This document shows, one piece after another, positions 1 through 64,000 of a DNA stretch of 64,000 bases. Position numbers and translations under genes: made by a program. The DNA comes from Candidatus Scatosoma sp. (lineage in GTDB: Bacteria; Bacillota; Clostridia; Christensenellales; Borkfalkiaceae): NCBI GenBank assembly GCA_045537295.1, contig JAZSPG010000070.1, positions 34,955 to 98,954 of the forward strand, given 5' to 3'. Position 1 is the first letter of the stretch; the number at the start of each line of letters is the position of its first letter. The notes under the pieces are model-generated. The model was given only the letters and a program-made list of their open reading frames with translations. It searched no databases and was not told the DNA's origin.

Positions 1-2
1 AA

Positions 3-647
3 GACCTGTTTGATTTAACGCATACGCAAGCAAACGAATATCTTTCCGCCTACGAATACCCTTGGCAAGCTCTGCAAGGGATAAAGCAATTTATTTTGCA
101 GGCGGGCGAACGCTTAAACAAAGCGGAATACGAGGAAATTTCACCCAAAGTTTGGGTACATAAAAGCGCGAAAATCGCGCCTACGGCGCAGATAAACGCT
201 CCGTGTATTATCGGCGCGGAAACGGAAATTCGGCATTGTGCGTTTATTCGCGGTAGCGTGATTGTCGGCGAAAATTGCACGGTGGGCAATTCCGTGGAAA
301 TAAAGAACGCGATTTTGTTCGACGGCGCGCAAGTCCCGCATTTTAATTACGTAGGGGATAGTATTTTGGGGTATAAGGCGCATTTGGGCGCGGGTGCGGT
401 AACTTCGAATATAAAATCGGACAAAACGCCCGTGAGCGTAAAATGCGGGGACGAAAGTTTGCAAACGGGGCAAAGAAAGGTCGGCGCGTTCGTGGGGGAT
501 TTTGCCGAAGTGGGCTGTAACTGCGTGTTAAATCCTGGTACGGTAATCGGCAAAGGCAGTCGGATATACCCGCTTTGTTGCGTGCGGGGCACGGTGGCGG
601 AAAATAGCATTTATAAAAATAACGGCGTCGTAACGCCGATAAAATGA
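3..647 (+). CDS. Hexapeptide-repeat (left-handed beta-helix) transferase, GlmU C-terminal-like; 5-prime partial
   Basis: Frame is open from base 3 with no upstream stop, so ATG 96 is probably internal. Imperfect hexapeptide repeats are present (IIGAETEI, VIVGENCTVGNSVEI, LGYKAHLGAGAV, VGCNCVLNPGTVIG). It lies directly upstream of glmM. Confidence 0.6.
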   Translation, partial: DLFDLTHTQANEYLSAYEYPWQALQGIKQFILQAGERLNKAEYEEISPKVWVHKSAKIAPTAQINAPCIIGAETEIRHCAFIRGSVIVGENCTVGNSVEIKNAILFDGAQVPHFNYVGDSILGYKAHLGAGAVTSNIKSDKTPVSVKCGDESLQTGQRKVGAFVGDFAEVGCNCVLNPGTVIGKGSRIYPLCCVRGTVAENSIYKNNGVVTPIK

Positions 648-659
648 GAGGGAACGGCT

Positions 660-2012
660 ATGGGTAAATATTTCGGAACGGACGGATTTCGTGGCGAGGC
701 GAACGCGGATTTAACGGCGCAACACGCGTTTAAGGTGGGTCGGTTTTTGGGTTGGTATTATACCAAACAAAAGGGCGAGCGGGCAAAAATCGTTATCGGT
801 AAGGATACGAGGCGGTCGGGATATATGTTCGAATACGCGTTGGCGGGCGGAATCGTATCCTCAGGCGCGGACGCGTATTTGTTACACGTCACGACCACGC
901 CGTCGGTTGCGTATTGCGTACGGACGGAAGGGTTTGATTGCGGGATTATGATTTCCACCAGCCATAACCCCTTTTACGATAACGGTATCAAGCTTTTCAA
1001 CGCGCAGGGCGAAAAGACGGAGGATACAACCGTCGAGCTTATCGAGGCGTATCTTGACGGTAATTTGCCTGAAATACCCTATGCAAAAGGCGAAAAAATC
1101 GGTCGGACGGTGGATTTTTCGGCGGGAAGAAACCGTTATATCGGGTATTTGATTTCGCTTGGATTATACAGTTTTAAGGGCTGGAAAGTGGGGCTGGACT
1201 GCGCGAACGGTAGCGCTTGGAATATCGCCCAAAGCGTGTTTAACGCGCTGGGCGCGACGACTTTCGTTTTGGGCGCGGACCCCGACGGTACGAATATCAA
1301 CGCGGATGTCGGCTCGACGCATATCGAGGCGTTGCAACGGTTTGTGGTGGAAAAGGGACTGGATATAGGTTTTGCGTACGACGGCGACGCGGATAGATGT
1401 TTGTGCGTGGACGAAAAAGGCAATATCGTGGACGGCGACGGGATTGTGTATTTGTACGCGCAATATATGAAAGAACAGGGGAAACTTGCAAACAACACCG
1501 TAGTCACAACGGTAATGTCTAATTTCGGTTTGTATAAAGCGTTAGAAAAAATCGGAATAACCTGTGAAAAGACGGCGGTGGGGGATAGGTTCGTCGCGGA
1601 AAAAATGCGCGAGGGCGGATATATGCTCGGCGGGGAACAGTCGGGGCATATTATTTTTGCCAAGTACGCGGGTACGGGCGACGGGGTACTGACCAGCTTA
1701 AAGGTAATGCAAGCGTTAATAGACAAAAAAACGAGCCTTTCGAAAGTCGTCGCGCCTTTTGAAAAGTACCCGCAACTGTTAAAAAACGCGCGCGTAAAAG
1801 ATAAAAACACCGCCTTAAACAACAGAGCGGTGCAAGAAAAGATACACGAATTAACCCAAGAATTAGGCGATACGGGCAGAATTTTAGTGCGTGCGTCGGG
1901 AACAGAACCCGTCATTCGCGTAATGACGGAGGCGCAAACTGCGCTCGATTGCCAACGGTGCGTAAAAGCGGTTTTGACCGTTTTGAAAGAACAGGGCTTG
2001 CTCGCGGAATAA
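660..2012 (+). CDS. glmM: Phosphoglucosamine mutase
   Basis: 450 aa with GTDGFRG N-terminus, phosphoserine loop ISTSHNPFYDNGIK and GEQSGH. Length matches a full phosphohexomutase. Confidence 0.95.
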   Translation: MGKYFGTDGFRGEANADLTAQHAFKVGRFLGWYYTKQKGERAKIVIGKDTRRSGYMFEYALAGGIVSSGADAYLLHVTTTPSVAYCVRTEGFDCGIMISTSHNPFYDNGIKLFNAQGEKTEDTTVELIEAYLDGNLPEIPYAKGEKIGRTVDFSAGRNRYIGYLISLGLYSFKGWKVGLDCANGSAWNIAQSVFNALGATTFVLGADPDGTNINADVGSTHIEALQRFVVEKGLDIGFAYDGDADRCLCVDEKGNIVDGDGIVYLYAQYMKEQGKLANNTVVTTVMSNFGLYKALEKIGITCEKTAVGDRFVAEKMREGGYMLGGEQSGHIIFAKYAGTGDGVLTSLKVMQALIDKKTSLSKVVAPFEKYPQLLKNARVKDKNTALNNRAVQEKIHELTQELGDTGRILVRASGTEPVIRVMTEAQTALDCQRCVKAVLTVLKEQGLLAE

Positions 2013-2023
2013 GGAAAGTAGAG

Positions 2024-2054
2024 CATTCACGCAAACCTGAGGTTTGCGTGAATG
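2024..2054 (+). terminator. Perfect 14-bp hairpin after glmM (no U-tract)
   Basis: cattcacgcaaacc-tga-ggtttgcgtgaatg, 12 nt after the glmM stop. No T-run follows on either strand. Confidence 0.45.
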
Positions 2055-2354
2055 GAAATAAATCTCGTAAATTGCCCTGTGGGCGTGCATTGTGGAATAA
2101 TTCAATAAACGATAACCGCCTTGAAATCTTACGATTCCAAGGCGATTACCTATATGATAAGGGGGAAAATGATGAGCTTATTTATTGTGTTGAGCCGTGG
2201 CTCAACTTATTTACAAATATATTTTATCACGCCCGTTAAAAAAAGTAAAGGAAAAAATCAAACATTTTTCAAAACCTAAAAAAGTATATTCTTAACGCAA
2301 AAAATGTTCGAAAGTAACATTATTCCACATTTTTTGTGTCAATATGAACAAAAA

Positions 2355-2873
2355 TTACATAAATCGACATAAGAAACAACATAAAACGACGGAAAGAAAA
2401 GTGGCAAGCAAAGAAATAAAAAGGGCAAGGGGGAGTTTTTTGCGTTTTATGCCCGTAAAGTATACCGCGCCGATATAAAAAATCGTTTCGGACGAGCCGT
2501 AAGCGACGCAGGCGCAACGCGCGATATAGCTATCTACGCCGTAGGTGGACAAAATATCCGACAAAACGGCGATAGAACCGCTCCCGGATAAAGGTTTGAC
2601 GAAAAGCAAAGGCGCGATTTCTTTGGGGATTCCGCAAAAACGAAAGAAGGGCTGTAAAAACGCGCCCAGCCGTTTGTCCAAACCGCTCGCCTCTAATAAA
2701 AAGGAGAGCATAGCGACGGTGGCGATATAAGGAAAGATAGAAAGAATTAACGGAACAGCGCCTTTTACGCCCTCGGTAAAGCTATCGTACAGGCGTACTT
2801 TTTTCACGAGCGCGTAAATAAACGAGGATAAAAAAATGGCGGGGATAATAAGCGCAAAAAAGTAGTTCATCAA
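2355..2873 (-). CDS. spmB: Spore maturation protein B
   Basis: 172 aa multi-TM nucleoside-recognition type protein (GIPKEIAPLLFVKPLSGSGSIAVL). Its start overlaps the spmA stop (ATGA). Confidence 0.85.
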   Translation of the reverse strand: MMNYFFALIIPAIFLSSFIYALVKKVRLYDSFTEGVKGAVPLILSIFPYIATVAMLSFLLEASGLDKRLGAFLQPFFRFCGIPKEIAPLLFVKPLSGSGSIAVLSDILSTYGVDSYIARCACVAYGSSETIFYIGAVYFTGIKRKKLPLALFISLLATFLSVVLCCFLCRFM

Positions 2874-3478
2874 ATACCTGCCCTATGCGTTTTGTACTTT
2901 TGCGCGGTGGAAAAGCGCGGTTGGTTATCGTATTTTGGAAGAAAGAGCTTGACGAGCAGAACGCCCAACGCCGAAGAAAAAAGGGTGGTGATAAGGGTGG
3001 GCAAAATGACGGCGGAGGGGTTGACGCTTCCAAGCGCCGTTCTAAGCCCTATCATAGAAGTTGGGATAAGCTGTAAAGAGGTGGCGTTTAATACGAACAG
3101 CATACACGAATCGCGTTCGGCGCTTGGGGTTTTGTCTAAAAGGTTAGCGGATTTTACCCCGTACGGTGTACCCGCACCCGAAATACCGAGCATATTGACG
3201 GACATATTCATACAAATCGCGTCTAAGGCTTTGGGGTCGCTCGTGACGAACAGGCGTTTTGCCATCGGTTTTAAGAGCTTGGAAACTTGTCGCGAAACCC
3301 CGCTGTCTTCCCAGACGCGCATCAGTCCCAGCCACACCGAATAGGTGGCGATAAGCGAAATGCAAAGGGTAGCGGATTTCGAGGTCGCGTCTAACAGCGT
3401 GGATAAAAACGAGTCGGGCGCAACGCACAGTAAAACGGCGTTAGATAGGATAAAAATGACCGCAAAAAGAATATTCAT
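2870..3478 (-). CDS. spmA: Spore maturation protein A
   Basis: 202 aa multi-TM protein with SpmA-like SVWLGLMRVWEDSGV segment. It is translationally coupled to spmB. Confidence 0.85.
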   Translation of the reverse strand: MNILFAVIFILSNAVLLCVAPDSFLSTLLDATSKSATLCISLIATYSVWLGLMRVWEDSGVSRQVSKLLKPMAKRLFVTSDPKALDAICMNMSVNMLGISGAGTPYGVKSANLLDKTPSAERDSCMLFVLNATSLQLIPTSMIGLRTALGSVNPSAVILPTLITTLFSSALGVLLVKLFLPKYDNQPRFSTAQKYKTHRAGI

Positions 3479-3543
3479 AGCATACTATATGCTTTTCGCG
3501 CGCGCGGATATGTGCGGATATATGAAAAACGCTTGTAAATCGT

Positions 3544-3572
3544 TTTACTTTTTCGCGAAAAAGGTGTATAAT
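3544..3572 (+). promoter_or_regulatory. Candidate sigma-A promoter of metG with palindromic spacer
   Basis: TTTACT-N17-TATAAT. The spacer holds a perfect 16-nt palindrome ctttttcgcgaaaaag (3548-3563). Confidence 0.5.
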
Positions 3573-3605
3573 ACAATGGAGAAAGAGCGTAAAGGAGCAA
3601 AGGTT

Positions 3606-5582
3606 ATGACGAAAAAACCTTATTATATTACGACTGCGATTGCGTACACCTCGGGCAAGCCTCATATCGGCAACACCTACGAGGCGATTTTGGCGGACGC
3701 GATTGCGCGTTTTAAGCGCAAGCAAGGGTATGAAGTATTCTTTCAAACGGGTACGGACGAACACGGACAAAAAATTCAGGAAAAAGCGAGCGTAGCGGGT
3801 GTGACGCCCCAAGCGTTCGTGGACGGAGTAGCGGGCGAAATCCAAGGTATTTGGGATTTGGTCGGTACTTCCTACGATAAATTTATGCGTACGACGGACG
3901 AATACCACGTAAAACAGGTATCGAAAATTTTCAAAAAATTCTACGACAGCGGGGATATTTATAAGGGCTATTACGAGGGTATGTACTGTACGCCCTGCGA
4001 ATCGTTCTGGACGGAAAGCCAGCTCGTCGACGGCAAATGCCCCGACTGTGCAAGAGAGGTAAAGCCCGCAAAAGAAGAGGCGTATTTCTTCAAAATGGGC
4101 AAGTACGCGGATAGACTTATCCAGCATATCAACACCCACCCCGAGTTTATCCAGCCCGTTTCGCGTAAAAACGAAATGATGAACAATTTCTTATTGAAGG
4201 GGTTGCAGGATTTGTGCGTTTCGCGTACCTCGTTCACTTGGGGCGTACCCGTAGAATTTGACAACAAGCACGTCGTATACGTTTGGCTGGACGCGCTCAC
4301 CAACTATATCACGGGTATCGGCTACGACGCGGACGGAAACCATAGCGAAAACTATAAAAAATTCTGGCCTGCCGATTTACATCTTATCGGCAAGGACATT
4401 TTGCGTTTTCACACGATTTACTGGCCGATTTTCTTAATGGCGCTTGGCGAACCGTTACCCAAACAGGTATTCGGTCACCCTTGGCTACTTATGGGCGACG
4501 GCAAAATGAGCAAATCCAAAGGCAACGTCATTTATGCGGACGATTTGGCGCGCCTTTTCGGCGTGGACGCGGTGCGTTATTTCGTTCTGCACGAAATGCC
4601 GTTCGATAACGACGGGCAAATCACTTGGGAACTCGTTGCCGAACGCTTTAACACCGACCTTGCCAACGTACTCGGCAATTTGGTGAGCAGGACGGTGGCT
4701 ATGATTGAAAAATATTTCGGCGGTACGGTGGTGAAATCGACCGTTGAAAACGAACGCGACCCCGACCGCGAGTTCAAAGCGACGGTGACGGGCGTAGCAC
4801 AAAAGGTGGTGGCGAAAGCGGACGAATTAAAGATTGCCGACGCGATTTCCGAGATTTTCACGCTTTTGCGTCGCGCGAACAAATATATCGACGAAACGAT
4901 GCCTTGGGCGCTTGCCAAGGACGAAACCCAAAAAACGCGCTTGAACGACGTTTTGTATAATCTTGCCGAGGCAATCCAAATCGGCGCAAGTTTATTAGAC
5001 AGCTTTATGCCGACGACGAGCGAAAAAATCTTCACGGCGTTTAACGGAACGAGCCGTAGCCTTGACGAGTGCAACGCGTTTGGACTTAGAGATAGCGTAA
5101 CGGTACAAGCCGTTCCGCCCCTGTTTGCAAGAATTGATTTTAAGGCGTTAGAGCCTGAAATTGAAAAAATCCGTCAGGCGCAAATCGCCGAGGCGCAGGC
5201 GAGCGCGCCTCAAAAAGCAGAGGAAAAAACAGAAAAGACCGAGGACAAAGCAATGGAAATTACCATAGACGATTTTTGTAAAGTAGAACTCAAAGTCGGC
5301 GAAATTATCGCCTGCGAAAACGTACCCAAATCTTCCAAACTTCTGCACGAAACGGTGAAATTCGGCGAGGAAGTGCGTTCGGTGGTTTCGGGGATTGCGA
5401 AACACTATAAACCCGAAGAACTTATCGGTAAAAAAGTGGTGTTCGTCACCAACCTCGCGCCTCGTAAGGTGTGCGGAATTTTATCCGAGGGTATGATACT
5501 CGCAACCGAGGACGAGAACGGCGTTATGTCGCTGATTACGCCCGACAAAGCGGAGATTAAGAGCGGGTCTAAACTTGGGTAA
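3606..5582 (+). CDS. metG: Methionyl-tRNA synthetase with C-terminal tRNA-binding domain
   Basis: HIGH-type KPHIGN, KMSKS and Zn knuckles CTPC/CPDC are present. ATG 3606 follows AAAGGAG. The ORF-track start 3345 would overlap spmA and the promoter. Confidence 0.95.
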   Translation: MTKKPYYITTAIAYTSGKPHIGNTYEAILADAIARFKRKQGYEVFFQTGTDEHGQKIQEKASVAGVTPQAFVDGVAGEIQGIWDLVGTSYDKFMRTTDEYHVKQVSKIFKKFYDSGDIYKGYYEGMYCTPCESFWTESQLVDGKCPDCAREVKPAKEEAYFFKMGKYADRLIQHINTHPEFIQPVSRKNEMMNNFLLKGLQDLCVSRTSFTWGVPVEFDNKHVVYVWLDALTNYITGIGYDADGNHSENYKKFWPADLHLIGKDILRFHTIYWPIFLMALGEPLPKQVFGHPWLLMGDGKMSKSKGNVIYADDLARLFGVDAVRYFVLHEMPFDNDGQITWELVAERFNTDLANVLGNLVSRTVAMIEKYFGGTVVKSTVENERDPDREFKATVTGVAQKVVAKADELKIADAISEIFTLLRRANKYIDETMPWALAKDETQKTRLNDVLYNLAEAIQIGASLLDSFMPTTSEKIFTAFNGTSRSLDECNAFGLRDSVTVQAVPPLFARIDFKALEPEIEKIRQAQIAEAQASAPQKAEEKTEKTEDKAMEITIDDFCKVELKVGEIIACENVPKSSKLLHETVKFGEEVRSVVSGIAKHYKPEELIGKKVVFVTNLAPRKVCGILSEGMILATEDENGVMSLITPDKAEIKSGSKLG

Positions 5583-5592
5583 GGATAAGGCT

Positions 5593-6387
5593 ATGCTTAT
5601 TGATGCGCATTGTCATTTAACGGGCGGGGAATACGCCGAAAACGGCGGGATAGACGGGATAGACGGCGTGCTTGCGCGCGCGAACGCCGAGGGCGTGGAA
5701 CGCGTGGTCTGTTCGGGGTTCGACTTGCAATCCTCGCAAATTGCCAAAGAACTTTCGGAAAAATTCGATTGCGTGTATTTTTGCGCGGGTTTTCATCCCA
5801 GCGAACTGCATAAATACCGCGACGGCGATTTGGAATTACTTGCAAAGCTTTGCGCGCACGGAAAATGCGTGGCGGTCGGAGAGATAGGTTTGGACTACCA
5901 CTTCGACGACAATCCGCCCAAGGAAGTGCAAAAGGAACTGTTTATTCAACAGCTTGCATTAGCGAATGCGCTGGGCTTGCCCGTCGTTATTCACAGCAGG
6001 GATTCGGCAAAGGATACGCTGGATTTATTGACGGAGCATAAAGAATTGTTAAAGCGGGGCGGGCTGATGCATTGCTATTCGTATTCCCCTGAACTAACCA
6101 AGAATTTTTTGGATTTAGGACTGTATTTTTCGTTCGGTGGACCGTGTACTTTCAAGAACGCGCAAAAGGTGGTAGATAGCGTTGAACGCATACCTGCCCA
6201 CCGCATTTTATCCGAAACGGACTGCCCGTACCTCACGCCCGTACCGTTTAGGGGTGTATTTCCCAACGAACCCAAGAACGTAAAATTTATCGTCGAACGC
6301 CTCGCGCAAATTAAGGGATTAAGCGCGGAGGAAATGGCAAAAACTATTTATCAAAACGCAAAAGCGTTATTTTTCAAGCTCAAATAA
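5593..6387 (+). CDS. tatD: TatD-family metal-dependent hydrolase/DNase
   Basis: Motifs MLIDAHCHL, GEIGLDYH, VIHSRD and ETDCPYL. metG-tatD adjacency matches the Bacillus metS-yabD arrangement. Confidence 0.9.
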   Translation: MLIDAHCHLTGGEYAENGGIDGIDGVLARANAEGVERVVCSGFDLQSSQIAKELSEKFDCVYFCAGFHPSELHKYRDGDLELLAKLCAHGKCVAVGEIGLDYHFDDNPPKEVQKELFIQQLALANALGLPVVIHSRDSAKDTLDLLTEHKELLKRGGLMHCYSYSPELTKNFLDLGLYFSFGGPCTFKNAQKVVDSVERIPAHRILSETDCPYLTPVPFRGVFPNEPKNVKFIVERLAQIKGLSAEEMAKTIYQNAKALFFKLK

Positions 6388-6404
6388 CAGGTAGGAAAAC
6401 AGTT

Positions 6405-7355
6405 ATGGAAGAAGTAAAAAACAACCCGCAACAAAACGCAAACAACGCGAATAACGCGAACCACGGCGGGAACAACGGCGGGAACAACGGCGGTAGACGC
6501 AGACGCAAGAAAAAGCATAGAAACGGCAACGCCCAAAACGGTCAGTCTGCGCAAAATGCGGTAGCGCAACAACAGGCGCAACCGCAACAGCAAAATAAGC
6601 CCGCGCAACAAAAACAAAACCAAAACGGCGGGCAAAATCATAACCAGAACGGGCAGAAGTCCAAGAAAAAGCAAAAGCAAAACGGACAAAACGGACAAAA
6701 CGGACAAAATAATCAAGCGCAACAAAAGCAAAACGACGAAAACCGCAAGGACACTTACGCGTACGCGCTGGACGGGAATTTATATATCAATTTGACGAAT
6801 AAATGCTCGAACGGTTGCGATTTTTGCGTGCGCAACGAGCGGGCGAGTTATTACGGTAATTATTTATGGCTGAAAAAGGGCGACCCGACGGTAGAAAAGG
6901 TAATCGCGCAGGTAAACGGGTTCGGGGACTTGACGCGGTTTAAGGAAGTGGTATTTTGCGGGTTTGGCGAACCGACCTATAAAATGGAAGAAATGCTCGC
7001 GCTTTGCGATTATTTCCACGGCAAAGGCTTAAAGACGAGATTGAACACCAACGGGCAGGGCAGTTTGATTAACAAACGCGATATCCCGCTCGAATTAAAG
7101 GGTAAAATTGATTTCGTGAACATTTCTTTGAACGCGTCCTGTGCGGAAAAATACCAAAAAATTTGCCGTTCGCAGTTTGGCGAAAGCGTGTTCGAGGCGA
7201 TTTTGGAATTTGCCAAGCAATGCAACAGGAACGGCGTAGCTTGTCGTTTTTCGATAGTCGACTGTATCGGCGAGGAAGAAGTGGAATCGTGCAAACGCTT
7301 AGCCGAAAGCGTAAAAGTACCCCTCTATATCCGTTCGTATATCACCGATTCCTAA
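6405..7355 (+). CDS. Radical SAM protein (TatD-associated type) with N/Q/G/K-rich N-terminal extension
   Basis: CSNGCDFC (CX3CX2C) cluster after YINLTNK. Residues about 4-112 are low complexity (NNANNANHGGNNGGNNGG, QNGQNGQNGQN). Confidence 0.75.
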   Translation: MEEVKNNPQQNANNANNANHGGNNGGNNGGRRRRKKKHRNGNAQNGQSAQNAVAQQQAQPQQQNKPAQQKQNQNGGQNHNQNGQKSKKKQKQNGQNGQNGQNNQAQQKQNDENRKDTYAYALDGNLYINLTNKCSNGCDFCVRNERASYYGNYLWLKKGDPTVEKVIAQVNGFGDLTRFKEVVFCGFGEPTYKMEEMLALCDYFHGKGLKTRLNTNGQGSLINKRDIPLELKGKIDFVNISLNASCAEKYQKICRSQFGESVFEAILEFAKQCNRNGVACRFSIVDCIGEEEVESCKRLAESVKVPLYIRSYITDS

Positions 7356-7373
7356 TATTTGAGGATAAGCAAA

Positions 7374-8219
7374 ATGCAAGATTTACGCGCCGTATTGCAA
7401 AAGCACGGCTTTCAATTCAAAAAACAGTTCGGGCAGAACTTTATCTCGGATAAAAATTTGCTCGACTCTATCGTTACGGCGTCGGGGATAGACCAAACGA
7501 CGACGGTGGTGGAAATCGGTTGCGGAGCAGGAACGCTCACCCGCGCGCTCGCGGAAAAAGCCAAGCGCGTGTACGCGTTCGACGTGGACAGGGATTTACA
7601 GCCCGTCTTAGCCGAAACGCTTGCGGGCTTAGATAACGTCGAAGTCATTTTTAAGGACTTTAACAAACTCGACTTGAAAGCGTTCGAGGCGGAAATCGGC
7701 GAATATACCGTCGTAGCGAATTTGCCTTATTATATCACCACCCCGCTCGTCACCAAGCTCTTGGAAGAGGGTGAAAAGGTGCAGGGACTTTCGGTGATGG
7801 TGCAGGAAGAAGTCGCATTCCGTTTTTGCGCCAAAGAGGGAACGAGCGAGTACGGCGCGATAACGGCGGGTATCGCCTTAAAAGGTACGGCGAAAATCGT
7901 CAAACGCGTACCGCGGACGCTGTTTTTCCCCAGACCCAACGTCGATTCGGCGGTGGTGAAAATTACTTTCGAACGGGGCAGGATACAAGTCAAGGACGAA
8001 AAAGCCTATCGCGCGACGGTGCGGTGTGCGTTTTTGAACAGGCGCAAGACCTTAGAGAATAATTTGGTGAACTGTTTCAAAATAGACAGGGAACAGGCAA
8101 AACGCGTTTTGCAAAAAGCGGGCGTGGAAGAAAAGGCGCGCGGGGAAACGCTTTCCCCGCAACGCTTAGCGACGCTTACCGATATTTTAATAGACGAGGG
8201 CATTATAAAAAACGGCTGA
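7374..8219 (+). CDS. rsmA: 16S rRNA (adenine1518/1519-N6)-dimethyltransferase
   Basis: Motifs FGQNFISD, VVEIGCGAGTLT and NLPYYITTP. GAGGA lies 7 nt upstream of ATG 7374 (TTG 7359 is an alternative). Confidence 0.93.
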   Translation: MQDLRAVLQKHGFQFKKQFGQNFISDKNLLDSIVTASGIDQTTTVVEIGCGAGTLTRALAEKAKRVYAFDVDRDLQPVLAETLAGLDNVEVIFKDFNKLDLKAFEAEIGEYTVVANLPYYITTPLVTKLLEEGEKVQGLSVMVQEEVAFRFCAKEGTSEYGAITAGIALKGTAKIVKRVPRTLFFPRPNVDSAVVKITFERGRIQVKDEKAYRATVRCAFLNRRKTLENNLVNCFKIDREQAKRVLQKAGVEEKARGETLSPQRLATLTDILIDEGIIKNG

Positions 8220-8226
8220 AAAGAAA

Positions 8227-8259
8227 AGACTAACGAAAGTTTTCGTTAGTCTTTTTTTC
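8227..8259. terminator. Bidirectional intrinsic terminator (rsmA / lipoprotein gene)
   Basis: agactaacgaaa-gt-tttcgttagtct perfect arms with T-runs on both strands. Confidence 0.85.
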
Positions 8260-8279
8260 TTATAAGCGCAAAAAGGTTT

Positions 8280-9101
8280 TTAATCGGTTTCTATATAAAA
8301 TACCCCGATAACGCCAATATTATACGAACCCTCGTAAGAGATAAGACATTCGCCTTCCTTTATATCGCTTAAATCCAGCTCGGTGATTTCTCCGTTTTTT
8401 ATAAGCGCAACGAAGGTGTTGCTTTCCGTTTCGCAAACGACGCGTTCCCCGTCTACCGTTAAGGTAAGCTCTTTCCATCTATTTACATCTTCGATTTTTT
8501 CGATAGTCCCTTTTCTAACGGTATCGTACACGAAAGGACCTCCGCAACAGGGGTCTATTTGGAAGTAATTCGTGAATTTTTGATATAAACTATTGTTTTC
8601 GATTTCCGTTTTGGCAGGGAAAACGCCCGTTTGATAAACGCCTATTAAAAACTCCGTAAATTGCGCACGGTAAGCGTCGAATTCGTCTTTGGAAAGCTGT
8701 CGCGTGTCCGTGAAATTATAAGTTACTCCGTCGTAATATATGGACAAAGAACGGGTGTTATCCCTTTTAGAACAGCTCCCCGTCGCCGTTTTTCCGTTTT
8801 CAAATTCAACGGAAACAACCGCGGAGTTAAGGATATTTTTCTTGCGAAACGAAACGGATAACTTCCCTTTTACCACTTCGCCGTTTAAGGTTTGAAGTTC
8901 CGTATTCCCGTCTTTATCGATTTGGATGGCGTAACAGCCGTCGTAAATTTCTCTAAAAGGATAGGTGATGTTGGGCGTGGGGGTTGCATTATACCATTTT
9001 TTGCCTCTTGGGTCGTAATAGGAAGAGGCGCAACCGACAAGCGTTAATCCCGTGCAAACTATAAGCAAAACCGCCAAGACGACGGATAAAAATTTTCTCA
9101 T
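8280..9101 (-). CDS. Hypothetical lipoprotein
   Basis: MRKFLSVVLAVLLIVCTGLTLVGC signal peptide with lipobox. ATG 9101 follows AAAAGGGG. I recognise no family. Confidence 0.6.
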   Translation of the reverse strand: MRKFLSVVLAVLLIVCTGLTLVGCASSYYDPRGKKWYNATPTPNITYPFREIYDGCYAIQIDKDGNTELQTLNGEVVKGKLSVSFRKKNILNSAVVSVEFENGKTATGSCSKRDNTRSLSIYYDGVTYNFTDTRQLSKDEFDAYRAQFTEFLIGVYQTGVFPAKTEIENNSLYQKFTNYFQIDPCCGGPFVYDTVRKGTIEKIEDVNRWKELTLTVDGERVVCETESNTFVALIKNGEITELDLSDIKEGECLISYEGSYNIGVIGVFYIETD

Positions 9102-9132
9102 ATTTTTCCCCTTTTGCTTAAATTCTATCCTT

Positions 9133-9161
9133 ATTATAGCATAGAAACGCTGAAAAGTCAA
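9133..9161 (-). promoter_or_regulatory. Sigma-A promoter of lipoprotein gene
   Basis: On the minus strand: TTGACT-N17-TATAAT with TGc extension. Confidence 0.65.
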
Positions 9162-9207
9162 TAGGGAACTTTATTTGATTTTTCAAGCGGGATAAACGGC
9201 GTAAGGT

Positions 9208-9720
9208 TTACAATAAATACAAAAGCGAGCAAAGCGCGCCTAAGACCGCTCCGCCGAGCAAATCGCTCGGATAGTGCAAACCCAGTGCGAAACGGATATA
9301 GCCAAGGAGGGCGGAAAGAACAAGTAAACAAATACCTGCCCACGCCAAATAGGGTAAAACCGTAATCGAAATGACCACCGCCGAGGCGATATGACGCGAA
9401 GGGAAACTTTCCTTATCCTTGCTCTTTTTATGAAAAAGCGGGGATATATTTGCGCCCTGTTCGCTGTACGGGCGCGGGCGGTCCACGATAAGCCGTAACG
9501 CCATTACGCATAAAAGACAAAAGGCGGGTACGAACAAAATTCCGATAAATGCACGATTGTCAAACTTAGAAAAACACGCGTATAACACTAACCCCGCAAA
9601 ACAAGCGAGGTATAAAAGAGGCAAAGCGAAGTTGAGCGCGATAAGCGCGCGCAAAGCTTTGGGTCGGGCGCGGTAAAACCGCGCGTGTTTTTCGTAAAAA
9701 GCGTTATAATCGAAGTTCAT
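9208..9720 (-). CDS. PAP2-family phosphatase (membrane)
   Basis: Acid-phosphatase motifs DRPRP, PSRH and RFALGLHYPSD, with multiple TM helices. ATG 9720 is preferred over TTG 9744. Confidence 0.75.
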   Translation of the reverse strand: MNFDYNAFYEKHARFYRARPKALRALIALNFALPLLYLACFAGLVLYACFSKFDNRAFIGILFVPAFCLLCVMALRLIVDRPRPYSEQGANISPLFHKKSKDKESFPSRHIASAVVISITVLPYLAWAGICLLVLSALLGYIRFALGLHYPSDLLGGAVLGALCSLLYLL

Positions 9721-9726
9721 AGTATT

Positions 9727-9755
9727 AGTATACCATAAAAGCAAAAAAACGGCAA
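9727..9755 (-). promoter_or_regulatory. Extended -10 promoter placed for a leaderless PAP2 mRNA
   Basis: Minus strand TTGCCG-N17-(TGg)TATACT, then 6 nt, then ATG. No SD is present. Confidence 0.45.
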
Positions 9756-9798
9756 GTAAAAAGCAGAGCCTTTCGGAAGGGGGATTCCGAAAGGCTCT
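9756..9798 (-). terminator. Intrinsic terminator of EF-G-like gene
   Basis: 14-bp stem agagcctttcggaa/ttccgaaaggctct followed by a T-run on the minus strand. Confidence 0.85.
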
Positions 9799-9821
9799 TA
9801 TTTTAGACGCTTACAAGGGGG

Positions 9822-11879
9822 TTATTCCTTTTTCGCGTCCGCTATGATTTTATCTACCAACGCAAACGGTACTTCCTCGTAGCCTAAAAATTCGGATACG
9901 AATTTCCCGCTACCGCGCGTGAGTGAGCGGAGTTCCATCGTGTATTCCATAATTTCCGCCAAGGGAATTTCCGCCGTGATAATCGAGGTTTCGCCCTCGG
10001 CGTCCGTACCCATAATACGACCTCTGCGCTTGTTAATATCGCCCATAACGTCGCCGAGATAATCGGACGGAACGGCAATCTTTAAGCGGTGTACAGGTTC
10101 GAGCAGGACGGGTTTTGCGTTCTTCAAACCCTCTTTATACGCGATGGCGGACGCCATCTTAAAGGACAGCTCGTTCGAGTCTACGTCGTGATAACTGCCG
10201 TCGTAAAGCACCGCTTTCACGCCGACGACGGGGTAGCCGGCCAAAGGACCGCTAACCAAACATTCGCGCAAGCCCTTTTCTACGGCGGGGAAGTAGTTTT
10301 TGGGTACTGCACCGCCCACGACCTCTTCTTCAAATACGAAATCTTCTTCCGTGGGCGAGAAACGGATTTTTACGTGACCGTACTGACCGTGACCGCCCGA
10401 TTGCTTTTTATGTTTACCCTCGGCGTCTGCGTTGCCTCTTATCGTTTCTCTGTACGCTACCTTGGGTTTGGAAAGTTTCACGTCCACGCCGTAACGCGCT
10501 TTCACCTTTTTCACGAGCGTTTCAAGCTGGATATCGCCCTGTCCGCCGAGCAAAAGTTCGCCCGTTTCGACGTTCTTTTCGATAGAGAAAGTATAATCTT
10601 CCTCGCGGAGCTTGGCAAGCCCTGCGAACACCTTGTCTTCCTCGCCTTTCTTCTCGCTCGTCACCGCCATAAACAGCGTGGGTTTGGGGAAGTGGATAGG
10701 GGTAAAGCGCACTTTTGCATTCATATCGCAAAGGGTGTCGCCCGTATTGGTGTTGCTAAGTTTATTCACCGCACCGATATCGCCCGCGCAAAGCTCGTCA
10801 ACCGCTTCCATTTTCTTACCGCGAAGCAAATATACCTGTCCGATGCGTTCTTCACATTCGGTATTCGCGTTCCAAACGGTAGAACCGCTCTTTAACACGC
10901 CTCTGAAACTCTTAATATACGAAAGTTTGCCAGAGAAGGGGTCGATAACCGTTTTGAAAACCTGTCCAGCAAACGGCGCGTCCTCGTCCGTACGCAAGGA
11001 AATTACCTTGTCGTTTTGCAAATCTTCCGCCATCGTGTTCAAGCGTTCGCGCGCTTGGGGCATATAGGTTACGATTTCGTTTAACAAATTGATAACGCCT
11101 CTGTTTTGCAACGCCGAACCCGCCATTACGGGAATGGTGTTTACCGACGCGATACCAAGACGGATACCGTGTATCGTTTCTTCGCGGGTCAGCTCGCCCG
11201 TTTCGAAGTATTTATCGAGTAAAAATTCGTCGTTTTCCGCCGCCGTTTCCATAAGGCTGGCTTTCATTTCCTCGACTTGCCCCAACATATCTTCGGGAAT
11301 AGCAATTTCCTGCGGACCGCCGTCCTTGAACAAATACGCGCGTTCTTGCAACGCGTTGATACAGCCCTGCATTTTCCCGTTTTCCATAATCGGAATTTGA
11401 ATAGGCGCTAATTTCCCCGCGTATTTCGCGCGAAGCGCTTGCACCGTACCCAAATAATCCGCGTTTTCCTTGTCCATACCGTTGATAAAAATAATTAACG
11501 GTTTTCCTAATTTCAAGCAGTAATCGACCACCGATTCCGCGCCGATAGGCAACACGCCGTTTGCGCCGATAACGAGTAACGCTCCGCCCGCCGCGCGCAA
11601 GCCCTCGCTTCTCTCGCCCTCAAAATCGTAATAGCCGGGCAAATCCAGCAAGTTCACCTTGACGTCCTTCCAAACGAGGTAGGAACAAGAAGTGTAAATA
11701 GACATCTTCTTGGCTTTTTCCAAATCGTCGAAATCGGAAACTGTCGTACCGTCCAACACCTTACCCTGTCTGTCGATTGCTCCGCCGTTGAAAAGCATAG
11801 CCTCGCAAAGCGTCGTTTTGCCCTCGCCACTGTGACCTACCACCGCAATATTGCGGATGCGTTCCCCTTGAAACTTCAT
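9822..11879 (-). CDS. Elongation factor G-family GTPase (paralogue, outside str operon)
   Basis: 685 aa with G1 GHSGEGKTT, G3 DLPG and G4 NGMD. Length fits five EF-G domains. AAGGGGGA RBS. Confidence 0.9.
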   Translation of the reverse strand: MKFQGERIRNIAVVGHSGEGKTTLCEAMLFNGGAIDRQGKVLDGTTVSDFDDLEKAKKMSIYTSCSYLVWKDVKVNLLDLPGYYDFEGERSEGLRAAGGALLVIGANGVLPIGAESVVDYCLKLGKPLIIFINGMDKENADYLGTVQALRAKYAGKLAPIQIPIMENGKMQGCINALQERAYLFKDGGPQEIAIPEDMLGQVEEMKASLMETAAENDEFLLDKYFETGELTREETIHGIRLGIASVNTIPVMAGSALQNRGVINLLNEIVTYMPQARERLNTMAEDLQNDKVISLRTDEDAPFAGQVFKTVIDPFSGKLSYIKSFRGVLKSGSTVWNANTECEERIGQVYLLRGKKMEAVDELCAGDIGAVNKLSNTNTGDTLCDMNAKVRFTPIHFPKPTLFMAVTSEKKGEEDKVFAGLAKLREEDYTFSIEKNVETGELLLGGQGDIQLETLVKKVKARYGVDVKLSKPKVAYRETIRGNADAEGKHKKQSGGHGQYGHVKIRFSPTEEDFVFEEEVVGGAVPKNYFPAVEKGLRECLVSGPLAGYPVVGVKAVLYDGSYHDVDSNELSFKMASAIAYKEGLKNAKPVLLEPVHRLKIAVPSDYLGDVMGDINKRRGRIMGTDAEGETSIITAEIPLAEIMEYTMELRSLTRGSGKFVSEFLGYEEVPFALVDKIIADAKKE

Positions 11880-11961
11880 AAAATAAATCCCCCTTGTATA
11901 TGGATAGTTTTTTCTTCCCCGACCGCCTGCGTAAAGCCAAGCGACTGAAAAAGTTTGTACT

Positions 11962-11990
11962 ATTATAATATATATTCAAGCAAATTTCAA
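11962..11990 (-). promoter_or_regulatory. Consensus sigma-A promoter of EF-G-like gene
   Basis: Minus strand TTGAAA-N17-TATAAT. Confidence 0.7.
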
Positions 11991-12220
11991 GGGGTTTTTG
12001 AAAAAAAGTTTGTAAAAAAAGGAAATTTTTTTGAAAAAGCGGGCTGTAGACGGCGGGAAAATAAAAAATCGGGCGTAAAAAAGCGGTTTTTCTGCGGGCG
12101 TATTCTTACTTGATAAACCGCCGTTTACGCGAAATTAAGGGCATACAGCGCGAAAAACGGGGTTTTGTGAAAAGAATTTACTTTTTTTTGCGTCATTTGC
12201 TGTACTTTTTAGAAAAATTG

Positions 12221-12229
12221 TGGTATAAT
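12221..12229 (+). promoter_or_regulatory. Extended -10 element upstream of gyrB
   Basis: TGgTATAAT. No good -35 lies at 17 nt. Confidence 0.55.
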
Positions 12230-12239
12230 AGGGTAGTAA

Positions 12240-14210
<1,971 letters not shown>

Positions 14211-14223
14211 GGAGAAAAATGAA

Positions 14224-16857
14224 ATGGCAAAGAAAGATACTAGCCCCGAATTAACCGAGGAATTTAAGAAAACGCTTGCGATGACCAAAATGCTGGACGT
14301 AGAGGTGGACGACGAGTTAAAGCGTTCGTTTATCGCGTACGCAATGGCGGTAAATAAATCGCGTGCTATTCCCGACGTTCGCGACGGGTTAAAACCCGTG
14401 CATAGACGAATACTCTATTCCATGCACGAAATGGGCTTGTACAACGACAAGGCGTTTAGAAAATGCGCCCGTATCGTCGGGGACTGTATGGGTAAATTTC
14501 ACCCCCACGGCGACAGCTCGGTGTACGACGCGCTCGTAAGATTAGCGCAGGATTTCACCATCAATTTCCCGCTCGTTGACGGACACGGTAACTTCGGTTC
14601 GGTGGACGGCGACTCAGCGGCGGCTATGCGTTATACGGAGGCAAGACTTACCAAACTCGCCTCGGAAATGCTTCGCGATTTAGACAAGGAAACGGTAGAT
14701 TTTATCCCCAACTTCGACGGTAGCGAGGAAGAACCCACCGTTTTGCCCGCAAGATATCCAAACCTTCTCGTCAACGGCGCGGACGGTATCGCCGTCGGTA
14801 TGGCGACGAATATCCCGCCCCATAATTTAGCCGAGGTTATCGACGGTACGATTGCAATGATTGACAACCCCGAAATCACGGTGGACGAGCTTATCGAGTA
14901 TATCCCTGCGCCCGATTTTCCCACGGGCGGTGTGATTATGGGCAGGAGCGGTATCCGCCAAGCGTATAGAACGGGACAAGGACATCTCGTCATTCGTTCT
15001 AAATGCGAAATCGAGGAATACGGCACGGGCGCGAATATCCGTTCGCGTATCGTCGTAACCGAAATTCCCTATCAAGTGAATAAAGCACAACTTATCAAGA
15101 CGATTGCCGATATGGTAAACGACAAGCGTTTAGAGGGTATTTCGGATATCCGCGACGAGTCGGATAGGGACGGTATGCGTATCGTCATTGAAGTCAAAAA
15201 GGACGCCAACGCACAGGTCGTTTTGAATACGCTGTATAAAAAGACCAAATTACAAAGCTCGGACGGTATTATCCTGCTTGCGCTCGTAGAAAACGGTACA
15301 GAACCCAAAACGCTCAATCTTCGCGACGTTTTGTATCATTATCTCAACCATCAAAAAGAAGTTATCACGCGCAGAACGCGTTACGATTTGAACAAGACGG
15401 AAGAACGCGCGCATATTATCGCGGGGTTAGTGCTTGCGCTTGCCAACGTAGACGAAGTTATCCGAATTATCAAAGCGTCGGCGGACAAGAACGAGGCGAT
15501 TGCGGGTTTGACGGGTGCGTTCGAATTAGACGAAAAGCAAGCCAACGCCATTTTGGAAATGCGTTTGCAACGGCTCACCTCGCTGGAAGTGGAAAAGCTC
15601 AAAGACGAGCTTACCGCGTTGCAGTTGACGATTGCGGACTTAAAGGACATTCTCGCCAACGAAAGCAGGGTAATGCAAATTATCCGCGACGACTTAACGG
15701 AAATTAAGTCGAAGTACCCCTCGCCCAGAAAAACGGAAATTTCCGTCGATTACGGTAATATCGAGGACGAGGATTTAATCGACAAAGAGGACGTCGTTAT
15801 CTCTATCACGCATTCGGGCTATATCAAGCGTTTGCCCGTCGCGGAATACAAAGCGCAAAACCGCGGTGGCAGAGGGATTACGGGTCATAAACCCAAAGAC
15901 GAGGACTACGTGGAAAAGATGTTCGTTTGTTCCACGCACGACCCTATCTTGCTGTTCTCGTCCAAGGGTAAGGTGTACTCGATTAAGGGCTACGAAATCC
16001 CCGAGGCGAACAGAACGGCAAGGGGCAGAGCGGTGGTGAATATCGTTCAGCTCGACCAAGGCGAAAAGATAGAAACGGTGTTGCCCGTATTAGAAAACGG
16101 CAACGGGTATTTGATAATGGCGACGGAAAAGGGCTTGATTAAAAAGACCTCGACGGACGAATTTAAGCGGATAGCAAGAAACGGTAAAATCGCGATAAAA
16201 TTGCAAGAGGACGACAGGTTGATTGCCGTGCGCTTTGCAACGGGTGAGGACGAAGTACTCGTCGCCTCGCGTGGCGGTAAATGTATCCGTTTCTCCGAAC
16301 AAGACGTGCGCCCCACGGGCAGAGGCACGCAGGGCGTTAAAGCGATTACGCTTGGCAAAGACGATATCGTCGTGGATATGCTTATCGTAGACAAAACGCA
16401 AGATTTGTTCACGCTCACTTCGCTTGGCTACGGCAAGCGTTCGAAGCTCGACGACTACCGTTTGCAAAGCCGTGGCGGTAAGGGTATCAAGGCGGGCGTG
16501 TTCAACGAAAAGACGGGGTATCTCGTCAACTTCAAACCTGTCACCGACGAGAATGATATTATGATTATCACGACGAGCGGTATTATTATCCGTATGCACG
16601 CGGATGCGATAAGCTGTATCGGCAGAGCGACGCGCGGTGTAAGGGTTATGAACGTGAAAGACAGCCTTGTGGCGACGGTAGACGTCACCGAACGCGACGA
16701 CGAGGCGGAAGTCGAAGCACCCGAGGAAACGGCGGACGATTTAAGCCCCGAGGACTTGGTTGGCGAAACGGAAGTCGAAGAGGTAGAAGAAACGACGGTT
16801 TTGGACGAAGAACAAACGAACGAAACCACCGACGATACGCCGAGCGACGAAGAATAA
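14224..16857 (+). CDS. gyrA: DNA gyrase subunit A
   Basis: HPHGDSSVYDA, catalytic-Tyr region AAMRYTEARL, a C-terminal beta-pinwheel and an acidic tail. Confidence 0.97.
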   Translation: MAKKDTSPELTEEFKKTLAMTKMLDVEVDDELKRSFIAYAMAVNKSRAIPDVRDGLKPVHRRILYSMHEMGLYNDKAFRKCARIVGDCMGKFHPHGDSSVYDALVRLAQDFTINFPLVDGHGNFGSVDGDSAAAMRYTEARLTKLASEMLRDLDKETVDFIPNFDGSEEEPTVLPARYPNLLVNGADGIAVGMATNIPPHNLAEVIDGTIAMIDNPEITVDELIEYIPAPDFPTGGVIMGRSGIRQAYRTGQGHLVIRSKCEIEEYGTGANIRSRIVVTEIPYQVNKAQLIKTIADMVNDKRLEGISDIRDESDRDGMRIVIEVKKDANAQVVLNTLYKKTKLQSSDGIILLALVENGTEPKTLNLRDVLYHYLNHQKEVITRRTRYDLNKTEERAHIIAGLVLALANVDEVIRIIKASADKNEAIAGLTGAFELDEKQANAILEMRLQRLTSLEVEKLKDELTALQLTIADLKDILANESRVMQIIRDDLTEIKSKYPSPRKTEISVDYGNIEDEDLIDKEDVVISITHSGYIKRLPVAEYKAQNRGGRGITGHKPKDEDYVEKMFVCSTHDPILLFSSKGKVYSIKGYEIPEANRTARGRAVVNIVQLDQGEKIETVLPVLENGNGYLIMATEKGLIKKTSTDEFKRIARNGKIAIKLQEDDRLIAVRFATGEDEVLVASRGGKCIRFSEQDVRPTGRGTQGVKAITLGKDDIVVDMLIVDKTQDLFTLTSLGYGKRSKLDDYRLQSRGGKGIKAGVFNEKTGYLVNFKPVTDENDIMIITTSGIIIRMHADAISCIGRATRGVRVMNVKDSLVATVDVTERDDEAEVEAPEETADDLSPEDLVGETEVEEVEETTVLDEEQTNETTDDTPSDEE

Positions 16858-16874
16858 TTAAATAAAGCAAAACG

Positions 16875-16916
16875 AAAAAATCGGGGGTTGCGTATTAGGC
16901 GCAACCCCCGATTTTA
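16875..16916. terminator. Bidirectional intrinsic terminator (gyrA / P-type ATPase)
   Basis: tcgggggttgcg-N7-cgcaacccccga flanked by A-run and T-run. Confidence 0.9.
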
Positions 16917-16928
16917 TATGCAAACGAT

Positions 16929-19493
16929 TTATTGTTCGTCGGCGGGATTGATTAAATCGAAGAATTTGATAAGGAAACCCGAAACGGGGAAACTTGCCTG
17001 TACGATAATAATCAAGAGCAAGAGCTGTTGCAAATTGAGCTCAATATTCGACCAACCCTCGAACACAAATTCGCCGACTAAGGGTACGGAAACGACGACG
17101 ACGCACAGGAATGCGGACACGATAAACAGCACCGCGCGCACGATATTAAACGGTTGGCAGATACGGTACAGCATTACCAGACCGCAGAAGGTAAGCGCAA
17201 GCATCATCATTGCCTCGTATTCGGTGGCGACCGTTCCGCCTTGCGTGAACTCGAATTTTTCGGAAAGCGGGGTTTGATGCACGACGTACAAGGTTAAAAT
17301 ACCAAGCGCCATCGTCAGCGCGCCGGGTATGGCTCGGCTTAGTACGTAGGGGATAAACTTGCCTTTGACGCGTTCGGTGTTGGGCTGTAAGGACAAAACG
17401 AACGACGGAATGGCGCTGATAAACATTTCGTACATCAACATATTGCTCGTCGTGAAGAAGTATTCGCTTTTCAAAGCGATACAAACGACGGACAAAACGA
17501 GGGTGAGTAGCGTTTTCATAATATACAGCGAAGACGAGTCTTTAATGTTATTGATAACCCGTCTGCCCTCGTTGACGATTTTGGGCATAGAACCAAAATT
17601 ATTATCTTGTAAAACGAGGTTGGAAACGTTTCTCGCCGCCTCGCTACCCGAGGCTACGGACACTGCGCAATCCGCCTCTTTCATAGCCAAAATATCGTTC
17701 ACGCCGTCGCCCGTCATAGCGACGGTATTGCCCGCCTTTTTAATCGAGCGGATTAAAATCGCCTTTTGTTCGGGTGTAACCCGACCGAATACCGTATACG
17801 CGTTCGCCGCGTTTTCCACTTCCAAATCAGACAAACCTTCCAAGGAAATGAAATGCGAGGCGTTCTTAATTCCCGCTCGGCGCGCCACTTCGGACACCGT
17901 TACGGGATTGTCGCCCGAAATTACTTTCACGGCAACGTCGTTTTCTCTAAACCATTTAATGGTATCAATGGCGTCGGGTCGGATATTGTCCGAAAGGGTG
18001 ATAATAGCCACCGCCTTTGCGCCCACGGGCAGTTTATCGCCTTGTAATTGCCCCGTCGCGTGCGCCACTACCAGCACGCGCAAACCCATTTGCGCGTATT
18101 GCTTGACGATTTTATCTATTTTTACGGGCAGGGGCTTTAACACGAACTCAGGCGCACCCATAATATAAGTACCCGCGCCCTCGAAAGTGACCGCCGAAAG
18201 CTTTCTCGCGGACGAGAACGGCAGGGTGCTGATAGGCTGTAACGCCGAGGAATGTCCAAACCGCTCGTAAAGCGCGATAGAGGTTTGGTTGTTATCGCTA
18301 AGTGATGCGTTAATCGAACCGATAATATCGTCGATACCAAATTCCGAATTATTATTGAGCAAAATGCAGTCGCTTACCTTCATTCTGCCGTCGGTAATCG
18401 TTCCCGTCTTATCTAAACACAAGACGTTGACGCGCGCCAGCATTTCCAAGGAATACATATCTTGTACCAAGGTATTGTATTTGGCAAGCCGAATCATACC
18501 CACCGACAGCGCCACCGTGGTAAGTAGCAACAAGCCCGAGGGTATCATACCGATAACGACGGACGCGGTTTTTTGTATGGTTCCGCTAAGCACGGTATCG
18601 CCTGAGAGCAAGGTTTTCCAAAACCCGCCCGTGACGGCGAGGTCCGCCCATTCCTTGCCCACCGCGCCGAAGTTGGTGAAGAACATCAAAATTGCGACGG
18701 GTACGATAGCCAAACCGATAATTTTAATAAACAGCGTAATCGAGTTCATAATTTCGGAGTTGGGGCGTTTGTACTTCTTCGCGCGCGCCGTGAGCTTGCT
18801 AATATAGGTATTTTCGGCGACCTTATCCACGCGTACCGCGATTTTTCCGCTCGCGACGAACGAACCCGCGTAAATAAAATCCCCGTCCTCTTTTTTGATA
18901 GGTACGGATTCACCCGTCAAAAGCGATTCGTTGAGTTCCGCGTTGCCTTCCACGCAAACACAGTCCGCGGGGACTTGTTGACCCATCGTCAAAATCAAAA
19001 TATCGTCCACGACGATTTGTTCGACGGGGATATCCAAGCGTTCCCCGCCTCGCACGACTTTTGCGGTAGGGGAGGACAAAATCGCAAGCTTATCTATTTT
19101 GCGTTTCGCGCGGATTTCCTGAAAAATACTCACGAAAATATTGCAAAGGAAAATACCCACGAACAAGAACTGCGATAAAGGCGCGCGCGCCAAAGCGAGC
19201 GCAAGCGCCGCAATCAAACAAAGCAAGTTGAAAAAGGTGCAAATATTCCCGATAAAAATACTACGGTAGGTTTTGGAATATTTTTTCGCCGTTCTGTTCA
19301 CCAAGCCCTGCGCAATCCGTTCTTCCACTTGTTTCGCGGAAAGCCCCTCGTTCGCGTCCGCGTTAAAACGGCGCACGTTAACCTGCGCTTGCGTTGGTTT
19401 ATTCTTTTTCAAAAAGGAAAATACCCCCTGTTTTTCCGTTTGCAACGGTTTTTCGGTTGTGTTTTCCGTTTCCAAGGTATTGTTTTTTGCCAT
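16929..19493 (-). CDS. Cation-transporting P-type ATPase
   Basis: Motifs LTGESVP, CLDKTGTITDG and MTGDGVNDILAMKEA, with about 10 TM helices. ATG 19493 has GAGG 6 nt upstream (ATG 19505 is an alternative). Confidence 0.9.
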   Translation of the reverse strand: MAKNNTLETENTTEKPLQTEKQGVFSFLKKNKPTQAQVNVRRFNADANEGLSAKQVEERIAQGLVNRTAKKYSKTYRSIFIGNICTFFNLLCLIAALALALARAPLSQFLFVGIFLCNIFVSIFQEIRAKRKIDKLAILSSPTAKVVRGGERLDIPVEQIVVDDILILTMGQQVPADCVCVEGNAELNESLLTGESVPIKKEDGDFIYAGSFVASGKIAVRVDKVAENTYISKLTARAKKYKRPNSEIMNSITLFIKIIGLAIVPVAILMFFTNFGAVGKEWADLAVTGGFWKTLLSGDTVLSGTIQKTASVVIGMIPSGLLLLTTVALSVGMIRLAKYNTLVQDMYSLEMLARVNVLCLDKTGTITDGRMKVSDCILLNNNSEFGIDDIIGSINASLSDNNQTSIALYERFGHSSALQPISTLPFSSARKLSAVTFEGAGTYIMGAPEFVLKPLPVKIDKIVKQYAQMGLRVLVVAHATGQLQGDKLPVGAKAVAIITLSDNIRPDAIDTIKWFRENDVAVKVISGDNPVTVSEVARRAGIKNASHFISLEGLSDLEVENAANAYTVFGRVTPEQKAILIRSIKKAGNTVAMTGDGVNDILAMKEADCAVSVASGSEAARNVSNLVLQDNNFGSMPKIVNEGRRVINNIKDSSSLYIMKTLLTLVLSVVCIALKSEYFFTTSNMLMYEMFISAIPSFVLSLQPNTERVKGKFIPYVLSRAIPGALTMALGILTLYVVHQTPLSEKFEFTQGGTVATEYEAMMMLALTFCGLVMLYRICQPFNIVRAVLFIVSAFLCVVVVSVPLVGEFVFEGWSNIELNLQQLLLLIIIVQASFPVSGFLIKFFDLINPADEQ

Positions 19494-19525
19494 AAATCGC
19501 CTCATAAAACGAATATATTGATACT

Positions 19526-19554
19526 ATTATAACATACCTGCGTGAAAAATACAA
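19526..19554 (-). promoter_or_regulatory. Sigma-A promoter of P-type ATPase gene
   Basis: Minus strand TTGTAT-N17-(TGt)TATAAT. Confidence 0.6.
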
Positions 19555-19604
19555 GTTTTTTAAGGAATTTTTAGAGGAAAATGGCGCGTCCGCTTTGCAT
19601 TTAA

Positions 19605-19633
19605 TTGCTTTTCCTTGAAAAAAGTTGTATAAT
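19605..19633 (+). promoter_or_regulatory. Sigma-A promoter of serS
   Basis: TTGCTT-N17-TATAAT about 35 nt before the serS start. There is no room for a T-box leader. Confidence 0.6.
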
Positions 19634-19668
19634 AGGAAAAACGAAAGAAAGTTAGGAGCAGTAAACAA

Positions 19669-20958
19669 ATGATTGACATCAATCTTATTCGTACCAACGC
19701 GGAACTCGTAAAAGAAAATATCCGTAAAAAATTCCAAGACCACAAGCTTCCGCTCGTGGATAAAGCGTTGGAATTAGACGCAAAACGCCGTGCGCTTATC
19801 GCAGAGGGCGACGCGCTTCGCGCTTCCCGTAACACCTTATCTAAGCAAGTGGGCTTGCTGATGAAAGAGGGGAAGAGGGACGAGGCGGAAAGCGTGAAAG
19901 CGCAGGTGAAAGCCAACGCCGACAGACTGCTTGCTATCGAGGCGGAAACGGCAGAAGTCGAAACCGCGCTCAAAAAGACGATGATGAGTATTCCGAATAT
20001 TATCGCCGACGACGTGCCTATCGGAAAAGACGATAGCGAAAACGTAGAGTTGCAACGCTTCGGTGAAGCGAAAACGCCTGATTTTGAAGTACCCTATCAT
20101 TTGGATATTTTAGAGAAATTAGACGGTATCGACGTGGATTCGGCGCGCCGTACCTCAGGGCAAGGCTTTTACTATCTCACGGGCGATATCGCTCGGCTTC
20201 ATTCGGCGGTGCTTACCTACGCGCGCGATTTTATGATTGACAAGGGCTTTACCTACGTCATTCCGCCGTATATGATTCACGGCGACGTCGTTTCGGGCGT
20301 GATGAGCTTTGACGAAATGGAAAATATGATGTACAAAATCGAGGGCGAGGACTTATACCTTATCGGTACGAGCGAACACTCTATGATAGGTAGATTTATG
20401 GGTCAGATTATCGACGGTAATAAATTACCCTTAGCGCTTACTAGCTATTCGCCCTGTTTCCGTAAAGAAAAGGGTGCGCACGGTATTGAGGAACGCGGTA
20501 TTTACCGTATTCACCAGTTCGAAAAGCAAGAAATGATAGTCGTTTGCCGACCCGAAGAGAGCGAGGCTTGGTATGAAAAGCTTTGGAGCTATACGGTAGA
20601 GCTGTTCCGTTCGTTAGATATCCCCGTCAGACAGCTGGGTTGCTGTTCGGGCGATTTGGCGGACTTGAAATACAAGAGCTGTGACGTTGAGGCTTGGAGC
20701 CCCCGTCAGCAAAAATATTTCGAGGTCGGCTCGTGTTCCAACCTCACGGACGCGCAGGCAAGACGGCTGGCAATCCGCTATAAAGACGCGGACGGCAAGG
20801 TAAAGCTCGCGCATACCTTAAACAACACGGTGGTTGCACCGCCCCGTATGCTGATAGCGTTCGTGGAAAACCATTTGCAAGCGGACGGGAGCGTCGTAAT
20901 TCCCAAGGCTTTGCAGGCGTATATGGGCGGTAAGCAGGTAATTACCCCGAAAAATTAA
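19669..20958 (+). CDS. serS: Seryl-tRNA synthetase
   Basis: 429 aa with an N-terminal coiled-coil arm and a class II core (FRKEKGAHG, GTSEH, NNTVVAPPR). Confidence 0.95.
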   Translation: MIDINLIRTNAELVKENIRKKFQDHKLPLVDKALELDAKRRALIAEGDALRASRNTLSKQVGLLMKEGKRDEAESVKAQVKANADRLLAIEAETAEVETALKKTMMSIPNIIADDVPIGKDDSENVELQRFGEAKTPDFEVPYHLDILEKLDGIDVDSARRTSGQGFYYLTGDIARLHSAVLTYARDFMIDKGFTYVIPPYMIHGDVVSGVMSFDEMENMMYKIEGEDLYLIGTSEHSMIGRFMGQIIDGNKLPLALTSYSPCFRKEKGAHGIEERGIYRIHQFEKQEMIVVCRPEESEAWYEKLWSYTVELFRSLDIPVRQLGCCSGDLADLKYKSCDVEAWSPRQQKYFEVGSCSNLTDAQARRLAIRYKDADGKVKLAHTLNNTVVAPPRMLIAFVENHLQADGSVVIPKALQAYMGGKQVITPKN

Positions 20959-20961
20959 CGC

Positions 20962-20988
20962 AAAAAGACCGCATAGGCGGTCTTTTTC
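20962..20988 (+). terminator. Intrinsic terminator of serS
   Basis: agaccgc-atag-gcggtct followed by ttttt. Confidence 0.9.
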
Positions 20989-21012
20989 AAGGAAATTCGC
21001 AAGGAAAATATA

Positions 21013-21981
21013 ATGAAATATCTCTTTTTCGATATAGAATGTGCCGGGGTCTTTAAGACGAAGGCGAAAATTTGCGCGTTCGGCTATTGTTTGACGGACG
21101 AGCGGTTTCGCATACTCGAAAAAGAGGATTTGCTCGTCAATCCCTTGGGCAATTTTCATTTGACGGATAGAAAGGGCGAACAGGGGCTTGTGTTGCCTTA
21201 TAAATACGAGGATTTCAAAAAGTACCCCACTTTCCCGCAACGCGCCGACAAAATTTACGCGCTGTTACAAGATAGCGATACGCTGGTGTTCGGTCACGCC
21301 GTCATGAACGACGTGAAGTACCTCAACTTAGAGAGCAAGCGGTTTTTCCTGCCGTCCTTTTCGTTCTCGTTCGCGGACACGCAGTTTTTGTATATGAACA
21401 AAATCGGGGATTTTTCAAGACAGTTCGGTTTGGGGAAAATCGCCGAGGAGCTGGGCGTAGAATTTACCCCGCATCGCGCGGTGGACGACGCGTACGCGAC
21501 GATGCGCGTAGCCGAGGCTATGTGCAAAGCGGAGGGGGTAACGCTTTTGGGACTTTTGGAAAAATACCAAATTTCACTTGGCAAAATCGCCGATTACGAG
21601 GTGATACAAAGCTCGTCCGTTGCGTTTGAAAACTTCAAAAGAGAACGGGAAAAGGCCAAGGAAGAACGCGAACGCGCGCGTGTGGAATTTCACATTTTCG
21701 CGGACAGAGAAAAGCGCAAACGCGCAAAGGACGGAAAACTCAAAAACAAGACGGTATGTTTTTCGCACGCCGTCGAGTTGCAAACCCCGCTCGCAAAAAA
21801 ATTGTTAAGTTACGCGTTGGCGCAAGGCTCGCGCGTGACCTTCCGCGCGGAAGAATGTGACGCGTATATTTGTTTCGAGGGCGAAACGGGCGCAAGGCTG
21901 AAATCGGTACAAAACCGTAACGCACAAATTTACACCCCGCAACAGTTCGCGAAATTTTTAGGAATGGACGAAAATGTGTAA
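21013..21981 (+). CDS. DEDDh-type 3-prime-5-prime exonuclease domain protein
   Basis: ExoI FFDIECAG, ExoII GHAVMNDVKYL and ExoIII HRAVDDAYAT. The C-terminal half is unassigned. Confidence 0.7.
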   Translation: MKYLFFDIECAGVFKTKAKICAFGYCLTDERFRILEKEDLLVNPLGNFHLTDRKGEQGLVLPYKYEDFKKYPTFPQRADKIYALLQDSDTLVFGHAVMNDVKYLNLESKRFFLPSFSFSFADTQFLYMNKIGDFSRQFGLGKIAEELGVEFTPHRAVDDAYATMRVAEAMCKAEGVTLLGLLEKYQISLGKIADYEVIQSSSVAFENFKREREKAKEERERARVEFHIFADREKRKRAKDGKLKNKTVCFSHAVELQTPLAKKLLSYALAQGSRVTFRAEECDAYICFEGETGARLKSVQNRNAQIYTPQQFAKFLGMDENV

Positions 21982-23269
21982 TTTACCCGAAAAATTTATC
22001 CAAAGAATGAAAAACCAACTTCCCGCGTCCGAGTGGGAGGCGTTTTTTTCCTGCTATGAAAAAATAGCGGTGAAAGGCGTTCGGCTGAACGCGTTAAAGG
22101 GGGACAGGTATGCGTTGAAATCGCTTTTGCCCTTTTTAGAGGAGCAAATTGCTTGGGAGGAAAACGGGTATTACATCTCGCTTGAAAAGGTGGGCGCAAC
22201 CCCCTTTCACAACGCGGGCGTTTTCTATTCGCAAGAACCGTCCGCTATGTTTATCGCACCGAAATTAGAGGTGAAAGCGGGCGAACGCGTTTTGGATTTA
22301 TGCTCTGCGCCGGGCGGGAAAGCCACCCAGCTCGCCTCGAAAATGCAGGGCGAGGGTATCCTCGTCGCCAACGAACCCGTGTTTTCACGGGCGAAAATTC
22401 TATCGCAAAATATCGAACGGCTGGGCGTAAGAAACGCCGTCGTTACCTGCGAAACGCCTGATAATTTAGCGGAAAAATTCCCCGCGTATTTTGATAAAAT
22501 CCTCGTGGACGCGCCCTGTTCGGGTGAGGGTATGTTCCGAAAAAACGCCGACGAGGCGCTGAAAGAATGGAGCGAGGAAAATATCGCGCTTTGCGCAAAC
22601 CGCCAAAAAGAAATTTTACAAAGCGCGGTGAAAATGCTAAAAAGAGGCGGTAGACTCGCCTATTCCACCTGTACTTTCGCACCCCAAGAGGACGAGGAAA
22701 TCGTGGCGTGGCTTGAAAAAACTTACCCGCAAATGCGCCTTATCGCGCAGGAAAAATTATATCCGCATAAGGTAAAAGGCGAGGGGCATTTTTTCGCGCT
22801 GTTTGAAAAGACGGAGGGCGAAGAAAGAGAACTTAAAGCGTTAAAGCCTTGGTGTAGCGCAACCGCAGAAAAGGCATACCGCGCTTTTGAAAAAGAGTTT
22901 TTCCATAAAAAATTCGCGGAAAATATCCACGAAACGAACGGCGTTTTGTACGATATCCCCAAAGGCGTTTTCTCTTGGCAGGGTTTGCAGGTTTTGCGCG
23001 TCGGCGTTCGGCTGGGTGAGGTGAAAAACGGTAGGTTCGAACCCAACCATTCGCTTGCAATGTGCGTAAAGGCCGAGGACTTAAAAAACGCGTTAAACCT
23101 TTCGCAAACGGACGCGCGGGTGGAAAAATACCTGCGAGGCGAAACGGTGGAGGGCGAACTTCAAAACGGCTGGTGCGCCGTGTGCGTCGAGGGCTATCCC
23201 TTAGGTCTTGGCAAAGCGGTGAACGGAACAATCAAAAACCACCTGCCCAAAGGCTTGCGTAAAAACTAA
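21974..23269 (+). CDS. rRNA cytosine-C5 methyltransferase (RsmB/RsmF, NOL1/NOP2/Sun family)
   Basis: Motifs DLCSAPGGKATQLA, DAPCSGEGMFRK and YSTCTF. Confidence 0.85.
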   Translation: MCNLPEKFIQRMKNQLPASEWEAFFSCYEKIAVKGVRLNALKGDRYALKSLLPFLEEQIAWEENGYYISLEKVGATPFHNAGVFYSQEPSAMFIAPKLEVKAGERVLDLCSAPGGKATQLASKMQGEGILVANEPVFSRAKILSQNIERLGVRNAVVTCETPDNLAEKFPAYFDKILVDAPCSGEGMFRKNADEALKEWSEENIALCANRQKEILQSAVKMLKRGGRLAYSTCTFAPQEDEEIVAWLEKTYPQMRLIAQEKLYPHKVKGEGHFFALFEKTEGEERELKALKPWCSATAEKAYRAFEKEFFHKKFAENIHETNGVLYDIPKGVFSWQGLQVLRVGVRLGEVKNGRFEPNHSLAMCVKAEDLKNALNLSQTDARVEKYLRGETVEGELQNGWCAVCVEGYPLGLGKAVNGTIKNHLPKGLRKN

Positions 23270-23285
23270 ATAAAACGCATTCTTT

Positions 23286-23319
23286 CGCGCGGACGATGCT
23301 CGTCCGCGCGCTGTTTTTT
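23286..23319 (+). terminator. Intrinsic terminator
   Basis: cgcgcggacga-tgc-tcgtccgcgcg followed by a T-run. Confidence 0.85.
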
Positions 23320-23340
23320 ATAAAAAACAGCCAAAGACCG

Positions 23341-23391
23341 CAAGTTTTGGCAGTAAGACGACAAGTTTTAAGAGTAAAAATGACAAGTTTT
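23341..23391 (+). repeat. Three direct CAAGTTTT repeats at 21-22 bp spacing upstream of a promoter
   Basis: caagtttt at 23341, 23362 and 23384. The last copy ends 5 nt before the -35. Confidence 0.6.
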
Positions 23392-23395
23392 GATA

Positions 23396-23424
23396 TTGAC
23401 TTTTACAATTTTCCCTGTTATAAT
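23396..23424 (+). promoter_or_regulatory. Sigma-A promoter
   Basis: TTGACT-N17-TATAAT. Confidence 0.65.
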
Positions 23425-23471
23425 ATAGATACAAAAATGAAAACGGAAAAGAAAAGGGGGTGGGGGATAAA

Positions 23472-24149
23472 ATGTCCAAGGATATAAAAAGAGTGATAGC
23501 GGTTATCGTTTGTTTGGTGATTTTTTGGCTGACGGTTTTTGGACTCGTTTTACAAAGAGGCTGTTACTATACCCCGTGGGAGCGCTATAAACACCCCGAT
23601 TTTGTAACCTCGTATACGGAGGCGGAGCATATAGAACGCATTAAAGAACGGACGGAAACGCGTTTTTCCAAGGAAATAGAGAGCGGAGAAATCGCAAATT
23701 ATACGGTGGAAATCGTATACGCCTTTTACGATAACGACCCCGAATACTTCCTCGTGAATTTAGAATATAAATATCCTTGGCATAAATTAGACTGGGTAGG
23801 AAATCCGTACGAGCAAACGAAATATAAACATTTTCTCGGTTATATAGAAAACGACGAGTATTATACGGGCGTCAATGGTTATTCTGGGGAAAAAGGCGAT
23901 AGTATGTTTACGGAAGGCAGAAACGCTTACGAGGTGGCGGGCTACGGGGAGGCGAAAAAATATTACGGAAATAGAATATTTGCCGTAGAAAAAGAAGGAG
24001 CGTTATTAAAAATTTTTAAGATGAATTCTACGGGTCGGGTAGAATTTGAAGCTGGGAACGAAGGCGAATGGGAGCAGTATATTATTCCCGAAACGGAATA
24101 CGAGGATTTAATGAAAAATAATTATAAATTTAGCAGTCATATATATTAA
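23472..24149 (+). CDS. Hypothetical N-terminally anchored protein (Y/E-rich)
   Basis: One N-terminal TM (VIAVIVCLVIFWLTVFGLVL). G-rich RBS before ATG 23472. I recognise no family. Confidence 0.5.
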   Translation: MSKDIKRVIAVIVCLVIFWLTVFGLVLQRGCYYTPWERYKHPDFVTSYTEAEHIERIKERTETRFSKEIESGEIANYTVEIVYAFYDNDPEYFLVNLEYKYPWHKLDWVGNPYEQTKYKHFLGYIENDEYYTGVNGYSGEKGDSMFTEGRNAYEVAGYGEAKKYYGNRIFAVEKEGALLKIFKMNSTGRVEFEAGNEGEWEQYIIPETEYEDLMKNNYKFSSHIY

Positions 24150-24170
24150 ATAGTAAACGGAAAAAATAAT

Positions 24171-24202
24171 CCCGCCTTGCGAAACGCGTTTCGCAAGGCG
24201 GG
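24171..24202. terminator. Bidirectional terminator between convergent genes
   Basis: 32-nt perfect palindrome cccgccttgcgaaacg/cgtttcgcaaggcggg with T-rich flanks on both strands. Confidence 0.85.
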
Positions 24203-24222
24203 GTTCGTTTTAATAATTTTTC

Positions 24223-27200
24223 TTATTTTTTATCCGCTTTCGATTTCTTTTCCTTTTTAGGCTTTGCGGTTTTTTGGGGTTTTGCGCCACGGCTCTTACG
24301 CGATTTTGCAACCAGCTTTCTTACAACCAAGCTTACCACCGCAAGCACGAGCACGCCGGCAATCGCAATCGAGCTTGCCAAAAGCCAAACGTTCGTGGTG
24401 CTTTCTTCGTTTGCCGTATCGTCGTCGGTGGTGGAATCTTCCTCGTCCGCCTCCGCGTTCACCGTCGTTTCCACCGTCGAGAAATCCGCGTAGGTGGTGT
24501 AGCTTACGCCCGCCGTCGCCTTGTACAAATACGCTACTTTTTCCGCATTGCTTGCCGAGGCGTAGCTTGCATAGTTATCGTAGGAATTGCCAACCTTGTT
24601 TTCGTCGAGCGATTCGTCGTAACGCAAGTATTTCGCGCTGTCGTAGAACGAGAACGCGCCCTCGAAGTAGTTCGCGCCTTCTTCCATTCCTTCCTTTGCG
24701 GAATCCAGCCAAGCGGTGATTTTTTCTTCCGTTTCGTCCACCGACCAAGCGTCGAACGCTACGAACGCACCGCGTCCGTTAATCGTGCTGTCGTCGCGCG
24801 CACCGCTCCAAACTTCCAAACGATAGTTCTTTGCCTCGTCGCCCGTATGCAAGTAGAAGGTAACCGTTGCCCAGCCTGCGCCCGTACCGCTAACTTCCGC
24901 TTTCAACGCCTTTTCGCCGTTACCCGAGATAGCCTCGTAACGCGCGGGCAGGGACGCCGTTGAGAAGTCGTACACTAAGATATTGTCTTCATTTGCAACC
25001 TTTTCGGTGTTGTACGCGTAAGCCGTTTTTGCCGTTTCGTCGTATCCGTAGAACGCTACGCCGTCGTTGCCGTCGTGTTTCCAAGCGGAGCTGTAATCGT
25101 ATTGAACGCCACCGTCCGCAAGTACTAAGTTTCCAGCTTTTACGCCGTACGCTTGCAAGTTCGCAAAATATCTGTTCGTGTCGATACCTTCCGCGCCCGA
25201 CCAGTTCGGGTTGACCTTATACAAACCGTTGGCTTGAAGTTTGAACGCCGTATCCGTTCTTGCTACGAACCCGTCGGCAGAGGGGTCTTTCGCAAGCACG
25301 TTGCCGTCCTCGTCATACCAGTAGGTAAGCGTTCTGCCGATAGACAAGGTGTTTTGACGGGTGTCGTCGTCCGTGTCGATAAGGTATACGCTCGCCACCG
25401 CGCCCGCGCTGACTTTCACGCGCAAGGACACCGCTTTGTAGGTGTTTGCCGAAACGGTGGTCGTCGTACCGATAAAGCCGTACGCGTGACCTGCTTGTTC
25501 GTCGCTCTCGTCCGTGTAAATAACGAGCGGTTGCGTCGTCATTTCGTCGAACACGCTGTTCCAAGTCGCGCCCGTACCGCCGAGTTTTTCTAAAATTTCC
25601 GTATAGTTTTCCGCGTGTTCTTTGTTCAAAAGACCTGCGTTTTGATAGACGTTGATGTCCGTATTCGAAACGCTACCGCCTACGTACGCGCTGTTGGAAT
25701 ATACGCCTTTGTAGTTTTTGGGAATTGCGAAACCGTCTTCAATATTCGCCGTCGAGAGTTTGGTTGCCGAATCGAAACCGCTGTCGCCCGCGGGTTTGTT
25801 CGTTTCGCCCGTCAGCGTAACCACTTTCGAGTAGCTACCGCTCGTCGCGCAAGCAAACGCCTCTTCCGTCATCGTCGTCGTCTTAAAGCCCGTAAACACC
25901 GCAAGTCCTTCGCCGTACGCCGATTTTTCCGTATCGATAACCTTCGTCGAACCGAGCGTGAACGAGAAATTCACCGTCGCGTTTTCCTCGCCGTCGTTAT
26001 GGATAAAGAAGAAACATTGTTGCCAGCCGTCGTGCAGTTCCTTTTCCGTTTCTTCCGTGCCTTCCGTCACCGTAACCTTGATAGGCGAAATGGTCGTCGT
26101 GTCCAAGGACGAAATGGCGGGTTTGCCCTCGTTATCTAATAAGGTAATGCCCGCGCCCGTGATACCGTTCATATCCGAGGTCTTTACGAAGAACGAATAT
26201 GCCACTCTCTCGCCTGCGGGGATAGTGATGGCAGGGGATTTCGCCGTATAGGTTGCGCCCTTAGCCGAGAACAAAATGAGCGCGTCGCCGTCCGTCAAAT
26301 AGTCGTGACCTTCGAAATATTCCTTATACGCCGATTTCGCAAACGCGTTGTCGGGGTCGTTGAGCGTCGTCGCGATATTGCCAATCACGTACTTGTCCTT
26401 ATCCGCGTCGAACCCCTCTTTCAAGGTCGGCGCGTACGTTTGCGCGTTTTTATTCACAAGTTCGGGGAACTTGGAAATATCGCTTTGCTCAATCGCCGTG
26501 TATACGATACCGTTACTGTCACGCTTTTCCGTCGTGGGCGCAATTACCCAGCCCGCTTGGCTAAGCAAGTTATAATTTTCGAAATCGCCCGAGAAATCAA
26601 GTACGAACTTCGTCGTGGAAACCTCGCTTGCGTCAAAGCTCTTCGCCTCTTTCGAGCTACTTAACGTAAGTTCTTCGCCCACAGGAACGCTCATTGCGTT
26701 TTTATTCTCTACGATTTTACATTCGATATCGTCAAAGAACGCATAGCCGTTGACGTACTCGTATCTGTCCGTACCACCGCCAAGACCTAAGCCCAAAACG
26801 ATAGTGAAGGTGGAATCGGCGTAGGACGCGCCTTTGAGTGCGAACTCGTATTGCACCCAACCGTTGTTGTCGGTTACGTTTTGCGTGTTGATATTTTTAA
26901 TTTCGAGGGGGTCGAGGGATTTTCCGCCAACCGAGTGCGTAATGGAGATATACGCGCCCTTGTCTACGATATTTTCCGCCTTTTCCCCGCTCGTCGTCGT
27001 GCAGGTCAAGTTGCTCGTCTTTACCCAAACGGAGAAGTTTGCGCTCGTACCCGCGCTCACCGTCACGCTGGTAGACGAGGTGAACTTTTGCGCCGTACCC
27101 AAATGCGCGTAGGAAGAGTTGGAATACTCGTTATGGAGCATCAAAACTTTCGTGTTCGTTTTGCCGTCCTCGTCCTCGGTTACTTCCGCGTTCGGGTCAT

Positions 27201-27786
27201 AGTCGTGCGTGCGGGGGTTTTGAATACCCACGAGCGTTTTATCCGCGTTTTCGATTAAGGGCAAATCCTCGTCGTCGATATTAAACGATTCGTAGAAATC
27301 CAAATCGTCGATATCGCCGTCGCTATTCGCGTCTTTCCAAGCCTTGTAGTATTCTAACTTGTCGCGAACGGACATAGAATCCCACTTACTTTTCGCCTCG
27401 TCCTCGGTAAGTGCGCTTGCGGGCTTGTCCAAATACGACTCGGTCAAATTCTTCCAAGCCGAGTCCTGCGTGTCGATAATACCGCTTGCCGATTTAGAGG
27501 AAAGTGCGGTACCGCTCGTCGCGGAGTTTACCGAACGGGTCCAGCCCGTAACGCTGGTGACGATAGGGTTCAAACCGTCCTTATCGTCGAAAGTTTCGAA
27601 GTCGGAGTTCTTAATAATTCCGTCGTCGGAAACGGTTTCTTTTTCCGTTTCTTCACTCGTAGACGAGGAAGAGGAGGAGGAATCGTCCTTACAGGATGCG
27701 AACGCCGTCATCATTGAAGTCGCCATCATCAGCGACATAAAGATTGCAAGTAAATTCTTCTTGCGAGAGTTGGTTTTTTTCTTCAT
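24223..27786 (-). CDS. Large (1187 aa) cell-surface protein with lipoprotein signal and C-terminal TM/basic anchor; CBM4/9-like segments
   Basis: MKKK..MMTAFASC lipobox, Ser/Glu linker, NSDFE..GWT and YAFFDDIE jelly-roll-like segments. The C-terminus is VWLLASSIAIAGVLVLAVVSLVV followed by a K-rich tail. Confidence 0.7.
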   Translation of the reverse strand: MKKKTNSRKKNLLAIFMSLMMATSMMTAFASCKDDSSSSSSSTSEETEKETVSDDGIIKNSDFETFDDKDGLNPIVTSVTGWTRSVNSATSGTALSSKSASGIIDTQDSAWKNLTESYLDKPASALTEDEAKSKWDSMSVRDKLEYYKAWKDANSDGDIDDLDFYESFNIDDEDLPLIENADKTLVGIQNPRTHDYDPNAEVTEDEDGKTNTKVLMLHNEYSNSSYAHLGTAQKFTSSTSVTVSAGTSANFSVWVKTSNLTCTTTSGEKAENIVDKGAYISITHSVGGKSLDPLEIKNINTQNVTDNNGWVQYEFALKGASYADSTFTIVLGLGLGGGTDRYEYVNGYAFFDDIECKIVENKNAMSVPVGEELTLSSSKEAKSFDASEVSTTKFVLDFSGDFENYNLLSQAGWVIAPTTEKRDSNGIVYTAIEQSDISKFPELVNKNAQTYAPTLKEGFDADKDKYVIGNIATTLNDPDNAFAKSAYKEYFEGHDYLTDGDALILFSAKGATYTAKSPAITIPAGERVAYSFFVKTSDMNGITGAGITLLDNEGKPAISSLDTTTISPIKVTVTEGTEETEKELHDGWQQCFFFIHNDGEENATVNFSFTLGSTKVIDTEKSAYGEGLAVFTGFKTTTMTEEAFACATSGSYSKVVTLTGETNKPAGDSGFDSATKLSTANIEDGFAIPKNYKGVYSNSAYVGGSVSNTDINVYQNAGLLNKEHAENYTEILEKLGGTGATWNSVFDEMTTQPLVIYTDESDEQAGHAYGFIGTTTTVSANTYKAVSLRVKVSAGAVASVYLIDTDDDTRQNTLSIGRTLTYWYDEDGNVLAKDPSADGFVARTDTAFKLQANGLYKVNPNWSGAEGIDTNRYFANLQAYGVKAGNLVLADGGVQYDYSSAWKHDGNDGVAFYGYDETAKTAYAYNTEKVANEDNILVYDFSTASLPARYEAISGNGEKALKAEVSGTGAGWATVTFYLHTGDEAKNYRLEVWSGARDDSTINGRGAFVAFDAWSVDETEEKITAWLDSAKEGMEEGANYFEGAFSFYDSAKYLRYDESLDENKVGNSYDNYASYASASNAEKVAYLYKATAGVSYTTYADFSTVETTVNAEADEEDSTTDDDTANEESTTNVWLLASSIAIAGVLVLAVVSLVVRKLVAKSRKSRGAKPQKTAKPKKEKKSKADKK

Positions 27787-28019
27787 ACAACCACCTTAAC
27801 TTTTGGTATTTGTTTTACAATATAATATCACGCGTGCGTAGGGCTAACGCGTAGCCCACAAAACACCACGCTATACTATTTTAATACAAAATCGATTTAT
27901 TAGCAAGCGTTTATAATAGGTAACGGCAGAAAAAGTTTGATAAAACGGAAAAAAATACGCAAAATAGTAGTGAAACCGCCCGCTTGGGCGGAAATATTTT
28001 CCTAAAAAGGAGCAAGGAA

Positions 28020-28388
28020 ATGGAACAAGCGAAAACGCAAAATTCGAAACGCCTTTTTTGCGGAGTGGCGGTGGGCGTTGCCAACAGCCTGTTCGGCGGG
28101 GGTGGCGGTATGCTTGCCGTACCCCTATTAAACGCTACGGGTTATACGCAAAAAGAGGCGCACGCCACGGCAATTTTGGTGATTTTACCCGTTTCTTTTT
28201 TCTCGTTTTTGCTGTATTTTATACAAGGAATGTATGATTTTTCGGTACTCATACCGACGGCAATCGGGGTGACGGCGGGCGGAGCGGTAGGCGCGCTTAT
28301 TTTGGGCAAATTGCCCACCAAAACGGTGACGCTCGTCTTTGCGTTTTTGCAGGCGGTAGCGGGCGCGTTTTTGTTCTTTTCCAAATAA
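28020..28388 (+). CDS. TSUP (TauE/SafE) family half-size membrane protein, part 1
   Basis: 4 predicted TM helices and GGGGGMLAVPLL motif. ATG 28020 follows AAAGGAG. Confidence 0.7.
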   Translation: MEQAKTQNSKRLFCGVAVGVANSLFGGGGGMLAVPLLNATGYTQKEAHATAILVILPVSFFSFLLYFIQGMYDFSVLIPTAIGVTAGGAVGALILGKLPTKTVTLVFAFLQAVAGAFLFFSK

Positions 28389-28399
28389 AATTATAGCGT

Positions 28400-28762
28400 A
28401 TGTCTTTTTATCTTTATCTCATTTTAGGCTTTATCGGCGGGATTCCCGCAGGTATGGGTATGGGTGGCGGAACGGTTACCATACCCTTATTAGTATTGCT
28501 TGGCGGGGTGGAACAAAAAATTGCGCAATGCGCCAACCTTTTTTCCTTTTTACCTATGAGTTTCGGCGCGTTAAGAACGCACGCGGAAAACGGTCTTTTG
28601 AAAACGCAAGGTGTTTTGTGGGTGATTATTCCCGCGCTGTTACTCTCGATTCTCGGCGCGCTTTCGGCGTTCTTGTTGCCCTCTGAAATTTTAAGGCGCG
28701 CGTTCGGTGTTTTTTTAATCGGTCTGTCCGTTACCACCTTGCATAAAAGCAACGGCGCGTAA
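28400..28762 (+). CDS. TSUP (TauE/SafE) family half-size membrane protein, part 2
   Basis: 4 predicted TM helices and GMGMGGGTVTIPLL motif, 11 nt after part 1. Confidence 0.7.
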   Translation: MSFYLYLILGFIGGIPAGMGMGGGTVTIPLLVLLGGVEQKIAQCANLFSFLPMSFGALRTHAENGLLKTQGVLWVIIPALLLSILGALSAFLLPSEILRRAFGVFLIGLSVTTLHKSNGA

Positions 28763-29028
28763 GGTTTGAATTTTGCTTAAAACCGAGGGCAAAATACACA
28801 AAACAAGCGGACGAATTTGTCGAAAATGTGGAAAATTACAAAAATATCGAAAAATTTTCCAAAAGGGTATTTACAAATACCGTTTTATGTGGTAAACTAT
28901 GGGAAAAATTAAAAAGACACGAACTGCGTAAAGGCGCAAAAACGCGCCTTTCGTTCTTTGTGTAAAATAACGAAAAAATTACGGAATTTGCGGGCGAGAC
29001 CGCGAAGGAAAAAGGACAGAGGTAAAAA

Positions 29029-30540
29029 GTGGAAAAAATCGGTATTATTGATTTAGGCTCAAACACGGCGCGGTTGCTCATTGTGGAGATGTTCACCGAC
29101 GGTCATTATATGGTGGTAGACGAGTTGAAAGAAAGCGTTCGGCTCGGTCAAGATATGGATAGGGACGGGTTCTTAAAACCCCAACGCATTGCGGAAACGA
29201 TAAAAACCTTGAAAATGTTCAAGCGTCTTTGCGACACGAGCGGGGTAGAACGCATTATCGCCGTAGGTACGGCGGCGGTGCGTCGCGCGAAGAACCAACG
29301 CTCGTTTTTAGACGAAATTCAGGTTTCGTGCAATATCACCATTCGCGTACTTACCGAGGAGGAAGAGGCGGTCCTCATTTACAGAGGGGTTATCAACTCG
29401 ATGGACATACCCAAAGGGCTTATCCTCGAAATCGGCGGTGGAAGCACGAAAATCGTGTACTACAACCGTAGAAACCTGCTCAACTACGCGTCTTTGCCGT
29501 TCGGCGCGGTAACGCTTACCGATTTGTTCGCGAGCGACGCAACGCCTGAGGAATCGGCAAAACATATCGAAGAATTTTTCACCGAACAGCTGAAAAAACT
29601 GCCTTGGCTGAAAGAGGTAGACCCCGAGGCGCAAATGATAGGTGCGGGCGGTTCGTTCCGTAACCTTTTCAAAATCACCAAGCTCGTAAGAAAATACCCC
29701 TTGGACAACCCGCATAACTACCGTTTGAACGCGGAGGATTTCACGGGTATTTACGATATGCTCAAAGTTCTCGACGTGGACAAGCGTAAGAAGATTAAAG
29801 GGCTTTCGCCCAAGCGCGCGGACATTATGCCCGCCGCAATGGCAATCGTTAAATCTTTCGTTTCGTATATGAATATCAACGAGTTCGCAATTTGCGGTTG
29901 CGGGCTTAGAGAGGGGCTTATGCTCAACCAAGCGTTGCCTATTACCACGGAAAAACCTATTTCCGACGTTTTGGGGTACAGCTTGGATACGCTGGTGAAA
30001 TACCACGGTTGCGACGTAAAACACGTCGAACACGTTATGCAACTTTCCGTACAGCTTTTCAAACAGCTTCGCGTATTGCATAAATTTTCCCGTCAATACC
30101 TGAAAATACTTAAAATCGCGGCGAGTATGCACGACTGCGGTAGACGGTTGAAATATTACAATCACGCCCGCCATAGCTGGTATACGACGCTCAACGCCTC
30201 TATTTACGGCGCGACGCACCGTGAAATCGTGTTGGCGGCGTTCGTTGCGGGCTGTCACAACCGCGAGGAAATTCCGATGATAGAATGGCAAAAATACAAG
30301 GACCTCGTTTTAGAAGAGGACTTGGACGCGGTGAAAAAATTAGGCGTACTGCTTCGTATCGCGGAGAGCTTGGATAGGTCGCAATGCGGTGTGATTACGG
30401 GCGTAAACTGCGACGTACTCGGCGATTCCGTGATTATGAAAACGGAAGTTACGGGCGACGCGTCGCTGGAAATTCGGGACGCGGAATCCGCTAACGTCGA
30501 GTTTAAGCGCGCGTTCCATAAAAATCTCGAAATCTTATAA
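29029..30540 (+). CDS. Ppx/GppA-family exopolyphosphatase with HD domain
   Basis: IGIIDLGSNTARLLIVE and EIGGGSTK (ASKHA fold) plus a C-terminal HD region (MHDCGR). GTG start after AGAGG. Confidence 0.9.
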   Translation: MEKIGIIDLGSNTARLLIVEMFTDGHYMVVDELKESVRLGQDMDRDGFLKPQRIAETIKTLKMFKRLCDTSGVERIIAVGTAAVRRAKNQRSFLDEIQVSCNITIRVLTEEEEAVLIYRGVINSMDIPKGLILEIGGGSTKIVYYNRRNLLNYASLPFGAVTLTDLFASDATPEESAKHIEEFFTEQLKKLPWLKEVDPEAQMIGAGGSFRNLFKITKLVRKYPLDNPHNYRLNAEDFTGIYDMLKVLDVDKRKKIKGLSPKRADIMPAAMAIVKSFVSYMNINEFAICGCGLREGLMLNQALPITTEKPISDVLGYSLDTLVKYHGCDVKHVEHVMQLSVQLFKQLRVLHKFSRQYLKILKIAASMHDCGRRLKYYNHARHSWYTTLNASIYGATHREIVLAAFVAGCHNREEIPMIEWQKYKDLVLEEDLDAVKKLGVLLRIAESLDRSQCGVITGVNCDVLGDSVIMKTEVTGDASLEIRDAESANVEFKRAFHKNLEIL

Positions 30541-30669
30541 AAGGAAAAAAACCGCTCTTTCAAAACGCCGACGAGGCTTTGCGGACGGGCGGTTTCTTAT
30601 TTCTTTTGGAATGATTTGCGCCTAACGGCGCGTGAAGTTTCGCTTTCGGCTCAATGAATTGGGCTATCG

Positions 30670-30812
30670 CCATAAATTGAAATGCAAAGCATTTCATTAT
30701 TGTAATTATTCCACAATGCAAAACTTTGTTTTGCAATTCACGCCCGTAGGGCAATTCACGAAATTTATTTCAATGCACGCAAAGCAATGCTTTGCATTTC
30801 ATTATACTATGG
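30670..30812 (+). promoter_or_regulatory. Inverted-repeat-bounded leader domain upstream of maf
   Basis: The 17-mer gaaatgcaaagcatttc (30679-95) recurs inverted at 30784-30800 (16/17). ccata (30670) is complementary to tatgg (30808, includes the maf ATG). Internal palindrome at 30717-35 and direct repeat gcaattcacg x2. Confidence 0.5.
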
Positions 30813-31390
30813 ACTGGATACTTGCAAGCGCCTCGCCACGCAGAAAAGAACTTTTTGGCGAAGTCATTAAAAAACCGTTTGATATTATCGTCGCGACGGG
30901 CGAGGAAAAAACGGAGGGCGGTTTGACGCCCGAGGCGCTCGTTATGCGCCTTGCCAAGCAAAAAGCGGAGGAAGTTGCCACGTTAGCGCAAGCTAAAAAC
31001 AAAGCGGTACTCGGCGCGGATACCGTCGTCGCGTTGGGCGACGAAATTCTCGGTAAACCCAAAGACGAAAAGGACGCGTTTCGTATGCTAAAAGCGCTGT
31101 CGGGCAACACGCACGAGGTTTATACGGGCGTTTGTATCGTGTATACGCAAAACGGCGAACGCAAGACAAACAGTTTTGCCGTTTGCACGAAGGTGAAATT
31201 TTACCCGCTTAGCAACGGGCAAATTAGGGAGTATATCGCGACGGGTTCGCCGATGGACAAGGCGGGCGCGTACGGGATTCAGGACGGTGGGTTGGTAGAA
31301 AAAATCGAAGGTAGCTTTACCAACGTCGTCGGACTTCCCGTAGAGGAATGTATAAAACAAATCCGCCTTTTGCAAGGCGAAGAAGAATAA
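30809..31390 (+). CDS. maf: Maf-like nucleoside triphosphate pyrophosphatase
   Basis: Motifs ILASASPRRKELF, GADTVV and AGAYGIQD. The ORF-track start 30632 adds 59 non-homologous residues. Confidence 0.9.
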   Translation: MDWILASASPRRKELFGEVIKKPFDIIVATGEEKTEGGLTPEALVMRLAKQKAEEVATLAQAKNKAVLGADTVVALGDEILGKPKDEKDAFRMLKALSGNTHEVYTGVCIVYTQNGERKTNSFAVCTKVKFYPLSNGQIREYIATGSPMDKAGAYGIQDGGLVEKIEGSFTNVVGLPVEECIKQIRLLQGEEE

Positions 31391-31449
31391 CTCGACGCAT
31401 ACCTGCCCTATGCGTTTAGGTCAAAAAAGCAGAAAAAAGGGAGATAGCT

Positions 31450-32457
31450 ATGTGGAAATTGTCCATTGATTTGGGTTCGTCTACGACGAAAATATACCGC
31501 GCGGATACGAGTAGCGGTATCGTTCTTGCCGAGCCGTCCTGCGTGGCGGTGGCGGGCGAGGAACGCGAGGTGAAAGCCATAGGCAAGGACGCCAAAAACC
31601 TGATAGGCAAAACGGCGGAATACACCAGTATTATCTACCCCGTGTACGAGGGCGAAATCGTGGATATGCGTTTAGCCGTCGCTATGCTCAAAGAGTTTTT
31701 CAACCGTATCGGTATAAAACCCGCGTCCCTTCGTCGCGCGCAAATTTTGATGAGCGTACCCTGCGGTGCGCCGTCGCGCCTTCTCTCTCAATACGCGAAT
31801 TTAGCCGAAGAATGTGGCTTAAAAAAGGTATTTTTCGTAGAACAGCCGTATTTATGCGCGGTGGGTGCAGGCGCGGTGCTGAGCGATTTTGACCCCGTTT
31901 TTTGCTTGGATATCGGCGGGGGTGTAACGAATATCGCGGTGGTGTCGGCGGACGGTATTATCGCGGGCGTGTCTATGAATATCGGCGGGAACAATATCGA
32001 CGCGAATATTTTAGCTAAGGTTGCGCGCGTAAATAAATTAAAGATAGGCGCGCTGACTGCGGAACGCTTAAAAAAGGAAATCGGTTCGCTCGCCCCGCAC
32101 GCGCGCGGAACGATGGTCGCGGAGGGTAGCTCGCTGGATACCTGTCGCCCGTTCGCGTCAGTCATTCAAGCGTCCGACTTGTCCGACTGTATTAAGGTGT
32201 ATATCGATAAAATCATAGAATACGCCACGACGGTATTAAGAAAATTGCCCGCGGAAGTATCGGCGACGGTGAACAGAAACGGCGTGTACTTATCCGGCGG
32301 AGTGATGAATTTACCCTACTTAGCGCAGTATATCGGCGCGAAACTCGAAATGCGCTACCACGTTTGCGAAGAACCGCAATTTGCGTCCGTTTTGGGCGGT
32401 GGAACGGTAATTCGGGACAAAAGTTTGTTAAACGCCTTTGCAAAAGAGAACGAATAA
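31450..32457 (+). CDS. mreB: MreB/Mbl-like actin-family protein (divergent)
   Basis: Motifs SIDLGSSTTKIY, LDIGGGVTNIAV and LSGGVMNL. It follows maf, but no mreC/mreD follows it. Confidence 0.8.
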   Translation: MWKLSIDLGSSTTKIYRADTSSGIVLAEPSCVAVAGEEREVKAIGKDAKNLIGKTAEYTSIIYPVYEGEIVDMRLAVAMLKEFFNRIGIKPASLRRAQILMSVPCGAPSRLLSQYANLAEECGLKKVFFVEQPYLCAVGAGAVLSDFDPVFCLDIGGGVTNIAVVSADGIIAGVSMNIGGNNIDANILAKVARVNKLKIGALTAERLKKEIGSLAPHARGTMVAEGSSLDTCRPFASVIQASDLSDCIKVYIDKIIEYATTVLRKLPAEVSATVNRNGVYLSGGVMNLPYLAQYIGAKLEMRYHVCEEPQFASVLGGGTVIRDKSLLNAFAKENE

Positions 32458-32468
32458 AAAATTTTCTT

Positions 32469-32511
32469 AATCGCGCAATCCCTTGTAAATAAAGGGCTTA
32501 CGCGATTTTTT
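32469..32511 (+). terminator. Intrinsic terminator of mreB-like gene
   Basis: aatcgcg..ccctt-loop-aaggg..cgcgatt followed by tttttt. Confidence 0.7.
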
Positions 32512-32564
32512 CGTTTGAAAAATAAAAAAAATAAAAAAAATTTAAAAAATTTTTCAAAAACCCC

Positions 32565-32592
32565 TTGACAAATAAAAATTTTATGCTATAAT
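32565..32592 (+). promoter_or_regulatory. Very strong sigma-A promoter with A-tract UP-like region
   Basis: TTGACA-N16-(TGc)TATAAT preceded by about 50 nt of A/T tracts (32514-32564). Confidence 0.75.
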
Positions 32593-32754
32593 ATAAGTAC
32601 AAAAAGAAAGAAACGAACAAAAAATGTTCGAAACTTTCAAAAATAAAAAGAGGGAAAACCGATGCACAGCTAAGAGATAGCCGAAAGGGAAGTCGGCAAA
32701 GTGCCGTAGGGATACGGCGAAAAAAATAACTGTTAAAGGAGGGTAAGAAAAGCG

Positions 32755-32814
32755 ATGATTCCTTACAACTTTACCAACAGGTACTTTAACAAAGAAGTGA
32801 GAACGGGGGGTTAG
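32755..32814 (+). CDS. Candidate 19-aa peptide MIPYNFTNRYFNKEVRTGG
   Basis: ATG lies 8 nt after AAAGGAGGG. It is the only SD-preceded ORF inside the orphan transcript. Confidence 0.3.
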   Translation: MIPYNFTNRYFNKEVRTGG

Positions 32815-32963
32815 TCCAATGAACTATGAAATTGAGGAGTGTCAAAAATAGAGAAATATCCGTAAAGGAAAAGCGCGGGCAACCGCAATGAAATTGAGTT
32901 CAAAAAGACACGGATATAAAGAGAGCGTAACACTCTGAAAAATTGAATATAACGAAAAAGTAG

Positions 32964-32998
32964 AAAATCCTGCGTTTTGGGCGCGGGATTTTTGTTTT
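32964..32998 (+). terminator. Intrinsic terminator of the orphan transcript
   Basis: aaaatcctgcg-N7-cgcgggatttt, then tgtttt. Confidence 0.8.
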
Positions 32999-33015
32999 GA
33001 GTTAGCGACAATGAA

Positions 33016-33044
33016 TTGACAAACGCGAAAAAAAGCCGTATAAT
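33016..33044 (+). promoter_or_regulatory. Consensus sigma-A promoter abutting the nifS start
   Basis: TTGACA-N17-TATAAT. ATGs lie 1 and 7 nt after the -10. Confidence 0.7.
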
Positions 33045-33051
33045 AATGGTT

Positions 33052-34197
33052 ATGGAAACGCCTATTTATTTAGACCACGCGTCCACGACGCCGTTGGACG
33101 AACGAGTTCTTGAAAAGATGACGCCGTATTTAACGGAAATTTTCGGTAACGCCGATTCCCCGCACGCGATAGGAAGAAAAGCTATGAGCGCGGTGGATTT
33201 AGCGCGCGATAAAATCGCGGAACTTATCAACGCGCGGAAAAACGAGGTGTATTTCACTTCGGGCGGAACGGAAAGCGACAACTGGGCAATGCTTGGCGGA
33301 GCGCGTGCCAAAAAAGCGGAGGGCAAACGCAAAGTGGTGCTGTCCGCTATCGAACACCACGCCGTTTTATCCTCAGCCGAGCGCCTTGAAAACGAGGGCT
33401 TTGAAGTGGTGTACTTACCCGTAAACGAAGGGGGCAGGGTTGCGTTGAACGCGCTGGAAAGCGCGATTACGCCTGATACCGCGCTCGTTTGTTTAATGTC
33501 CGCGAACAACGAAACGGGCGTGTTGCAACCTATCGACGAGGCTTGCGAAATCGCGCATAAAAACGGTGCGCTGTTTTTCACCGACGCGGTGCAGTCCGCA
33601 CCGTATATCCCGTTGGATATGCAAAAATGCAAGGCGGATATTTTATCCTTTTCGGCGCATAAATTTTACGGACCGAAAGGTGTGGGCGCGCTGTATATCA
33701 AAAACGGCGTGAAGATGCAAAAGCTCGTCGGCGGAGGCGAGCAGGAACGCGGTTTGCGTGGCGGTACGGTCAACGTACCCGCGGTGGTAGGGCTTGCCGA
33801 GGCGTACGCGCTCGCCCGCGAGAAAATGCAGGAAAACAACGAAAAGATAAAAAAGCTTGCAAAGCTGTATTTACGCGAAATTTCTGTCTTGGACGGCGTA
33901 ACGAGAAACGGCGAAACGCAAAACGCCCTGCCGTCCGTTTTGAATTTACGCTTTGCGGGCGTAAAAAACACGGCGTTTTTATACAAAATGGACTTAAACG
34001 GCGTATGTCTTTCGGCGGGTTCGGCTTGCGCGAGCGCGTCGGTAAAACCCAGCCATGTGTTGACGGCAATGGGGTTGAGCGAAACGCAGGCGAAAGAGAG
34101 CGTTCGGCTGAGTTTTGGGAGAAACAACACGGAAGAAGAAGTTATCCGCGCGGGGCGTTTGACGGTAAAAACGGTAAACGAGTTACGCGAGTTTTAA
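33052..34197 (+). CDS. nifS: Cysteine desulfurase (class V aminotransferase, NifS/IscS type)
   Basis: PLP-lysine SAHKFYGPKG and active-site SAGSACAS. Start ATG 33052 (METPIYLDHAST) is chosen because of promoter position. ATG 33046 and TTG 33016 are alternatives. Confidence 0.9.
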   Translation: METPIYLDHASTTPLDERVLEKMTPYLTEIFGNADSPHAIGRKAMSAVDLARDKIAELINARKNEVYFTSGGTESDNWAMLGGARAKKAEGKRKVVLSAIEHHAVLSSAERLENEGFEVVYLPVNEGGRVALNALESAITPDTALVCLMSANNETGVLQPIDEACEIAHKNGALFFTDAVQSAPYIPLDMQKCKADILSFSAHKFYGPKGVGALYIKNGVKMQKLVGGGEQERGLRGGTVNVPAVVGLAEAYALAREKMQENNEKIKKLAKLYLREISVLDGVTRNGETQNALPSVLNLRFAGVKNTAFLYKMDLNGVCLSAGSACASASVKPSHVLTAMGLSETQAKESVRLSFGRNNTEEEVIRAGRLTVKTVNELREF

Positions 34198-34249
34198 CCG
34201 CGGACGGTAAAAAAGGAAAAAATTTTCGTAAAAATGCGCGTGCAATGCC

Positions 34250-34278
34250 TTTACTAATAAAAAAAATTATGATATAAT
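34250..34278 (+). promoter_or_regulatory. Sigma-A promoter of ferredoxin gene
   Basis: TTTACT-N17-(TGa)TATAAT. Confidence 0.6.
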
Positions 34279-34313
34279 ACTATATAGAAAAAATCAATCG
34301 GAGGTAAAATCTT

Positions 34314-34487
34314 ATGGCATACAGAATTACGGATGCTTGCGTAGCTTGCGGAGCTTGCGAGGGTACTTGCCCCGTCGAAGCGATTGCGATGGGCGATAAA
34401 GGTATTTACGCTATCAACCAAGACGTTTGCGTAGAATGCGGTGCTTGCGCGTCGGAATGTCCTGCGGAAGCGATTGTAGAAGAATAA
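34314..34487 (+). CDS. 2x[4Fe-4S] clostridial-type ferredoxin (57 aa)
   Basis: CVACGACEGTCP and CVECGACASECP clusters, with GGAGG 8 nt upstream. It is below the ORF-track length cutoff. Confidence 0.85.
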   Translation: MAYRITDACVACGACEGTCPVEAIAMGDKGIYAINQDVCVECGACASECPAEAIVEE

Positions 34488-34508
34488 TCCGATTTTATTC
34501 AAAAAAAC

Positions 34509-34543
34509 AAAGAGCGTTGACGAAACCCGTCAGCGCTCTTTTC
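34509..34543. terminator. Bidirectional terminator (ferredoxin / small minus-strand ORF)
   Basis: agagcgttgacg-N5-cgtcagcgctct followed by tttt. Confidence 0.85.
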
Positions 34544-34562
34544 CGCTTTATCGCAAAATTTT

Positions 34563-34730
34563 TCACGGAGCGTTTTTTAATTCTTTTTCTAATCGGTCGA
34601 GGAAACGGCGGGCGAAATCGGCTACCGCCTGCAATTTCTTAATCAGACCGAGTGCAAGTTTCTCCGCAAGCCCTAAAAAGAGCGCGTCGATACCCGTACG
34701 GCGAAACAATTTTTTCAATGCGGTTCTCAT
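34563..34730 (-). CDS. Hypothetical 55-aa amphipathic helical protein
   Basis: ATG 34730 follows GGAGAA. It has its own promoter and a leader of about 105 nt. Sequence: MRTALKKLFRRTGIDALFLGLAEKLALGLIKKLQAVADFARRFLDRLEKELKNAP. Confidence 0.4.
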   Translation of the reverse strand: MRTALKKLFRRTGIDALFLGLAEKLALGLIKKLQAVADFARRFLDRLEKELKNAP

Positions 34731-34843
34731 AAAAATTTTCTCCTTTTCCGAAGTTTTATTTTCCCGTAAAACCGCCCCGCCGTCAAACGGAAGGAAGAAC
34801 AAACGCCGAGGGATATGCGCTTTTTCGTCCGTTGCGAGCGGTA

Positions 34844-34870
34844 TTATACCATACTTTTTCCTCTTGTCAA
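34844..34870 (-). promoter_or_regulatory. Promoter of the 55-aa ORF
   Basis: Minus strand TTGACA-N15-(TGg)TATAAT. Confidence 0.55.
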
Positions 34871-34919
34871 GGGGGTACTGTCGTTTTTTTTGCGTTTTTC
34901 TAAAAAATTTTTTTGCGAC

Positions 34920-34930
34920 TTAACCAAGGT
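34920..34930 (+). promoter_or_regulatory. TTAACCAAGGT motif 12 nt upstream of the ruvC -35
   Basis: Exact 11-mer shared with the two feoA-promoter sites. Confidence 0.5.
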
Positions 34931-34942
34931 GAATAAACGCAC

Positions 34943-34971
34943 TTGACAAATTTTCGCATTTAAGGTATAAT
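34943..34971 (+). promoter_or_regulatory. Consensus sigma-A promoter of ruvCAB-queA
   Basis: TTGACA-N17-TATAAT. Confidence 0.75.
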
Positions 34972-35002
34972 AAAGACTGAACTATTGCGGTTGGAGAGAA
35001 AG

Positions 35003-35641
35003 ATGATAATTTTGGGTATAGACCCAGGACTTGCGACGCTCGGGTTCGGGGTAATTGAAAAGGACGAACGAGGCAATTCCCGCGCGCTCGATTGCGGGGT
35101 GATTACCACGCCCAAAGAAGAGGGTTTGCCCGTCCGACTTGCGATTTTAGAGGGAAATTTACAAAAAATTCTTGACAAATACAATCCCGACGAGATTGCG
35201 ATGGAAGAGCTGTTTTTCGCAAAAAACATCACGACGGGTATCGCGGTTGCCCACGCGCGCGGGGTCGCGCTGTTGACCTGCGTCAAGCATTGCGGGAAGT
35301 TATACGAATATACCCCCTTGCAGATAAAACAGGCGTTGACGGGCTACGGAAAAGCGGATAAAAAACAGATACAAACCACCGTCACCGCGCAGTTGAGATT
35401 AAAAACAATCCCCCGCCCCGACGACGCGGCGGACGCGCTTGCCGTAGCGCTTTGTCACGCGTCCACCAGCCGTTTCGGCGAGCTGTTCGCGGTGGGGAAT
35501 ATGACGAGAACGAAAGGCAAGAACACGAGCGCGGGTACGGCGGGTATGCTGATTGAAGAAGCCGAACGCCGTCGCGCGTTGAAAATCGCTAAGGCACGTG
35601 AAAAAGCTATGCAAAAACAGGAGGAAACGGATAAAAAATGA
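35003..35641 (+). CDS. ruvC: Holliday junction resolvase RuvC with basic C-terminal extension
   Basis: Motifs MIILGIDPGLATLGFG, MEELFF and DAADALAVALCHA. GGAGAG RBS. Confidence 0.9.
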   Translation: MIILGIDPGLATLGFGVIEKDERGNSRALDCGVITTPKEEGLPVRLAILEGNLQKILDKYNPDEIAMEELFFAKNITTGIAVAHARGVALLTCVKHCGKLYEYTPLQIKQALTGYGKADKKQIQTTVTAQLRLKTIPRPDDAADALAVALCHASTSRFGELFAVGNMTRTKGKNTSAGTAGMLIEEAERRRALKIAKAREKAMQKQEETDKK

Positions 35642-36240
35642 TTGCGTATTTAAGAGGGAAAGTACTTACCGTTACCGCGGAAACGGCGGTTTTGGAAGTC
35701 AACGGCGTGGGGTACGAAATTTACTGTTCGGGCGGAGCGTTCCGTAAAATCACGGTGGGCGAAACGGCGGAATTATACACCTATTTACAGGTAAAAGAGG
35801 ACGGCGTGACGCTGTACGGGTTTGCCTCGCCTAAGGAAAAAGAATTGTTTTTGAAAATCATTTCCGTTTCGGGTGTCGGCCCGAAACTTGCCGTTTCCAT
35901 TTTGACGAGTTTGTCCGCGGACGAGCTTACCCAAGCAATCGCGACAGCGGATATCAAGCGTTTGAGCAAAGCCAAAGGCTTGGGCAAAAAGACGGCGGAA
36001 AAAATAGTCTTGGAACTCCACGGCAAAATCTCAGCGGTGGAAGTTATCAGCGCAAGCGGGGATAGTTTGACGCAAACGGAGCAACACGAGCGTTTATCGG
36101 TGGTGGACGAGGAAGCGGTGTCCGCGTTGACGGGTCTGGGTTTTACTAAGAACGAGAGTATGCAAGCGGTAAAACGCGCGAAAGAGAACGGTGCGACGAC
36201 GGTGGAAGATATTATCCGCAAAGCGCTTACGGGGCTGTAA
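35638..36240 (+). CDS. ruvA: Holliday junction DNA helicase RuvA
   Basis: OB-fold N-terminus and HhH motifs ISVSGVGPKLA / GLGKKTAEKIV. ATGA overlap with ruvC. Confidence 0.93.
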   Translation: MIAYLRGKVLTVTAETAVLEVNGVGYEIYCSGGAFRKITVGETAELYTYLQVKEDGVTLYGFASPKEKELFLKIISVSGVGPKLAVSILTSLSADELTQAIATADIKRLSKAKGLGKKTAEKIVLELHGKISAVEVISASGDSLTQTEQHERLSVVDEEAVSALTGLGFTKNESMQAVKRAKENGATTVEDIIRKALTGL

Positions 36241-36262
36241 TTTAAGGACGAGGGAATGAAGA

Positions 36263-37312
36263 ATGTTTGAAGAAGAATACGGCGAAGAGGGTTTGCTCTT
36301 AGCCGAAAAAACGGAATACGATATCGAAGAAAATATCCTGCGCCCGAAAAGTATGCGTGACTACGTCGGACAACAAAAGGTGAAGGAAAATTTAAGCGTG
36401 TATATCACGGCGGCGAAAGCGCGCGGTGAGGCGCTTGACCACGTGCTTTTGTACGGTCCCCCAGGTTTAGGGAAAACCACCTTATCGCACATTATCGCCA
36501 ACGAAATGGGCGTTTCGATTAAAATGACGAGCGGACCTGCAATCGAGCGTTCGGGCGACCTCGCCGCTATACTTACCAACTTAAACGAGGGCGACGTGCT
36601 GTTTATCGACGAAATCCACCGTTTAAGCAGGAGCGTGGAGGAAATTTTATATTCGGCGATGGAGGATTACGCGTTGGACATTATCGTCGGTAAAGGTCCG
36701 TCCGCGCGCAATATCCGTTTTTCGCTCAACCGTTTTACGCTTATCGGCGCGACGACGAAAATCGGTATGCTTGCCCCGCCCCTTCGCGATAGGTTCGGGA
36801 TTATCAACCGCTTGGAAATTTACACGCCCGACGAGCTGAAAGAAATCGTGTGCCGTTCGGCGAAGAAATTAGAAATTGAAATCGAGGACGACTCGGCGGA
36901 GGAAATCGCGCGCCGTAGCAGAGGTACGCCCCGTATTGCCAACCGCCTGTTAAAGCGCGTGCGCGACTTTTCGGCGGTCAAAGGGAACGTCGTTATCACC
37001 AAAGAGGACGCGCGGTTTGCCCTTTCGCGCTTGGAAATTGACGAGCTGGGTTTAGACCAAACGGACAGAGCCTTACTTACCACGCTGATTGACAAATTCG
37101 GTGGCGGACCGACGGGTTTGGAAACGCTGGCGGCGGCGACGGGCGAGGACGCCAACACGATAGAGGACGTATACGAGCCGTACCTGTTACAGCTTGGATT
37201 TATTGCGCGGACGGCGCGGGGCAGAATTTGTCTGAAAGACGGTTACGCGCATATGGGCAGACAGCCCAGCGCCAAGGCAAGAAAACAAATTTCCTTATTT
37301 GAGGACGAGTAA
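36263..37312 (+). CDS. ruvB: Holliday junction DNA helicase RuvB
   Basis: Walker [10 protein letters not shown], Walker [10 protein letters not shown] and [11 protein letters not shown]. Confidence 0.96.
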
Positions 37313-37314
37313 AA

Positions 37315-38349
37315 ATGCAAAAAGTGCAGTATAAAAAAAGCGATTTTTATTACCATTTACCCGAAGAACGTATCGCGCAAACGCCTGCCGAGCCTCGCGA
37401 TTCCTCGCGTCTTTTGGTGTATAACCGCAAAGATAAAAGTATTCAAGATAAGGTGTTTTCGGACATTGCGGACGAGTTACAGGCGGGGGATTTGCTCGTC
37501 GTCAACAACACCAAAGTTATTCCTGCGCGCATTTTTGCCAAAACGCAACACGGCGGAGCGGTGGAAGTTTTGCTGTTAAAGCGTTATGATAAAAATACTT
37601 GGGAAGTTTTGATGCGCCCTGGGAAAAAGGGCAAAATCGGCGCGAAATTGATAGTTTCAAACGAACTTTCGCTCACCGTCAAGGATATTACGGAATCGGG
37701 CGAACGTATCGTGGAATTTGACTACGAGGGCGTGTTCGAGGACTTGCTCTCGCGCGTTGGCACAATGCCGTTGCCCCCGTATATCAAGCAAAAACTTGAA
37801 AATCAGGAACGGTATAATACGGTGTATAGCAAGGTCGACGGTAGCGCCGCCGCACCGACGGCTGGGTTGCATTTCACGCCCGCGCTGTTGCAAAAATTAA
37901 AGGACAAGGGCGTAGAGATTGCCGAGGTTTTGTTGCACGTGGGGTTGGGTACGTTCCGACCCGTCAGCGAGGAAATTATCACCGACCATAAAATGCATTC
38001 GGAATATTACCAAATCAGCGAGCAATCCGCCGAAAAGATAAACAAAGCCAAACGCGAGGGCAGGCGGGTAATTGCCGTGGGTACGACGAGCGTAAGGACC
38101 TTGGAAAGCGTGGCGGACGAGAACGGTTTGGTACGCGCGGGCGAGGGAAATACCCAAATCTTTTTATATCCGCCTTATAAAATGAAATGCGTGGACGCGT
38201 TGATTACCAATTTCCATTTACCCGAAAGTACTTTGATTATGCTCGTTGCCTGTCTTACGGGCAGGGAGGAAATTTTAGGCGTGTATGATTACGCCGTGGA
38301 AAATGAATATAGATTCTTCTCATTCGGAGACAGTATGCTCGTCTTATAA
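37315..38349 (+). CDS. queA: S-adenosylmethionine:tRNA ribosyltransferase-isomerase
   Basis: Motifs FYYHLPEERIAQTP, GTTSVRTLES and TNFHLPEST. Confidence 0.95.
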   Translation: MQKVQYKKSDFYYHLPEERIAQTPAEPRDSSRLLVYNRKDKSIQDKVFSDIADELQAGDLLVVNNTKVIPARIFAKTQHGGAVEVLLLKRYDKNTWEVLMRPGKKGKIGAKLIVSNELSLTVKDITESGERIVEFDYEGVFEDLLSRVGTMPLPPYIKQKLENQERYNTVYSKVDGSAAAPTAGLHFTPALLQKLKDKGVEIAEVLLHVGLGTFRPVSEEIITDHKMHSEYYQISEQSAEKINKAKREGRRVIAVGTTSVRTLESVADENGLVRAGEGNTQIFLYPPYKMKCVDALITNFHLPESTLIMLVACLTGREEILGVYDYAVENEYRFFSFGDSMLVL

Positions 38350-38364
38350 CCGTCGAAATACGGT

Positions 38365-38457
38365 GTTGCGCTGTGGCAACCTTCGGTCATTTACGCCTTA
38401 GTAAACTCCCTCAGGTTATCCTCGCGCGCCTTGTCTTTCTCGGTTCTAAGCCAAGCA
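38365..38457 (+). repeat. Copy 1 of diverged tandem element (candidate structured RNA)
   Basis: Blocks in order: gttgcg, ttcggt, 5-bp hairpin tttac/gtaaa, ctccctca, cgcgccttg, ctcggttctaa, ccaagca. Confidence 0.5.
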
Positions 38458-38518
38458 GTCATGCTTCCCGTAAAATTCGGGGATGCTTGTTTGATTTTAT
38501 AACACTTCGCATTTCTGC

Positions 38519-38591
38519 GTTGCGGTTCGGTTACATACTATCGGTATGCGCCCTCACCGCGCCTTGAACTGCTCGGTTCTAAAACCAAACA
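38519..38591 (+). repeat. Copy 2 of diverged tandem element
   Basis: Same block order as copy 1, but the hairpin is catac/gtatg, a compensatory change. cgcgccttg-N5-ctcggttctaa is identical. Confidence 0.5.
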
Positions 38592-38603
38592 AAACCGCGC
38601 TTT

Positions 38604-38645
38604 TTCACTTTCCACTTTTCACTCTTACTTCTTCACTTTTTCAAT
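38604..38645 (+). repeat. Imperfect heptanucleotide array (TTCACTT)x6 just upstream of the dtxR-like RBS
   Basis: ttcact at 38604, 38618 and 38632, with variants tccact and cttact between them. The array ends 5 nt before GAGGGA. Confidence 0.6.
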
Positions 38646-38663
38646 CTAACGAGGGAAAAAATT

Positions 38664-39035
38664 ATGAACACCTACGCAAAATACAATCAATCGGAACAAG
38701 ATTATTTAGAAAGCATTTTTTTATTGTTAAAAGAAAAACCTGTCGTGCATAGAATCGACGTCGCGAAAAAAATGGAAGTTTCGCAGGCGGCGGTGAATAA
38801 AGCGATGAAAAATTTAAGCGAAAAGGGCTATATCTACGAGGACGGCAAACATTTATACTTAACCAAAACGGGCGAAAAATACGCCGAGGAAGTATACGAA
38901 AAACATTGTATCATCCGCGACTTTTTACAAAAAATCGGCGTTTCCCCCGCCAAAGCCGAGGAGGACGCCTGCCGTTTAGAACACCTCGTTTCCAAAGAAA
39001 CTTTTTCCGCTATGGAAAAATTTTTATCTAAATAA
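38664..39035 (+). CDS. DtxR/MntR-family metal-dependent transcriptional regulator
   Basis: 123 aa with an N-terminal wHTH (DYLESIFLL, VAKKMEVSQAAVNKAMKNL) and metal/dimerisation helices. There is no SH3-like domain. Confidence 0.85.
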   Translation: MNTYAKYNQSEQDYLESIFLLLKEKPVVHRIDVAKKMEVSQAAVNKAMKNLSEKGYIYEDGKHLYLTKTGEKYAEEVYEKHCIIRDFLQKIGVSPAKAEEDACRLEHLVSKETFSAMEKFLSK

Positions 39036-39048
39036 TTTCAAAAATTGT

Positions 39049-39083
39049 CAAGCGCGGAATCTCCCCCCGCGCTTGTATTTTTT
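39049..39083 (+). terminator. Intrinsic terminator of dtxR-like gene
   Basis: caagcgcgg-loop-ccgcgcttg followed by tatttttt. Confidence 0.85.
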
Positions 39084-39094
39084 GGAAAATTTTT

Positions 39095-39105
39095 TTAACC
39101 AAGGT
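39095..39105 (+). promoter_or_regulatory. TTAACCAAGGT motif 10 nt upstream of the feoA -35
   Basis: Exact copy of the 34920 motif. Confidence 0.5.
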
Positions 39106-39115
39106 AAATTTTTGC

Positions 39116-39144
39116 TTGACAAGCGCATAAACTAATGATATAAT
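39116..39144 (+). promoter_or_regulatory. Consensus sigma-A promoter of feoAB
   Basis: TTGACA-N17-(TGa)TATAAT. Confidence 0.75.
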
Positions 39145-39189
39145 ACATAAGCAATACGGCGTGATAACCGTTTTTTCTATGCAACGAAA

Positions 39190-39205
39190 CTTAACCAAGG
39201 TTAAG
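39190..39205 (+). promoter_or_regulatory. Palindromic candidate operator CTTAACC-AA-GGTTAAG in feoA leader
   Basis: 7-bp inverted arms about 46 nt downstream of the -10 and 25 nt upstream of the feoA start. Confidence 0.55.
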
Positions 39206-39230
39206 AAATTATAAAGTAAGGTGAAAGAAA

Positions 39231-39455
39231 TTGAAAAGATTGTTGAGTGATTTGAAAGTAGGCGATAGCGGAAAGGTGGTAAAAGTCAACGGAGAGGGTG
39301 CAATTCGGCGCAGGCTGTTCGATATGGGTATCACGCCCGGGGTAGAAATTTATTTTCGGAAAAAAGCACCGCTTGGCGACCCGATTGAAATTACATTACG
39401 CGGGTATGAGTTGACCCTGCGCAAAGCCGAGGCAAGCTTTGTAGAGATAGAATAA
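39231..39455 (+). CDS. feoA: Ferrous iron transport protein A
   Basis: 74 aa SH3-like FeoA (VGDSGKVVKV..RRLFDMGITPG). TTG start after AAGGTGA. Confidence 0.85.
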   Translation: MKRLLSDLKVGDSGKVVKVNGEGAIRRRLFDMGITPGVEIYFRKKAPLGDPIEITLRGYELTLRKAEASFVEIE

Positions 39456-39476
39456 GGAGTAAAGGAGTAATAAAAA

Positions 39477-41780
39477 ATGGGGAACTTAAAATTTGCGCTT
39501 GCGGGCAATCCGAACTCGGGCAAAACCACGCTGTTTAACGCGCTGACGGGCAGTACGGCGCACGTGGGGAACTGGCCGGGGGTGACGGTGGATAAAAAGG
39601 AAGGCGTGTGCAAGAGGGGCAAACAACCCGTCGATATTATCGACTTGCCTGGGATTTATTCGCTTTCGCCGTATACGCCCGAGGAAGTAATCGCGAGAAA
39701 TTATTTGTTGGACGAACGCCCCGATTGCATTATCAATATCGTGGACGCCACCAACTTTGAACGGAACTTATACTTAACCACGCAACTTTTGGAAGTGGAC
39801 ATACCGCTTATCGTGGCGCTTAATATGACGGATATTTTAGAAAAGGACGGGGACGAAATCGACGAAAAGGCGTTGGAGGATAAAATGGGTGTGCCCGTCG
39901 TGGAAATTTCCGCGCTCCGCGATAAAAATATCGCGCTTTTAATCGATAGAGCGATTGATTCGGCGAAGAAAAAGCGCTCGGCAAAAAGCGTTTTAGAAAA
40001 TACCTCCGTTTACGGCGCGATAGAAAACGCGGAAATCGCGTTCAAGCTCAAAGGCGTGGTTGCGCCTTTATTCCACGCGATAAAATTAGTAGAGCAGGAC
40101 GAAATCGAGGTAAAAAACCATCCGCAAGAGGCGGTGGCGGGTAGAGAATTTTTGCAAAAGAACGCAAAAACCTTAGCCTTTAACGGCGACACCGAGGCGG
40201 AAATTGCCGACGCGAGATATAAATACATAACCGCGCATTTCTCCCCCACGCTCAAACGGGCGAGAAAGAAAAAACAGGGCGAACTGACCAAATCGGATAA
40301 AGCGGATAGAGTGCTTACCCACCGCTTTGCGGGTATTCCTATTTTCCTGCTTATCTTATTTGCGGTGTTCCATATAACGTTCTCTGAAAACTTTTTGTAT
40401 TTGGGCAGTATTATCCCTGCGTTTGGGGAATGGTGCGCGCAAGAGAGCGATAGCTTTGTAAAAGGCATTTTCTTTTCGAGCAAGGGGGTAAACTCGTTGG
40501 GGGCTACGCTCTATTACGCAATGCAGGCGCTAACGGACGCTATCGGCAGGGGCTTGCAGGGCGTTATGACTGGCGCAAACGCAAGCGACTGGGCGGGACA
40601 ACTCGTCGTGGACGGCGTTTGGGGCGGTATTTCGGCGGTACTTTCGTTTATGCCTCAAATCCTTGTGTTGTTTTTGTGTTTCTCTATCTTAGAGGACAGC
40701 GGTTATATGGCGCGTGTGGCGTTCATTTTGGATAGACTGCTTAGAAGATTTGGCGTTTCGGGCAGAGCGTTTATGCCGATGATTATGGGCTTTGGCTGTT
40801 CGATACCCGCAATGGCGAATACGAGAACGCTTGCCGACGAAAAGGAACGCACGGCGACCATTCGCGTAATCCCGTTCTTTTCCTGCGGGGCAAAATTACC
40901 CATTTTGACGGCGATTTCGGGCGGTATCGTGATGTCGTTCGGGGTAGGGAACGCGGAAATTATCACCTATTCTATGTATCTTTTGGGTATGGTTTCGGCG
41001 GTGCTGTCCTTGTTGATTATGCGCAATACCTCTATGCGTGGGGAAGCGCCACCCTTTATTATGGAATTGCCTATCTACCGTAGACCGGGGTTTAGAAATT
41101 TAATGCTCCACCTTTGGGAAAAACTCAAACATTACGTAGAAAAGGCGTTTACCATTATTCTCGTTTCGTGTATCGTCGTTTGGTTCTTGTCCAACTTCGG
41201 TTGGGATTGGAAGATGGCGGGGGATATGAGTCAATCTATCTTGGCGTCTTTGGGTAAATTATTGCAACCCATTTTCACGCCACTCGGCTTTGGCAGTCAG
41301 CTTGGCGAGTGGGGCTGGATATTCGTCGTAGCCGCCGTTACGGGCTTGATTGCTAAAGAGAACGTTATCGCAACCTTTGCCTCACTCGCGGCGTGCTTGC
41401 CCGGGCTTGCGGGTTTTGAGGGAACGGAGGACGGTATTAAAGAGGTTGTGCTTATGATTTCCGCAACGGGCATTACTATCCCCGGGCTTATCTCGTTTAT
41501 CGCGTTTAATATGACCACCGTACCTTGCTTTGCGTCGGTAGCGACGGCAAGAGGCGAGGTAGGCGAGGGCAAATTCAAGTGGACTTTGCTGTTTTGGTTG
41601 GTTGCGTCCTATCTAATCGGCATAACCGTGTACGCGTTCGGCAGTATGTTCAGCGGAGAACTGTGGGCGATTATCGTAAGCGTTTGTCTGTTGGCGGTGG
41701 CGGTTTTGGCGACGCTGGGTATCGTTTGGTATAACAAAAAGGGCAGTTTGAAAGGCGTACTGAAAGGTAAAAAACAATGA
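39477..41780 (+). CDS. feoB: Ferrous iron transport protein B
   Basis: N-terminal GTPase (GNPNSGKTTLFN, DLPG, NMTD) followed by a polytopic membrane domain. Confidence 0.95.
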   Translation: MGNLKFALAGNPNSGKTTLFNALTGSTAHVGNWPGVTVDKKEGVCKRGKQPVDIIDLPGIYSLSPYTPEEVIARNYLLDERPDCIINIVDATNFERNLYLTTQLLEVDIPLIVALNMTDILEKDGDEIDEKALEDKMGVPVVEISALRDKNIALLIDRAIDSAKKKRSAKSVLENTSVYGAIENAEIAFKLKGVVAPLFHAIKLVEQDEIEVKNHPQEAVAGREFLQKNAKTLAFNGDTEAEIADARYKYITAHFSPTLKRARKKKQGELTKSDKADRVLTHRFAGIPIFLLILFAVFHITFSENFLYLGSIIPAFGEWCAQESDSFVKGIFFSSKGVNSLGATLYYAMQALTDAIGRGLQGVMTGANASDWAGQLVVDGVWGGISAVLSFMPQILVLFLCFSILEDSGYMARVAFILDRLLRRFGVSGRAFMPMIMGFGCSIPAMANTRTLADEKERTATIRVIPFFSCGAKLPILTAISGGIVMSFGVGNAEIITYSMYLLGMVSAVLSLLIMRNTSMRGEAPPFIMELPIYRRPGFRNLMLHLWEKLKHYVEKAFTIILVSCIVVWFLSNFGWDWKMAGDMSQSILASLGKLLQPIFTPLGFGSQLGEWGWIFVVAAVTGLIAKENVIATFASLAACLPGLAGFEGTEDGIKEVVLMISATGITIPGLISFIAFNMTTVPCFASVATARGEVGEGKFKWTLLFWLVASYLIGITVYAFGSMFSGELWAIIVSVCLLAVAVLATLGIVWYNKKGSLKGVLKGKKQ

Positions 41781-41947
41781 AACCAATAGATATTATAATT
41801 ATCGTTTTGGCGGGGCTTGCCGTCGTGGGCATAACCGCTTGGGCGATTTATAAAAAAAAGACGGGGAAAGGCGGGTGCTGTGATTGCCCGTACAAGAACG
41901 GCTGTCAAAGCTGTCCGTCCTCAAAAACCAAAGAAAAAGACGAATAA
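41777..41947 (+). CDS. FeoB-associated Cys-rich small membrane protein (56 aa)
   Basis: ATGA overlap with the feoB stop. One TM, then GGCCDCPYKNGCQSCP. It is below the ORF-track cutoff. Confidence 0.75.
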   Translation: MKPIDIIIIVLAGLAVVGITAWAIYKKKTGKGGCCDCPYKNGCQSCPSSKTKEKDE

Positions 41948-41985
41948 AAAACGACGGAGCGAGAAATTCGCTCCGCCGTTTTTTA
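41946..41985. terminator. Bidirectional terminator (feo operon / veg)
   Basis: acgacggagcg-N7-cgctccgccgt with A-run and T-run flanks. Confidence 0.8.
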
Positions 41986-42222
41986 CAAGCGTTTGATTTT
42001 TACCGTTCCGCATAAGACGTCCGAATAGGAATACGCCGTTTTGCCCAAAAAATCCTCGTCGTCGGGTTTGACGGTGAAAAGGGCGGGGTAAATACCCGAA
42101 AGCACACCCGAATAGCTCACGCTTTTATTCCTGCCTAAGTTGACTTTTACGGCAACGCGTTGCGCCGAGCAGTCCTTTACCATTTGTTTAATATCCGTTA
42201 TTTTTTTGGTCGGTTTAATCAT
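41983..42222 (-). CDS. veg: Veg protein
   Basis: ITDIKQ..KVNLGRNK..YPALFTV..YSYSDVL aligns by eye with B. subtilis Veg. The start is uncertain (ATG 42222 or TTG 42240) and neither has an SD. Confidence 0.8.
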   Translation of the reverse strand: MIKPTKKITDIKQMVKDCSAQRVAVKVNLGRNKSVSYSGVLSGIYPALFTVKPDDEDFLGKTAYSYSDVLCGTVKIKRL

Positions 42223-42297
42223 AGAAACAGTATTGCCCAAAGCGCGTTATTTTATGCCCGTTCGTCCAAAATTTCCCAAAAATCGAGCGGGAGAAGT

Positions 42298-42325
42298 TCT
42301 ATTTTACACGCGCAAAGCATACGAT
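42298..42325 (+). promoter_or_regulatory. Possible mother-cell (sigma-E-like) promoter of sipL-like gene
   Basis: TCTATT-N14-CATACGAT, compared with the recalled consensus ATATT-N14/15-CATACAnT. Confidence 0.3.
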
Positions 42326-42373
42326 ATAACCGACGACAAAATTATGCGCTTTACGCAACAGGAGGGAGAGTTT

Positions 42374-43858
42374 ATGTCTATCAAACCGCAATATGAAACC
42401 TATCGCTATACGGGCGAAATTTGTAGGTTAAGAAGTCAATCTATCGTAGAATGTCGGCTTTCGGGCAGTGAAATCGGCAGTATTTTGGCGGTACATTCGT
42501 CTGCAATTAGCGAGGAATGTACTTGCGCGGACGGTGAGGTACGCTACGGGGGCAAGGTGTTGCTCTGTATTGTTTACGAGGACGCAAACGGAAAAATTTG
42601 CCGAGTTGAAAGGGGTGCGGAGTTTTATCATAAAGCGGAAGGCGCGTTCGTTTCGCCCGCTTGTTTTGCGAAAAATTTATTAAGCGTTGAGAATGTCAGC
42701 CACCGTCGCGAAGGTTCGGGTTTGTATATTTCCGTCGTCGTCGGCGCGGATATTCAAGTGTACGGGGGCAAACAGGTGGAATATTTTATCGGCGGGGAAG
42801 AGATTGCCGTGCAAACTCAGCCCGTTACCCTTTGTAAAACGGTGTGCGTGTCGGGCGAAACGGAAGGCGAGGACGAATTTGACGCCGACGCTACGGGTGA
42901 TATTTTATTACATAGCGAAAAAGCGCTCGTCACCGCTTGCAGAGCAAACGCGGGGCAGGTGGAAATCGAGGGCGAACTCAACCTCGGCGTTTGCGTTTTG
43001 AAAACGGACGAAAGCGTTTGCTCGTACGAACGCTTAATCCCGTTCCGTATGCAAATACCCTGCGAAGAGGCGTTCGGTAAAGTGACGGCGGGCGCGCGGG
43101 TGATTGTCAAATCGGCGGTGCTTTCTTCGAATATCGACGAGGACAAAGGCAGGTGTAAAATCGTGTTTAGTTATACCCTCTCTGCCGATTGTTTCCTTTC
43201 GGCAAAAGAGGAACTTACCGTGTGCGCGGACGCCTTTTCGCCGTGTGCACAGTTGGAGTTGGAAACGCAAAAGGATAGGGGCAGGTATTTAACGAACCAA
43301 ACGAGATGCGTTGAAAGGGTAGAGGGCAAGGCGGTGCTTTCGCCTGCGATTGACGGCGATTACGCGCTTTGTTCGGCAGTGTTACCGCGCGCCGAAGCGG
43401 TGTGCAAAAAGACGGACGCGGGCTTTGAGATAGAGGGGATTTTAACGGCGGAAGTGTTATTAAAAGGCGAGAACGGTTATAAATCGACCACCCTTTCCTT
43501 ACCGTTCGTGTTCCCGATAGATATCGAGGGCGAGGAAGTCGAGGCGGACTGTATGGTATGCGCCTTGAATATCCGTCGGAAAAAGGACGGCGAAACGGAA
43601 GCGGAGGCGAATATTAAATTTTGCTTGAAAGCGTACGAGGAGGCGGAGTGGGAATATATTTGCAAGGCGAGCGAGGGGGAAAAGATAGAGGAAAACGAGT
43701 CGGCGATTTCGATATTTATACCGCGCGCGGGCGAGGATTTGTGGCAGGTAGCAAAACGCCTTTCGCGTATGCCTGAGGATTTGCAAAAAAGCAATCCCGA
43801 CTTGACTTTTCCCGTAAAAGAGGGCGAAAGAATATTCGTTTATCGGCAAATTAAGTAA
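42374..43858 (+). CDS. SipL/SpoVID-like spore-coat morphogenetic protein (DUF3794-type repeats plus C-terminal LysM)
   Basis: ATG 42374 follows GGAGGGAG. C-terminal LysM: ISIFIPRAGEDLWQVAKRLSRMPEDLQKSNPDL. The ORF-track start 42140 overlaps veg. Confidence 0.65.
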   Translation: MSIKPQYETYRYTGEICRLRSQSIVECRLSGSEIGSILAVHSSAISEECTCADGEVRYGGKVLLCIVYEDANGKICRVERGAEFYHKAEGAFVSPACFAKNLLSVENVSHRREGSGLYISVVVGADIQVYGGKQVEYFIGGEEIAVQTQPVTLCKTVCVSGETEGEDEFDADATGDILLHSEKALVTACRANAGQVEIEGELNLGVCVLKTDESVCSYERLIPFRMQIPCEEAFGKVTAGARVIVKSAVLSSNIDEDKGRCKIVFSYTLSADCFLSAKEELTVCADAFSPCAQLELETQKDRGRYLTNQTRCVERVEGKAVLSPAIDGDYALCSAVLPRAEAVCKKTDAGFEIEGILTAEVLLKGENGYKSTTLSLPFVFPIDIEGEEVEADCMVCALNIRRKKDGETEAEANIKFCLKAYEEAEWEYICKASEGEKIEENESAISIFIPRAGEDLWQVAKRLSRMPEDLQKSNPDLTFPVKEGERIFVYRQIK

Positions 43859-43884
43859 AAATTGTAAAAAATTTCGCGGAACGG

Positions 43885-43913
43885 TTGAAATTTTCCGAAA
43901 AATATGGTACAAT
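43885..43913 (+). promoter_or_regulatory. Sigma-A promoter of ispE
   Basis: TTGAAA-N17-(TGg)TACAAT. Confidence 0.6.
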
Positions 43914-43943
43914 AAACGCGACGGGGTTTTTCCCGTCGCGTTT
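43914..43943 (+). terminator. 12-bp perfect hairpin immediately after the ispE -10
   Basis: aaacgcgacggg-gttttt-cccgtcgcgttt. It could be the terminator of the sipL-like gene or a 5-prime stem-loop of ispE mRNA. Confidence 0.45.
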
Positions 43944-43961
43944 GACTAATTTTAAGAAGTT

Positions 43962-44891
43962 ATGTTTTTTATGAATTCGGTGAAAATAAAAGCGTACGCA
44001 AAAATCAATTTGACCTTGGAAATACAAGGCATCGAGGCGGGTTATCATCTTTTGGACTCGCTCGTGGCAAGCATTGATTTGTACGATTTAATTATCTTGA
44101 AAAAACGCAAGGACGGGCGTTCGACGGTTACGATGCGCGGAATGGATAGCGAAACTATCCCGCCCGAAAAAAATAACGCCTTAAAATGCGCCGAGGCGTT
44201 TAGCCGAAAATTCAAGGTGAACGGCGTGGATATCACCGTGCATAAAAATATCCCTATCGGCGCGGGTCTGGGCGGTTCGTCCGCCGATATCGCGGGTGTG
44301 ATTTTGGGTATGGCAAAGCTGTATTCCATCACCGATTTTTCGGCGTTGAAAGCGCTTGCCGATTCGCTGGGTAGCGATACGGGATATATGCTGACGGGCG
44401 GGTTTGCGCGAATGCAGGGCAGGGGCGAAAAGGTTGCGCCTTTATCCATTGATAAAACGCTGTATTTATTATTGCTTTGCCCGTTTTCAAGCGTGTCCGC
44501 GGGTGCGTGCTATCAAAAGTACGATAGCTTGCCCAAAACGCTCGAATGGCGGGAAAGCCAAACGCAAGGCTGTATCGACGCTTTGATGAAAAAAGATATA
44601 AACGAGGCAGGCAGGTATTTAACGAACGACTTATTCGTGCCTGCGTTGCACTTAAATTCCGAGGTGCAAACCGCGCTCAACGAGCTAAAAGCGTTTGCTC
44701 CCTTAGGTGCGAGTATGACGGGTTCGGGTAGCGGAGTGTTCGCTGTTTTTGAAAGTAAAGAGCTTTGCGAGTGGGCGAAAAGCAGGTATAAGGGCAAGTT
44801 CCGCGCGTTCACCGCGAAAACGGTTTGTCCAAACCAAGAAAAAGAGAAAAAATTACGCGGACCGTTCGTGCTTGGCGCGGACGAGGCGTGA
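43962..44891 (+). CDS. ispE: 4-diphosphocytidyl-2-C-methyl-D-erythritol kinase
   Basis: KINLTLEI and PIGAGLGGSSADIA (GHMP kinase). ATG 43971 is an alternative start. Confidence 0.9.
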   Translation: MFFMNSVKIKAYAKINLTLEIQGIEAGYHLLDSLVASIDLYDLIILKKRKDGRSTVTMRGMDSETIPPEKNNALKCAEAFSRKFKVNGVDITVHKNIPIGAGLGGSSADIAGVILGMAKLYSITDFSALKALADSLGSDTGYMLTGGFARMQGRGEKVAPLSIDKTLYLLLLCPFSSVSAGACYQKYDSLPKTLEWRESQTQGCIDALMKKDINEAGRYLTNDLFVPALHLNSEVQTALNELKAFAPLGASMTGSGSGVFAVFESKELCEWAKSRYKGKFRAFTAKTVCPNQEKEKKLRGPFVLGADEA

Positions 44892-44916
44892 AAAATAAAA
44901 AACGGAGAAAAAGCAA

Positions 44917-45837
44917 ATGGAAGAAAGAACGGTTGACGACGAATACGGCAGAGGAATACGCTTAAAAAAGACGAAAGACGGGTATATCGACGCAACGGAC
45001 GCGTCGTTGCAGGACGCGGACGGGGAACTGGACGAGGGCGAAGAAATCGCGTTTGAATACCCCGTGTTCGATACGGACGAGGACGACGAGGATTTGGTAG
45101 GGCTTTCGCCTGAGGAAGCGCTCGCGCTTCGTCGTAAAAAGGAAGAGGAAGAGGCGCAAAGAAAAGCGGATTACGCGCAGACTTGCAAAGAGGGTGACGC
45201 GCTGTTGCAATCGGGCAGTTTCAAAGCGGCGGAATTAAAATTCGAGCGCGCTTTGGGTTTGGACGAGGAAGCGTGCGAGGCGTGCGTGGGCTACTGGCGC
45301 GCAAAAACCGCCGATTTTGCCAACCCCGATATTTTGATTGAGGAATACGCCGAGTCGGGTATTGAAAACTTGGAATACGACTTGGGCTTGAATGCCGTGG
45401 ATACCATTAAACGCGAATACGGCAAGGTGTTCGCCCGCCGTTTACAAGAGTTAGGCGAGGAAGAAAAACCGCTCCGTGCGCAGTTCGAGGAAAAACAAGC
45501 CAAGCGCAGAGCGGTACTGTCGGAAAGACTGAAAAAATCCACGCTTATCTTTTGCGCCGTGGCAATCCCGACGCTCGTGTTGCTTATTTTAACGCTGGTG
45601 TTCGGTTTGAAAAATTTCACCACGCTCGGCGGGGAATATATCACGCCGACGATAGTTTTGGGTGTAGCGTTTTTCCTGTGCTTTATCGCGTTCATTTTCG
45701 TTACGAATAAATGGATAAACGATTTTAGAATACGCAAGGCGAACGAACTCCTTACCTCTACGGACGAGGGCAAACGGTTGCTGAAAATTCGCGCGTATAA
45801 AGAGCTTTACGAGTGCTTAGTGCCCAACGAGGCGTAA
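44917..45837 (+). CDS. Hypothetical membrane protein with acidic N-terminal region
   Basis: 306 aa with a D/E-rich N-terminus, a helical middle and two C-terminal TM helices. I recognise no family. Confidence 0.55.
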   Translation: MEERTVDDEYGRGIRLKKTKDGYIDATDASLQDADGELDEGEEIAFEYPVFDTDEDDEDLVGLSPEEALALRRKKEEEEAQRKADYAQTCKEGDALLQSGSFKAAELKFERALGLDEEACEACVGYWRAKTADFANPDILIEEYAESGIENLEYDLGLNAVDTIKREYGKVFARRLQELGEEEKPLRAQFEEKQAKRRAVLSERLKKSTLIFCAVAIPTLVLLILTLVFGLKNFTTLGGEYITPTIVLGVAFFLCFIAFIFVTNKWINDFRIRKANELLTSTDEGKRLLKIRAYKELYECLVPNEA

Positions 45838-45861
45838 AAATTACCGCATAACCAAAAACCG

Positions 45862-45897
45862 AATAAAAGGCGCTGACTTCCCGTCAACGCCTTTTTT
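45862..45897. repeat. Direct repeat copy 1 (terminator hairpin) flanking the XRE cassette
   Basis: aataaaaggcgctgacttcccgtcaacgcctttttt. It is 34/36 identical to 46651-46686. Confidence 0.85.
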
Positions 45898-46106
45898 TAA
45901 TCGTATTCTTTTAATCCAAGCAAATAATCGGTGGAAACTTCCAAATTGCGCGCGATATCCACAATCGCCTGCATAGGCGGTTCGTTGTGCCCGTTTAGCC
46001 ACTCGCATAAGGTTGTGGGCTGTATATTAAGGGCTTTGGCAAGGTCTTTTTGCGTGCGCCCTAACTCCTTTAATACCGTTTTTACCCGTTCGCCAAATAT
46101 CTTCAT
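45897..46106 (-). CDS. XRE-family HTH transcriptional regulator (69 aa)
   Basis: Cro/C1-type HTH (RTQKDLAKALNIQPTTLCEWLNG) ending in the typical YLLGL. Confidence 0.8.
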   Translation of the reverse strand: MKIFGERVKTVLKELGRTQKDLAKALNIQPTTLCEWLNGHNEPPMQAIVDIARNLEVSTDYLLGLKEYD

Positions 46107-46107
46107 A

Positions 46108-46124
46108 ATTCATATTATATAAAT
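46108..46124. promoter_or_regulatory. Operator-like site O3 (ATTCAT-N5-ATAAAT)
   Basis: One mismatch to the ATTCAT-N5-ATGAAT sites. It abuts the XRE start codon. Confidence 0.45.
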
Positions 46125-46146
46125 TTTCACAAAAAATATTATAAAT

Positions 46147-46163
46147 ATTCATAAAATATGAAT
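46147..46163. promoter_or_regulatory. Operator-like palindrome O2 (ATTCAT-N5-ATGAAT)
   Basis: attcataaaatatgaat with perfect 6-bp arms (8 bp with flanks). Confidence 0.55.
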
Positions 46164-46173
46164 ACATTAAATA

Positions 46174-46203
46174 CTTGACTATTCATAATAAATGAATTAT
46201 AAT
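46174..46203 (+). promoter_or_regulatory. Sigma-A promoter of the 4-TM gene, spacer filled by operator O1
   Basis: TTGACT-N17-TATAAT. The spacer is exactly the palindrome attcataataaatgaat (46181-46197). Confidence 0.65.
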
Positions 46204-46221
46204 TTTTTTAAGGAGGGTTTT

Positions 46222-46665
46222 ATGGAAAATAACGATAAATTTTTAGGAGAGAGGATTCTATTAACGGTTTTCGCTATTATGCAAATTCTTTTGAGTTTTA
46301 TAACTTTATATCATTTGTATGGCGATTTGTCCTTAAATGGAGAGAAAAAGGGATTTTTATTATATGAATTATGTGGTTGTTTATGTATGATTTTACTGTG
46401 TGTAGAGTTATATTATTCGCTGAGAACTTTTTTAACGGAAAGCGTTGAAGATAAATTTATTTTACAAGGAAAAGCGTGGGTGTTTCTATTTATTGCGGGG
46501 TTTCTCTATTTTGTAACGGCATTTAGCATATATAGGAAAGAAGAGGACGATATATTTACCGCTATTTTTGCGGGTATTATTCCTTTTGGGTCTATCGTAA
46601 TTATATTTTTTATGTACATTTTAGAAAGAAAGGATTTTTTCGAAAAATTAAATAAAAGGCGCTGA
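46222..46665 (+). CDS. Hypothetical 4-TM membrane protein (147 aa)
   Basis: ATG 46222 follows AAGGAGGG. It has four hydrophobic helices. The last 7 codons and the stop lie inside direct-repeat copy 2. Confidence 0.55.
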   Translation: MENNDKFLGERILLTVFAIMQILLSFITLYHLYGDLSLNGEKKGFLLYELCGCLCMILLCVELYYSLRTFLTESVEDKFILQGKAWVFLFIAGFLYFVTAFSIYRKEEDDIFTAIFAGIIPFGSIVIIFFMYILERKDFFEKLNKRR

Positions 46666-46686
46666 CTTTCCGTCGACGCCTTTTTT
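46651..46686. repeat. Direct repeat copy 2 (terminator hairpin)
   Basis: aataaaaggcgctgactttccgtcgacgcctttttt. Confidence 0.85.
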
Positions 46687-46707
46687 ATTATAAGGAAGTA
46701 AAAATCG

Positions 46708-46736
46708 TTGCGTTTATTAGGGAATAATGGTATAAT
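46708..46736 (+). promoter_or_regulatory. Promoter abutting the ABC exporter start
   Basis: TTGCGT-N17-(TGg)TATAAT. The ATG lies 9 nt after the -10. Confidence 0.55.
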
Positions 46737-46745
46737 AGGGAAAGT

Positions 46746-48509
46746 ATGAAGACGATTTTAAGGTATTTCAAAAATTATAAATGGCAAAGCGTGTTAGGTC
46801 CGCTGTTTAAGCTTTTAGAGGCTACTTTTGAGCTGTTAGTCCCGTTTGTCGTCGGTTTAATCGTCGATAAGGGTTTGGGCGCGAATATCAACGGCGCGTA
46901 CCCGAACGCGAACAAGGGCTATATCGTGGGTATGGCGTTGCTCCTCGCGGGGTTTGGGCTGTTCGGGTTTTTGTTCTCGGTGACGGCGCAGTATTTCTCG
47001 GCGCGGGTGGCGACGGGCGTTTCCGCCGATTTGCGCAGGGATTTGTTCAAAAAAATCCAGTCGCTTTCGTATAAGGATTTGGACGGGCTGGGCTCGGCGA
47101 CGATGCTTACGCGAATGACGAGCGATATCGACAAACTGCAATCGGGGATAAACCTTGCTTTGCGCTTGTTTTTGCGTTCGCCGTTTATCGTGTTCGGCGC
47201 GATGGCGACGGCGTGCCTTATCGACCCGAGTTCATTCGGCGTGTTCGCAGTGACTATCGTAGCGCTTGCCGTGGTGGTGTACGCGATAATGTTCGCGTGT
47301 ATGCCACTTTACAAAAAAACGCAGGAAAAATTAGACGAGGTGTTGCTTTCCACCCGCGAAAACCTTACGGGCGCGCGGGTGATACGCGCGTTCTGTCACG
47401 AGGACGAGGAACAGGAAATTTTTACGAGTCGCAACCAAACGCTCACCAAGGGCAGAAAATTCGTCGGCGCGATTGCGACGGTTACCAACCCGCTTACCTA
47501 CGTTATCGTCAATTTCGCGATTATCGCGTTGCTTTGGTCGGGCGCGATTAAGGTGAATAGCGGGACGCTTTCGCAAGGGAGCGTGATTGCGTTATACAAT
47601 TTAATGGGCCAAATTTTAATCGAGCTTATCAAACTCGCCAACCTTATCGTGACGGTGACGAAAGCGGGCGCGTGCGGAAGTCGCGTTGCGTCCGTTTTGA
47701 AATTAGAGCCCTCTTTAACCGTCGTAAAAACGGACGGAGCACAACCTAAAAAACAAGAAAACGCGCCGTTTATCGCGTTCGAGGGGGTGGGCTTACAATA
47801 CAATGCGGGCGCAGAACCTGCTTTGAAGGATATTTCCTTTACCGTAGAGCGCGGACAAACGGTGGGCGTTATCGGCGGTACGGGGAGCGGGAAAACTTCG
47901 CTCGTCAATTTAATACCGCATTTTTACGACGCGAGTGAAGGGTGCGTGCTAATCGAGGGGCAAAGCGTGCAATCGGAAAGTTTGCAGGGCTTTTTAAGAA
48001 CGCGTATCGGTATCGTACCGCAAAAAGCGGTGCTGTTTAAGGGTACGCTGAAAGAGAATTTGCTTTGGGGGGACAAAACGGCGACGGACGAACGGCTTTG
48101 GGAAGCGCTTGCGCTGGCGTGCGCGGACGGGTTCGTGCGCGAAAAGGGCGGTTTGGATATCCCTGTCGAACAGGGCGGTAAAAACTTTTCGGGCGGGCAA
48201 AAACAGCGTTTGACGATAGCGCGGGCGTTAGTTAGAAACCCTGAAATTTTGATTTTGGACGACAGTAGTTCGGCGCTCGACTACGCGACGGACGCGGAGC
48301 TTAGAAAAAATGTCCGCGCCTTGAAAACGACGAGCTTTATCGTTTCGCAACGCGCCTCGTCCGTAATGCACGCCGATAAAATTATCGTCTTGGACGACGG
48401 CGTTGCCGTGGGGCAGGGTACGCACGAACAGCTTATGGCTTGTTGCGAGGTATACCGTGAAATCTATTTTTCGCAATACGGCGAAGAAGAAGGGGGTGAC
48501 GCGGTATGA
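46746..48509 (+). CDS. ABC exporter, fused permease/ATPase (heterodimer subunit 1)
   Basis: 6-TM domain, Walker A GGTGSGKTS, signature FSGGQKQR and Walker B ILILDD. Confidence 0.9.
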   Translation: MKTILRYFKNYKWQSVLGPLFKLLEATFELLVPFVVGLIVDKGLGANINGAYPNANKGYIVGMALLLAGFGLFGFLFSVTAQYFSARVATGVSADLRRDLFKKIQSLSYKDLDGLGSATMLTRMTSDIDKLQSGINLALRLFLRSPFIVFGAMATACLIDPSSFGVFAVTIVALAVVVYAIMFACMPLYKKTQEKLDEVLLSTRENLTGARVIRAFCHEDEEQEIFTSRNQTLTKGRKFVGAIATVTNPLTYVIVNFAIIALLWSGAIKVNSGTLSQGSVIALYNLMGQILIELIKLANLIVTVTKAGACGSRVASVLKLEPSLTVVKTDGAQPKKQENAPFIAFEGVGLQYNAGAEPALKDISFTVERGQTVGVIGGTGSGKTSLVNLIPHFYDASEGCVLIEGQSVQSESLQGFLRTRIGIVPQKAVLFKGTLKENLLWGDKTATDERLWEALALACADGFVREKGGLDIPVEQGGKNFSGGQKQRLTIARALVRNPEILILDDSSSALDYATDAELRKNVRALKTTSFIVSQRASSVMHADKIIVLDDGVAVGQGTHEQLMACCEVYREIYFSQYGEEEGGDAV

Positions 48510-50269
48510 AAAACGCAAAAAAGCAAAATAAAGGTACGCTTTCGCGTGTGTTGCGTTACGTTGGGAAATACCCCTTTGCGCTCGTCGGGTCGTTGCTGTT
48601 CTCGCTCGTTTGCGTGGGGGCGACCTTGTTGATTCCCGTGTTCTTCGGGGACGCAATCGATTGCATAATCGAGGCGGGCAAGGTGGATTTTAGTGCGTTA
48701 AAGCATTTGTTCGTCAAAACGGGTGCGAGCGCGCTTATAGCGGGGCTTTGTCAATGGCTTGCGGGGCTTTGCAATAATAAAATTTCGTGTAGCGTGGTGC
48801 GCGATTTACGCGCGGACGCGTTTGCGAAAATTTCTAAACTTCCGTTATCGTATATAGACACCCACCCGCACGGCGATACGGTGAGTAGGGTGATTGCCGA
48901 CGCCGACCAGTTTTCAGAGGGCTTGCTTATCGGGTTTACGCAATTTTTCACAGGCGTCGTCACTATACTCGGTACGCTTGGGTTTATGCTTATCACCAAC
49001 GCAAAAATCGGTTTGGCGGTGGTGGTGCTTACCCCGTTGTCCGTGCTGATTGCGCGGTTTGTGGCGACGCATACGCATAAATTTTTCGTCGAGCAAACGA
49101 AAACGCGCGGGGAACAGACGGCGTTTGCCGAAGAGGCGATTTCGGGCTTAAAGACCACGCAGGCGTTTGCGCGCGAAGCGGAAAACGAGGAAAAGTTCGA
49201 CCAAATGAACGCAAGACTGCAAAAGGCGTCGCTAAAAGCCACCTTTTATTCCTCGCTCGTCAATCCGTCCACGCGGTTTATCAATAATTTGATATACGCC
49301 GTAGTCGCGCTTATCGGCGCGATAGAGGTAGCCAACGGTTCGGTGGTGTGGGGTACGGCGTTTACCGTCGGCGGTTTAACCAAGTTCCTGTCCTACACAA
49401 ATCAATACACAAAACCTTTCAACGAGATTTCAGGGGTTATCACCGAGCTGAAAAGCGCGCTCACCTGCGCGGAACGCATTTTCGAGCTGATAGACGAGGA
49501 AGAAGAGGTTTCGGATAAGGCGAATAAAACGCTGGGCAGGGCGCAGGGCGAGGTTTCGCTAAATAGCGTGTATTTTTCATACGATAAAAACCGCAAACTA
49601 ATTGAGGATTTGTCTTTGCAGGTGGCGCAAGGCAAGCGCGTGGCGATTGTCGGCAGGACGGGTAGCGGGAAAACGACGCTCATCAATTTACTAATGCGTT
49701 TTTACGACACGGACGCGGGCGCGGTGAAAGTAGACGGCGAGGATATCAAAGGTTTGACGAGGACCTCGCTTCGCGAAAATTACGGTATGGTTTTACAGGA
49801 AACTTGGTTAAAGAGCGGTACGGTAAAGGAAAATTTACTTTTTGGTAAGGCGGACGCGACGGACGAGGAACTAATACGAGCGTCCAAAGCGACGCGGGCG
49901 CACGCGTTTATCAAGCGTTTGGAAAAGGGTTACGATACGCCGTTGTCGCAAGAGGGCGGGGATTTGTCCGAAGGGCAAAAACAACTGCTTTGTATCACGC
50001 GCGTGATGCTGAGCCTACCGCCTATGCTTATTTTGGACGAGGCGACCTCGTCTATCGATACGCGGACGGAGCTGAAAATTTCCGACGCGTTCCATAAACT
50101 TATGTTAGGCAGAACGAGCTTTATCGTCGCGCACAGACTTTCGACCGTGCGTAGCGCGGATATCATTTTGGTGATGGAAAACGGCAGGGTGGTGGAAAAG
50201 GGTACGCACGAAGAACTGTTGCGAAAAAACGGCGCGTACAAGACGCTGTATAACGGTCAATTTTCTTAA
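48506..50269 (+). CDS. ABC exporter, fused permease/ATPase (heterodimer subunit 2)
   Basis: Walker A GRTGSGKTT, signature LSEGQKQL and Walker B MLILDEATS. 4-nt overlap with subunit 1. Confidence 0.9.
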   Translation: MKNAKKQNKGTLSRVLRYVGKYPFALVGSLLFSLVCVGATLLIPVFFGDAIDCIIEAGKVDFSALKHLFVKTGASALIAGLCQWLAGLCNNKISCSVVRDLRADAFAKISKLPLSYIDTHPHGDTVSRVIADADQFSEGLLIGFTQFFTGVVTILGTLGFMLITNAKIGLAVVVLTPLSVLIARFVATHTHKFFVEQTKTRGEQTAFAEEAISGLKTTQAFAREAENEEKFDQMNARLQKASLKATFYSSLVNPSTRFINNLIYAVVALIGAIEVANGSVVWGTAFTVGGLTKFLSYTNQYTKPFNEISGVITELKSALTCAERIFELIDEEEEVSDKANKTLGRAQGEVSLNSVYFSYDKNRKLIEDLSLQVAQGKRVAIVGRTGSGKTTLINLLMRFYDTDAGAVKVDGEDIKGLTRTSLRENYGMVLQETWLKSGTVKENLLFGKADATDEELIRASKATRAHAFIKRLEKGYDTPLSQEGGDLSEGQKQLLCITRVMLSLPPMLILDEATSSIDTRTELKISDAFHKLMLGRTSFIVAHRLSTVRSADIILVMENGRVVEKGTHEELLRKNGAYKTLYNGQFS

Positions 50270-50284
50270 AAAACGGATAAAAAT

Positions 50285-51910
50285 ATGCGTAAAGAAATAG
50301 CAAAAAAACAAAAGAAAACGAAAACGAGCATTCGCGGTAAATACGCGTTACAGCTTATCCTCGTCGGTGCGGTGACGGGGGTGTTTGCGGGCGCGGTGAC
50401 GAGCTTGTTTAATATTTTAGCACATATCGGCGAGGCGTTTTCCCGCGGGGCGTATGCGTTCGTGCGCGAAAATCCCGCGTTTATTCCCCTGCTCGTCTTG
50501 GCACTGGGACTGGGTGCGTTTTTTATCGGCGTGTTCGCGGAAATTTCCTTTGTTACGCGCGGTTGCGGTATACCGCAAGCCGAGGGCGCGACGCGCGGGT
50601 TCGTGCGGTTTAGGTGGTTTAAGGACGCGACGGCGACTTTTGCAAGCTGTCTTTTGAGTATCTTTTTGGGCTTGTCTATCGGTGCGGAAGGACCGAGTGT
50701 GCTTATCGGCGCGTGCGTGGGCGACGGCGTGGCTTCGACTACGCACAGGAACGAGATGATAAAGCGTTATCAAATTACGGGCGGGGCTTGTACGGGCTTG
50801 GCGGTGGCGGGTAACGCGCCGTTGACGGGTATTATTTTCGCGTTCGAGGAAGCGCATAAGCGCTTTACCCCCGAGGTGTTTATTTGTGCGTTTTCGTCCG
50901 TCATTTTCGGTATGCTGACGCGCACGGCAATTTATTCGGCGTTCGGGTTAAATCTTGAAGTGGCGTTCGGTTCGTACGCATTTTTCGAGTTGCCCTTGAC
51001 CGCGTATGCGTTCGTCGTTTTGTCAGGGGCGGTTTGCGGGCTTTTCGGCGTTTTGTTTTACAAAGCTTGTTTTTGGGTGCGCCGTCTTTTTAAGAAAATC
51101 CAAACGAAAAAAACCAAGTATAACCACGCGATAAGCATTGCAATCGCCGTGCTTTTGGGAGGTATCGTATCCTTCGTCGCGACCGGCGTTATGGGCGGTG
51201 GACACGAGCTTATCCATTCGCTCGGCTCGCTCGGCGGTACGGGCGAAACGCATATGCAAAGCGTGTGGGGCTTGTCGCTGGTTTTGTCCTTAGTCATTAT
51301 TTTGGTTTTGAAATTTTTGATAACGACGGTAAACGTCGGGGCGGGCATACCTTGCGGGATTTTTATCCCGATTATCGCGACAGGCGCGTGTTTGGGCGGA
51401 CTTTTGAATAGCGCGTGGACGGCGCTCGGAATGGACGGTAAGTACGCCGATTTGATGATTATGCTTTGTATGTCGGCGTATTTTGCGACCATCGTCAAAG
51501 CACCCCTCACCGCTATCGTGATGATTTGCGAGTTTACGGGCAGTTTTGCACCCCTGCTCCCCGTCGTGATTGCCGTTTCGATAGGCTATATAATCGGCGA
51601 TATTTTCCGCTTGGACGGTATTTACGAAGAACTTTTAGAAATCTACGAACGCGAAAGCGGTTTCCACGAACAGGCGGTAAGAGAGGTATATACCTTTACC
51701 GTCACGCACGGCGCGATAGCCGAAAAACGCGAAATCCGCGACGTATTGTGGCCGTCGGGGGCGCGGGTTGTAGAAATTAAACGGGGCGATGAAGTGATTT
51801 TGCCTGACGGCGATACCGTTTTGGTTAAGGGCGATATATTAACGATTGTCTGCAAAACGCCCGACCATCAAAAAGTCAAGGACGAGCTTACGCATATCCT
51901 CGGCGAATAA
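50285..51910 (+). CDS. ClC-family chloride channel/antiporter with C-terminal RCK_C (TrkA-C) domain
   Basis: GCGIPQ, GAEGPSV and GIFIP selectivity motifs. C-terminal VVEIKRGDEVILPDGDTVLVKGDILTI. Confidence 0.88.
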   Translation: MRKEIAKKQKKTKTSIRGKYALQLILVGAVTGVFAGAVTSLFNILAHIGEAFSRGAYAFVRENPAFIPLLVLALGLGAFFIGVFAEISFVTRGCGIPQAEGATRGFVRFRWFKDATATFASCLLSIFLGLSIGAEGPSVLIGACVGDGVASTTHRNEMIKRYQITGGACTGLAVAGNAPLTGIIFAFEEAHKRFTPEVFICAFSSVIFGMLTRTAIYSAFGLNLEVAFGSYAFFELPLTAYAFVVLSGAVCGLFGVLFYKACFWVRRLFKKIQTKKTKYNHAISIAIAVLLGGIVSFVATGVMGGGHELIHSLGSLGGTGETHMQSVWGLSLVLSLVIILVLKFLITTVNVGAGIPCGIFIPIIATGACLGGLLNSAWTALGMDGKYADLMIMLCMSAYFATIVKAPLTAIVMICEFTGSFAPLLPVVIAVSIGYIIGDIFRLDGIYEELLEIYERESGFHEQAVREVYTFTVTHGAIAEKREIRDVLWPSGARVVEIKRGDEVILPDGDTVLVKGDILTIVCKTPDHQKVKDELTHILGE

Positions 51911-51940
51911 ACGGGCGAAGATACGGCGTAGCAAAACAAG

Positions 51941-51969
51941 CATATTTTCCCCTCTTTCTCTCATATAGT
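51941..51969 (+). promoter_or_regulatory. Possible sigma-E-like promoter of yqfCD
   Basis: CATATT-N15-CATATAGT about 30 nt before yqfC. yqfCD is mother-cell expressed in Bacillus. Confidence 0.4.
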
Positions 51970-52000
51970 AAGTAGGGAAATTACGGGGAGAGCGGAGAAA

Positions 52001-52261
52001 ATGCGGTTATACGACGAAATTTTCAAGGAAACGGACGGAATACGGCTGGGTCGGTGGACGGTGGTAGTCAACGGCGGAGGGTATTTCGAGGGCGTGAAAG
52101 CGGTGGGCGAGTTTTCGCCTGAGCGGATTGCGTTATATTACGGCGCGGGCGTAGCGGAAGTGGAAGGGGAAAACCTTTCTATCAAAAAATACTGCGACGG
52201 CGATTTGCAAATTTCGGGGCGGATATCGTCGGTGAAATTCCTCTCTAAAAAGGAAGGCTGA
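52001..52261 (+). CDS. yqfC: Sporulation protein YqfC (YabP/YqfC family)
   Basis: 86 aa ending in GENLSIKKY..LQISGRISSVKF. Bacillus-like synteny with yqfD-phoH. Confidence 0.75.
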   Translation: MRLYDEIFKETDGIRLGRWTVVVNGGGYFEGVKAVGEFSPERIALYYGAGVAEVEGENLSIKKYCDGDLQISGRISSVKFLSKKEG

Positions 52262-52263
52262 GT

Positions 52264-53175
52264 ATGCGGATATTTGCTTTACGCCAAAGAATGTCTATCG
52301 AGGGGATTATGCCCGAACGCGCGCTTTTGAAACTGCGCAGGGCGGGTATCGACCTGTTCGATATCAAAAAACCGCAAAAAAACAGGCTGGATTTCACCGT
52401 CGCGCAAAAAGATATGCAAAAAGTTTTTGCAATTTATCCAAACCTGTGCTATAATAATGTTGGAACTTCGCCGTATACGGCAAAATGCTTGGGGGCGGTG
52501 GGCGTAGCCAAATACCTCGCCTTTGCCGTCAAACGCATAGGTCTTGTCCTTGGCGCGCTCGTGTTTTTAGGCGGAACGCTAATTTTGGATAATTTCGTGT
52601 TCGGCGTAGATTTCGTGGGTTCTGCCGTTTACGCGCGCGAGGCGCGTATGACGCTTAGCGAGTTCGGTATCAAACCGTTTGCAAGATATACGGGCGGGAA
52701 CGAGGATTTGATTTGTTCCAAGTTACTTTGCTTGGACGGCGTGGAATTTTGTTCGGTGAAAAAGAACGGTCTGCGCGTACGCGTGGAAATGCGACTTGGC
52801 GAAACGGGCGAGTACAGATTGCAAGCGGGGGATTTAACCGCAAAGCGTTCAGGCGAAATTATCGCGCTCACCGCGTTACGCGGTACGCCGTTGAAAGCCA
52901 AAGGCGATAAGGTGACGGCGGGCGAAACGCTGGTAGGCGGTTGGTTCTTAAAAGGCGAAGAACGGATAAGCGTCGAGCCGATTGCAAGGGTGCGTATCGC
53001 GTGTCTGCACGAGGCGGAGTATTGCGTAGAGAGCGAGGAGCAAGCGTTTGCCGAGGCGTATTTGGAGCTGGGGCTTGGCGAGGACGCGGAGATAACCGCG
53101 TTGCAAGTGCAAAAAAGCGAAAACGGGTATTTGGTGAAAATCGAATATATTGCGGTGGAAAGCATAAACTTTTAA
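52264..53175 (+). CDS. yqfD: Sporulation protein YqfD-like
   Basis: 303 aa with one central TM. Its position between yqfC and phoH supports the call. Confidence 0.7.
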   Translation: MRIFALRQRMSIEGIMPERALLKLRRAGIDLFDIKKPQKNRLDFTVAQKDMQKVFAIYPNLCYNNVGTSPYTAKCLGAVGVAKYLAFAVKRIGLVLGALVFLGGTLILDNFVFGVDFVGSAVYAREARMTLSEFGIKPFARYTGGNEDLICSKLLCLDGVEFCSVKKNGLRVRVEMRLGETGEYRLQAGDLTAKRSGEIIALTALRGTPLKAKGDKVTAGETLVGGWFLKGEERISVEPIARVRIACLHEAEYCVESEEQAFAEAYLELGLGEDAEITALQVQKSENGYLVKIEYIAVESINF

Positions 53176-53209
53176 GGAAGGCTTGCCAAGGGGCGAGCGG
53201 GAGGAAATT

Positions 53210-54232
53210 TTGGCGAAAGAGCTGAAAGTAACGGAAACGGTAGATACGAAATCGGTGGACAGGCTTGCCCGAATTTTAGGTAATTTTGACGAAAATTTGG
53301 AATATTTAACGGCGGAGCTTGGCGTAATTTCCTTCGTCGAGGGAATGAAAATTCGCTTGGAGGGCGAGGCGAGTGCGGTGAAAATCGGTGCGAAAGCGCT
53401 GAGTGCGCTCGTGAAAATGGCGGGCGAGAACGAGGAAATTGACAAAAGCCGTATCGCGTATTGTATCGAGCTTGCCAAAGAAGGCAGAGAGGACGAATTG
53501 AACGCTTTGTCCGCGGGCGTAGTCGCGATTACGGCGCGCGGTAAGCAAATCAAATGCAAAACGGTAGGACAAAAATCCTACGTGGACAGTATCAAAAAGA
53601 ATACCGTGGTATTCGGGGTCGGTCCTGCGGGTACGGGCAAAACCTACCTCGCCGTGTGTATGGCGGTATCGGCGTTCAAGAGTAAGCAGGTGGAGAAAAT
53701 CGTGCTGACCCGTCCTGCCGTGGAGGCGGGCGAAAAGCTGGGGTTCTTGCCAGGGGATTTACAAACCAAAGTAGACCCGTACCTGCGCCCGTTGTACGAC
53801 GCGTTGCAAGAGCTGTTGGGCTTGGAAACCTACGCGAAACTTATGGAGCGCGGAGCTATCGAAGTCGCGCCGTTGGCGTATATGCGGGGCAGAACGCTGT
53901 CTAACGCGTTCATTATTTTGGACGAGGCGCAGAACACGACGAGAGAGCAAATGAAGATGTTTCTAACGCGTATGGGCGAGGGCAGTAAAGTGGTGGTAAC
54001 GGGCGACGTCACGCAGATAGACTTGGACGGAAAGCAAAGCGGACTCGTTCACGCAACGCAAATTTTAGAGGAAGTGGAAGGTATCGGCGTTTGCCGTTTA
54101 ACCGCCAAAGACGTCGTGCGACACCCGCTCGTGATGCGGATAATCCGTGCGTACGAGCAAGCGGACGAAACCAAGAAAGAAAAACCCAAAAAACCCGCAA
54201 AAACGGGGGATAAGGAGAGTAACGAAGGATGA
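53210..54232 (+). CDS. phoH: PhoH-family ATPase
   Basis: Walker A GPAGTGKTYLAV and DEAQN. TTG 53210 follows GGGAGGA (the ORF-track TTG 53183 is an alternative). Confidence 0.9.
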   Translation: MAKELKVTETVDTKSVDRLARILGNFDENLEYLTAELGVISFVEGMKIRLEGEASAVKIGAKALSALVKMAGENEEIDKSRIAYCIELAKEGREDELNALSAGVVAITARGKQIKCKTVGQKSYVDSIKKNTVVFGVGPAGTGKTYLAVCMAVSAFKSKQVEKIVLTRPAVEAGEKLGFLPGDLQTKVDPYLRPLYDALQELLGLETYAKLMERGAIEVAPLAYMRGRTLSNAFIILDEAQNTTREQMKMFLTRMGEGSKVVVTGDVTQIDLDGKQSGLVHATQILEEVEGIGVCRLTAKDVVRHPLVMRIIRAYEQADETKKEKPKKPAKTGDKESNEG

Positions 54233-55740
54233 CGGAAAGAGAACGCATAGGACAAGACTGGACGAGGGCGGACGCCTTAAAAAGTGCGCTCTGGTTTTTG
54301 TTGCATTTTGCAATTTACGCGGTGTTGGCGCTCGCGTTGTTGATAGGCGATAAATTTTCGTATATTTTAGAATATTTTTCTAAGGAAGGCGCGAATTATT
54401 TATACGCGGGCTTTTGTACGCTGTTGCTATTCACCGTTACTTATTTTTATTTCTACTTTGAAAATAAAGAGGTGTTGACGAGCGGGAAAACGATAGCGCT
54501 CGTATTTACGATAATCGATTTGCATTTAATATTGTCCTGTTTGATAGGCTATAAACTCGCCATTTACGCAAGACCGATTGCGCTCGTCGCGCTTTTAACG
54601 GTAGTGCTTATCGGTAGGCGCGAGGCGATATTTATGAATATCGTCGGCGCGCTGTTGGTGTTCGTTATCGATACCTTCGCAATGCCCGAGGTTAGCAATA
54701 AAGAATGTTATTCGTCGCTGATTATCGCGTTTACTGCGGGTATGATAGCACTGTTTATGGGCAGTCGGGCAAGAACGCGGTTTAGCGTCGTCAAAATCGG
54801 TTTGATAATCTTCATTCCGATAGATATCGTTATTTTCCTTTTGGAAATAACGGGGCTTGTCAACGCGGGCGGTCAGCTTGCGGGCGAACCCACTTGGAAC
54901 GGTATTTTAACGCAAATGGGCTTTGGGCTTTTCGGCGGGATTATGTCTACCGTTATTTTCCTTACCGTATTGCCTTTATTCGAGGGGATATTTAACCGTT
55001 TGACCGTATTCCGTTTGCGCGAGCTTATCAGTTCGGACGCGAAAATTTTGAAAAAACTCAAATCGGAAGCGCCGGGGACGTACAACCATTCCATGATGGT
55101 GGCACAGCTTGCGGAGGCGAGCGCGGCGGCGATAGGCGAAAACGTCGATTTCGCGCGCGCGGCGGCGCTGTACCACGACGTCGGTAAGTTGCATTATCCC
55201 GAACATTTCACCGAAAACCAAGGGGATTACAATTTGCACGACGAGCTCACGCCCGAACTTTCCGCCGATATTATCCGTTCGCACGCAAAGGACGGGTATA
55301 CGCTCATTCGCAACCACCACTTGCCCGATTTCCTCGCGGATATCGCGGTGGAACACCACGGTACGATGCCTATCCGTTATTTCTACGCAAAGGCGCTGAA
55401 AATGACGGACGGTGAGCTGAATATCGAGGATTTCTCCTATTTAGGTCCGAAACCGCAAACCAAGCTTTCGGCGATTATTATGATATGCGACGCGTCGGAG
55501 GCGGCGGTGCGCGCAGTGAACGCAAGAACGCCCGACGAGGCGGAAAAGGCTATCCGCGCGGTGATTGAAGAGCGTATGGATTTGGAACAATTCGCCGAAT
55601 GTGATATTACGATGGCGGATTTGACGAAGATACGGCTTGCGCTCGTCAACGCGCTTACGGGTGTGTACCACCGCCGTATTAAATATCCCAGCATTAAATA
55701 TCGCCGTACGGAAAGCGGTACGAAAGGGGAGAACGAATGA
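54229..55740 (+). CDS. 7TM-HD (HDIG) membrane phosphohydrolase, PgpH/YqfF-like
   Basis: Seven TM helices followed by an HD domain (HSMMVAQLAE, LYHDVGK). Confidence 0.85.
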   Translation: MTERERIGQDWTRADALKSALWFLLHFAIYAVLALALLIGDKFSYILEYFSKEGANYLYAGFCTLLLFTVTYFYFYFENKEVLTSGKTIALVFTIIDLHLILSCLIGYKLAIYARPIALVALLTVVLIGRREAIFMNIVGALLVFVIDTFAMPEVSNKECYSSLIIAFTAGMIALFMGSRARTRFSVVKIGLIIFIPIDIVIFLLEITGLVNAGGQLAGEPTWNGILTQMGFGLFGGIMSTVIFLTVLPLFEGIFNRLTVFRLRELISSDAKILKKLKSEAPGTYNHSMMVAQLAEASAAAIGENVDFARAAALYHDVGKLHYPEHFTENQGDYNLHDELTPELSADIIRSHAKDGYTLIRNHHLPDFLADIAVEHHGTMPIRYFYAKALKMTDGELNIEDFSYLGPKPQTKLSAIIMICDASEAAVRAVNARTPDEAEKAIRAVIEERMDLEQFAECDITMADLTKIRLALVNALTGVYHRRIKYPSIKYRRTESGTKGENE

Positions 55741-63419: not shown

Positions 63420-64000
63420 ATGGCAAAAAAGTATTGCTATCTCTTTACCGAAGGTAACGCGAAAATGCGTGAAATTCTCGGTGGTAAAGGCGCAAACCTT
63501 GCGGAAATGACCAACATCGGTCTTCCCGTACCCCAAGGCTTCACCATTTCTACGGAGGCTTGCACGCAGTATTACGAAGACGGCAAACAAATCAATCCCG
63601 ATATTCAAGCGGAAATTATGCAGTATATCGAAAAGATGGAAAACATCTGCGGTATGAAGTTCGGCGACAAGGAAAACCCCTTGCTCGTATCCGTCCGTTC
63701 TGGCGCGCGTGCGTCTATGCCCGGTATGATGGACACCATTTTGAACCTCGGCTTAAACGAAGAGGTTGTAAACACCCTCGCAACCAAGTCGGGCAATCCC
63801 CGTTGGGCTTGGGACTGCTACCGCCGTTTTATCCAGATGTTCTCGGACGTCGTTATGGAGGTTGGTAAGAAATATTTCGAAAAGCTCATTGACGAGATGA
63901 AGGAAAAGAAGGGCGTAACCCAAGACGTCGAGCTTGACGCAGACGACTTGAAAGCGCTTGCAAATCAATTCAAAGCCGAATACAAAAAGCAACTCGGCAA
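63420..64000 (+). CDS. ppdK: Pyruvate, phosphate dikinase; 3-prime partial (runs off window)
   Basis: [52 protein letters not shown]. It is absent from the ORF track because no stop lies inside the window. Confidence 0.9.

Follow-up and report, generated by a model that had tools for sequence, protein, structure and literature searches.

A transcription unit of about 400 nt, lying between mreB and nifS in Candidatus Scatosoma, appears from sequence and comparative evidence to be a genuine RNA gene that stands alone between its own promoter and terminator, and the RNA is a robust finding that is widespread within its lineage. We favour, with moderate confidence, the reading that the product is a structured, partly coding RNA engaged by ribosomes, and that the copy described here is the short isoform of a 0.4-0.9 kb RNA specific to Scatosoma and its sister genus. 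This agrees with the earlier note on this DNA, which had proposed an unclassified structured RNA or a dual-function sRNA; covarying helices, conserved reading frames and coding-type substitutions have since been found. The features of the unit are collected in Table 1, where positions are those of the window, the whole 64-kb stretch of DNA that was analysed.

Table 1. Features of the RNA unit and its flanks in the source genome (window positions).
Feature	Position	Strand	Details and basis
End of mreB	32467..32506	+	compound hairpin and T-run, read from sequence; mreB stop 32457
UP-element-like A/T-rich tract	32517..32560	+	45 nt before the -35 are 89% A+T
Promoter	32565..32592	+	-35 TTGACA 32565-70, TG 32584-85, -10 TATAAT 32587-92; consensus scan
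P1 hairpin	32606..32638	+	arms GAAAG/CUUUC and CGAAC/GUUCG, near-invariant loop ACAAAAAAUGUU; MFE fold
ORF0	32650..32673	+	SD GAGGG 32650-54, 7 nt, ATG CAC AGC TAA 32662-73; 3-codon mini-ORF
Hairpin H1	32680..32697	+	GCCGA / 8-nt loop / UCGGC; both-side changes in 4/5 pairs, 89% paired
Hairpin H2	32703..32718	+	GCCGUA-GGGA-UACGGC, GNRA-capped; 5/6 pairs compensatory
SD, start codon and anti-SD-like segment	32735..32766	+	SD AAAGGAGGG 32735-43, near-invariant spacer, ATG 32755-57, anti-SD-like AUUCCUUAC 32758-66; invariant in A1
19-codon ORF	32755..32814	+	MIPYNFTNRYFNKEVRTGG*, RYFNKE family, core codons 32779-96; ORF list
ORF-D	32805..32851	+	SD-like GGGGG 32805-09, ATG 32819, 10 codons, TAG 32849-51; coupled ORF
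Closing helix	32834..32936	+	GGAGUGU 32836-42 (inside ORF-D) with ACACUCU 32930-36; MFE fold
Long-range helix	32856..32917	+	AUAUCCGU 32856-63 with ACGGAUAU 32910-17; compensatory changes in A2
Inner hairpin of long-range helix	32875..32886		GCGG-GCAA-CCGC
Conserved single strand	32890..32908		GAAAUUGAGUUCAAAAAGA
3' motif	32937..32949	+	GAAAAAUUGAAUA, this genome's variant of the near-universal UACAACUGAAUA
Intrinsic terminator	32963..32998	+	14-pair stem, 3-nt loop (32963-32993), T tail to 32998
nifS promoter	33016..33044		12/12 consensus match

The unit runs from its promoter to its intrinsic terminator and is single-copy in its own genome. Its upstream neighbour was identified as mreB by Pfam (PF06723, E=7e-67) and its downstream neighbour was assigned as nifS by PF00266. 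The promoter is of the sigma-70 type (TTGACA-16-TG-TATAAT) and matches the consensus at 12/12, transcription is predicted to start near A32599, and purines make up 69% of the transcript body (32599-32962), with A alone at 46%. The earlier note is upheld in its promoter preceded by A/T tracts, its clean terminator about 365 nt downstream, its purine-rich transcript and its separate nifS promoter. Perfect consensus promoters are common in this genome, with six 12/12 matches within the 64-kb window, and the promoter of the RNA unit is thus not exceptional by itself. What distinguishes it is the UP-like tract together with conservation: among the 85 usable loci available for promoter and terminator scans after 80 further loci had been fetched, a near-perfect promoter stands at the same spacing to a conserved 5' end (ACAAAAG...) in all 85, and the relatives' loci have comparable A/T tracts upstream. 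Of the same 85 loci, 69 were also found to have a terminator where the unit ends. A weak minus-strand match to SurC over the hairpin at the mreB end (E=0.046) was dismissed as chance.

A BLAST comparison with relatives, which had been suggested beforehand, detected the unit in 103 of the 124 Candidatus Scatosoma species genomes (own genome counted), including 23 of the 24 in the first set; the label "orphan", in the sense of unique, therefore does not hold for a unit carried by more than 100 species. The core motif was found in 72 records of a 185,579-species collection, every one of them from the Scatosoma group; it had no match in viral contigs, and a phage origin was rejected. These records are MAGs of gut origin, with deer, sheep, goat and other animals as hosts, and the isolate name of one points to a collection of human-gut MAGs. 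Transcript lengths are bimodal (approximately 385-490 nt, as here, and approximately 575-870 nt; the median of all is 659 nt), so that the source genome carries a short isoform and the majority of its relatives carry forms of 0.6-0.8 kb with extra modules. Among the 72 loci with 8 kb of context, 58 have mreB upstream in the same orientation, 52 of them with its end 75-320 nt before the RNA unit, and nifS lies downstream in none of the 72 related loci, such a neighbour being found in the source genome only. Since promoter, terminator and body are kept while the downstream gene varies, the unit is autonomous and is no leader of nifS, in keeping with the autonomy already suggested for it.

The sister genus has a diverged form of the unit in three of its four genomes. 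A covariance model of the 5' domain (R1), run on 151 genomes from the order, reached 164-177 bits within the genus and gave weak scores (23-28 bits) in three of the four sister-genus genomes and a few other genomes; three weak hits that were inspected away from the RNA-bearing loci (L164, L166 and L167, one of them from the sister genus) lie within coding sequence and are false. A BLAST search from a sister-genus RNA locus added another genome of this genus to those with the unit, and the three sister-genus RNA loci, of about 430-450 nt, are real homologues. All have in common the promoter, a P1 hairpin with the loop ACAAAAAATGTT, a 4-codon SD-led ORF, a GAAA-capped hairpin, AAGGAGGTAA with an ORF of 10-16 codons after it, an 8-codon ORF starting at TCCAATG (with a GTG start in one species), an AAAAYTKAATA motif and the terminator. 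The unit does not adjoin mreB in the sister genus.

The predicted fold of the transcript has an energy of -91 kcal/mol (MFE), with z = -4.1 relative to dinucleotide shuffles. Six helices of the 5' domain were tested on an alignment of 63 sequences (A1), in which 89.5% of cells are paired compared to 32-50% with the partners slid, and both sides have changed in 17 pairs and 105 cells compared to 5-9 pairs and 16-29 cells with the partners slid; these covariation values were reached by none of 500 shuffles. P1 (helices 1-2 in A1) is 84-89% paired with compensatory changes, and its loop is kept in the sister genus. The clearest covariation is seen in H2, where CG has become UA in 13 sequences and UA has become CG in 21 beneath an invariant GGGA loop; the sister-genus hairpin is GAAA-capped where H2 has GGGA. 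All three hairpins listed in the earlier note are present (H1, H2 and the inner hairpin of the 3' domain), and its description of them as GNRA-capped applies to H2 and, in this genome, to the inner hairpin (GCAA) but not to H1, the loop of which has 8 nt. Covariation was seen in helices of the 5' domain, in the long-range pair and in the closing helix.

For the 3' domain, RNAalifold runs on MAFFT alignments recovered the structure only in part because the inner hairpins vary in length, and helices were then tested singly on an alignment of 67 sequences (A2). The long-range pair ATATCCGT/ACGGATAT, already described as an 8-bp pairing, is backed by compensatory base changes: 93.9% of its cells are paired compared to 15-34% when slid, and all five core pairs show compensatory change (66 cells). 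It encloses an inner hairpin, retained among relatives at variable size, and the conserved single strand. Around it lies the closing helix, whose strands form a duplex of 7.5 bp with their own partners compared to 5.3 bp across species (66 loci), with compensatory variants such as GGAACG/CGUUCC, GGGCGU/ACGCC and GGAGCAU/AUGCUUC. The closing helix is an addition to the helices listed previously. Its ACACUCU strand stands directly before the invariant ...ACAACUGAAUA motif; the columns of this 3' motif are invariant in A2, and its sister-genus form is AAAAYUKAAUA. The 3' domain occurs in two subtypes, of which this genome has type I. Two smaller elements pointed out in the earlier note fared less well. 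Both copies of the 11-mer atgaaattgag (at 32826 and 32888) are real, with a chance expectation of 0.06 in the window, but the first sits in variable sequence and relatives do not show the repeat, which was rejected as a functional element for this lack of conservation. Similarly, a 9-bp pairing of gcgcggg (32873-79) with the terminator's left arm is possible in this genome, as had been supposed, but it is not conserved (mean 5.4 bp with own partners compared to 5.2 bp across species, 68 loci).

The ORF lists contain a recurring series of SD, ATG and stop codon in every species, with three ORFs in the source genome and four to five in the long forms. ORF0 has 2-3 codons in 60 of 69 transcripts and ends in TAA, TAG or TGA; the CC-R-ATG at its start is invariant, and the sister genus has a 4-codon version. 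In the relatives it is followed by ORF-A (10 codons in 51 of 55; MIPSH.EA.A), ORF-B (9-22 codons; C-terminal DTPTY), ORF-C (12-21 codons; core RYFNKE) and ORF-D (9-10 codons), which starts with MN a few nt after the ORF-C stop. The source genome is without ORF-B and the middle domain and carries ORF0, the 19-codon ORF and ORF-D; its 19-codon ORF combines an A-type start (MIPY) with a C-type core (RYFNKE). The SD of this ORF, AAAGGAGG, makes 8-9 contiguous pairs with the canonical anti-SD, which is assumed here since the 3' end of the 16S rRNA lies outside the assembly. The segments AAAGGAGGG and AUUCCUUAC form a possible SD-sequestering hairpin with the start codon in its loop (RNAalifold and MFE), which is 93% paired and so nearly invariant that covariation is uninformative in either direction. 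The ATG follows GGAGG by 12 nt, and not by 8 nt as noted before, a long spacing for efficient initiation. ORF-D begins 4 nt past the TAG of the 19-codon ORF and ends 4 nt before the long-range helix, and the closing helix takes one of its strands from the 3' half of this ORF; ATGAA at the start of ORF-D is invariant in 67 of 67 sequences, and ORF-D has 9-10 codons in 58 of 59. The earlier note had put the limit of SD-led ORFs at 19 codons; the 3-codon ORF0 and the 10-codon ORF-D are also SD-led.

Several patterns of variation suggest that the small ORFs are read as codons. The distance from ATG to DTPT in the extra ORF of the long forms takes seven values from 15 to 48 nt, all of them multiples of 3, in all 33 loci with a placeable start, and the distance from ATG to RYF is 21, 24 or 27 nt in 45 loci. 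Conserved codons vary mostly synonymously (Arg CGG 27/AGG 23, Tyr TAC 45/TAT 5, Phe TTT 42/TTC 6, Lys AAA 44/AAG 11, Pro CCG 27/CCA 23, Asp GAT 37/GAC 8). Among codon differences of a single base, the synonymous share reaches its maximum in frame in three ORF classes: ORF-B (0.48 in frame, 0.25 in +1 and 0.15 in +2), ORF-A (0.40, 0.29 and 0.21) and ORF-C (0.37, 0.28 and 0.20), as judged on a protein-guided alignment that could favour frame 0. ORF-D serves as an internal control without an in-frame excess (0.31, 0.47 and 0.30), and its sequence is explained by helix pairing. Total differences by codon position are nearly flat, so that selection at the peptide level is restricted to short motifs; the sister-genus peptides read YFA.T.E and do not retain RYFNKE, and a search of NCBIfam with 20-22-residue relatives of the peptide returned nothing. 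Taken together, frame conservation, synonymous-site variation and the in-frame synonymous excess favour translation of the small ORFs. Sequence as A-rich as this produces early stop codons by chance, and the short lengths of the ORFs are accordingly weak evidence. An antisense protein gene was also considered and rejected: minus-strand ORFs of 66 residues here and 211 residues in L008 exist because the plus strand is purine-rich; the reading frame is interrupted in this genome and runs against the direction of the promoter and terminator.

The short form of the source genome may have arisen from a longer one. Two RYFNK-type ORFs occur in tandem in L005, and L010, the closest relative here, has two MIPY... 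ORFs, which indicates that the SD-ATGAT module has duplicated. In an MreB tree rooted on the sister genus, a quick single-gene tree with weak support at the key fork, long forms are found on both deep branches and nine of the ten short forms, including that of the source genome, fall in one nested group, with at least three changes needed. The most parsimonious account is that a deletion between repeated modules removed the middle of the source copy and thereby joined ORF-A to ORF-C. A short architecture is also found in the sister genus, and this would allow the opposite direction of change as well.

Comparison with known RNA families gave no identification. Rfam 15 (cmscan) returned no match at the gathering score over the whole 64 kb, chance-level hits only at E<=10 in 32400-33100, and no hits at E<=0.1 for four long-form loci and one sister-genus locus, and ARAGORN found no tRNA and no tmRNA. 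The T-box, riboswitch, RNase P, tmRNA, SRP, 6S and OLE, ROOL, GOLLD, HEARO or raiA identities were rejected on the basis of these searches, and the word "unclassified" in the earlier note, which had named cmscan against these large RNAs as a test, stands with respect to Rfam 15. Within the papers that could be searched, analogues alone were found (dual-function RNAs, PMC12612679 and PMC12310071; yrzI, PMC12067863). We regard the family as new, while its kind, structured RNAs that also carry small ORFs, is already known; the multi-ORF layout and the overlap of an ORF with a helix are unusual.

There are several potential explanations for a unit with these properties. It is possible, although clearly less probable than not, that the RNA is structured and purely non-coding, its SD-like runs and AUGs being structural elements or decoys that bind 30S subunits or proteins (for example, STAB-SD-like stabilisers or a ribosome sponge), so that no peptide matters. 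Strong covariation throughout, a nearly invariant SD-ATG spacer, codons 2-4 fixed by pairing with the SD, the missing coding signal in ORF-D, nearly flat codon-position differences and peptides without a family match would all fit such an RNA; however, it does not account for frames kept through seven plus three length classes, for an Arg kept via CGG and AGG alongside other conserved codons that vary synonymously, or for a synonymous fraction that peaks in frame in three ORF classes. The interchange of TAA, TAG and TGA at fixed positions and the replacement of ATG by GTG in one sister-genus species likewise speak against it. The opposite explanation, an ordinary small-protein mRNA with the RYFNKE micropeptide as its sole product and hairpins that merely stabilise the message, draws on the coding-type signal in the RYFNKE ORF and the long-form DTPTY ORF, on the strong SDs, and on the precedent of yrzI, a stable B. 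subtilis message for several small peptides. It is nevertheless unlikely, as approximately 85% of the transcript lies outside the 19-codon ORF and yet is conserved and covarying, the 3' domain of about 100 nt has nested long-range helices and invariant single-stranded motifs, and the two genera share the RNA architecture although their peptide motifs differ.

Two further explanations carry far less weight. A sponge for a GGA-binding protein like CsrB/RsmZ, or an A-rich RNA that binds Hfq, might be suggested by the recurrence of GGA and GGGA in hairpin loops and SD-like runs, by a module number that varies between species and by an A-R-N-like repeat at the 5' end, but it is very improbable in view of the lack of CsrA (PF02599) and Hfq (PF17209) in a 93%-complete genome, with PF02599 controls giving hits, and of the GGGA loop being a closed GNRA tetraloop and not an open GGA loop. 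The idea that the unit serves nifS, the gene directly downstream, as a long 5' leader or as a read-through attenuator could appeal to the 9-bp pairing of GCGCGGG with the left arm of the terminator; nevertheless, this is the least probable of the explanations and is close to refuted by the gene context (nifS in 0/72 related loci and mreB upstream in 58/72), the nifS gene's own promoter, the unconserved antiterminator pairing and the absence of a riboswitch or T-box match.

In the favoured reading of a ribosome-engaging, partly coding structured RNA, the consensus promoter would drive a purine-rich transcript whose 5' third forms a folded platform (P1, H1 and H2) with a 3-codon SD-led mini-ORF. 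Downstream, the very strong SD may pair with codons 2-4 of its own ORF, which would encode a 19-residue RYFNKE-family peptide. The stop of this ORF lies 4 nt before the ATG of ORF-D, the second half of which is a strand of the closing helix of the covarying 3' domain. Since ORF-D extends into the closing helix and stops 4 nt short of the long-range helix, its translation would have to unfold the 3' domain, and ribosomes crossing the coupled ORFs would melt this domain and so couple translation to the RNA fold. ORF0 with an SD close to the 5' end and the perfect SDs of 8-9 nt recall the ribosome parking of B. subtilis yrzI, and ribosomes held in this way would probably protect the RNA from RNase J, a 5' exonuclease present in the source genome. 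The main ORF is likely to give rise to a 19-residue peptide or to act via its nascent chain. The transcription level, actual translation, stabilisation and the roles of the peptide and the 3' domain are points that we infer. A more specific version, in which ribosome loading at ORF0 and passage through the coupled 19- and 10-codon ORFs toggle the 3' domain between closed and open forms and expose GAAAUUGAGUUCAAAAAGA, making the RNA a translation-gated riboregulator that reports translation capacity or nascent-chain (RYFNKE) arrest in trans, is doubtful. A crude duplex scan against 50 start regions in the window found no convincing base-pairing target; pairing of the 3' single strand with the mreB start region, which ranked 35 of 50, was rejected, and the best match in the window lies inside a coding region.

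The RNA resembles several known systems in part. In B. subtilis yrzI, a strong SD holds ribosomes and blocks RNase J1, resulting in a very stable RNA of about 500 nt (PMC12067863). The Scatosoma unit is like yrzI (spyTA) in being a short terminator-bounded transcript with several SD-led small ORFs and an exceptionally strong SD, but it has no sequence relation to it and has extensive covarying structure outside the ORFs. In addition, the yrzI peptides, of 17-52 residues, make up a toxin/antidote pair, whereas the Scatosoma ORFs have 3, 19 and 10 codons and are unrelated; Rae1/YacP (PF05991), which cleaves yrzI, was not found in the source genome. Dual-function RNAs of Firmicutes (RNAIII/hld, SR1/SR1P, Psm-mec, Pel and VR-RNA) are similarly stand-alone transcripts of 200-500 nt with many stem-loops that encode a small peptide and are Hfq-independent (PMC12612679, PMC12310071), RNAIII having 514 nt, 14 stem-loops and a 26-residue peptide according to the same reviews. 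They have no homology to the Scatosoma RNA, which differs in its several mini-ORFs and its shorter peptide (19 residues). A near-perfect SD complement near the 5' end could also hold a 30S subunit and block 5'-to-3' decay, as STAB-SD elements do. Such elements, which lack a start codon, are exemplified by the cryIIIA STAB-SD and the ermC and aprE leaders; the Scatosoma SDs, in contrast, each precede an ATG with a stop in frame and belong to a stand-alone RNA rather than the 5' UTR of a long gene. OLE, ROOL, GOLLD, HEARO and raiA are comparable in size range, strong covariation and occurrence in Clostridia, but none matched the Scatosoma RNA in cmscan, and to our knowledge none of them is defined by SD-ATG mini-ORFs.

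If real, this RNA gene is probably among the most strongly promoted genes of widespread, uncultured Clostridia of animal and human guts, and it is invisible to current annotation, having no Rfam family and ORFs below the size limit of gene callers. With a covarying fold and frame-conserved mini-ORFs, one of which lies in a structural helix, it would offer a natural case for studying the coupling of translation and structure in a trans-encoded RNA, as well as for asking whether peptides of 10-20 residues function as products. The family also illustrates how an RNA may evolve through the gain and loss of modules that each consist of an SD and an ORF.

Two subtypes of the RNA 3' domain were distinguished in the alignment of the 3' domains of L001-L087, the homologous loci (A2), with the outer helices and the 3' motif being common to both types (Table). 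Long-form relatives (L008:1700-1990, L062, L072) additionally contain a middle domain of 200-350 nt that is missing from the window's copy; this domain contains putative small, repeated hairpins with UUGACGAA loops, together with the motif GGUAGGYACUCG and the ORF whose peptide terminates in DTPTY. Because the plus strand of the RNA is purine-rich, long open frames occur on its minus strand. Neither frame listed was conserved as an ORF, and frames of this kind opposite the RNA may be annotated as hypothetical proteins by gene callers.

Table. Minus-strand open frames, additional consensus promoters and 3' domain subtypes
Feature	Position	Strand	Details
Minus-strand open frame	window 32811-33011	-	66 residues
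Minus-strand open frame	L008:1527-2162	-	211 residues
12/12 promoter	window 33016		
12/12 promoter	window 34843-34870	-	
12/12 promoter	window 34943		
12/12 promoter	window 39116		
12/12 promoter	window 59860		
3' domain type I			GAAAUUGAGUUCAAAAAGA; 31 sequences in A2, window's genome included
3' domain type II			CGUAUGG plus additional hairpin; 36 sequences in A2

The gene order at window positions 29029-36240 is ppx/gppA - maf - mreB - [RNA] - nifS - ruvC - ruvA. In Firmicutes, mreB is usually followed by mreC and mreD, and the RNA occupies the place after mreB where these two genes would usually lie. The source genome (93% complete) contains one good copy of MreB, and no match to MreC (PF04085) was found in it. 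Apart from the promoter at 32565, five more perfect TTGACA-N16-17-TATAAT promoters were identified in the window; among them is a pair around 34843-34971 that points in opposite directions, divergently, and lies upstream of ruvC. Consensus promoters appear to be employed with unusual frequency in this genome.

The 5' domain of the RNA was found twice, on separate contigs, in two MAGs (G020, contigs C268 and C289; G059, contigs C91 and C97), which may reflect either strain mixtures in the bins or true duplication. Of the 21 Scatosoma genomes in which the RNA had no match, the majority belong to the larger assemblies listed (about 2-3.1 Mb), which hints at a distinct Scatosoma subclade that either lacks the RNA or carries a diverged one.
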